From a virus (taxonomy: Duplodnaviria; Caudoviricetes), in IMG/VR virus record IMGVR_UViG_3300008262_000114, positions 1 to 41,044 of that record: a DNA stretch of 41,044 nucleotides. One strand, given 5' to 3'. Both the position numbers and the translations under genes were made by a program. The number at the start of each line of letters is the position of its first letter. Position 1 is the first letter of the stretch. Below are positions 1 to 41,044 of the stretch, in pieces. The notes under the pieces are model-generated. The model was not told where the DNA came from and made no database searches. It saw nothing but the letters and a program-made list of their open reading frames with translations.

Positions 1-3000
1 ATCCCTTTTGATCTTTTTCAAAATAGACTTAGCAATAGCGCGAGGGTCTTGCGAGTAAATTCTAGCAATATACGCATTGTAAAAACCAGCCTTTTTTCCT
101 ATTCTAGCAAGAATCTCATACACGTCCTCATATCTTTGTTGCAAGTCGGCCTTTTCATCGCCCTTGGCTTTAGCTATTCTATCACGTAGGTCAATTAGCG
201 CCTTTCCATAAACAACCGACTTCAACTCTAGTGGTATCGCGCTATACTCTTTCATAGCCTCGTCTAAAACCGCGTCAATGCCATTTTCAGCTATCAAACT
301 ATCTACAAGCGCCTCCATTTCATCAAAGGTGAATATTTCGGCCATATTTCGCTTGTCATTAGCGATTGCGTCCTTATCGGCTTGCGGCAAGTTGGAGTTC
401 TCCACGAACGCGCGGATCACATTACGAAGTTTAGGAGTAACGTTCTTACTATCTATCTTGCGAGTAGCCGTCTTGTCGTAAAGCGCATCAAACAAATCCC
501 TCATTTGAGGACTAAGCTCGATATATTCGGGGCTATTCAACGCTCCCTTGTACAAGTCTTTCAAGAACTTAGCAAAGGCATCAAATACCTCCATCATTTT
601 CTTTGAGAAACCCGCTTTCTCCCCTTCCATGAAATACTTTTCAGCACTACGGGCAAACAACTCTTGCAAGAACGTAGGATCAGTTGGATCATACTCTTTG
701 CCTTTTGTCCATGATTCACCAGCCTTCTTGGAACGATCAAAAAACTTCTCCCCTTGCTCACTAGCACCAAACTCTTTAATGGTTTTAAGATGATCCTTTG
801 CCTTTTGGTTTCCATTGGCGGCCATTTGTTCAAGAAGCCCCATGAAGTTATGCGCGGGTTCATGGATCAAAGTCGAAATATCAGCAGCCTCGGTATAAGC
901 AGTAATGCCTTGTTCGATTGAAGTAGCGCCTTTTACTCCTTGAAGATAAATATTATTTGTATCTTCGGAAAACGCACCCGAATTATCGGTGGCAGACTTA
1001 ATTTGGTTGTTAAACTCGTCAAAAACTTGAATGTGAGAAGTTGTTTTCCCAAGCCCCATATTCTTAAACCTGCCCGAAACATCAGTGAGTATAATTCCGT
1101 CAAAACCCAAGTTCTTAAAAAAATCAGCAATAACCTGAGAGGAAGCTAATTCACCTTCTTCGTTCTCATAAATTTCATATCCTCTTATCAGTTTTTCTAT
1201 TTGGTTAAGATCGACAGAATCCTCATAAGCTAGATCACCCAATATTTCACTTGCAATGTTGCCATCATACCCATTATCTTGAAGCGCCTTTGTTAAAGCG
1301 TCAATGTGAAGCGGGGTGTAGCCCGTATTTTCTATTGCCCTTTGTTTTATATCAAAACTATAATCTTCTTTGGCCTCATCTTCTGAAATTCCAAATTCTT
1401 CGGCTATTTCAGCCGCAGCATCATCCATGTCGCTATCGCTAATATTGCTTGTTTCAAACCATTGCGAATCACCACCAAGAACAACTGGATTGTTTAGTTT
1501 AACAAAAAGTTCAAGTGTTTTTTCAGCGCCTCCTTTTAACTCTTTCTCAGCAATATCTTGTGCTAGTGCGGAAAAACTACCTAGTGCAGTTAATTGATTA
1601 CTTGTATATCCATAGTCTTTTGTTATTTGAGCCTTGTTCTTATAGAAGTCGCCATACTTATCTTCCAAGTCTTGCTCTATCCGTTCTTTTCTCGATTCAA
1701 CCCTACTCGTAATATCAGCGCCCTCTGCTAGATAATTTTCATTAGCATCTTGTATGTCGGAAGTAAAATAATTTACTTTCCCTAGATGACCCTCAATATT
1801 TCCCTTAACGGAACTATCAAACACATCAAATTCATTAGTAGTGCCGTGAAAAACTCTTAACACGACCTTCTCTCCCGTTTTTACATCTTGAATAGAACTT
1901 CCCGCGTACATTTCGTTGCCGCCTATCCATCTTTCTAGCCCGTCATTGGGGGTTAAATCCTTAATCAACTTTTCAACAGCCTCAACTAATTGGGGATTAT
2001 CGCCAGTTTCCTTGGCTTGGTGGTACGCGGACGAAATAAGTTCTTCATCGCTTTTGAATATACGTGTTTGAGTTGACTTAGAAACATCACCCTCATCGTA
2101 AACAACTATTTCCTTACCATCAACAACGTGACCCGTAATGCCCCTTTCCTTAAGAGCATCAGAGGCCTTGTCTTGGGCTTCAATAAAATCAGAAAAATCC
2201 TTTTTATCTACTACAAAACTTTGCTGCAAATCATCAAGGAACTGACCATACGTTTTGTACTTAGACGGGTCTATTCCGTTGATTATACCAATTTGCTTCA
2301 CTACTTCTTTCGGGATCGCTTCTTTAGCAAAAAGCATATTGTCACCCGTGATTTCAACCTCGCTAACAAATGGTGTGTAGGTTGGCGTTTGTGGATTAAA
2401 AGCGTAGCCGCCATTAGCAGACTTCTCTGCTGCATCAGCGGCAAAAATAGGGTCTATGGTAAAGAATACGCCACCACCTTGATTCCGAACACCCGTTCCT
2501 CTATACGTTCTATCAAATTTATTAAAGGCAACTTTATGCCCCGTAAACAACCTTTTTATTAGCGGTTTGCCATTGCGGCGTAGAACCTCTCGCTTCCCAT
2601 TATCTTTTCCTTTTCCATCCCATTCTTCCCTTGTTGACTCAGAATTAACGACTCTATCAGATTCGGTGATCTTCGGTGCGCCATCTTTTCGTTGACTGGG
2701 AGATTGTACTTCTTGAACACCGCTATCTGTTCGGGTGTTAGATTGATCTTTTGCATTACTAATTAATTTTTTAAGTTCATCTATTTTTGATCCAAGATTT
2801 GCCTCTTGCAAAACTCGTGTCGTTTCTTGTATTTGAGCTATCTTATTTTCCGCATTATTGTTATCTTGATTCAACTTATTAACCAATTGCTCAATGTCAT
2901 TACTCATAGCACCTTGAACCGCACTCCAAGCATCTTCGCTTGTCATTTCGGGATCAATAGTCATTGCGTACTTCGCCATTGCATCGCCTACAACAGCCAA

Positions 3001-6000
3001 TCTCTCAATATCTTCATCGCTTATTTGTGGCAAGAGTTCACGTAAAGCCTTTTTGTAACCCTCTCTACTCTTTACTACAATGGTCTTTTTCTCTTTCTTT
3101 TTACCCGCGGAGAAGAACTCCTTATTGTCTTCCAAATACTTCAAGAACTTCTTACGCGCCTCACCACCGTCATTTAAGGTCGTGGTGAAAGCCTTAGCCG
3201 CCTTGACCGCTTCAACTAACCCAACCTTATCGTAAGTGTCGGTAAACGTGTTCAAAACCTCTACAAACGGATCATCTGATTCTTGGAAAGGAGCGTCCTC
3301 GCCACCTAGTGAAAATGGTTCTTCATCGGGGATCACATCATAAGCCCTTGTGTCCTTTGCATCCTCGCGTTGAGCAAAAATCCTTTTAGCGTAAGAATCT
3401 ATGTTCTCTATCGGAACTAACTTATCGCCACTTGCAATACGGGTTATCTCTTTTTCTATAAAATCATTGCGGCCTTCTACGTGTGCAGCTATTTTTTTAG
3501 CATCACCCGCGGCCTTTAAGGCTGCAAGTTTCTTGTCATACGCAGCCTCCGCTTCATCAACTATCTTTTCAGCCTCAAATGTTGCTCTTTGATTACCCTC
3601 ATCTTCCAAAAGAGTTTTATCTTGCTCCTTTTGAAGGCGAATAACCTCATTCTTTACCGCAGCACGAGAACCATAACCCAAGTAAGTAGCAAAGGCATTA
3701 GCTACCTCATCGGGAGTATATGTAGTTCCGTAAGTTTCATTCATCCTATCGGTAATATTGCTAATATCACCATCCATTGTTTCGGAAATCCAACCAGCTT
3801 TCTTTGCCTTTTTGTACTCGGTAGAGTCCTTGTCAAGCATGGTCAACTCACCAAACAAACGAGAAGGTACTTTTGCACCTTCCGCTAAAGCAACCGCAAC
3901 GGCCATATCCGCTGACTTATTACTATCATTCTTTGCTCTATTGTAAACCGCTTGGTTTTCGCTAGCCGCCTTCACAGTGCCTCTTGGCGCAACTCTTTTG
4001 CCATCTTTGGTAATCTTAACCTTACCGCCCAAATACCCAAAATCAAGCCCTAGCTTCTTAGCCTCTTTCTGAATAGCACCCATAAGTTTATTAGCGCCTT
4101 CTGACGCCCTAGACTTAACGCCTAGTCGGTTGTATCTAGCAACATCGGATAACAAGTCATTCACCCGCCCTTGAATACTGCCCTTTAGGCTTTTGGCCTT
4201 TGCTTCAAGTGCTTGGATATCTCCTCCAGCTTCCAAAACATCGCCTCCCCCATCGACATTATTAGGCTCTCCACGATCTCCCTCTTGCCCCCGATCACCG
4301 AGAACATCTTGTGGTGATAAATCTCCACCCATACCGTCTTGCCCCTCATCCTTACCGCCCCGTCCGCTATCTCCACCGAAAAGGATTCGTCCAATTTCCT
4401 CATCGGCCTCGAATACCCCTCTTTCAACCGCTCTATTACCTCCATCGGTTTCAGTTCTAGGAGCGTTCGCACCTCCACTTCCTTCATCCCCGACAACATC
4501 ATTTCCTTGTACTGCTGTATCTTCGGTAAGTGCTTTATCTCCTCCATTTTTTTCTTTTGTTTGTTCTTTGATTTGTGATTTGTCAAAAACAACAATTTCC
4601 GCTTTTGGGGTAGTTTCTCCACCTAATGTTCTATTAACAAATACTGCATCATACCCATTTTCTTTAAGGATGTCAGAAAACCTTTTATCTCCAATTTCTT
4701 TAGTTATTTTTTTATACCCAAAATCTACATCTCCATCTGTTGCTTTCCTAATAATATCTCTTTCGTAGTCCTGTATATATTTTAGACTTTTAAGTGCTTT
4801 TTTTGTTCCTTCATCAAATACTTCATCTTTAATATTTATTTCAAATGGGTTTTTTACATTGATATTAAATTTTTTAACTACCCTGTTTTTAAACTTTAGG
4901 GAATAGTACTTTCCAATACCCTCACTTGCCGAAAAGTAAAATCCTTTCCCAAAATCCCCATGACCTGTTGCTGAATTTTGCCTTGATTCATCAAAGTCTT
5001 TAAAATCCTCCCCTGTGCCATGATAAACGGTTAAAGGTTCACCTTTATCATCTACTGCTTTATTGCCACCTTTTGCAGTAAAATCCACATCTCCCCCTAC
5101 ACCACTACCTACTTTTGTTTGTTCTTTAGATAGTAGGGATTCTACTGCTTTTACTAATTCGGGATTACTACCGTCTTGCTTGGCTTTGTGGTAGGCTTCG
5201 GAGATTAATGTAGAATATTTATCGTTTGTAATAATATTGTTTATTGCCGTTTCGTGTTCTTTGGCTAATCTTATATTTATAGGGTCATTTGGGTCGTCTA
5301 CTCCATACTCTTGTTCTTGCCATCTTTTTAATGGAGTTGTTGCAATTTGTAAATCATTACGTTCTTGTTTCTCTTTATTTGTTAATTTACTTTCTTTTGG
5401 ATATTTTACTGATAAATCTTGCAATTCTTTGTCGGTAAAATCTTCACTATAAGATGGTGCATTTTTATCTTGAAAATCAATTTTGGATAATAATTCTTTT
5501 CTATCTTCTTTTGATAGTTTATCTGATTTACTTTTAGCCCTTAATTGAGATATATCAACCTCCATTTGATTGATACCACTTCCACGACTACCAAAAATAA
5601 CTGCTTTATTTTCTCCATTGTACCCTCTAAAACTAACTTCTACTTCTTTGCCGTCTTTGGTAGTTAAAATAACTTTATCATCGGGATAAAATCTTTCTAC
5701 TTTATTTTTATTAGCTATTTCCAACGCTTTAGCAGTACTCTCTACATCTTTTAACTCAATGGGTGTTTGCTCGCTAATTTTTTTCTCTACCACAACTTCT
5801 TCTTGTGTAGATTCATCCGCCTCTAAAATATCTTTTTTTGCATTATAAATGTATGTTTCCGAAACTCTTTCTCCTTTGGAGTTAGTGTAAGAAAACTCAT
5901 ATAAATCGGAAGCCGCACCCTTGTTGTTGTCTGAAATTAATTTAGTCCCCGAATAATTATAATCTTTTTCACCATCTACCAATTCAAAAGGAACTAATAC

Positions 6001-8631
6001 AACTTCCTTACTTCCATCCTTTCTTGTTTTGGTTTCGGTTATCTCATATCCCTCCCCGTTTTTATCAGTTATAGTATCTCCAACTATTGCGTTTTGCAAT
6101 AAATCATCAGCAATAGCATTAGCATTGCCTTCTTTTTTAGCTAATTCGCCAGCACTTCTAAAACTTTCTTGTCTTTTTGCTTGCGCCTCTACCACAACTT
6201 CTTCTTGTGGTGTTTCAACAACCTTAGTGACTTGTTCGGGTTCAGCCGCGACCTCTTGCGCTTGTTCAGCAGACGGCAATAAAGGCGTAATCAGTTTATC
6301 GTACTTATCATAAACCTCGTCAAAGGCTTTTATATCTTCTTCCTTAGTGAGTTTAGCCCTATCTACCTTGCCATCTACTCTGTATTGATCTGCGTTCTCT
6401 ATCTTAGAATCAAGTTCGGTTTGTTCTTCCGCCCTCAATCTTTCAACTTCTTGTTGTGAATCCTTTACCTCCGCATCGGAGAACTCTTGCTTACCACCCG
6501 CCAAGTCAACTTTGGTTTTTCTACCAACAATAGACTTAAACTCATCATCAAGTTTAGCAACATCCTCAGATACATCCGTACCTAAAACTTTAGCTGCACT
6601 TTCCAAATCCATCTTTTGACGGGCAACATCAAAAGCTAATACCTTATCTTCTCTACTTAACCCATTCCAAGAGGGTAATGTTTCAGCCGCCACACGTATT
6701 TCGTGTAGCTCTTTTTGACGTGCCAAATTATCCTTGCTCATTTGCGGCAAATTGGCCTCATTAACCTCCGCAACGTCATACATAGCCTCGGCAATCATTG
6801 AAGGCATTGGTTTTCCACCGCGAAAAGCAGTCATAGCTCCACTCACCATTAAGCCGCCTAAAACAGCATCGGTATAGTCTTTTGAATTAAATATCTCATT
6901 TGGATTGAATCCAAAAGCAGCCTTATTTATATCAGACACATATTGTTCTAGTGGTTCTTCTACAAAACCCTCTTTCGCCATATTGCCAGCGTACTCATTC
7001 ATTGTGTTTCTAGCCACACTCATAAGTTCCTTGCCTCTTACTCCTTGCTTAATGGCGTCACGAAGTTTAATCATGTTCATAGGAGGAGTTCCTTCGGGAA
7101 CAATTTGTTCAACCGCTGCGCTCAAAATAGAACTAAATGTGCCAAATAATGCAGCTTCCTGCTGATCCATCCCCTCACGTAAAGCATCCTCATAATTATT
7201 AGCCATCTGCATAAGCATCGTAGTTCCAAAAGAACCTGCCTTTGCAGCATTTGTCGTGTTTCTTAAAATTTGAGTTGTTTGGCCACCCCCAGCCATTAAC
7301 GCCATAGACCCTGTTGCCGACCCAAATAATCTAGACAATTGCACATATAAGGGTGTTTCTTCATTAACATCAAAGGGACTTCCCATTTCGCCTTTTATAG
7401 CCGATTTTCCGCCCGCAGCCTTGCTATATAATTCATCCGCCCAATCACTATCGGTATCTCCAAGCAAATCACCCAAAACTTTAGGTACTTGCGCCATAGA
7501 AACAACACCATCTAATACCGTTTCACCAAAAGATTCTAAGACGTTATAACCCGCCACTGCCGATTTTTGAAGCATCGTGGCGGGCGTAAGTGGTGCGTTC
7601 GTTATTTTCTGAATAGCGGCCTTTTTAATTTCACGGCCTCTTGCTTCATCCGATTCTTCAACGGATAATTGACTCAAAGTAGAGGACTTAAATGCGATTT
7701 GAGGGTTGGCATAATTTTCCGCTAAATTTGAATAGGTGTTAATTTTTTCAGCGTCCAATCCACGCTTAGTCATTTCAGATTTAACAATACCATTCAAAGC
7801 AGAATATTGAGCCTCCAACGAATTTCTACGTGCGGGATCAGTTTCGGTATTAAGTTGCTCTGAAATATTATTCATTTCGAGTATCTTATCTCCGTTTTGC
7901 TTGTAAAAGTCTTTGACACCAAAACGCTGGTCCATCACGAACATTTCTTTCTCAATCGCATTGTTCTTAAACGACTGAGCCTTCATAATCATATCGCGGT
8001 ACTTCTCTTGTTGACCACGGCTTAAATCACCACTTAAACGCTGCTTGGCTAACTCATCAAAATCTTGTTTTATTTGATTTGCCGCGTCTTGGTTGCCAGT
8101 ATTCCATAGATAATCGACTTGATCTTGAACAAGCGATTCATTGTATAACCTACGATCATTTTCTGCTTTTAGCTTAGACGGAATATCCTTGCTAGCCTCA
8201 CCATTTTCAATCTCTTTAACATTGAACTGGTCTGATCTTTTAGGGGAATTAGCGTGGTAGACTTCAAGTTCTTTCGCATACTTATTTTGATAAGCAGCGT
8301 TCAGTGCTTTTATGTCAATTTCGGGCTTTTTAGGCCGCATTGATTCGTACCAGTCACCACCAACTTGCTTCTCTTTTACGGGTTGCTTCTCAGCGGGTTT
8401 AGCCGCCTTTGCTTTAGCCGTTTCAACGCCCTTTAACAAGGGATTTGAAGAAACCCCATAATCCATCGAACCAACGCCCGTATAAGGCTTTGATTTGACG
8501 GGTTCTTTTTTTTTTTCACCCGCTGGTTTTTGCGAACCAAAATATTCATCCAACGCAGCCCCAATTTGCTCGTCGGTTGCGTTATCATCAAACGTAAATG
8601 TTTTGCCGTTTGCTTTTACTTTCTTTGCCAT
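1..8631 (-). CDS. Giant polyvalent (probably virion-injected) protein, at least 2877 aa, 3' end outside the window; 3 ART-like domains plus HExxH metallopeptidase
   Basis: ATG at 8631 (MAKKVKANGKTFTFDD); frame stays open to position 1. Motifs: VYHGT...GKGFYF...KNPF...NGYDAV...EIVVFDKSQIK (about 5040-4565); LFTGH...GGGVFF...EIVVYD (about 2555-2095); VFHGT...GKVNYF...LNNP...GFDGI...IQVFD...QIKSATDNSGAF (about 1860-965); LIHEPAH (850-870) followed by QELFAR. Lies at the end of the virion operon. Confidence 0.9.
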   Translation of the reverse strand, partial: MAKKVKANGKTFTFDDNATDEQIGAALDEYFGSQKPAGEKKKEPVKSKPYTGVGSMDYGVSSNPLLKGVETAKAKAAKPAEKQPVKEKQVGGDWYESMRPKKPEIDIKALNAAYQNKYAKELEVYHANSPKRSDQFNVKEIENGEASKDIPSKLKAENDRRLYNESLVQDQVDYLWNTGNQDAANQIKQDFDELAKQRLSGDLSRGQQEKYRDMIMKAQSFKNNAIEKEMFVMDQRFGVKDFYKQNGDKILEMNNISEQLNTETDPARRNSLEAQYSALNGIVKSEMTKRGLDAEKINTYSNLAENYANPQIAFKSSTLSQLSVEESDEARGREIKKAAIQKITNAPLTPATMLQKSAVAGYNVLESFGETVLDGVVSMAQVPKVLGDLLGDTDSDWADELYSKAAGGKSAIKGEMGSPFDVNEETPLYVQLSRLFGSATGSMALMAGGGQTTQILRNTTNAAKAGSFGTTMLMQMANNYEDALREGMDQQEAALFGTFSSILSAAVEQIVPEGTPPMNMIKLRDAIKQGVRGKELMSVARNTMNEYAGNMAKEGFVEEPLEQYVSDINKAAFGFNPNEIFNSKDYTDAVLGGLMVSGAMTAFRGGKPMPSMIAEAMYDVAEVNEANLPQMSKDNLARQKELHEIRVAAETLPSWNGLSREDKVLAFDVARQKMDLESAAKVLGTDVSEDVAKLDDEFKSIVGRKTKVDLAGGKQEFSDAEVKDSQQEVERLRAEEQTELDSKIENADQYRVDGKVDRAKLTKEEDIKAFDEVYDKYDKLITPLLPSAEQAQEVAAEPEQVTKVVETPQEEVVVEAQAKRQESFRSAGELAKKEGNANAIADDLLQNAIVGDTITDKNGEGYEITETKTRKDGSKEVVLVPFELVDGEKDYNYSGTKLISDNNKGAASDLYEFSYTNSKGERVSETYIYNAKKDILEADESTQEEVVVEKKISEQTPIELKDVESTAKALEIANKNKVERFYPDDKVILTTKDGKEVEVSFRGYNGENKAVIFGSRGSGINQMEVDISQLRAKSKSDKLSKEDRKELLSKIDFQDKNAPSYSEDFTDKELQDLSVKYPKESKLTNKEKQERNDLQIATTPLKRWQEQEYGVDDPNDPINIRLAKEHETAINNIITNDKYSTLISEAYHKAKQDGSNPELVKAVESLLSKEQTKVGSGVGGDVDFTAKGGNKAVDDKGEPLTVYHGTGEDFKDFDESRQNSATGHGDFGKGFYFSASEGIGKYYSLKFKNRVVKKFNINVKNPFEINIKDEVFDEGTKKALKSLKYIQDYERDIIRKATDGDVDFGYKKITKEIGDKRFSDILKENGYDAVFVNRTLGGETTPKAEIVVFDKSQIKEQTKEKNGGDKALTEDTAVQGNDVVGDEGSGGANAPRTETDGGNRAVERGVFEADEEIGRILFGGDSGRGGKDEGQDGMGGDLSPQDVLGDRGQEGDRGEPNNVDGGGDVLEAGGDIQALEAKAKSLKGSIQGRVNDLLSDVARYNRLGVKSRASEGANKLMGAIQKEAKKLGLDFGYLGGKVKITKDGKRVAPRGTVKAASENQAVYNRAKNDSNKSADMAVAVALAEGAKVPSRLFGELTMLDKDSTEYKKAKKAGWISETMDGDISNITDRMNETYGTTYTPDEVANAFATYLGYGSRAAVKNEVIRLQKEQDKTLLEDEGNQRATFEAEKIVDEAEAAYDKKLAALKAAGDAKKIAAHVEGRNDFIEKEITRIASGDKLVPIENIDSYAKRIFAQREDAKDTRAYDVIPDEEPFSLGGEDAPFQESDDPFVEVLNTFTDTYDKVGLVEAVKAAKAFTTTLNDGGEARKKFLKYLEDNKEFFSAGKKKEKKTIVVKSREGYKKALRELLPQISDEDIERLAVVGDAMAKYAMTIDPEMTSEDAWSAVQGAMSNDIEQLVNKLNQDNNNAENKIAQIQETTRVLQEANLGSKIDELKKLISNAKDQSNTRTDSGVQEVQSPSQRKDGAPKITESDRVVNSESTREEWDGKGKDNGKREVLRRNGKPLIKRLFTGHKVAFNKFDRTYRGTGVRNQGGGVFFTIDPIFAADAAEKSANGGYAFNPQTPTYTPFVSEVEITGDNMLFAKEAIPKEVVKQIGIINGIDPSKYKTYGQFLDDLQQSFVVDKKDFSDFIEAQDKASDALKERGITGHVVDGKEIVVYDEGDVSKSTQTRIFKSDEELISSAYHQAKETGDNPQLVEAVEKLIKDLTPNDGLERWIGGNEMYAGSSIQDVKTGEKVVLRVFHGTTNEFDVFDSSVKGNIEGHLGKVNYFTSDIQDANENYLAEGADITSRVESRKERIEQDLEDKYGDFYKNKAQITKDYGYTSNQLTALGSFSALAQDIAEKELKGGAEKTLELFVKLNNPVVLGGDSQWFETSNISDSDMDDAAAEIAEEFGISEDEAKEDYSFDIKQRAIENTGYTPLHIDALTKALQDNGYDGNIASEILGDLAYEDSVDLNQIEKLIRGYEIYENEEGELASSQVIADFFKNLGFDGIILTDVSGRFKNMGLGKTTSHIQVFDEFNNQIKSATDNSGAFSEDTNNIYLQGVKGATSIEQGITAYTEAADISTLIHEPAHNFMGLLEQMAANGNQKAKDHLKTIKEFGASEQGEKFFDRSKKAGESWTKGKEYDPTDPTFLQELFARSAEKYFMEGEKAGFSKKMMEVFDAFAKFLKDLYKGALNSPEYIELSPQMRDLFDALYDKTATRKIDSKNVTPKLRNVIRAFVENSNLPQADKDAIANDKRNMAEIFTFDEMEALVDSLIAENGIDAVLDEAMKEYSAIPLELKSVVYGKALIDLRDRIAKAKGDEKADLQQRYEDVYEILARIGKKAGFYNAYIARIYSQDPRAIAKSILKKIKRD
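2559..2756 (-). CDS. Candidate nested +1-frame gene (65 aa) inside the giant gene, just before ART-like domain 2
   Basis: ATG preceded by AAAAAATTAATTAGTA; the main frame over this stretch is a polar low-complexity linker; ends with tandem TAA TAA where the ART domain starts. Confidence 0.45.
   Translation of the reverse strand: MQKINLTPEQIAVFKKYNLPVNEKMAHRRSPNLIESLILSQQGKNGMEKEKIMGSERFYAAMANR
4185..4547 (-). CDS. Candidate nested +1-frame gene (120 aa, MEEIKHLPK...) inside the giant gene, just after ART-like domain 1
   Basis: ATG at 4547 preceded by AAACAAAAGAAAAAA; globular-looking sequence, while the main frame here is Gly/Asp/Glu/Arg-rich and low complexity. Confidence 0.6.
   Translation of the reverse strand: MEEIKHLPKIQQYKEMMLSGMKEVEVRTLLELKPMEVIERLKEGYSRPMRKLDESFSVEIADGAVRMRGKTVWVEIYHHKMFSVIGGKREIVESLIMSMGEAMFWKLEEISKHLKQRPKA
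4554..5127. repeat. 16-bp exact direct repeat CTTTTGTTTGTTCTTT (4554-4569 and 5112-5127) flanking ART-like domain 1
   Basis: Read directly; both copies encode KEQTK in the main frame. Confidence 0.85.
5785..6209. repeat. 23-bp exact direct repeat CTCTACCACAACTTCTTCTTGTG (5785-5807 and 6187-6209)
   Basis: Read directly; both copies encode QEEVVVE; spacing 402 bp keeps the frame. Confidence 0.9.
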
Positions 8632-8646
8632 GTATATTAAAATATT

Positions 8647-9873
8647 TTAGTCCTCTACCGTGAATGAAACCCCTCCTTTTGAAACCTTACTTTCTTTACC
8701 GCTTTTTGGTTTTTCAGCCTTTTCGCTTTTCGCAGTACCCTTTGTCAAGCGCTCCGCAATGTCACGCTTGTAAATATTCTTTATAGCATCTCTGTGCATA
8801 CGATAAGGGACGTAATGAAGTACGTTTTCTCCTTCTATATTTACTTGGTATTCTAAATATAATTCCCCATCATTTCTTTTCAAAATCGCAATGGGAGTAC
8901 CTACCTCTGTATCTCCGTTTTCCAACTTAATCGGCACAGCGGGTAAATCTTTCAATTGAATAGCGTTACTATTTCCATCTTGCATCATTTCTTCACTATC
9001 AGAATAAGTCTCCTCGTATGACGGGCCTTTACTTCCATCCCCCGAACCACCACCGCTAGACGATCTGCCTTGATTTTGCTGACGAGGTAATTTACCCTCA
9101 ATTAAAACGTATTGTTCCTCCAAGAACTTATTTACATCATCGGGATTATTAAAATCCAACCCCGCTTCTTCCATCATTCGAGCAGCCATATTCTGACCCT
9201 CTTGGGATATAAGTTGATCCCGCAAAATAGCCATTACTTTTTCCTTGTTTAACTCAGAAACAAGACCTTTCTTTTCCCTTCCAATATTAGGTAAAATAGT
9301 CTTTACAAAGTCATAAGCACCCACTGGCTTCATCGGGGCATAAGGGTTTTGCTCTACATATCTGCTTTTTGCCATCGCTAGCGTTTCACCCTCGTTAGGC
9401 TTAACATCTTGATACCCCTTCATCCATGCGTTCAATCTCTTTTGGTCTACATCTTCATTACCCGCGCCCTTCATCGCTAGATTATAGTAATTCACCGCGC
9501 CTTTGCCGCGAATAGCGTTCATCTGAGCCTTGCGCTTCAACTTCAAAAACTCACGGCCTTCATCCGTAGTCATATCCATTGGGTCTTTACCTCTCTTATA
9601 GGCCTCTACCGCGTAATCCTCCGCAGCCTTAACAAGTTCTTCTCCCTCCAAGTCCAAAGGCTCTTGGCCTAGTGGATCATATTGAAGCTCCTCTATATCC
9701 CTTCTTAAATCCTCCTTGGCTTGTTGTTGAGCCTTACGCCTAGTCATAGCATCTTTAGCTATGTTCTGAAGCATATTATCCATAAAGGAAGTATCTTGCG
9801 TAGAGTCAACTATCGCTGCCGCGCCCGTGTTATCACGGCCTTGAAAAACTACTGCTGCACTTGGTGTTGCCAT
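8647..9873 (-). CDS. Putative internal virion (ejection) protein, 408 aa
   Basis: Helical charged protein with a Gly/Ser linker; sits between the small Ala/Gly-rich gene and the giant gene. Confidence 0.55.
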   Translation of the reverse strand: MATPSAAVVFQGRDNTGAAAIVDSTQDTSFMDNMLQNIAKDAMTRRKAQQQAKEDLRRDIEELQYDPLGQEPLDLEGEELVKAAEDYAVEAYKRGKDPMDMTTDEGREFLKLKRKAQMNAIRGKGAVNYYNLAMKGAGNEDVDQKRLNAWMKGYQDVKPNEGETLAMAKSRYVEQNPYAPMKPVGAYDFVKTILPNIGREKKGLVSELNKEKVMAILRDQLISQEGQNMAARMMEEAGLDFNNPDDVNKFLEEQYVLIEGKLPRQQNQGRSSSGGGSGDGSKGPSYEETYSDSEEMMQDGNSNAIQLKDLPAVPIKLENGDTEVGTPIAILKRNDGELYLEYQVNIEGENVLHYVPYRMHRDAIKNIYKRDIAERLTKGTAKSEKAEKPKSGKESKVSKGGVSFTVED

Positions 9874-9959
9874 TTAGTTTTAATTATATTGTATTGCTTT
9901 TAATGTGGATAAGGAGTGGTAATTGGCTCAGATACGGGTGTTTTTTATTTATTAGTATT

Positions 9960-10559
9960 TTAACCAAACCAACCTTTCTCTCCTCCAGCTTTCGTGGCCA
10001 TCATATCGCCCGAAGCCCCCGATATACCCTTCACACCGCCAAACACATTTTGTATAGCCGCGTTTTTCATCGCACTTATCGCTGCCGCATCACGATCAAA
10101 CTTATCTTTCACGTCATTGTTCCACTTCTTCTCCTCATAACCCGCCATTATTGCCAAAGCACTCGCCAAATCTTGCTGACGCGCCTCATAATCTTGTGCT
10201 GCTTGCATACTCAATTGGTTCTGACTGCCTTGCATACTTGCATTAGCCTTAACTAAAGCGCCCAAAGCATCACTACTTGAACTTGCCGACTGCATTATAT
10301 CCTCAGAAGTATTCGCGTAGTTCTGATCTAGCATTTGTTGTGCTTGGGCTTGACCACTCATCATTCTACTACCCGCGTTGGCTTGCGTTAATGCCAATGA
10401 TTCTTCGGCACTTTTGGGAATATCGTAGATAGGGTCTTCCAAACCCTCCTCCATTTTATTCGCTTTTATACCTTGCCAAGTGCCTAGCCCCGCTTGCACC
10501 AAAGCAGGTACACCTTTACTTACTCCCTTTGCGAGCATCATCATTGTCATTGGGTCCAT
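9960..10559 (-). CDS. Putative internal virion/pilot protein, 199 aa
   Basis: Ala/Gln/Gly/Met-rich helical protein with Gly-rich hydrophobic ends, typical of podovirus ejection proteins; first gene of this operon. Confidence 0.6.
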   Translation of the reverse strand: MDPMTMMMLAKGVSKGVPALVQAGLGTWQGIKANKMEEGLEDPIYDIPKSAEESLALTQANAGSRMMSGQAQAQQMLDQNYANTSEDIMQSASSSSDALGALVKANASMQGSQNQLSMQAAQDYEARQQDLASALAIMAGYEEKKWNNDVKDKFDRDAAAISAMKNAAIQNVFGGVKGISGASGDMMATKAGGEKGWFG

Positions 10560-10574
10560 ATTCTGTGAATTTTA

Positions 10575-10591
10575 CACAAAATTAGTTAAAA
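10575..10591 (-). promoter_or_regulatory. Bacteroidota-type -7 promoter element TAATTTTG
   Basis: TAnnTTTG at 10584-10577, 18 nt before the ATG at 10559. Confidence 0.7.
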
Positions 10592-10680
10592 TAACGCAAT
10601 AAAAGTAATGAATCTATAAAATTAGAAATATATGACAAACATACTCTCAACCCACCACAAAACAAAAGCCAATTTTAGCC

Positions 10681-10709
10681 AAAAAAACCCCATACCAAAA
10701 GGCATGAGG
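10681..10709 (-). terminator. Intrinsic terminator
   Basis: CCTCATGCC-TTTT-GGTATGGGG followed by T7 on the minus strand, after the gene ending at 10732. Confidence 0.8.
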
Positions 10710-10731
10710 TCACACACAAACACATGAATAC

Positions 10732-11448
10732 TCACCCTAAAGAGAAGTGAGTTGCCCTCCGCAACGCATCGGTGGCCTCCGACAGCATTGGACTATACAA
10801 TAGCGTGTTTGCGTTGTAACTCTCCGATTCATATTCAGCAGAGTTAAATGCCACCATAGACTTATCGCCCTTGTAAATATTGTATTCCCGCATTAACCAC
10901 ATCTTTATCATCCGTACATAAGCGGGTTCAATGATAGTTCCCTCATTCAAATTACTTATCCCAATATACTCAATAACCAACTTGCCATCGGGTATCTCAT
11001 TGCTAAAAATGATTTGACGCCCGTTCTGACGATAGTAATTCACATTTCTACCACCCGTAGCACTCGAATAACTCGGTGCACTAAAACTACCCATAAAGTT
11101 CGGAAAAAAATTCTCCACTTGCTGAGAGTTAGGATAGCCGTCGCACATAAATTCTACATTGTTCGGCAACGCAAGTGTATTGTCAACCGTCAACGAATAC
11201 ACCCTATTGCCCTTCAAGTACCCGATTTTAGTCACCGAAACAGCCTCGGCAGGTAAAGTGTAAACCTTATTAGACGGGCTTAATTTTACGTAGTCTACGT
11301 TCAAAAATAGACACCCGTTTTGTGGGAAGCGAAACTTGATAAACTCAATGGCTTGTTGCTTCATCCACGAATAATCCTTGCCGCCCGTTGGACGACCCAT
11401 CGTGAACAAAGTCGAAATGATGATATTACCAAGTGTAGTTACTTCCAT
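10732..11448 (-). CDS. Putative tail ring/tubular protein, 238 aa
   Basis: Size and position in the structural operon; LPAEAVSVTKIG, YYRQNGRQIIFS and LVIEY patterns resemble crAss-like ring proteins. Confidence 0.55.
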   Translation of the reverse strand: MEVTTLGNIIISTLFTMGRPTGGKDYSWMKQQAIEFIKFRFPQNGCLFLNVDYVKLSPSNKVYTLPAEAVSVTKIGYLKGNRVYSLTVDNTLALPNNVEFMCDGYPNSQQVENFFPNFMGSFSAPSYSSATGGRNVNYYRQNGRQIIFSNEIPDGKLVIEYIGISNLNEGTIIEPAYVRMIKMWLMREYNIYKGDKSMVAFNSAEYESESYNANTLLYSPMLSEATDALRRATHFSLG

Positions 11449-12005
11449 TATCTAGGGTCAATTAAGTCGTTATTTGTTTTGTCATTCATGTACTTCTCAT
11501 TGGCACGTATAGCCTTGCATAAAACGTCAAAAATATCCGATTCTCCATTCAAGTCAACCGCCTCGTTGTCGTCCATTTCACTAAACTTTGAAACGTAAGT
11601 CGCCACAAGCGATCCTACTGGTTTAAAATGAACGTAAAGCAACTTACCACTACTAAGCACGACTACGCGCTTATTAGACGGATTCAGACGCGATAAGGCC
11701 TTATTCGTGCCTATATCCCGAACCTCTACTACCCCCAAGTCGTCACTCACCTCCACAAAACTCATAGTCCCCATGATCGGAGTTTTTGACAACGACACAT
11801 TAGTCGCGCCATCACTAAGGGCAAGTGTTTCCGACATCGCCATATCATTAATGGCATCGGGATTATTCATCAAAAATGAAGGCAGTACAATATCAATCAT
11901 ACGTGCAATCATAGGGAGCGGGTAACTCTTACGTTCATCCGCCTTGGCAGGGCCACCCACCAATCTATCTTGTACTAATTCCTTAAATTGTCGTGCCGTT
12001 ATCAT
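11448..12005 (-). CDS. Putative tail ring/adaptor protein, 185 aa
   Basis: Overlapping start/stop with both neighbours; structural context. Confidence 0.45.
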   Translation of the reverse strand: MITARQFKELVQDRLVGGPAKADERKSYPLPMIARMIDIVLPSFLMNNPDAINDMAMSETLALSDGATNVSLSKTPIMGTMSFVEVSDDLGVVEVRDIGTNKALSRLNPSNKRVVVLSSGKLLYVHFKPVGSLVATYVSKFSEMDDNEAVDLNGESDIFDVLCKAIRANEKYMNDKTNNDLIDPR

Positions 12006-12706
12006 ACTACCGCTTGTAAATTAAATTGTTCTCTATTTCCAACCGCAAAATACTTGATAAGTTGAGAAACTAATTCGGGGTAATCCGAAGTTGGAAACTC
12101 AAATTCAACACTCTCACTTGGCGTGCCCGTGGGTAAAACACTACTATTCACGTGAACAGCCCCAACGGGCAAATAAACGGGTTCATTATCTATAATATCA
12201 TAATCAAAATAAGGAACGGCAGAGTTTCGTATGTAAGTAAACTGAAAGCTAGATAAGGCAGGGGAAACTCTTATTTTACCATCCTCAAAACACCATATTG
12301 GTTCTTCTTTGGTCGGATGATACATTTCTACATCGTGTCTATGATCCCATTCGTGTTGGCTTACAAACGTAACGGAGCGATATTGCTTTTCACCCGCGCA
12401 GTTGTTGTTGTAAAACTGATTATAAGAGCTTCTAACCTCATATCGGAGATCACTTGGTATATTACCATAGCCATAAGCGTCTAAAGACAAAGGGAGGCTA
12501 TTTGCCCCACCTATTGTCTTGATTAAATTTCTAAGCGAATTACTCACTTCTTTCGTCAACTCAAATTGGTTAACCAAAGCATCTAAGTATTGACTATTTA
12601 CTAGCTTCACCGCCTCATTGAAATTCAACGGAGTAACGTAGCCACCAACCTTGTCCTTCCCTAAAAGAAAGACAACTTGATTGAATATATCGCCTAAATT
12701 AGTCAT
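12002..12706 (-). CDS. Putative head-tail adaptor/ring protein, 234 aa
   Basis: GGYVTPLNFN N-terminus, GNIPSDLRY, YIR and FEFP motifs recall crAss-like conserved structural proteins. Confidence 0.55.
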   Translation of the reverse strand: MTNLGDIFNQVVFLLGKDKVGGYVTPLNFNEAVKLVNSQYLDALVNQFELTKEVSNSLRNLIKTIGGANSLPLSLDAYGYGNIPSDLRYEVRSSYNQFYNNNCAGEKQYRSVTFVSQHEWDHRHDVEMYHPTKEEPIWCFEDGKIRVSPALSSFQFTYIRNSAVPYFDYDIIDNEPVYLPVGAVHVNSSVLPTGTPSESVEFEFPTSDYPELVSQLIKYFAVGNREQFNLQAVV

Positions 12707-14757
12707 TATGGGTAAATCTGAATATGAATTTTAGAATCAAGCAACACATTATCTTCGGGCGCTCCACTAACATTATCAAATGTTTGAATACGAATAACCG
12801 TTGAACTTTCTACGTAAGCAGTTACTCTTTTAAAAATATTAGTAGTAGCTATTTGAGCAACAACAGTTTCTGACATATTAAAGGGAACAGCAGAAGTCAA
12901 GGTGTAGTTACCAATCCCCGTGCGGGCAGCAGTAAAACTCGATCCCGTTTGATTTACCCCCGCAGTCAATACAGGAGCAGAGGTAGCAACTTGACTTATT
13001 GTAGCCACATACGCTAATGGTCTAGTTGATAAAAGAGAGGCCACACTTAAATTTAGTGCCGCTATCTGATCGTTTATTCCACCCGTGCCAAAAATGGCAT
13101 TTTGCAAATCAACAATGTCCGCTTGAATAACAGGGAAATAAGTGTCAAACTGAGTGCTTAGCCCCGCAACAGTTGATGTAAGAGAAGCTGCATTTGAGTT
13201 TATTGTCGATATCTCATTATTAATTACTGTTATCTGACCATTTATTACGCCTTGTTCAGAGCTAATTATACCTATGGCTATTTGACTATCAGCAATATCG
13301 GTAGTATTAGTTGCAATATCCGCAGTATTCGTAGCAATATCAGAAGTATTCTCAGCAACATCTGCATTAATTTCGGTGATCGAAGTATTTACAAGGCCAA
13401 ACTGCGTGGTTACATAGGTGTTTAGGTCGGATATAAAATTCAGAATCAAACCTATTTGATTAGTGTTGGTTGTAATATCGGCAGCCAACTCCGCTATTTG
13501 GTCATCTATCCCTCCCGTGCCAGTGATTAGATTTTGTAAATCATCTAGCATGACAAATATTGCCGCCACTTCCTCTTGAAGCTCGACTAAAATGTTGTTT
13601 TCTTCGGGGTCAATATTGATAACCCAATACAACGCATCATTGTCGCAGCATGAACACTCGCATCCGCTCGCGTCAAGTAAAGACTCAATAGCGTCTACTC
13701 TTTCTTGGTATTTATCAAACTCACCACACTTCTTGTATTCAATTGCTTGAACGTAGTTCAATAAGATCGAGTCAACAAAGTATTGGTATGGAGAAAACCC
13801 GTTTTTCACCGCAGCACCATGAACTTGAAGTAAGTTCTGAATACATGGCAACAAGCCGCAAAGAGAACCCGAACAGCTTACTTTATACTCGTCAGACAAA
13901 CTAGCCACATAGGTAATGAGCAAATCTCCATTTGTCAAAGTAATAGTAGACTGCGAAGTAATCGTGTAAGTACCCGTGGCAATAGCCGACAAATTAATTA
14001 CCCCATCCGTGGAAGTGAAGTTTGGCGTGTTAGTCCATGAAGGGTACATCAAAATTAATTGCCTAGAAACAACCTCTTGATCCCCGTAACTAGTAGTGTC
14101 CAAAACCACAATACTTCCGTTCAAACCTCTTTCGCAGTCGGCATTAAAACTAACGCTCAATGTGATCTCCTCGCATCCCGCGTAAGTACCCGAAGCAGCG
14201 CCCGTGACTTTGGTAATATCAAATGACACCTTTGAACTAGCAACTGGAGTTTCCGCGTTTACCGTTTGGCTTACAAACAAAATAGAATCAATTGTTGAAA
14301 GCCCTACGCTAGTTATTGTTTTTACCCCATTATTTGCTGACAATGAGTTCGATATGGTGATGGAATCACCCGCAGCAAGCACATTGGTCAAGTTTATGTC
14401 ATCAAGAACAAACCCACCCAAACCTTCGCTATCGGCAATTACCGAACCGCAAGTCACATTGCTAATTGCTGTGCGTACCGAGTAGTCATCTATCGAGTAA
14501 ACACCATAGGCAATAGCACCATCCGAATCAAGAACGCAATCAAACCACGCGGAAGTAGTAGCTCCCGTTGATAGATTTACAAGCGGATCAACAATGGTCA
14601 GTTTTTGAGCCACAATATTACCCGCGAAACGCAGCGTTCCAAGACCCTTTGCGCTCAATGTAGTAAGAGCCACGCCTTGCAAGTCGTAATTGGTTATGTC
14701 AACCAAGCGAAACTTCTTGGTAGTCTTGTTTATCTCAATTCGAATGGTGCTTTCCAT
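12706..14757 (-). CDS. Putative fiber/collar structural protein, 683 aa
   Basis: Beta-rich N-terminus, Cys clusters (CSGSLCGLLPC, CECSCCD), long heptad coiled coil (NTxDIAT repeats), compact C-terminal beta domain. Confidence 0.6.
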   Translation of the reverse strand: MESTIRIEINKTTKKFRLVDITNYDLQGVALTTLSAKGLGTLRFAGNIVAQKLTIVDPLVNLSTGATTSAWFDCVLDSDGAIAYGVYSIDDYSVRTAISNVTCGSVIADSEGLGGFVLDDINLTNVLAAGDSITISNSLSANNGVKTITSVGLSTIDSILFVSQTVNAETPVASSKVSFDITKVTGAASGTYAGCEEITLSVSFNADCERGLNGSIVVLDTTSYGDQEVVSRQLILMYPSWTNTPNFTSTDGVINLSAIATGTYTITSQSTITLTNGDLLITYVASLSDEYKVSCSGSLCGLLPCIQNLLQVHGAAVKNGFSPYQYFVDSILLNYVQAIEYKKCGEFDKYQERVDAIESLLDASGCECSCCDNDALYWVINIDPEENNILVELQEEVAAIFVMLDDLQNLITGTGGIDDQIAELAADITTNTNQIGLILNFISDLNTYVTTQFGLVNTSITEINADVAENTSDIATNTADIATNTTDIADSQIAIGIISSEQGVINGQITVINNEISTINSNAASLTSTVAGLSTQFDTYFPVIQADIVDLQNAIFGTGGINDQIAALNLSVASLLSTRPLAYVATISQVATSAPVLTAGVNQTGSSFTAARTGIGNYTLTSAVPFNMSETVVAQIATTNIFKRVTAYVESSTVIRIQTFDNVSGAPEDNVLLDSKIHIQIYP
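13291..13360. repeat. Imperfect 21-bp tandem repeats encoding NT(S/A/T)DIA heptads
   Basis: GCAATATC recurs every 21 bp. Confidence 0.7.
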
Positions 14758-14758
14758 G

Positions 14759-15664
14759 TTACAATATCAAATTTAATTTGTTTTCATTATCACTGAAATA
14801 AGCAACTGCCTCTAGCAACTGCTCATCTTCTTCCGCAGAACTCAAAGACTTGTCAGCCTTAGTCGAAAATGTACCATCTTTCTTCAAAATGTACAACTTC
14901 CCTTCTTCGATCTTTACCTTTCCGTTTTCAATGGCCGCCTCTACTACCGCTTGAACGTCAACTTTTGCCGTCTTCCCTTGCTCGGAAATAACCAACAAAA
15001 CTGAATCAACAATAGACGAAACCTCAGACTTTCTTCCAGTATTGTACTCTGACAACAACAAATCTCTATTAGACAAGGCATCATTAGACGAAGGAACGTC
15101 CAACTTGCGTAAAATATCTGAAACCGACACGTCACTCAATTCAGAAGCAATCGCTGAAACAATACGTGCATTTTCAGCCGCTTTGTTCAATCTGTTCTTC
15201 TGCTCTAGTTCTTCCATCACAAAAGAAAACTGAGGCACTGGGCTTTTCTTTGCACACTCCCCATTGGAAATATTGGGATAGAAGAAATACAAGAAATACA
15301 ATTGGTCGGGATCAGTGATAACAGTACCATGAGCTATCGACAAACCATCTTTCTTACCAAACTTCGCATTGCCCTTTGAGTCAAATTGCGGAGGTGAACT
15401 TGAAACAACAATTTCGTTGTTCTTGTATTCAGCGTCATAGTATCGTGCGCGCATTGTAATACGTACACCCGCGTTCGGACGATCAACAACTTTCATGTTG
15501 CCACCCGCGCGGCCTACTTTCGCCTTATATGAAAAGCCTTCATTGTTGCGTAAAGCAACGGGCTTTTGCTTGTCGCCAACCTCAAAGAAAGAAGGAAAAA
15601 CCTGCTTCAATCGGGCTAGCTTACTTTCCTCCATCGGAGTCAGTTCATTGTTTAGGAAAATCAT
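14759..15664 (-). CDS. Hypothetical structural/assembly protein following the capsid gene, 301 aa
   Basis: Long ORF directly downstream of the capsid gene with its own promoter motif. Confidence 0.5.
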   Translation of the reverse strand: MIFLNNELTPMEESKLARLKQVFPSFFEVGDKQKPVALRNNEGFSYKAKVGRAGGNMKVVDRPNAGVRITMRARYYDAEYKNNEIVVSSSPPQFDSKGNAKFGKKDGLSIAHGTVITDPDQLYFLYFFYPNISNGECAKKSPVPQFSFVMEELEQKNRLNKAAENARIVSAIASELSDVSVSDILRKLDVPSSNDALSNRDLLLSEYNTGRKSEVSSIVDSVLLVISEQGKTAKVDVQAVVEAAIENGKVKIEEGKLYILKKDGTFSTKADKSLSSAEEDEQLLEAVAYFSDNENKLNLIL

Positions 15665-15694
15665 ATTTCTCTTTTTTATATGTTTGTAATGTTA

Positions 15695-15704
15695 CACAAA
15701 AGTA
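15695..15704 (-). promoter_or_regulatory. -7 promoter element TACTTTTG
   Basis: TAnnTTTG at 15704-15697, upstream of the ATG at 15664. Confidence 0.6.
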
Positions 15705-15738
15705 AAACAAAAAAGGGAGCAATACACTCCCTCTTTTG
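15705..15738 (-). terminator. Intrinsic terminator after the capsid gene
   Basis: AGGGAG/CTCCCT stem with T tracts on both strands. Confidence 0.7.
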
Positions 15739-15755
15739 ATTATTTTTAATTCAGA

Positions 15756-17123
15756 CTAGCGGAAAGCGCCAAACTGATTTACAGCAGCAAACTGATAACC
15801 GCAATCGGTCAAGCAGTCAACAACCAACTCATCTTTACGAGTCTTGTTGTTGTTAGCCATCGCGCCCGTTTCCCAAATACGCATATAACGATCAAAACCG
15901 CCATAGCTATGGTTTTTAACAGTAACGTAAGGAACAAGTACACCCGCACCTTTGTTGTTCTTAACCTCGGTTTTACCCATTGGGATCAAGTACGCCAAAT
16001 CTTGGAAAGGATTGTTAGTCACTCCCGCGATGTTGTAAGTACGTGGATCGCTCAAGATACCTAGTTTACGGATGAAGAAGTTACGACCACCAATAGTGAT
16101 CTGATTGAACGCAAATGTAGCTTCCAAACCTTTGATCTTAGTAGCATCACCAAAAGCATACTCGGCATACATTTGAGCAGTTGCGCCCAAGTTAGTGTTA
16201 GTTAAGTAGTCTTTGAAGTTTACCTCGATCTCGTCTACACGCTTCTTAGAACCCCAAAAAGTGTAGTTCGTGTTAGCGCCTTGCGTTTCAAGCAAGTCAG
16301 TCATAGCATAGAAACTTGTTTCGTCAATGTCAGCACCCGAAGTATCAATGTTTTGACCGCGTTGAGTAATGCTTACGTCCAAACCATCGGTAGTAGACAA
16401 ACTCAAAGTTTCAACATCAGGGTTATTTTGTTTTGCTCCGAAGATAAACGCACCAGTCATGTACAACAAGTTGCGATACTCCATACCGCGATAGAACTGA
16501 CCATAAGTACCACCTCTACCACCATTTACGCCTTCAACCGCTTTCAATTCGGTAGACAAGACAGTTCCGCTTGCCAACATAGAAGTACGGATAATTTGCG
16601 TATTCCAATTGTAGCTAGTTACACCGCTGAACTGAGCGTTAGGGCCATCAGAACCTTCCGCGCGAGAGTCAGAGTAAACAATGAATTTGTCACCCGCAGT
16701 CAACGCTTGGTTAGTGGTAGACAAAGTAGGAACGGCACGAACAACACGTGTTGTTTGGTTAATAGAGTCAATAATGTATTGTGCTTTTGTTGTAGAGTGC
16801 ATAATCAAATTGCCTACAACAGGGTAAACCAAGCCTGTGGTTGGATCAACCTCAGAAGCGGGAATAACAAAATTGATTGACTGACCTGCTCCAGGAGCAG
16901 CCACGTTAGCGTTCACACCAGCATACATGTGGAAACGATCTTCTTCAAACCACTCACCCGTGTTGTTTCCAACAATCTCGTAGCCGTTTGGTTGAGCCAA
17001 CATTTCCAACATCAAATCTGCGCCTTGTTCACCATAGGGCTTGTATAGTTTTTTAGCCCATAGTGGAGTTACCCAATCCGCAGCAGAGAGGTAACCACTT
17101 GTAATTTCACCAGAAGTATTCAT
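15756..17123 (-). CDS. Major capsid protein, 455 aa
   Basis: Follows portal and scaffold-like genes; EWFEE, YNWNTQIIR and AFIFG patterns typical of HK97-fold capsids; biased codon use; terminator behind it. Confidence 0.8.
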   Translation of the reverse strand: MNTSGEITSGYLSAADWVTPLWAKKLYKPYGEQGADLMLEMLAQPNGYEIVGNNTGEWFEEDRFHMYAGVNANVAAPGAGQSINFVIPASEVDPTTGLVYPVVGNLIMHSTTKAQYIIDSINQTTRVVRAVPTLSTTNQALTAGDKFIVYSDSRAEGSDGPNAQFSGVTSYNWNTQIIRTSMLASGTVLSTELKAVEGVNGGRGGTYGQFYRGMEYRNLLYMTGAFIFGAKQNNPDVETLSLSTTDGLDVSITQRGQNIDTSGADIDETSFYAMTDLLETQGANTNYTFWGSKKRVDEIEVNFKDYLTNTNLGATAQMYAEYAFGDATKIKGLEATFAFNQITIGGRNFFIRKLGILSDPRTYNIAGVTNNPFQDLAYLIPMGKTEVKNNKGAGVLVPYVTVKNHSYGGFDRYMRIWETGAMANNNKTRKDELVVDCLTDCGYQFAAVNQFGAFR

Positions 17124-17145
17124 TTTATTCTAGATTTTTGTTTTA

Positions 17146-18312
17146 TTAATTGCCCACATCTTTTAGCAACTTGTCAAAGTACGCCTGACTTTCAGACTTC
17201 TTCTTTGCCGAGCTGCCTCCCGTAGCGGGTGTTCGGGGGTTGGGTCTACCCAAGGAATCTTCCTTGATTAAATCCTCTTTGGCCTTAGCGTAAACCGATT
17301 CGATAAGAGCCTTTTCGTAGTTTGAGCTTCGTACCGCTGCACCCTTCGCAGTCAATTGTACAATCTCATTCAACTTCTTAACTCCCTCTGCCGTGTTTAT
17401 ATTAATGCCTCTATCTACCGCAATGCGGCTTGCCATCGTGATGATCTCTGAAACTTCTTCCTTTGAAAAGGACAAGTCCAAACTATAATCACCAACGGAA
17501 AACTTTTGCTTTCCCGACTTCATCAGTTCCTCCACTTTTGGAGTCAGTCCTTGCAATAAATCTTCACGCTGTTTAGCAGTCGCATTAGCTTCTTCGTGTG
17601 CAAAGGTATAACGGCCTTTTGTGTCCGCTAAACTTTGTTGAAAAGTGTTAATTTTTGTTAACGCTTGGTTTGCCTCAATAGTAAGTCTTTTGAACGCCAA
17701 TGAGTTTGTGTCATCCAAGTCAACATCATCTCTAATATCCTTTTCAATATCTATCAAATCTTGATAAGTAATACCGCCACTTAAAATAGTAGGATCACTC
17801 AAAATCTTACCTATCACTATCGCTTGAATGGGATCACCCGCGATGCTCTCACGAGTAGCGCCCACAATTCTACCTAAAAGGCCAAAATCCTCAATCTTCA
17901 ACTGCTCGTAAGCCTTATCTAGCTTTCCGATTGTTTCGTGGCTATACGGGTTCTCAAACTTGGAAAGAACGCTTGCCTTTTCAGTCAACTCAGCCTCTCT
18001 CTTTTGAATTTCATTCACCCGCGATTGCATACCCTTGAACTCATTGATCGCGGCAACCACATCATCATCCTTTTCGTACCCTAGTGACTTGTAAAAAGGC
18101 TCTTTTGGCTTATTGTCGCTATCAGCAGTCAAATCATCGCTTGAAGTGTCGTTAGTAGATTCGCCACCATCAACTTCTTCGTTTGCGGATTCATCCGTAT
18201 TGACTACGGGCGCTAGCGTATTATTATTGTCCTCCGCTAACTTAGCGCTCATTTCTTCTTGGGTCATTACACCCTCATTTACCAATTCTTGGTACGGATT
18301 ATTCTCTGCCAT
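17146..18312 (-). CDS. Putative scaffold protein, 388 aa
   Basis: Acidic disordered N-terminus, helical body, located between portal and capsid. Confidence 0.6.
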   Translation of the reverse strand: MAENNPYQELVNEGVMTQEEMSAKLAEDNNNTLAPVVNTDESANEEVDGGESTNDTSSDDLTADSDNKPKEPFYKSLGYEKDDDVVAAINEFKGMQSRVNEIQKREAELTEKASVLSKFENPYSHETIGKLDKAYEQLKIEDFGLLGRIVGATRESIAGDPIQAIVIGKILSDPTILSGGITYQDLIDIEKDIRDDVDLDDTNSLAFKRLTIEANQALTKINTFQQSLADTKGRYTFAHEEANATAKQREDLLQGLTPKVEELMKSGKQKFSVGDYSLDLSFSKEEVSEIITMASRIAVDRGININTAEGVKKLNEIVQLTAKGAAVRSSNYEKALIESVYAKAKEDLIKEDSLGRPNPRTPATGGSSAKKKSESQAYFDKLLKDVGN

Positions 18313-18333
18313 ATTTGTGTGTTTTGTGTTTTA

Positions 18334-20637
18334 CTAATCTAACGGATTGCGTATCTGAGTGCCTAGTGTCATTTCAGCCGCGATCTCGGTCTTGATCTGC
18401 TCTAGTTCCAAAGCGCCTTTTTGTGCTTGCAACCTCTCTTTCATCGCACCTTCAAGTTCTATCTTCATTTGCAATATTCTCGCTTCGGCTTCGGCCTTGG
18501 CATTTATAATTGCAAGTTCATTTTGTGTTGCCGCTTGTGCCGACTGCATCTGAGCCTCGCTATTGCTCTGAATAACCGCTTGCTGCTCGGCCAAATGTTT
18601 CGCTTTATTCTCCTCAATAGTCTTGGACATATAAATTGTCGCAAGTTCCAATTGGTCATTATTCAAAAGCATACGAACCATTACCAAGTCAGATTGCGTA
18701 AACGGCATAAACCCATCACGACCCGCCTTAGTCAACTCTATACAATCTTGAAGTATTTGAGCCTTCTCAGCCTCAGTTGGACGTGGAGTCATGGTAATGC
18801 CTAACTGCTCTAGGGTTAAGCCGTCTATTGACTTAATGCTATCAATAGCAGACTCACCAAACAAATCCTCATAGTAGTCCTCTACTTTGTCGTCATAGCG
18901 TATTAAAACACGAGCCTTCATTACCAAAACTTCTGCAAGTCTTTTCTTAAATATCAACTCGCTCTCTACTTCATCAAAAGTCGCGTTTACCGCGCCACCT
19001 ATCTCTGCATTGATAACACCAACCGCTTTCTCAGCGCTTTGTATGCCTTGACCTGCCAAAACATTAGGTATGCCTAATTCATCAAAAAGCAATGCAATAT
19101 TGGATTGAATCATAGTCAACCACTCATTCATCTGCTGACCAATACCACCCTCGTTCTCCTCTAGCGGGTTTAACTTTTCCTTTTGACCTTGAAGATTTTT
19201 AACCGTCTTGCGAACCTTGATACCCGTTTCTCTATGAATTTTCATAAGAGCGAAAATGTCCAAAGTCTTACCTTGAACAACAATGTTAGCCGTTTCACCA
19301 AGGTCTATATCGTAACCTTTTGGAGCAGCGGCAGCAACGGCAGCGCGTAACTTGTACACGCACATTTGCAAGTCGTCTAGTATTGAAATAGCGCGCTCAG
19401 TCATAGAACGACCTTCTAGGTAGTCCCAAACGTAAGAGTACATTACGTTGTTCTTTTTATTACGAAGCTGGTGTTCGCAAAGACCCCAATTATAGCAAAA
19501 GTCAGTGCCTACAATAAACGACCCTTCATAAAGAAAATCTTTGTTTACCTCAATGGTTTCGCCATCTTCAAACTTGTTCTCCTTAATACTTCCGTCCTCG
19601 TTGTATTTTGCACGAACCGTCTTTTTCTTACCCTCTTTGTTTTTACCCGTGTAGTAAGTAGAGTAGTCAGTAGAAACATACTCCAAATGCAAAACTTCAA
19701 CTGTGAAATTGTACCATGAAGGAAAAACACCCTCTCTAAGGCCAAAGTCCACATTCCTATGCAGTCCGCTTACGGCTCTTTTTAATTGCTGATCTATTTC
19801 TTCTTCGCTATAACCTTCATTCAACAAAATATTGGCCAATTCCTTAACTTGTACGGACTCATAAAAACCAATATACAATGGGTTTTCTCCCAAGTTGTCG
19901 GGATTCCATTGCATTACTACTTTTTTAGGGTCTACCCATCGGAACATGGCCGCGCCCGTCACGGGGTGACACTCTACCTTTGCAACCTTAAAGCGGTGGT
20001 CAATAGTGTTCTTCTGAAACTTTCTACGTAGCTTCTGCCAATCGCTTATATCAAAACCATGCTCAATAATCTTCTCTAAAGTCGATTCAAGTTCTAACTT
20101 GAAAAAACCTAACTTATCAGCAAGTTCTAAACTTTGAATGTCTTTGGGTTGAAAATTAGAAGCGGGAACAGGCAACCCCATTTCCTCTCTCAAATCATTG
20201 GTAGCCACCGACCTTGTGTAAAGACGCCATTTCTTGTCGGCCTTCTCATTCATGTGGGTTCTATCCAAACTCTTAACCTCTACTCGGTAATCACGCGCGC
20301 TAAACATCGACCTAAGAACCGACACTAGCTTCACCATTGGATTGTAAATAGCCCAATTGATATTCACGTAAGACGTAAGACCATCATTGCCACTCATCGT
20401 ATCTGCGCGGCCATCGGCCACTTGTGCCGAAGATGATCCTAAAAACAATTTCTTGTATATCTCAACAGGTTGGTTGCCATCGCTATATTGCTCCCTTAGA
20501 ACCATTCGCGGGTTCATAAAAGTACCAATAAAGGCATTTGTCCTAGAAATCTGATCCGCAGCGCGCAATACGCCCAAGCCAAAGTCTTTTTTGGACTTTT
20601 CCTCCTTTGAAACATTGTCGTCTGGAAACAAGAACAT
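18334..20637 (-). CDS. Portal protein, 767 aa
   Basis: FPDDNVSKEEK start, YVNINW, long helical core and Gln/Ala-rich coiled-coil C-terminus as in crAss-like portals; heads the capsid operon. Confidence 0.85.
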   Translation of the reverse strand: MFLFPDDNVSKEEKSKKDFGLGVLRAADQISRTNAFIGTFMNPRMVLREQYSDGNQPVEIYKKLFLGSSSAQVADGRADTMSGNDGLTSYVNINWAIYNPMVKLVSVLRSMFSARDYRVEVKSLDRTHMNEKADKKWRLYTRSVATNDLREEMGLPVPASNFQPKDIQSLELADKLGFFKLELESTLEKIIEHGFDISDWQKLRRKFQKNTIDHRFKVAKVECHPVTGAAMFRWVDPKKVVMQWNPDNLGENPLYIGFYESVQVKELANILLNEGYSEEEIDQQLKRAVSGLHRNVDFGLREGVFPSWYNFTVEVLHLEYVSTDYSTYYTGKNKEGKKKTVRAKYNEDGSIKENKFEDGETIEVNKDFLYEGSFIVGTDFCYNWGLCEHQLRNKKNNVMYSYVWDYLEGRSMTERAISILDDLQMCVYKLRAAVAAAAPKGYDIDLGETANIVVQGKTLDIFALMKIHRETGIKVRKTVKNLQGQKEKLNPLEENEGGIGQQMNEWLTMIQSNIALLFDELGIPNVLAGQGIQSAEKAVGVINAEIGGAVNATFDEVESELIFKKRLAEVLVMKARVLIRYDDKVEDYYEDLFGESAIDSIKSIDGLTLEQLGITMTPRPTEAEKAQILQDCIELTKAGRDGFMPFTQSDLVMVRMLLNNDQLELATIYMSKTIEENKAKHLAEQQAVIQSNSEAQMQSAQAATQNELAIINAKAEAEARILQMKIELEGAMKERLQAQKGALELEQIKTEIAAEMTLGTQIRNPLD

Positions 20638-20649
20638 GCGTTAATTTTT

Positions 20650-20661
20650 CACAAAATTAGT
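20650..20661 (-). promoter_or_regulatory. -7 promoter element TAATTTTG for the portal operon
   Basis: ACTAATTTTGTG, identical 12-mer to 10575-10586. Confidence 0.7.
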
Positions 20662-20679
20662 GAAAATTAACTAAGTTTA

Positions 20680-20925
20680 TCACAATGGGATAAAAAAATG
20701 AACCTCAATGTGTTTGTTGCCGCGAGGAGAGAACGTCAAAACACCCTCAATCGCTTCAACTTCCTTTTTAGCCTTGCTCAATTTTGGCTTTCTATTTTCA
20801 AGCCTAGCGCGATAATCAACCACGTAACCCGACTCATTGTATCTAAACTCATCGTGCATCAAACCAAACAAGGTTATCCTTGTGGAAACCGAAAACCTTT
20901 CGTCATGCAATAAGTCAGTTCTCAT
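20680..20925 (-). CDS. Hypothetical protein, 81 aa
   Basis: ATG overlaps the upstream gene end; same strand as neighbours. Confidence 0.6.
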   Translation of the reverse strand: MRTDLLHDERFSVSTRITLFGLMHDEFRYNESGYVVDYRARLENRKPKLSKAKKEVEAIEGVLTFSPRGNKHIEVHFFIPL

Positions 20926-21133
20926 TTATTTTAGTGTAATTAAACAACCTAGAATTTAGAATATCATGTAATAACTCCGCTTGATCTTCGGGGTATAAAG
21001 TGACTTCTCCCGTGGCCTCCTTGCGTTGAGCAAAGACCTTAGACCATTTTTTATATATCTCTAGTTGGTTCAATGAATTAATTACATAAACCAAATGTAG
21101 AAAAAAAATGCCACCAATTAATATTGGCAGCAT
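20915..21133 (-). CDS. Small membrane-anchored protein, 72 aa
   Basis: Hydrophobic N-terminal helix. Confidence 0.6.
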   Translation of the reverse strand: MLPILIGGIFFLHLVYVINSLNQLEIYKKWSKVFAQRKEATGEVTLYPEDQAELLHDILNSRLFNYTKINEN

Positions 21134-21180
21134 CTTTTTTTCAAGATTATCCGAAGAAAATCAGCTCACGCGAAAAGCGT

Positions 21181-22344
21181 TTAGTATCTATCCATTTCGC
21201 CAGTGGCGACATTGACGTACATTTCGTAAGTCGCTTCTTTGCCGCCATTTAGTGGCAACAAACGTACTCGGCCTTCAATTGTGCATTGCTTAGTCGGATC
21301 GTAGAAAAATGTATGCGTTTCGGGATTGTAGTGAGGCACTTGACCTTCTGCAATAGGAGCATAGTTAATTGTCTTGCCTTGTGGATCATTTTGTGCCTTA
21401 TGCACTTGAACCACTTGACCCATGTTGCCAATTTGCGACATTGAAGCCATAGTATCTTCCATTGTGTTTACTCCGTCAAACAAGTGGTCGGGAAGCGGCT
21501 GCTCGTTGTACAACACCCATTCCCAACGAAATGATGGCGACCACCACCCGCGAGGCGCGGTATAATTACGGAAAGAATATTCCGCATCCGTCTTTTCGTT
21601 GTACAAAAACTCCAAGTCAATGCGGCCACTACCATCTTCATTGGGAAAGAAGGCAAGATCAGCAAATGCCGTACATGGCTCGGTATCACGATCCACATTC
21701 ACAAATGTACGGGTGTGGTTACTTAGAGTGTAAAACTGCTCCTCAGTAATGAACGGGAACGCTTCAAACTTAGCTTGTGTGCGAATATCAGCACCTTGCG
21801 GCACAATACGCATACCTTCAACTTCCGAGAAGCTACCAGTGTTCAAGTAAGTCCACCGACCCGTTACCTTGTCTTTTTTGGCTATTCGCAAAATTTGCGT
21901 TTCATCCAAACCTTGAATCCACTTCTCACCCGTTTCACTTACCGAAAGGCGAAGTTCGCTTGACGGCTGAAACGTAGGCGAGTTTCCAATAACGGTATTC
22001 AAATACTCAATAAACTGAGGAGTGTATTGACGCTCAGAACGAACAAAAACAAACTCATCTCTCTCTTTGCCTTGATACTCATAAAGCCCACTATGAACCA
22101 AGTTATAAAGCAAGTTTACCGCCATATCACGAGTAGCTCCCGTTTGTGGCAACGTCATGTGTTCCAAGTACGGAATGTTTTGTTGCCGAAATCCATTCGA
22201 AGTGCGAATAAATAACGCCTTGTTTCGTTTACGAACAGTTGTCGTAACCGCGCTAATAGCCATGCTGTCTTTTAGCAAATCAAAAACGTCTTGCGGCAAA
22301 TTCAGTGTGTCTGCGGATATTCCGCGAAAGGGTGTGTGTTCCAT
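21181..22344 (-). CDS. Hypothetical protein, 387 aa
   Basis: Long ORF coupled to the upstream stop (TAATG); no motif recognised. Confidence 0.75.
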   Translation of the reverse strand: MEHTPFRGISADTLNLPQDVFDLLKDSMAISAVTTTVRKRNKALFIRTSNGFRQQNIPYLEHMTLPQTGATRDMAVNLLYNLVHSGLYEYQGKERDEFVFVRSERQYTPQFIEYLNTVIGNSPTFQPSSELRLSVSETGEKWIQGLDETQILRIAKKDKVTGRWTYLNTGSFSEVEGMRIVPQGADIRTQAKFEAFPFITEEQFYTLSNHTRTFVNVDRDTEPCTAFADLAFFPNEDGSGRIDLEFLYNEKTDAEYSFRNYTAPRGWWSPSFRWEWVLYNEQPLPDHLFDGVNTMEDTMASMSQIGNMGQVVQVHKAQNDPQGKTINYAPIAEGQVPHYNPETHTFFYDPTKQCTIEGRVRLLPLNGGKEATYEMYVNVATGEMDRY

Positions 22345-22631
22345 TAATTTATAATTTTCGAATCAATATGCTCAATCGCTCTTAAAACCAAAACAAAGAT
22401 AGCCAAAATACCCATAACGACAAACGGAAAACACCCAGCAAAAAACAAGCAAACCCACGGCAAATAGTACAACAATAATATGTTCCACTTCTCCCATGAC
22501 AAGTAAGATAGCCCGTTCTTTTTCTTTCTATCCGCCACCTTATCAGCGGGTGAAAACTCAATCACCACAGCGTGAATTAAAAAGTAAACGATTAAAACAT
22601 CAAGTTGAATTATGGGTCTAATGTATTTCAT
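22344..22631 (-). CDS. Small membrane protein, 95 aa
   Basis: Two to three hydrophobic segments. Confidence 0.6.
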   Translation of the reverse strand: MKYIRPIIQLDVLIVYFLIHAVVIEFSPADKVADRKKKNGLSYLSWEKWNILLLYYLPWVCLFFAGCFPFVVMGILAIFVLVLRAIEHIDSKIIN

Positions 22632-22643
22632 TCCGCAAAGGTA

Positions 22644-24548
22644 TTAAAACAAATCTTGGTATTCATCCGATGGGTGATCGCTTTTTAATTGACCAAATGC
22701 GTTTGTCAAAAAATCAGAGTTAGGCGTTAAGGCAGCTGGCAGTGGAGCAGAAAATTCAATATCTACTTGCTTATTTTGCCCATCAAAAATTTCTTGAATA
22801 GGGTCTATTAAAACACCATTGCGCTCAATAAAAAATCGCTTCCTCATGTAATTATACCTTAAATTGACGTTTCCAATCTTACCAACACTCTCTTGATCCT
22901 TTATTTTCCTTGTGGTAAGCGAACACTCGCTGTTTCCGTCATTTGAAAATGGTCGGTAATACACCAAAATGTTGTCCGACTTATTTCCCCACATTGCACC
23001 ATCGGCAATAGAATACATGTCGGGTATTGGGTAGTTCCCCGAAGCATCCTTACTTGTTGGGTGAGGACTTCTAGGATGAGCCACAATATGAACGTGAATA
23101 TTATTGGTTTTGGCAAATGTTTTTATATCCGACAAAAACGTTTCAAGGTACTTGTCTGATCTACCACCCGTATCTCGGTAGTTATTGGCTAGTTGATTAA
23201 ACGGGTCAATGACAACCGTTGAAACGTTATGAAGCATAATAGCACGTAAAAACAACCCTTTTATGTACGTTGGTGTAGGGCTAACAACCTTAGAATCAAT
23301 GTATAAAAAATGATCTCCTATGAATTTCTTGGCTTTTTCATAATTAGGAACACTCAATCTACCATGCGCCTTGGGGATATATTGGCCGCAATAAATACCA
23401 ATCATATCCCTAAAAAACTTTTCGGGAGATTCTTCGGGATCAAATATTGCAACACGTTCACCATATTTCAATGCCCTCATAAAGTAATACCATTTTGCAA
23501 ATGCCGACTTCCCGTGATTTGCATAACCTGTTATTACAGTTAGTTCCGTTCGGTTCATCTTAAACAATTCATCTATTTCGGGAACTCCAATGCCCAAAAT
23601 GTTTGGGATTCCATTGTAATAGCTTTCATCTACAACGGTTTCTATATCGCTCAAATGAACAATATCTCGCTGCATCATTTCTTCCTCCTCAGAAGATAGG
23701 TTCTCTAAAACAACCTCTTTTTTAGTCGTAATATCGTTTACCCGATCATTTTTGAACTCAGCACTACCGAACACGTTTCCTTTGTACGCGCTTTCTACTG
23801 CTTTGTCACATTCCTTTATTGAAAAAGTACCCGTAGCATAACCACGGCACATACTCAAAACATAACCTTGTTCTATTCCTAGTCGGCAACAAGCACTTGC
23901 TAGCTTGTAGATATAACTATTCCTTTCGCCAGTGCGAAAACCATCACCTCGGCTTGACAACCATGTTACTATTTTCTGAAAGTGACTATCCTCACTATTG
24001 AGTTTACCCACCGCTTGTTGATGAGGACTAACAAACACCTCGGTAAACACACTTGCTTTGTCGTTTATGTAAATTTCGGGATCATAACTCTCAAAACATA
24101 ATCGACTAGGGTTCACCCCCGTTCTATCCACTAAAGGCCAACGCTCTTGAATAGCCCTAAAATGATCTCGGTGCTTATCGGGATCACTCACTTTTACGAG
24201 AACCTTTAATCCATTGCCGCTTGGACTTATCCAAACCGCATACGAATACTCCCAACTAGACAATTCAACCTTCTTTTCTTGCAAGTTGTCTAATTTGTCA
24301 AAATCAAGCACTATAAAGCCGCTTTTTACAATTTGGTTGCCATCAGACCGAGTGGGGTGAAATATGCCGCTAAAAGTCACCGCAGGTAGTTTCTTTTTGA
24401 TTTCATCGGCCTCTAGTTGATCCTTACAACCTCTGAGTTGAGTTATTCGGTCTTTGCTCTTTCCGTTTTTTATACGAGCAAGGGCATCAACAAGTTCTAT
24501 TTGATAACCAGTATTGGATAAAACTCCGTTATAAATTGATATTTTCAT
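22644..24548 (-). CDS. Primase-helicase: VirE-N/BT4734-like primase domain, PriCT-like domain, SF4 (Twinkle/DnaB-like) helicase
   Basis: KKKLPAVTFSG, VLDFD, SPSGNGLK, RLCFESYDP; GERNSYIYKLA; Walker A GYANHGKS, Walker B VVIDPFN, VAHP. Start moved to 24548 (ATGA overlap with the initiator stop). Confidence 0.9.
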   Translation of the reverse strand: MKISIYNGVLSNTGYQIELVDALARIKNGKSKDRITQLRGCKDQLEADEIKKKLPAVTFSGIFHPTRSDGNQIVKSGFIVLDFDKLDNLQEKKVELSSWEYSYAVWISPSGNGLKVLVKVSDPDKHRDHFRAIQERWPLVDRTGVNPSRLCFESYDPEIYINDKASVFTEVFVSPHQQAVGKLNSEDSHFQKIVTWLSSRGDGFRTGERNSYIYKLASACCRLGIEQGYVLSMCRGYATGTFSIKECDKAVESAYKGNVFGSAEFKNDRVNDITTKKEVVLENLSSEEEEMMQRDIVHLSDIETVVDESYYNGIPNILGIGVPEIDELFKMNRTELTVITGYANHGKSAFAKWYYFMRALKYGERVAIFDPEESPEKFFRDMIGIYCGQYIPKAHGRLSVPNYEKAKKFIGDHFLYIDSKVVSPTPTYIKGLFLRAIMLHNVSTVVIDPFNQLANNYRDTGGRSDKYLETFLSDIKTFAKTNNIHVHIVAHPRSPHPTSKDASGNYPIPDMYSIADGAMWGNKSDNILVYYRPFSNDGNSECSLTTRKIKDQESVGKIGNVNLRYNYMRKRFFIERNGVLIDPIQEIFDGQNKQVDIEFSAPLPAALTPNSDFLTNAFGQLKSDHPSDEYQDLF

Positions 24549-25588
24549 GTTAATTGATCGGGGGTAAAGTTTGCGATTGTCTTTTTCGGTTCTGATTGCT
24601 TTGTGCTTGTGTAGTAGTGGCGATCCCACATTTGTTCTTTAACGTACCTCGATAGCATGGGAAGTTCGGGAGTAAACTTTTGTTCTTCTCTTTGCGCTTT
24701 ACGTTGTTCGTTTTGATCTTTCAGTTTATCAAGCAAGGTCGGCACAACCTCATGCCATGTTTTTGGGTGACGCTTTTTTAGATTTTCAAATTCCTTATCC
24801 AAACCCATAACGCTTCCGTTTGATTTTCGGTACTCCACTCGGAACGCTTCAAACGTTTCTTTCAACTCATCGTGTCGCTCTTTTGAAACTCCTATGCGTG
24901 CATAGGGCGCACTTACTATTTGTTCTCGTACATTTTCTTTACATACACCCATTGAAGAACCAATAGTATTGCCTTGTATGCTCTCATTGTTGGACAAGCT
25001 CATATCGCTTTCAGCGATACTCCCTTGCGAAAGCGAATTGTCGAAATCCGAATTTTGACAAATATCTTTATTATTACTTTTAATATGAACTTTATTGTAT
25101 GCGAAATTCGCACCCCCCCCATGCGAATCTCGCACCCCCCCATGCGAAATTCGCACCCCCTCTGATTGGGATAAATATTTATTCAAAAGGGCATCATCGT
25201 ACTCTTTATTGATCTTTTTTATTTTCGAAAAAAAGTCAGAACTAGCAAGGTGCAATTGTCCGTAAGAGTCAGTCATAATAAAAGTTACGTCCTCCATTTC
25301 ACGTATTTCATAGATAAATTCGGTACAACGAACCCTTGAATCTGAAATACCAATATCTTCGGGATATTCAATATATCCTTTATTGTAAAGTGCATTCATA
25401 ACCTCTTGAACAGACCTAACTGGTATGTCTAAGTAGTCTGCTGTATTTTTGCGCGACTTAATGCACCATCCGTTAGTCTTTGAGTTCCAAGACAACCTAG
25501 TTATCTCGCATAAAACCGCCATTTCCTTTAGGGAGAGCTGCAATGCTTTCCGTAACACATGGTTTCCTGCTGAAAAATGATTTATCAT
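24545..25588 (-). CDS. Replication initiator (lambda O-like organisation), 347 aa
   Basis: N-terminal wHTH pattern (SRKNTADYLDIPVRSVQEVMNALYNKGYI), internal iterons, coupled to the helicase gene. Confidence 0.75.
   Translation of the reverse strand: MINHFSAGNHVLRKALQLSLKEMAVLCEITRLSWNSKTNGWCIKSRKNTADYLDIPVRSVQEVMNALYNKGYIEYPEDIGISDSRVRCTEFIYEIREMEDVTFIMTDSYGQLHLASSDFFSKIKKINKEYDDALLNKYLSQSEGVRISHGGVRDSHGGGANFAYNKVHIKSNNKDICQNSDFDNSLSQGSIAESDMSLSNNESIQGNTIGSSMGVCKENVREQIVSAPYARIGVSKERHDELKETFEAFRVEYRKSNGSVMGLDKEFENLKKRHPKTWHEVVPTLLDKLKDQNEQRKAQREEQKFTPELPMLSRYVKEQMWDRHYYTSTKQSEPKKTIANFTPDQLT
25099..25160. repeat. Three iterons ATGCGAA(A/T)(T/C)TCGCA-Cn; putative replication origin
   Basis: Starts at 25099, 25121 and 25142; palindromic core TGCGAA-N-TTCGCA; AT-rich flanks. 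Confidence 0.8.
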
Positions 25589-25589
25589 C

Positions 25590-25739
25590 TTAATTTACCA
25601 TTTTAGTTACTACTTCGTTGATTTCGGTGTCCGAAGCACCATAATGATCGGACAATGTTTCTTGATCCACCCCGCCTTGCGTATGGATAATGTACGCGAT
25701 TCCAATTTCGCGCAATGTCATTTTGCTTGTATTAAACAT
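25590..25739 (-). CDS. Small HTH-like protein, 49 aa (not in ORF track)
   Basis: MFNTSKMTLREIGIAYIIHTQGGVDQETLSDHYGASDTEINEVVTKMVN; its stop lies 1 nt before the initiator ATG. Confidence 0.6.
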   Translation of the reverse strand: MFNTSKMTLREIGIAYIIHTQGGVDQETLSDHYGASDTEINEVVTKMVN

Positions 25740-25751
25740 GATTTTTTGAAT

Positions 25752-25783
25752 AAAAAAAGCCTCGCGTCTCTACTCGCAAGGCT
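25752..25783 (-). terminator. Intrinsic terminator inside the 5' leader of the replication operon
   Basis: AGCCTTGCG-AGTAGAGA-CGCGAGGCT then T tract. Confidence 0.75.
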
Positions 25784-25856
25784 AATTATAAAAGATTTTT
25801 ATCTTTCGTTCGGCCACTTTTAAAGGTAGAGAATCATTAAAAGTGGACGAACTATA
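25752..25856 (-). ncRNA. Candidate structured leader/small RNA with two hairpins having complementary loops
   Basis: 15-bp stem 25808-25852 with loop containing UCUCUAC; terminator loop contains GUAGAGA; promoter immediately upstream. Confidence 0.55.
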
Positions 25857-25861
25857 CAATG

Positions 25862-25869
25862 CAAATCTA
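25862..25869 (-). promoter_or_regulatory. -7 promoter element TAGATTTG
   Basis: Exact TAnnTTTG match in an intergenic region. Confidence 0.7.
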
Positions 25870-25983
25870 ATCAAAAAAAACGTATAACGAAACCAATCGT
25901 AAAATTTATTTTCTCACCACGTTTGGCGTGTAAATTCAAGACAAATTTAGTTAATTCTTCCCAATTAGACTTGCTAATAAAAG

Positions 25984-27369
25984 TTAAAACGCCTTATCCC
26001 TCCTTGTGAGTTCTTCGATAAACGCTTCCTTCAACTTGCCATAAGCAGCCCAACCCCCAAAGTTCTCCAGCATCCAAGCCATAAACTGAGTTTGTAGCTT
26101 CACAATAGGAACGTCTTTGTGTTTGCCAAAAGGCATAACCATACCTACTTGCAACCCTTTGGTAACAACGTCAGACTCATTTATCCCTAGTTCTTCAAGT
26201 GGAACGGAACTTAATTTGGTATTACCCGACCAAACCTCCCAAGTATTGCCGAATCGCTGCTCAATAACCAAGTCCTCGATTTTGCCAAACTTCTTTGTCA
26301 CCCCCACAAAGTCAGAAATAATACACTTCTCCTTCCCTTCGTGAATACGTGTACCCCTACCAATAGCTTGATATAACCACGCAAGCGACATAGTTGGCCT
26401 TGCTAGAACAATCTCGTCTATTTCGGGGTAATCAAATCCAACTGAAAGCACGTTTACGTTTATCACTACTCGGCATTTTCCGTTTCTAAAGTTAGCTATA
26501 ACCCAGTCCCGTTCTTTCTTGGGAAGATCGCCATGAACCACCATTGATCCCTTTATCTGCTCAGACATTTCATAGGCAGAGGTAATTGTTGGCACAAACA
26601 CTAGGATATGCTTGCTAGGTGTTTTTTTAAGATGCTTTCTGATTTTACCCGCGAGGTCATTAGCCTTAAACGCATCGGCAACGGACTTATCGGTGTATTC
26701 AGCCCCCGTAGAATTTACTCGCAGCAACGTAGAAACAAAGTCATAGTGATTGTAAACAAGTGGCGACCAACGCTTTGCGCTTATTATCTCGTGAATTTGG
26801 CAGCAATAAATAATATCTTTGAAATAACCACACCCTTTTTTGTTAGAAGTGAGCATATTGAGTTGCGAGTACCTTTCCTCAGACAAAAAAGAGGAGTAGT
26901 TGCCAAGCCGAAACGGAGTAGCGGTCAGTCCAATGACCTTTTTCACCCCTAGTTCGCGGATAAAACCACCAAACATAGCCGTGCTATCAACTGGACTCAA
27001 ATGTACCTCATCAACTATCACGCATTTTACCCCGCTTTGCTTAAATGTAGCAGCCAACTGCTTAATAGAACCAATAGTGGCATAGGTAATATCACCGATC
27101 TCTTTTACCCCCATAGAAGCAGAGAAGATACTTGCCTCCCCACCTAAAGCAATTAGCTTTGAGTAGTTTTGTTCAAGCAGTTCTTTCGATGGCTGAATAA
27201 CAAGGACTTTCCCTATTCGCCTAGCAAGTTCAGAAATGATAATGGACTTGCCGTAAGCGGTAGGGGCTACCATGATAACGGGCTTGTCGTCCTTTTTGTG
27301 CGTTGAGTTGAAGTATTCCATTCCTTTTTGAATGGCCACCTCTTGCATTGGAAATAATTTGATTGACAT
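25984..27369 (-). CDS. SF2 DExH helicase (RadD/YejH-like), 461 aa
   Basis: APTAYGKS, DEVH, GLTATP, LSVGFDYP, QAIGRGTR; C-terminal MPFGKHK domain. Confidence 0.92.
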   Translation of the reverse strand: MSIKLFPMQEVAIQKGMEYFNSTHKKDDKPVIMVAPTAYGKSIIISELARRIGKVLVIQPSKELLEQNYSKLIALGGEASIFSASMGVKEIGDITYATIGSIKQLAATFKQSGVKCVIVDEVHLSPVDSTAMFGGFIRELGVKKVIGLTATPFRLGNYSSFLSEERYSQLNMLTSNKKGCGYFKDIIYCCQIHEIISAKRWSPLVYNHYDFVSTLLRVNSTGAEYTDKSVADAFKANDLAGKIRKHLKKTPSKHILVFVPTITSAYEMSEQIKGSMVVHGDLPKKERDWVIANFRNGKCRVVINVNVLSVGFDYPEIDEIVLARPTMSLAWLYQAIGRGTRIHEGKEKCIISDFVGVTKKFGKIEDLVIEQRFGNTWEVWSGNTKLSSVPLEELGINESDVVTKGLQVGMVMPFGKHKDVPIVKLQTQFMAWMLENFGGWAAYGKLKEAFIEELTRRDKAF

Positions 27370-27388
27370 AGTGTTTGTGTTGTGCGTA

Positions 27389-27469
27389 CAAAACTAAGTA
27401 AACGCTTGAATTTCAAATTGCCAAAAGGTGTTAAATAGGTTGCAGCGATGTATTATCACATTACATTTG
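27389..27469. promoter_or_regulatory. Divergent promoter pair: TAGTTTTG (minus, 27396-27389) and TACATTTG (plus, 27462-27469)
   Basis: Both match TAnnTTTG and face the adjacent genes. Confidence 0.7.
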
Positions 27470-27518
27470 TCACTCAAAGTTATAGTCAAATCCATATTAA
27501 TTAAAACAATTCCAAACA

Positions 27519-28193
27519 ATGGGACTAGAAAATGGTGGAGGTAGCCAAAGAAATTACCTATCAATTAGCGATGGTAAAATCGCAAAGAGCGTTCAAGAAG
27601 GTACGCCAAACGCTGTAAAGAAAACAAACAAGGAAGGGACAAAGACGTTCTACGAACTTCATTACCCTGCGGTATCGGGATTTATCCGCGATGCACGTAA
27701 GCGCCCAACCGATTGGGGTGACAAACTCCAAATCGACATTGAGGACAATGGAGTGTTGTATTCACTTGAAATGCCGTGGTCAAGTCGCTATTCAAGCGGG
27801 TTCTTCACTTGTATTCCAAACATTGACGTGTCAAAGAAAGTTCGCTTTTCTCCGTACATGAAAATTATGGACGATGGCAAGAAAAAAACAATGCTTTATT
27901 TGTCTTATGCTGACGAAAAAGGAAGTGATGGCAAGTCGGTAAACATTCCTTGGGCTTTTACCAAAGAAGCACCAAACGGACTCCCTCAAATGGAGCAAGT
28001 GGTGTTTAAGGGTAAAACCGAGTGGGACGATACCAAACGCCAAGAGTTCTTTGAAAACCTTATGGTAAATACCTTGATCCCACGTATTAACGCAGCGGCA
28101 CAAGGTGTAAAACCAACGAGCGAGAAGCCGTCGGCTTACGTTCCACCAAGCAGCCCCGAATCTTCTGACACGGAAGATGAGTTGTTATTTTAA
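27519..28193 (+). CDS. Putative single-stranded DNA-binding protein, 224 aa
   Basis: Aromatic/basic beta-rich core, Pro/Ser linker, acidic tail ending DTEDELLF; next to helicase. Confidence 0.6.
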   Translation: MGLENGGGSQRNYLSISDGKIAKSVQEGTPNAVKKTNKEGTKTFYELHYPAVSGFIRDARKRPTDWGDKLQIDIEDNGVLYSLEMPWSSRYSSGFFTCIPNIDVSKKVRFSPYMKIMDDGKKKTMLYLSYADEKGSDGKSVNIPWAFTKEAPNGLPQMEQVVFKGKTEWDDTKRQEFFENLMVNTLIPRINAAAQGVKPTSEKPSAYVPPSSPESSDTEDELLF

Positions 28194-28213
28194 TCACACA
28201 CAAACACAAAAAC

Positions 28214-28235
28214 GGGGGAATAATTCCCCCTTTTT
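28214..28235 (+). terminator. Intrinsic terminator
   Basis: GGGGGAA-TAA-TTCCCCC-TTTTT. Confidence 0.8.
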
Positions 28236-28247
28236 ACACTTTTCCTA

Positions 28248-28481
28248 ATGAATACCACCTACCCACACGTTAAATGTGAAATAATCAAGGCCTTCGACAA
28301 AGACCCCGAAGAACAAAATCTTATTATAAGCGCCCCTAAAAAGTTCTCAATCGTAAAGGTGACAACCGAAGATTCAGAGTTCGCGGGAAATAGCTTTATC
28401 ATCCATACCGCCAAGATCATCAAGAAAGACGACCAAAACATTGTCAATGAAAACGACCTTCTTGCCCAGTACGGAGTATAA
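28248..28481 (+). CDS. Divergent GroES-like protein, 77 aa
   Basis: C-terminal IVNENDLLA resembles GroES ILxExDILA; NLII in the mobile-loop position. Confidence 0.4.
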   Translation: MNTTYPHVKCEIIKAFDKDPEEQNLIISAPKKFSIVKVTTEDSEFAGNSFIIHTAKIIKKDDQNIVNENDLLAQYGV

Positions 28482-28959
28482 AGACTACCTCAAAGAATGT
28501 AGAAAATACGTCCTTGCCCTTGGTGAAAAGCAGTTTCCTATCGACAAAATCGGCTCTTTAATTGGTAAAGAAAACGCCCAAAACCTTAAATTTGCATCGG
28601 GAATAGTCAATCTATCTTTGCTGCAAGACGTTTTAGATAACTGTTCGGAGCGAAAAGTAGAAACGGGATTTAAGTACGAGAACAAAAAAGGGGTGGTAAA
28701 GCAGCGAGTTTCAGCTCAGATTTACGCTAAAGTAGTGGCCTTAAACTACGAGATCAGAATGAGCGACATGAGGATTAAGAAGAAAACCTTGTGGGAACTA
28801 CCCGAAATTGTTGAACTTTTACCCGACTTAAAAGAGAGAAAGAAGCACGTTGGAAGATTTGTGGGCGCAAAATGCGAGGGAGTAATCAATTATGAAATCT
28901 ATTTACAAATAAAATCATGCGTAATAAAATACTTATCGGTTCACTGGCCTTCGTTTTAA
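28447..28959 (+). CDS. Hypothetical basic protein, about 170 aa
   Basis: ATG at 28447; operon packing. Confidence 0.6.
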   Translation: MKTTFLPSTEYKDYLKECRKYVLALGEKQFPIDKIGSLIGKENAQNLKFASGIVNLSLLQDVLDNCSERKVETGFKYENKKGVVKQRVSAQIYAKVVALNYEIRMSDMRIKKKTLWELPEIVELLPDLKERKKHVGRFVGAKCEGVINYEIYLQIKSCVIKYLSVHWPSF

Positions 28960-29288
28960 TCGTGGCGCTATCTATACTTCACGTTTCCCATATACGGGGT
29001 AAAAACATCGAAGAAAGATTGAAGTACGAGAGCGAGGTTGCGGGGCTAAAAAAAGAAATTGAAACCCTAAACGCCAAGGAGCGAACAAAAGATTTGCTTA
29101 TTGATAGCATCCCTTTATGGAGAAAGCAAGACCAAGAGGCCTTAATTCGTGAATTAGAGGACATTCAAGACAACATTGACTACTACTCGGACGTTAAGAC
29201 GGCTTCACCGAGAAAGGTCGATAAAATGTACGACAAAGCCATTAAAGAACTTGTTGCTAAATACAAAAACGGAGGATTACAACCATGA
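28917..29288 (+). CDS. Membrane-anchored coiled-coil protein (possible spanin-like), 123 aa
   Basis: N-terminal TM helix then coiled coil. Confidence 0.55.
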   Translation: MRNKILIGSLAFVLIVALSILHVSHIRGKNIEERLKYESEVAGLKKEIETLNAKERTKDLLIDSIPLWRKQDQEALIRELEDIQDNIDYYSDVKTASPRKVDKMYDKAIKELVAKYKNGGLQP

Positions 29289-29695
29289 AAAATTTACTAT
29301 TACCACTTTTATTGCTTTTTTTTTGTCCAATAGTCGGACTTACCCAAACCGAAGAAGAAAAGCGCGCCATCATGGCGGCTAAAAACAAGATTGAAGCTGA
29401 TAGCGTTTCCCTATACTCCCGTAGTTCTCGAATCGCTGAGCAACGCAGACAAATGGAAGTCCTTGAAGGAGCATTAAGGGACGTTCACCGCACACTAGAA
29501 GTGTATGAGGTACTTGATAGCACCCGCGTTGGGCAAATACAAAGAGAGATTGATCTTCGCGTTAGTGCCGAGCAAAAAGCAAAAGAGGCTTTAGAAGCCG
29601 CGGATGAAGAAAAGAAAAAGAAAAAGACATGGCGTAAAGTATCAGTAGGATTAGCCATTGGGCTTGCTATTGAAACACTAATACTCTTTTTATAA
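29285..29695 (+). CDS. Exported coiled-coil protein with C-terminal TM anchor (possible spanin-like), 136 aa
   Basis: Signal peptide, coiled coil, KKKKKTWRK then hydrophobic tail. Confidence 0.55.
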   Translation: MKNLLLPLLLLFFCPIVGLTQTEEEKRAIMAAKNKIEADSVSLYSRSSRIAEQRRQMEVLEGALRDVHRTLEVYEVLDSTRVGQIQREIDLRVSAEQKAKEALEAADEEKKKKKTWRKVSVGLAIGLAIETLILFL

Positions 29696-30366
29696 TGGAC
29701 TTTAGCAGAATAAAATACCGAGTAGACCTACTCCCCGAAACAACAAAATGTATAGACGAGTTCCCCGATCTAGGCGACTTCGCTCACATATTCGATAGCG
29801 AAGAAGACTTGCCCAAAGACCAAAACGGAGTTGCACTTGTGGACAACGACAAAGCACTTCGGTACTTGATCTATATGTACGCCCCCAACTCTCCTTTACC
29901 GCTTCAAATCCCCGACCTTAATAAAAGAAAGCAATGGGCGCTAAAAGCAGTAAACGTAGAGGCTATGGATGAATCGGGAGAGGTCAACGATGGATGGAAG
30001 CAACTTTGCCTTTTATCCGAGGACTGGGCGGCTAAACGCTTTGTTTCCTTTTGCCTTATCCACGACAACGGCCACAAGCTAGTTGCTGAAACCAATTTGG
30101 CTGTAATGGCAAACGTAGCACAACGACTTTTAACGGGTTCTAGCACCGAGAAAGCGGCTGACTTAAAAAACCTTCGTGAGGAGTTAACAAAGGCGCAAGA
30201 AGCGTATCAAGAAGCCCTAGAAAAGTTGCTTATGAATGAGGCCGCGGCTAAAAACTTTGAATATGTAAGGTTTACTATCAACGCTCAAAACGCGGGTATA
30301 AGAATGGAAGATGCTATCAAGGCTTTTTCAGAGAGAAGAATGTTATATCCAACGATTATACCTTAA
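29695..30366 (+). CDS. Hypothetical protein, 223 aa
   Basis: Coupled start; helical; a small terminase role is possible but unsupported. Confidence 0.6.
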   Translation: MDFSRIKYRVDLLPETTKCIDEFPDLGDFAHIFDSEEDLPKDQNGVALVDNDKALRYLIYMYAPNSPLPLQIPDLNKRKQWALKAVNVEAMDESGEVNDGWKQLCLLSEDWAAKRFVSFCLIHDNGHKLVAETNLAVMANVAQRLLTGSSTEKAADLKNLREELTKAQEAYQEALEKLLMNEAAAKNFEYVRFTINAQNAGIRMEDAIKAFSERRMLYPTIIP

Positions 30367-30399
30367 CCTTTTTTGTGTTTAATCGCTTTTGTAATCGTA

Positions 30400-30407
30400 T
30401 ATATTTG
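30400..30407 (+). promoter_or_regulatory. -7 promoter element TATATTTG
   Basis: TAnnTTTG 22 nt before ATG 30430. Confidence 0.65.
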
Positions 30408-30429
30408 CGATGTTAAAATAAAAAATCAA

Positions 30430-30891
30430 ATGAATAGTTTGCTTTGTACAATAATCATTTGGGGTGGAATGTATTACGCAACACCCGAATGGATGAGCAA
30501 ACAAATACCAAAGTGTATGTGGAGCGAATATGAAATTTATATAGTTCCGTATGGCACACCACTTTCAAGTGTTAAAAAAAACATTGACCCCAAGACCACT
30601 GGACTGATAGGTTTTAGCGCGGGTGGATTAGACGTATTAAAAAACTACAATAAGAATTACGCCTTTATTGGATTGATAGACCCTAGCACAAAGCAAATAC
30701 ATTCCAAAATAGACTATGGTTCAAATACCTTTATGGTTTACAACAATAAAAATTGGGGCAGCATTAACCCCTCTCTAAAAAAAGTGTCTGACCAAATAAA
30801 CAACACTGGAGGAAAGTCAACACTTGTAAATTTAGGCCATTCTAGTATTCCAAAATACTTTTTTGAGCGTCACTTCAAAACAAAACAATAA
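30430..30891 (+). CDS. Small alpha/beta-hydrolase-like protein, 153 aa
   Basis: GLIGFSAGG (GxSxG elbow), LIDP, C-terminal GH; start moved to ATG 30430. Confidence 0.6.
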   Translation: MNSLLCTIIIWGGMYYATPEWMSKQIPKCMWSEYEIYIVPYGTPLSSVKKNIDPKTTGLIGFSAGGLDVLKNYNKNYAFIGLIDPSTKQIHSKIDYGSNTFMVYNNKNWGSINPSLKKVSDQINNTGGKSTLVNLGHSSIPKYFFERHFKTKQ

Positions 30892-30894
30892 AAT

Positions 30895-30956
30895 AACCGT
30901 GAAGCGGAAGTACCCAACTACTTATCATAGCTTAGTTGCCGCTTCGGGTTGTTTTT
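30895..30956 (+). terminator. Extended hairpin with U-rich tail (terminator or structured RNA)
   Basis: GAAGCGG/CCGCTTC and CAACTA/TAGTTG stems followed by GTTTTT. Confidence 0.5.
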
Positions 30957-30974
30957 CAAACACATAACACACAC

Positions 30975-31514
30975 ATGACCGAACAACAACAAGCATTAAG
31001 AGAAACAAACAACCTTCTCCAATGCCTTATTTTATCACAACTTCAAGTCTACATCATAGACGAAATTCAAAACGACAACAAGTTTTGGCAACAAGAAGTC
31101 AAGTTTCATTCATCCGCGCTATCAAAAGCCATCGTAAAAAAGCATGGGGCGCACATAAACAGACTCTTTGAGGTCAAGGAAGGTGAATACGTGGGTGACG
31201 TGACAAACATTGTTGACGAGCTTATAAAGAAGCTAGCAAAGGCATCTATTCAGCAGTTCGGGGCAATAAGCGAGTTCCTAGACATAGTTATTGAGAACCC
31301 CGCTATCACAATCTCTGAGGAGGAAAAAGACACATTGATTAAGTCGCAAGCAGTTCTAATCAACGAGTTGTCACAAAAGGTTGCCTCGGCACGTTTCGCG
31401 GCTAAAACATTGTCAGAGAAAGTAAACAACGAGTTCAAACCGAACACCCCTTCGGTTATTTCAGAAGTAGTAAGTGTTGAGTTATCAAAGATCATTGATA
31501 AACTAAAGGCTTAA
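30975..31514 (+). CDS. Hypothetical helical protein, about 179 aa
   Basis: ATG at 30975 after an ACAC-rich leader. Confidence 0.65.
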   Translation: MTEQQQALRETNNLLQCLILSQLQVYIIDEIQNDNKFWQQEVKFHSSALSKAIVKKHGAHINRLFEVKEGEYVGDVTNIVDELIKKLAKASIQQFGAISEFLDIVIENPAITISEEEKDTLIKSQAVLINELSQKVASARFAAKTLSEKVNNEFKPNTPSVISEVVSVELSKIIDKLKA

Positions 31515-33946
31515 ACCTCATAGGTAGGGAAAATACTATCAATAAAGGTTTGCTCCTCCTCCTCTTTAAGCATAGACATGTGCAAACTCTTTGAGCCTTT
31601 GAACGCCCATCCACTACCCGCGGCCAAATCTCGGTTAGTAAGGTCGTCAATACCTCTTAGTCGCACCCAATCCTCGATAATTTCGGGGTGATTCTCATAC
31701 TCCACGTTTTGGTGGAAGTAAGTCATCATATCTTTGAACATATCTTGCTTGTTAGGCTCGGTAGCGTGAACACCCGCAGTCTTTTCAAAAGTACCATCGG
31801 GGGACACGTTATGAAGAAGGAAATTATACAACTTCTCTCTTTGTAGAAATTGCAAGAAGTTAGGCTCGCTTATTTCGGGGTATGCCATTGCGCTAAAGAA
31901 TAACATAGCTTTTATCCCGTCCCAAGCATATTCATCAACCGAGTCGCAATAGTTGTTGTATGAGGCCACAAACTTGTTACTCACCCATTTCTCTCTTGGT
32001 ATATCCGCATGATCTCGAATAGGATCATAGGCATAGAAGATAGCGTGAGAACCTTTGGACTTTTTACCCCCGCTATGGTTCATCTTGTTAAACCTAAACG
32101 GGTCACTTCCCATGTAAAACTTGCCTTGTAGCCTTGGGTCGGGCATCAAATATCCACTTGAAGGGTCAAGAAAGAATTGGCTATTAACCCCTGCGGGTAA
32201 ATGCAATGAAACGTACCACTTTCCACTTTCTTCGTTGTCTACAAACCTTACTCTACCATACGTTCCCGTTACCCACTCAAAATCACCTCGCTTGTAGCCA
32301 CTATAAGGATCATCTTTGAGTTGTTTAATCCTATTGGCCATACGAATAGTCGGGAAACCATTATCCTCTCTATCTTCCTCCCAAACTTCCTCAAAGTATC
32401 TAGGGTATAAATGCTTCTGCTCGACAATACCTTTCATATCACCAGCTTCTTCTAGTGCCTTGATCTGATTGTCAAAGTAAGACCTTGACCCTTGTGTGAT
32501 CGGCCTACCTACTCCGTCAACAATCGGTTCTATCGGATCATCTACAACATCATCCCCGTACTCGTCAATAAAGTCGGGTTGCCCGTGGTACGCGGATAAA
32601 AAGAAATTCACTTGACCACTTAGTGTAGTCCCATTGTCTGATCTATTGGCATAGTGAGAACGATCTGAAAGTTCTTTCCCTTCATTACCCCCTTCTTTCA
32701 TCTTAGGAACGGTAGAGGCAAGAGCCATAAGACCTATGTACCTTGTACCTCCGTCCATCAAACACTTGGAAGATACCGCAAGCCATTCGTTTATCTCTGA
32801 CGATGCTTTACCTTTAGGAACTTTGAGAAATTCATCTTTGGTCATAAAGTATTGGCGCGTTCCATCAACGGCAGTATGGTGATTACCAATCATACGGATA
32901 GATGAATTGATAGGCGGAGGGAGTTGCCCCGCTTTCCATAGTGCCTTTTGTTCGGGCTTATAGTCAAACACAACCCTATTGGCCACATTTTGATTCTCTC
33001 TTGCCCTCGAAGGACACATAAAGAACGGAATATTATCTAGGATAGGAACTACCTTGGTCTTGAATAGTTCCCCTACCGAATCTTCCGTTAAACCCGATAC
33101 CGTTGTATTCCTATTGGGCGCTTCGGTGGCCACGCAGAACTGAGCGCAGTTAAGTACGGCAGTAAGACCATGACGCCTTGCCTTATAATAGTTGCCGCCA
33201 AGAACCGTTCTCTTGCCCATATCGACAATAAAATACTGATTGAGGTTTTTGGTAAACGACACCCCTCTCGCGGCTAAAGAAGAACAAAAGTTCATTACTG
33301 AATCGTAAGAGTTAAAGTATCTCTTTACTGTCTTTCCCTCGTCCTTATACATCACTTTATGCTTGAACACACCATCTTGTGTGGTATAACACCATTCAAG
33401 GGAATGAAACACGCGGCAGTGAAAATCTCTAAAGTCGGGCCTAGAGTTATTCTTTCCCTCGTTCTCAATAGACCAATAGTTAAAGAACATGTAACCCCAA
33501 CTATTTATGTAAGTCGGCTGCCCCTTTTTGTAAAACCAATAACCATAAAACCTTCTCTTTATCTCGCGCTGAATCCAAACAATTTCCTTTTCGTAGTGAA
33601 ACGGGTTATTGTCAAGCTCTTGGTAAATGTCATCCACCGACACTTGCTCGATCTTTTTTCCCATTTTCTGAGAAACGACCGAGTGTATGTTTTGAATCTT
33701 CTCTGGTATCACCGCGTGGGTGAACTTTTGATCCTTTATAGGCAAGTCATATCCATCCACGTATGTAAGTGCTTCATCGCGGCTAACCTCTCTACCTAGA
33801 ATTTTAGAATACCACTCCTCTACCGAGGGAAGCGGAATACGGATAGTATCGATCTTTGGATCATCTTCGTGAAAGACAATCTCCCTTCTCTCAGGCAGTA
33901 CCCACGAGTTGTCTACGTCTGATACGAAAAAGCTGTCTTGATTCAT
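31511..33946 (-). CDS. terL: Terminase large subunit
   Basis: Walker A-like KARRHGLT, Walker B-like FMTKDE, AST, nuclease GSDPF and NRDLA; RRFYGYWFYKKGQPTYI as in crAss-like terminases; ATG 33946 preferred to GTG 33982. Confidence 0.88.
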   Translation of the reverse strand: MNQDSFFVSDVDNSWVLPERREIVFHEDDPKIDTIRIPLPSVEEWYSKILGREVSRDEALTYVDGYDLPIKDQKFTHAVIPEKIQNIHSVVSQKMGKKIEQVSVDDIYQELDNNPFHYEKEIVWIQREIKRRFYGYWFYKKGQPTYINSWGYMFFNYWSIENEGKNNSRPDFRDFHCRVFHSLEWCYTTQDGVFKHKVMYKDEGKTVKRYFNSYDSVMNFCSSLAARGVSFTKNLNQYFIVDMGKRTVLGGNYYKARRHGLTAVLNCAQFCVATEAPNRNTTVSGLTEDSVGELFKTKVVPILDNIPFFMCPSRARENQNVANRVVFDYKPEQKALWKAGQLPPPINSSIRMIGNHHTAVDGTRQYFMTKDEFLKVPKGKASSEINEWLAVSSKCLMDGGTRYIGLMALASTVPKMKEGGNEGKELSDRSHYANRSDNGTTLSGQVNFFLSAYHGQPDFIDEYGDDVVDDPIEPIVDGVGRPITQGSRSYFDNQIKALEEAGDMKGIVEQKHLYPRYFEEVWEEDREDNGFPTIRMANRIKQLKDDPYSGYKRGDFEWVTGTYGRVRFVDNEESGKWYVSLHLPAGVNSQFFLDPSSGYLMPDPRLQGKFYMGSDPFRFNKMNHSGGKKSKGSHAIFYAYDPIRDHADIPREKWVSNKFVASYNNYCDSVDEYAWDGIKAMLFFSAMAYPEISEPNFLQFLQREKLYNFLLHNVSPDGTFEKTAGVHATEPNKQDMFKDMMTYFHQNVEYENHPEIIEDWVRLRGIDDLTNRDLAAGSGWAFKGSKSLHMSMLKEEEEQTFIDSIFPTYEV

Positions 33947-34538
33947 AGTGATCTTGAATAGGAATAATGGTGTCTTGTGCACAAATGGCTATCTTTCCTT
34001 TCTCTACCCAAGGCGCGGGTAAACCCGAAAGGTACGTCACATTCTTTGGACAATCGGCTTCTACTAAAATTCGATCTCTATAATACTCTTTGTTGATTTG
34101 CAAAAAGTGTTGTGGCTTTTCAATTATCGAACCTATTACAAAGTCATTGCAAGAAATAAGTTCTCCGTTCCTGTCAGCCATATAGATAGCACCAAACGGA
34201 ACAAGCAATACTTTACCATCTTCGGTTTCATATAAGGTCTGATAAGTCGCCTTTTCGCTTCTTCCTGTTATTCTACCATGCCCCGCTGAGTAGAGTTTAT
34301 CAAAATAAACCTTATCGCCCACCTCTAAATTCATTTCAGCAGTAACCCCGTGATTGTGAACGTCAGTCATTGTTTCGGGTAAGGCTACCACCACCCCGTG
34401 GGTGACGGCTAAAGACTCCTCTCCCGACTTGCTTGTTGTTTCAAGGTCTAGTTTAAGACTACCATATTCTATTTTATCCCTTACTATGTAGGGTATCTTT
34501 ATGGCGACAAAGGAGTTAAGAGTTCGTATTTTTTCCAT
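33891..34538 (-). CDS. GroES-like co-chaperonin, probably two tandem domains, 215 aa
   Basis: IRTLNSFVAIK...HGVVVALP...LEVGDKVYF...LLVPFGAIY, then a second degenerate copy. Confidence 0.65.
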   Translation of the reverse strand: MEKIRTLNSFVAIKIPYIVRDKIEYGSLKLDLETTSKSGEESLAVTHGVVVALPETMTDVHNHGVTAEMNLEVGDKVYFDKLYSAGHGRITGRSEKATYQTLYETEDGKVLLVPFGAIYMADRNGELISCNDFVIGSIIEKPQHFLQINKEYYRDRILVEADCPKNVTYLSGLPAPWVEKGKIAICAQDTIIPIQDHYESRQLFRIRRRQLVGTA

Positions 34539-35080
34539 CGTGTTATGTGTGTGTTTCGTGTTAGTGGCCGTCTTTTTTGGTAAACGCCATCACCAGTTCT
34601 TGAATCTCTATCGCCCGCATCATTGGTGTTTCCTTCTATGGAAACTACGGATGATCTATAAAGCCGTTTAACTATCCCTACGTGACCAATACCCTTGTAC
34701 CTAGACTTGTCGTTTTTGAACTTGTCATAAGATAGGCTCATAGTCATTACATCATCTTTCCCGTAAGTCTGTTTATACTCTCCATCGGTAAAGATAACGT
34801 CTTTTTTATTGTAAGAGGTAGGTGACCACCCCGTAATTGAGTGAATTATTCCACAAGCGTTAAACCATTTGATTACAGAATAGGCGCACCACGCATGACC
34901 GCGCCTCCACCCCGCATCCCTCATGTCAAGTTCAAAATCCCAATCGGTAAAACCTTGATTGTTACCTCCATTTTCGTCTATACCAATATCGGTAATAGCA
35001 TCCTCAACCGCGCAATTGTATGGTAGACAAATCGCGGGTAAAAGCAAAAACAATATTATTAGGAGTTTTTTCACTTTCAC
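34499..35080 (-). CDS. CHAP-domain endolysin with N-terminal signal/anchor, 193 aa
   Basis: AWCAYSV (Cys), GHVGIV (His), IEGNT. Confidence 0.88.
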   Translation of the reverse strand: MKVKKLLIILFLLLPAICLPYNCAVEDAITDIGIDENGGNNQGFTDWDFELDMRDAGWRRGHAWCAYSVIKWFNACGIIHSITGWSPTSYNKKDVIFTDGEYKQTYGKDDVMTMSLSYDKFKNDKSRYKGIGHVGIVKRLYRSSVVSIEGNTNDAGDRDSRTGDGVYQKRRPLTRNTHITRWKKYELLTPLSP

Positions 35081-35128
35081 AAAAGTAGTTAAAAGACAAA
35101 CATAAATACAAAATGTAGCCTAATTTCG
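35078..35128. promoter_or_regulatory. Divergent promoters: TACTTTTG (minus, 35087-35080) and near-consensus TAATTTCG (plus, 35121-35128)
   Basis: Minus copy matches 10575-10591 at 16 of 17 nt; implies the endolysin start may be GTG 35074. Confidence 0.55.
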
Positions 35129-35134
35129 CAAATA

Positions 35135-36178
35135 ATGACACACATTGGACTATTCGAAGGCATTGGAGGCTTCTCGCTTGCCGCACGTTGGGCAGGTTGG
35201 GAAACAATAGCTTGGTGCGAATGGAATGAGTTTGGCCAAAAAGTATTGCGCCATCACTTTCCCGAAGCAACTGGTCACGGAGATATAACAAAAACAGACT
35301 TTACTATTTATGCAAACAAAATTGATATTCTCACCGGAGGTTTTCCTTGTCAGCCCTACTCAACAGCAGGAAAACGGCTCGGAAAAGATGATGAACGCCA
35401 CTTGTGGCCCGAAATGCTTAGAGCAATTCGAGAGATTCAACCGCGTTGGGTCGTGGGCGAAAATGTACGCGGCCTTGTTAATTGGAACGGGGGAATGGTA
35501 TTCGACGAGGTGCAAGCTGACTTGGAGGCTTGTGGGTACGAAGTCCTCCCGTTTATACTTCCAGCTTGTGCCAAAGACGCTCCCCACCGAAGGGATCGAG
35601 TTTGGTTTGTTGCCCACGCCAAAGGCAACAGAAATAGAGGAGGATTACACGGAATGGAGAGCGCGAATGGTAGCGAGTGGAAACCCAAAGAACGTGGGCA
35701 AAACAACAACGAACATTGGAACGATGGCACGGTCGGGATTATTGCCGACACCGTCAACAACGGATTGGAACACCCCATTCAGCCAAGAACAAAAGACGAA
35801 GTTTTTAGAGAGGAGGAAGCAAGAAGGCAAAACAGCAGTACCGAGCAGTTTGAATCAATTGAGACAAATGGCTTACGAGGGATTGATGCCGACACCAACA
35901 TTACAAGAGTATACAAACAGCACCTTGCCTCCAAGTCAAATCAAAAGACAAAATATAGCGGGGCATCTTTTGAGGCAAGGGATTTCAGCTCATTCCCAAC
36001 TCAACCCCCAGTTTGTGGAGGAAATGATGGGATTCCCCGAAAATTGGACTCTATTACCTTTTCTAAATGGAGAAACGAATCAATCAAAGCCTACGGAAAC
36101 GCAATAGTGCCGCAAGTTGCCTATGAGATTTTTAAGGCAATCAACGCTTATGAAGTAAACCAAAGATCGCTAAAATAG
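35135..36178 (+). CDS. DNA cytosine-C5 methyltransferase, alpha-type chain (motifs I-VIII and X), 347 aa
   Basis: FEGIGG, GFPCQ, ENV, RDRVW, YGNAIVPQVA; no motif IX in this frame. Confidence 0.93.
   Translation: MTHIGLFEGIGGFSLAARWAGWETIAWCEWNEFGQKVLRHHFPEATGHGDITKTDFTIYANKIDILTGGFPCQPYSTAGKRLGKDDERHLWPEMLRAIREIQPRWVVGENVRGLVNWNGGMVFDEVQADLEACGYEVLPFILPACAKDAPHRRDRVWFVAHAKGNRNRGGLHGMESANGSEWKPKERGQNNNEHWNDGTVGIIADTVNNGLEHPIQPRTKDEVFREEEARRQNSSTEQFESIETNGLRGIDADTNITRVYKQHLASKSNQKTKYSGASFEARDFSSFPTQPPVCGGNDGIPRKLDSITFSKWRNESIKAYGNAIVPQVAYEIFKAINAYEVNQRSLK
35310..36107 (+). CDS. Alternative-frame methyltransferase beta-type chain (TRD-like repeats and motif IX), 265 aa
   Basis: Nested +1 frame; LLPTP, LLPTP, LMPTP repeats; LNPQFVEEMMGFPENWT is motif IX-like. 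Confidence 0.8.
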   Translation: MQTKLIFSPEVFLVSPTQQQENGSEKMMNATCGPKCLEQFERFNRVGSWAKMYAALLIGTGEWYSTRCKLTWRLVGTKSSRLYFQLVPKTLPTEGIEFGLLPTPKATEIEEDYTEWRARMVASGNPKNVGKTTTNIGTMARSGLLPTPSTTDWNTPFSQEQKTKFLERRKQEGKTAVPSSLNQLRQMAYEGLMPTPTLQEYTNSTLPPSQIKRQNIAGHLLRQGISAHSQLNPQFVEEMMGFPENWTLLPFLNGETNQSKPTETQ

Positions 36179-36525
36179 ATGAACAAGAACAATCCAATAA
36201 GCAAATAAACGAAGTAAACCGACAAATAGACCAAAATCCGAGTCAAAGCACTTGCACCTTGCCTATGAAGATCAATAGAGGACTGCTCAGAGTAAAAATA
36301 TCTTTGTAACCACCTTTGGTTTAAGTTACACCCAAGATAAGCAATAGTATTCAAACACACCATAACAAGGGCCACCATGAAAAGCGGCTGAACATACTCT
36401 AAGGATAGTATAGGTTCTCCGAAGTATCTGTTGAGTGCCATATTACCTCCAATGAGGATGATAAATGACACTGGTATTGACCAAATGCCATCATTGCGTT
36501 CAAGGTAGGATAATATTTTTTTCAT
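36148..36525 (-). CDS. Membrane protein with three TM segments (holin/antiholin-like), 125 aa
   Basis: Hydrophobic segments; co-oriented with the endolysin. Confidence 0.6.
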   Translation of the reverse strand: MKKILSYLERNDGIWSIPVSFIILIGGNMALNRYFGEPILSLEYVQPLFMVALVMVCLNTIAYLGCNLNQRWLQRYFYSEQSSIDLHRQGASALTRILVYLSVYFVYLLIGLFLFIYFSDLWFTS

Positions 36526-36727
36526 TTCTCTTGTTTTCTATTTGTATTCTACGTTTCTCCTCGCGTTTAATAAGGATGTCATAGAAATTCTTTATAATGA
36601 GCGTAACACCAACAAGCGAGGCTATCACTACGTGAATGGTGTTGCCCCATCCCGCAATTCCAACGCCTATAATAGTGGCTAAGTCGACACACGTATCAAC
36701 TGCCTTGTCCGATATGGATATTTGCAT
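36500..36727 (-). CDS. Putative holin, 75 aa
   Basis: One to two TM segments and highly charged C-terminus. Confidence 0.55.
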   Translation of the reverse strand: MQISISDKAVDTCVDLATIIGVGIAGWGNTIHVVIASLVGVTLIIKNFYDILIKREEKRRIQIENKRNEKNIILP

Positions 36728-36747
36728 TGCTCATTATTATAATACTA

Positions 36748-36798
36748 CAAAATTAGCATATTTTGGCTTTACAAACCAAAAACAATTACATAGATTTG
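36748..36798. promoter_or_regulatory. Divergent promoter pair: TAATTTTG (minus, 36755-36748) and TAGATTTG (plus, 36791-36798)
   Basis: Exact TAnnTTTG matches facing adjacent genes. Confidence 0.7.
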
Positions 36799-36805
36799 CT
36801 TCATT

Positions 36806-37198
36806 ATGAAAGAAACACTTATAGTGGTAGTCGCGGCTATAATCATCCATGTTATGGAAGCCTTGCACGACTACGCGGTAATAAAATCGCAGTCAAAAGA
36901 CCATGAACTAGTGAAAAAGTGGAACAAAATGTGGCACATTGTTTCCGCATGGACGTTTTTCGCGTTTTACCTAACACTTTCTGTCCTTCAAAACAACTAT
37001 TGGTTCTTGCCTCTTGGAGCGTCGGTTAGGGGAATGATATTTTGGCCGCTGCTAAATCAAATGCTCGGAAGACCAATATACCACACCTCAAATCATTTTC
37101 CCGAAAAATACTTTTACAGTACAGGAAAACTCCTTTTTGCCATGTATATAATTATTTACCTTATTTCATTTTTCTTTTCATGCCAATCATACAACTAA
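36806..37198 (+). CDS. Membrane protein, 130 aa
   Basis: Several TM segments with His residues (HVME..HD, KMWH). Confidence 0.65.
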   Translation: MKETLIVVVAAIIIHVMEALHDYAVIKSQSKDHELVKKWNKMWHIVSAWTFFAFYLTLSVLQNNYWFLPLGASVRGMIFWPLLNQMLGRPIYHTSNHFPEKYFYSTGKLLFAMYIIIYLISFFFSCQSYN

Positions 37199-37461
37199 GC
37201 GTATTCATACGCAACGAAGGCACTTCCCACATAGACGGGAAGCTGCGCCCCGAAGCCAAACCGATTATCGCGGCTATCGCTATCGCCCACAAGTTAGTTT
37301 CTACCCCCGAAGAAGCAGATCTTATCATTGACCATCTTGCTTTAGGTGCGCCTAAAGACTTGGAAGGAAGGTTAGACTGGGGTGTGGCCGAGATTATCTT
37401 GGAGTCGGAAGGAATCATTAACCCACTACCCCTATCGCGGGTAAAACACAACGAACAATGA
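37180..37461 (+). CDS. Hypothetical protein, 93 aa
   Basis: ATG 37180 (MPIIQLS) is a more plausible start than 37042. Confidence 0.5.
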   Translation: MPIIQLSVFIRNEGTSHIDGKLRPEAKPIIAAIAIAHKLVSTPEEADLIIDHLALGAPKDLEGRLDWGVAEIILESEGIINPLPLSRVKHNEQ

Positions 37462-37760
37462 ACACAATAGGCACAACAAAGCTAAAAGTAGGTGATGAAC
37501 CCCAAAGCGAAGTAAAAAAGCACGTTTACGACTTCAAAATCTACAACGGAAGGGTAAAGGTCTACATAGACGGCATAGTGGCCTTTACCTTTAATCAACT
37601 CGACTTTTCGGGGTACTACGCCTTCAAAGACGACACCAGCTTGTACGGAATTACAATCTACATGAATAGGGAAAAGGCAAGCCCGCAAGAAATGGATATT
37701 TATTTCAAAACAAAAGAAAATTGGAAAAACACCTTATTACTACTTGACAAAAATTTATAA
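37458..37760 (+). CDS. Hypothetical protein, 100 aa
   Basis: ATGA coupling to the previous gene. Confidence 0.65.
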   Translation: MNTIGTTKLKVGDEPQSEVKKHVYDFKIYNGRVKVYIDGIVAFTFNQLDFSGYYAFKDDTSLYGITIYMNREKASPQEMDIYFKTKENWKNTLLLLDKNL

Positions 37761-37781
37761 TCACCAAACACACACAAAACA

Positions 37782-38411
37782 ATGACAACATTTATCACCC
37801 TAGCAACCATGCTAATCCTAGGAATACTTTATGTTTTATTCAATGAAATCAAAAGAAAGGAATTTCTTAGAACCATAGAATCGCTTAGGGAAGGAGAAAT
37901 ATTTAATGAATATTTCATACAAAGTAATTTCACTGAACATTGCAAACTAAATGAAGATTTCGTAGAACTTAATGGAAAATTAAAGGACATTGAATCCAAA
38001 CTAGGAGAAATGGACGGAATGGAGGACGAACTCGACGAAATGATCCAAAAAGCCCACGATAAAATTGAGCAGACAAACAAACGCTTATCAAAGTCCATTG
38101 AAGAAACGGAGTCCCTCACAGAACTTTGTATGATGGCTCATCGAACAATTGAAATCCTCCGCCAAAAACCCAAAGATGGGAAATACCCACATCTAAAGCA
38201 AGATCACATAGAGATAGAAAAAGTGTATGGCGCTTACAAAACAACGCAGCTTATTTCAGACTCAGACGAACAGCCAATCATTAACATCAAAAAGGACGAT
38301 CCGTTCTTAGTCATAAGCGTGACCAAGGAGCTAGCTAACATCGCGCTAGCTGACGGAAATGTATTTGCATTGAACAGAGAGTCGGTTATGAAAAAACTAG
38401 CAAAACCGTAA
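37782..38411 (+). CDS. Membrane-anchored coiled-coil protein, 209 aa
   Basis: N-terminal TM, central coiled coil. Confidence 0.7.
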   Translation: MTTFITLATMLILGILYVLFNEIKRKEFLRTIESLREGEIFNEYFIQSNFTEHCKLNEDFVELNGKLKDIESKLGEMDGMEDELDEMIQKAHDKIEQTNKRLSKSIEETESLTELCMMAHRTIEILRQKPKDGKYPHLKQDHIEIEKVYGAYKTTQLISDSDEQPIINIKKDDPFLVISVTKELANIALADGNVFALNRESVMKKLAKP

Positions 38412-38414
38412 CCA

Positions 38415-38870
38415 ATGGACATTACCCAAAAAATATCATGGGCTATCACCCACCTCCCGCCTAACCTTGCCGAAAGGTTCATTCGCGCTGCCCTAACTCA
38501 GCCGTCAAATAGACTTTTTTCCTCGACAAACCCATTCTCTACCTCCTTCAATACCTCAAAAACCTTTGAAGGCCATGACTTTTGGTACGAGAAAACAAAA
38601 GACTACCTTGACCAAAAGCTAAAGGACTGCGCCCCGTTCTCTAAAAAGAAGAAATACCCGCACACGCTATTCATAGTTATCCACGTTATAAACAACGTGC
38701 CTACGGCCTTCCCAATAGCGTATACCGACCACGGGCTACCCATCATCGCGGGTGAACAAATAGAGCTAGAATCCCCCTCACTTGTAAACCCTCAAAGGAT
38801 AAGTTCAAGCATAGCCCAGTCCAAGACCTTTAACCACCTAAAAGGCAAACACAATATCCATATCCTATAA
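38415..38870 (+). CDS. Hypothetical protein, 151 aa
   Basis: Operon packing; FEGHDFW motif. Confidence 0.65.
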   Translation: MDITQKISWAITHLPPNLAERFIRAALTQPSNRLFSSTNPFSTSFNTSKTFEGHDFWYEKTKDYLDQKLKDCAPFSKKKKYPHTLFIVIHVINNVPTAFPIAYTDHGLPIIAGEQIELESPSLVNPQRISSSIAQSKTFNHLKGKHNIHIL

Positions 38871-38940
38871 TTATATCCAATCGCGTATAATTAACACCCC
38901 TATTCAACTTTTATATCACATCACATATAATTTATCACAC

Positions 38941-39342
38941 ATGACACTTGACATCAACGACCTCGCATGGACAATCCATCAAGGCAACGTAGACAAAGGA
39001 TTCTACGACACCCCTCCAAACAACGCAACAGCACTCATGCTTATCGTATCTGAATTGTCAGAAGCACTAGAAGCCGACCGCGCGGGTAAACAAGCAGACA
39101 TCAACTACTTCATTGATAGAAAAAACCAAATAGAAAACTCAAAAGGTAAAGAACTAGACAACGAGGAGTATGCACGACTTTTCAAAGCTACCATAAAAGA
39201 TACATACGAAGACGAGATCGCTGACGCCATTATCCGACTGCTAGACCACTGCGGCTACCGAGGAATAGACATACAAACCCACATCGCGGCTAAACTAGCA
39301 TACAACCAATCTAGACCCCACAAGCATGGTAAGAGTTACTAG
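38941..39342 (+). CDS. MazG-like nucleotide pyrophosphohydrolase, 133 aa
   Basis: LIVSELSEALEADR...EDEIADAIIRLLD...KLAYNQSRPHKHGK. Confidence 0.85.
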   Translation: MTLDINDLAWTIHQGNVDKGFYDTPPNNATALMLIVSELSEALEADRAGKQADINYFIDRKNQIENSKGKELDNEEYARLFKATIKDTYEDEIADAIIRLLDHCGYRGIDIQTHIAAKLAYNQSRPHKHGKSY

Positions 39343-39536
39343 TTGTCCAGTTTATTTGCATAAAAACAAGACAAGCAACCTCTTACAAGTACAATACGCA
39401 CAAGGATAATCACGTAACCACCCCCTCTCGCGGGTAAAAACAACACGAGGCCATATCGAAACATGGTCACCTAGCGGCAGCGACACCCTTGCAGAGGACT
39501 GGATAGTAGTAGACTAACCCCATATCAACCCAAAAG

Positions 39537-39569
39537 AAAGCTCTCACACAAAACGTGAGGGCTTTTTTT
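39537..39569 (+). terminator. Intrinsic terminator
   Basis: AAAGCTCTCAC-loop-GTGAGGGCTTT then T tract. Confidence 0.75.
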
Positions 39570-39588
39570 ATGCCCATAACTCCCATAA

Positions 39589-39890
39589 TAGCTTTCCAAT
39601 AATATTTTTTTATCCACCACGGGAGATAACCGCACTTATTTGACCTAACTAGTTCATTATCAATTATACCATTTCGACCACGCAACTCCCGTTTTAAGGC
39701 TAGCTTTCCAATAATAAGCCGTAAACCCCTATATTTTGACGTTTCTGACCATGCTGAACGCTAATCTCGACACACCAAATGACTTCAATAAGGATAAGAG
39801 AGGTCGATTTTGAAGCATCGAATGACCTAACTTAGTATAGGGGAAGTCAATTTTCATATACCCAACGACCTAACTACAAGTAGGGGACTC
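39589..39890. repeat. Short direct repeats: TAGCTTTCCAATAATA twice (39589, 39701) and GACCTAACT three times (39642, 39824, 39867)
   Basis: Read directly. Confidence 0.7.
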
Positions 39891-40645
39891 CCCCACGCCT
39901 CCCTCCCTCCGCCCCGCTCCGAGTCGACTTTTTGCGCAGGGGGTGGCCTCATTTTCAACTACTTAGGTACACTGGACTAAAACGCGGGCGGCCTCCATTG
40001 GCTCTTGTATGAAGGTAAGGCACACCATCGTGAACACTTAATACACTGATAGACAATACATTGACACTATTCACCTAGAGTAAAGATACATGGACTAATA
40101 CCCAACACACTAACACACAGCTAGTTACCCCCATCCACTTAGACCAATACATGAGGCAACTACTAATCTATTGACGTTCAACTACATAGCGTAATTAGGC
40201 ACACCTAAAACATGAGGCGAGGCACACCCAAACACCAGCAGCTAGGACACCCGCAAACCCGCGGCCACGTAGCAAAGCGGACTAATTAGGACGGCCTAAT
40301 TTATGGGGAAAGGGTGAGGGAATTTAAGGTAGGGGTGAACCTAATTGTGGGGAGAGGGCAGAAAAACAAACTTGTTTATATTACGTGCAAATGCGCGAAT
40401 TGAAGCGAGTTGTTATGCTCTTATAGGGGTGAGTCATAGCGCATGAGAATTTACCCGCGCGATAGGATCAACTTTGCAAATCGTGAGAGCCTCAAACGTT
40501 GTAACCCAGTCGCATGAGTTTATGTATATATGCGATGTTTTATGTATGTAGATACACCAATGTTTTTTTATTTCACCCGCGCGACGGGTCAACACTTTTA
40601 TTTTTAGGCAGGGCGGCAGTTACGAATAAAATTTGATATAAAAAA

Positions 40646-40722
40646 TTGATCTAGATCAAGAGTTTATATGTATGACTTGACAGGTAGGCCAAAAATATAT
40701 ATTTTATCTTGATCTAGGTCAA
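40646..40722. promoter_or_regulatory. Operator-like palindromes TTGATCTAGATCAA (40646-40659) and TTGATCTAGGTCAA (40709-40722)
   Basis: Perfect and one-mismatch 14-bp palindromes 63 bp apart, upstream of small genes. Confidence 0.6.
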
Positions 40723-40797
40723 TGGATTGAAGGGTATAGTGGTCGTATCATTGTGCCATCAAACAACAACAAATATTTCATACTTAAAACACACACA

Positions 40798-40890
40798 ATG
40801 AACACAAACACCACACACAACCGCGTAGTATTAGCCGCTTGTTTAATTACAGCATGGTTCGGCATCATGGCTATGATATTAGTAGCATAA
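40798..40890 (+). CDS. 30-aa single-TM peptide (not in ORF track)
   Basis: MNTNTTHNRVVLAACLITAWFGIMAMILVA after AAAACACACACA leader. Confidence 0.55.
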   Translation: MNTNTTHNRVVLAACLITAWFGIMAMILVA

Positions 40891-40928
40891 CTTAACCACA
40901 CACACAAAACAATTTAACACACAATAAC

Positions 40929-41044
40929 ATGAAAAAAATCATTTTTATTTTAGTTTTAGCCGCTTCAATTAGTTCATGCGCAAGCAGCACCAATGCAAGC
41001 AAGCATAACAACCACCTAAAGAGCAGCCCGCAGCACAACTTTAA
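40929..41044 (+). CDS. Small lipoprotein, partial
   Basis: MKKIIFILVLAASISSC lipoprotein signal; runs off the window end. Confidence 0.65.
   Translation, partial: MKKIIFILVLAASISSCASSTNASKHNNHLKSSPQHNF

Follow-up and report, generated by a model that had tools for sequence, protein, structure and literature searches.

Does a 120-codon frame that lies out of frame inside a giant phage gene encode a protein of its own, and is that protein the partner of the ART domain encoded directly ahead of it? The question is raised by a linear virus DNA of 41 kb (IMG/VR record IMGVR_UViG_3300008262_000114; completeness 63%), analysed over its whole stretch of 41,044 nucleotides, which is called the window. 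The coordinates of the features considered are listed in Table 1. The nested frame and its protein are referred to as P0001.

The window encodes a terminase, a portal protein, a primase-helicase, and a capsid-like protein. The stretch is present in lake and freshwater DNA runs (20 runs listed); no RNA run containing it was found among the runs listed, which has no bearing on expression. Of the 78 terminase matches from cultured phages, 77 are from phages that infect Flavobacterium, Cellulophaga, or Maribacter (identity approximately 23%); therefore, the sequence points to a likely Bacteroidota host. A crAss-like label was dropped, the closest terminases being those of Flavobacterium and Cellulophaga phages at approximately 23% identity. 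The giant gene has the same orientation as the portal/capsid-like block and lies downstream of it, and its product is likely a virion ejection protein. With respect to size, domain content, and matches to PF18760 (ART-PolyVal) above the cut-off at two sites (4552-5052 and 970-1860), the gene appears to fit the polyvalent proteins with ART-PolyVal domains. As in the polyvalent proteins described in PMC5512222, a giant multidomain phage protein is encoded beside virion genes, with several ARTs and cassette-like variation. The structural model of ART1, built from 41 aligned sequences (pLDDT 87), had a cyanophage pre-ejectosome chain as its best PDB match (E 5e-6), followed by PARP-type domains. 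Elsewhere in the window, a 347-codon ORF at 35135-36178 (+) wholly encloses a G-rich ATG ORF of 265 codons on the same strand (35310-36107).

Table 1. Positions of the nested frame, of the surrounding features of the giant gene, and of nested frames in related giant genes. Positions are those of the window unless a locus is named.
Feature	Position	Strand	Remarks
Giant polyvalent gene	1..8631	-	at least 2,877 codons, open at contig end; PF18760 E 1e-21
Nested +1-frame ORF, 120 aa (P0001)	4185..4547	-	ATG at 4547, stop ends 4185
Main-frame Gly/Asp/Glu-rich linker, codons 1362-1482	4186..4548	-	same bases as nested ORF
A-rich leader of nested ATG	4548..4569	-	A at -3, -6, -13; C at -12
ART1, ART-PolyVal domain	4552..5052	-	PF18760; His and Tyr motif residues present; PARP-like fold matches
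In-frame cassette carrying ART1, 558 nt	4554..5111	-	joint 4553-5112; length divisible by 3
Upstream copy of 16-nt direct repeat	5112..5127	-	partner copy 4554-4569
Short conserved module	5140..5206	-	common to 37 related giant genes; many loose contig ends
Second ART-like segment	2059..2559	-	by eye; no Pfam match; no nested ORF behind
Third ART-PolyVal domain, long insert	970..1860	-	Pfam; no nested ORF behind
Second +1-frame ATG ORF, 65 aa	2559..2756	-	linker ahead of second ART-like segment; unproven
Nested HNH endonuclease, 156 aa	L009:8869-9336	+	complete, +1 frame of 3,491-codon open frame
Basic 45-57 aa family, nested +1 in linkers	L033:7702-7872, L015:8176, L014:8113, L016:3022		
Nested 88-99 aa ORFs	L039/L040:10447-10743; L004:3818-4081		in linker right before methylase-helicase-like region
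Nested +1 pair	L031:8134-8325; L019:8173		46% identical over 41 aa

The 120-aa ORF with an ATG of its own, to which an earlier note on this DNA had drawn attention with the strand unstated, does exist, on the minus strand. It is offset by +1 relative to the main ORF, both frames are open across 363 bases, and its start and stop lie wholly within the uninterrupted host frame, as in an embedded gene. A near-identical frame, P0002, is already among the gene calls of a JGI/IMG contig of 964 nt. The nested ORF is the longest +1 ORF of the giant gene; the +1 stop-free stretch that holds it measures 145 codons, and the next longest stretches measure 90, 70, and 67. When codons were resampled with the main-frame amino acids kept, the probability that the 120-codon span is open was 0.005, and a +1 ATG ORF of at least 120 aa arose somewhere in the gene in 2.25% of 2,000 recodings (P ~0.02). 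The openness of the nested frame modestly exceeds chance.

The strongest competitor of a nested gene is a by-product of the linker: Gly/Asp/Glu-rich sequence contains few residues that can make +1 stops, and its Asp-Gly and Asn-Gly codon pairs give rise to ATGs. A +1 stop is possible at only 10 junctions in the span, which is among the two most permissive stretches of the gene. Gly makes up 24% of the main-frame residues in the span vs. 8% in the whole gene, and the first codon position is G in 62% of the span codons vs. 41%. The GC content is 0.51 in the span, 0.31 in ART1, and 0.45 downstream. A two-changepoint fit placed the start of this block at codons 1360-1381 and its end at codons 1470-1506. 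The composition had been claimed to change over exactly the span of the ORF; this holds to within about 20 codons, and the jump from AT-rich to G-rich sequence is sharp on the ART side only. Composition cannot tell which frame drives the block, since a Gly/Asp linker yields a protein-like +1 frame and the reverse applies as well. The protein-like patterning that had been put forward as evidence for the nested frame has to be given up as such: linker recodings are equally protein-like in composition (z = 0.6), and with the HNH control, too, the test fails. An HTH-like look of residues 10-45 of P0001 was noted by eye only, with no Pfam support. On the opposite strand, an ORF of 191 aa (4193-4768, +) is Ser/Pro-rich and mirrors the linker. 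The by-product reading is further favoured by the orphan status of P0001 in every search and by +1 ORF numbers across 37 giant ORFs with no family-level excess; the low probability of openness nonetheless counts against it, as do the natural variants.

Natural variants were compared over 3500-5400 in 4 of the 20 runs holding the stretch (X2, X3, X4, and X6). In X2, which comes from a separate study, one contig is identical to the window across the end of ART1 and the start of the nested ORF; therefore, the arrangement is no assembly artefact. Forty of the 56 differences were listed, and the 27 in 3500-4547 were scored; the SNP scoring excluded 2 in the shared module and 11 that stem from a divergent ART-like piece. 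The listed differences include all 7 of the X3 contig; for the X4 contig, 3 fall outside the list, and for X6, 1. X3, X4, and X6 share most changes, and the SNP evidence amounts to one or two alleles.

Six of the scored SNPs fall within the span. Among the differences listed, the nested frame has 4 silent changes and 2 replacements, the latter near its ends (H6Q and R117K); the same six comprise 1 silent and 5 replacement changes in the main frame, in whose flank 17 of 21 SNPs are silent (main-silent share, span vs. flank, Fisher P = 0.008). The resulting pN/pS, among the differences listed and from one or two alleles, is 0.11-0.17 for the nested frame and 1.7-2.2 for the main frame. For the same listed differences, the probability of at least 4 of 6 nested-silent changes under neutrality is 0.013-0.038, main-silent changes in the span number 1 against approximately 5.4 expected (P ~0.03), and 4 of the 5 main-frame changes are nested-silent (P 0.014-0.053). 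In the X3 contig, 3 of the 5 differences inside the ORF are nested-silent. The nested frame looks like the frame under purifying selection; the earlier note had held as much, and both the SNP pattern and the frame-specific pN/pS, from one or two alleles and the differences listed, agree with it. Neither the depletion of main-silent changes nor the share of main-frame changes that are nested-silent is predicted by a relaxed linker alone. We regard the 120-codon ORF as probably a real gene; a mere by-product of the linker is conceivable and rather unlikely. Just downstream of the nested ORF, at 3938-4129, X3 and X4 show two alleles, and one of these has 17, mostly silent, differences over the 192 nt; this is mosaicism adjoining the nested ORF.

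On the sequences searched, P0001 appears to be an orphan protein. The only homologue found was P0002 (98%), and nothing was found in viral, metagenome, and genome contigs, INPHARED, Atlas, or PDB sequences. Queries with the main-frame linker and the downstream module found no homologue. The search in both frames that had been suggested as a check yielded no divergent homologue, P0002 being its single match. P0001 matched no Pfam, PHROG, NCBIfam, or PADLOC family, belonged to no Atlas cluster, and had no homologue in the six frames of 236 loci. Its single-sequence model reached a pLDDT of 36, which did not suffice for a fold search. Fifteen loci retrieved with a 17-nt pattern were unrelated. 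Membership of P0001 in TnpV (PF14198) was rejected, there being no profile match in the window; comparison with the weakly TnpV-like nested ORF of L039 gave a P of 0.003 alone, approximately 0.1 over 38 comparisons, and an hhalign probability of 1.3%. With regard to an HNH nuclease or ShiLan-type homing element, there was no family match for P0001 and no empty-site allele in the compared runs.

Nested frames were also sought in a related set of 37 giant genes, fetched with the short module just upstream of ART1. These genes contain 37 nested ATG ORFs of at least 55 aa. Across 37 giant ORFs, +1 ORFs of at least 55 aa number 38 vs. 31.6 under the recoding null (P = 0.10), and those of at least 120 aa number 2 vs. 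0.5 (P = 0.10). These counts do not clearly exceed the null; therefore, length alone proves little, and most nested ORFs in the relatives look like shadows, though a few are genuine. A strong family match was obtained for 1 of 37 nested ORFs, the HNH endonuclease of L009 (phrog_3377, E 1e-44), which by analogy can be taken as a ShiLan-like element inside a polyvalent gene. A Bacteroidota -7 promoter-like motif lies just ahead of its ATG. In the basic family of 45-57 aa, the L033, L015, and L014 members are 71-73% identical in the nested frame vs. 39-44% in the main frame, and their differences are commonest at nested third positions; the L016 member needs a gap and is uninformative in ungapped comparison. 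A homologue of this family stands free and unannotated between other genes in Aeromonas phage 1233 (L242:5980-6132). Nested third positions have G at approximately 0.6 and T at 0.04, with the same base profile in this family and in P0001. Such sequence comparisons support the view that, in the relatives, existing small genes were captured and their other frame used as a spacer. For P0001, capture is an analogy only because no allele without the nested ORF (an empty site) was seen. The description of the ORF as overprinted stands to the extent that a nested out-of-frame gene is likely; the order of events may be the reverse, as the nested genes of the relatives look older than the linker. In L039, the nested ORF has a sub-threshold TnpV match (E 0.022); L039 and L040 are 99.95% identical, and the pair is uninformative.

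The leader of the nested ATG contains 16 A in 20 nt, the highest count among 155 out-of-frame ATGs in the giant gene, which bears out the earlier remark on its A-richness. It is also the sole leader of the 155 without predicted structure, A-richness and lack of structure being correlated measures. The downstream one of the two 16-nt repeat copies (4554-4569) lies within it, as does a 7-A run ending in the ATG. A-rich, unstructured leaders promote initiation in Flavobacterium (PMC6847099), and the A residues at -3, -6, and -13 agree with the F. johnsoniae determinants given there; position -12 does not. A matrix derived from 25 of the phage's own leaders places the nested leader only 12th of 155, in the lowest range of the real genes. 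The main-frame Lys/Glu/Gln residues alone suffice for an A-rich leader. Taken from the sequence, an initiation site for the nested ORF is plausible. No Bacteroidota -7 promoter motif was found within 200 nt upstream of the nested ORF, and sigma-70 promoter scans gave matches at chance level only. The second, 65-aa ORF has the leader ranked 2 of 155, but its probability of being open is 0.16.

The repeat within this leader has a second role. ART1 is an exchangeable in-frame cassette bounded by a repeat that belongs to the nested leader. The 16-nt exact repeat, one of two exact repeats of at least 14 nt in the gene, flanks ART1 with copies 558 nt apart. One X3 contig, of 70 nt, connects 4553 with 5112, ART1 being removed in frame; the joint has 34 letters on its short side, 16 of them ambiguous, was aligned at 80% likeness, and calls for some caution. 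This contig carries 2 differences, and the allele changes at 4527 and 4530 are common to all three X3 contigs there; therefore, the joined contig belongs to this population. In another X3 contig and the main X4 contig, 61 differing letters follow past 4566, by eye in register and with no ART end. For X3, X4, and X6, a low or absent cover of ART1 was taken as evidence only where a contig joins across. The start of the nested ORF is intact in all X3 and X4 contigs that skip or replace ART1, and the boundary of the cassette falls inside the leader, after ART1 and ahead of the nested ATG. The X3 and X4 contigs that carry the nested-silent SNPs have no ART1 beside them; the SNP-supplying allele is therefore one without adjoining ART1.

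A short helical motif occurs twice in the giant protein (5140-5206 and approximately 2000-2080, both on the minus strand) and also in 37 other giant genes, and many different contigs join here; the module at 5140-5206 is likely a general cassette-exchange point. L004 follows the window at 94% identity as far as the upstream boundary, departs from it directly after the module, and then carries wholly different cassettes. A 23-nt exact repeat (5785-5807 and 6187-6209, 402 nt apart, in frame) probably bounds another exchangeable cassette.

If the ORF is a gene, its product might be an immunity protein or inhibitor that silences ART1, or any ART of the giant protein, during late synthesis and packaging. 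The layout had been read as that of a toxin followed by its immunity gene, and part of this reading stands: a small gene directly follows a toxin-like domain, the ART motif ending at 4567 and the ATG lying 19 nt on, in line with the distance of about 20 nt first given. ART1 retains its His and Tyr motif residues and an ART fold in the model, ART-PolyVal domains are grouped with toxin ARTs in PMC5512222, and further ART-like segments of the phage could need an inhibitor once ART1 is gone. The other part, that the pair moves as one cassette, fails at the boundary between them: alleles that skip or replace ART1 retain the nested ORF and its start. Recurrence tells against an inhibitor as well. 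A motif scan of ARTs from many hosts, confined to those with the scanned motif, gave 176 loci, 143 of them distinct; the ART end could be placed in 83, of which 70 were followed by at least 150 main-frame codons. With +1 ATGs counted from -15 to +40 codons, ORFs of at least 40, 60, and 80 aa lay behind 13, 6, and 2 of the 70 ends, vs. backgrounds of 14.8%, 6.1%, and 2.3%, and recurrence of the arrangement with homologous toxin domains was not above background at these 70 ART ends. In the 37-locus set, an ORF lies behind 2 of 5 ART ends (the window, and a 48-aa ORF in L013; background 7.9%), too few to weigh; within the giant protein, only ART1 of the three ART or ART-like segments has one. P0001 matched no family in the four collections searched, and hence none of the ADP-ribose-removing antitoxin folds (macrodomain, NADAR, and glycohydrolase). 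That the nested protein is the antidote of ART1 is not supported, and it probably is not; an inhibitor of any ART of the giant protein seems quite unlikely.

On balance, we lean towards an engulfed passenger gene that is internally initiated on the late mRNA, forms part of the constant downstream portion, and has a leader that serves as the exchange joint. On this account, 363 bases would be read in two frames, both of which are open, and natural changes, in the small sample at hand, fall on the linker and spare the nested protein. With no Shine-Dalgarno sequence, a Bacteroidota-type ribosome would start at the A-rich, unstructured leader. By analogy with the relatives, a once free-standing small gene may have been engulfed, its other frame providing a ready-made hydrophilic spacer that would keep the polyprotein continuous. 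With the boundary repeat of the ART1 cassette lying within the nested leader, incoming cassettes would leave the start site intact. In the weakest step, the product may be a soluble accessory protein, small and of alpha/beta type, that is made late with the ejection protein and acts on the constant downstream module or the infected cell, not on ART1. A frameshift product, in which slippage at the 7-A run or upstream yields a truncated polyprotein with the 120-residue frame at its end, would be expected to show an identical SNP pattern and is compatible with an A run that survives cassette exchange and with a +1 frame open for 145 codons from 4622, but it is very unlikely, as the ATG sits right at the composition shift with an initiation-type leader, the validated nested genes of the relatives begin at an ATG of their own, no such run occurs in three of the four L033-family leaders, and no insertion or deletion occurs among the differences listed for the DNA contigs.

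Small genes that lie entirely, and out of frame, within a larger gene are known from the Rz/Rz1 spanins of lambda and from comS inside srfAB, and the nested ORF resembles them in this respect. Rz and Rz1 are functional partners, whereas the host segment of the nested ORF is a low-complexity linker, and a partnership is putative at most. In polymorphic toxin-immunity cassettes, a toxin domain is followed by a small ORF and exchange takes place at short repeats. The present locus likewise has a toxin-like domain followed by a small ORF, and exchange at a short repeat; unlike in those cassettes, the exchange point separates ART1 from the nested ORF, and the two do not travel jointly. Such cassettes are mentioned as an analogy in PMC5512222, the main text of which contains neither 'overlap' nor 'linker', uses 'nested' and 'immunity' for other matters, and does not describe nested genes. 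In the open-licence literature, no paper on nested genes in the linkers of polyvalent or ejection proteins was found. The closest published case is the ShiLan domain, an HNH endonuclease encoded out of frame within a phage DNA methylase (PMC11855218). As described there, ShiLan is, as P0001 would be, a complete gene with its own start and stop in another frame, the host frame remaining open and being read as a tolerated loop, and its translation route is unproven, as is that of P0001. ShiLan is presented as a selfish homing nuclease of patchy presence (PMC11855218), whereas P0001 is without nuclease similarity and lies between polyprotein domains; the closer parallel to ShiLan is the nested HNH of L009.

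Taken by itself, the locus is of moderate significance, since P0001 is an orphan protein and the idea of immunity is not supported. In a wider view that we consider speculative and unlikely, giant ejection polyproteins would carry a hidden layer of engulfed small genes that serve as inter-domain spacers, with the leader as the recombination joint; here, the nested gene would encode a constant, late-made regulator of upstream effector cassettes, including ARTs. The locus adds a population view: the repeat at which an effector cassette is lost or swapped in frame doubles as a nested leader. If the nested gene is real, standard annotation would miss genes inside the largest ORFs of these phages, segments taken for disordered linkers would be dual-coding, and polyvalent proteins could grow by swallowing small neighbours without losing them.
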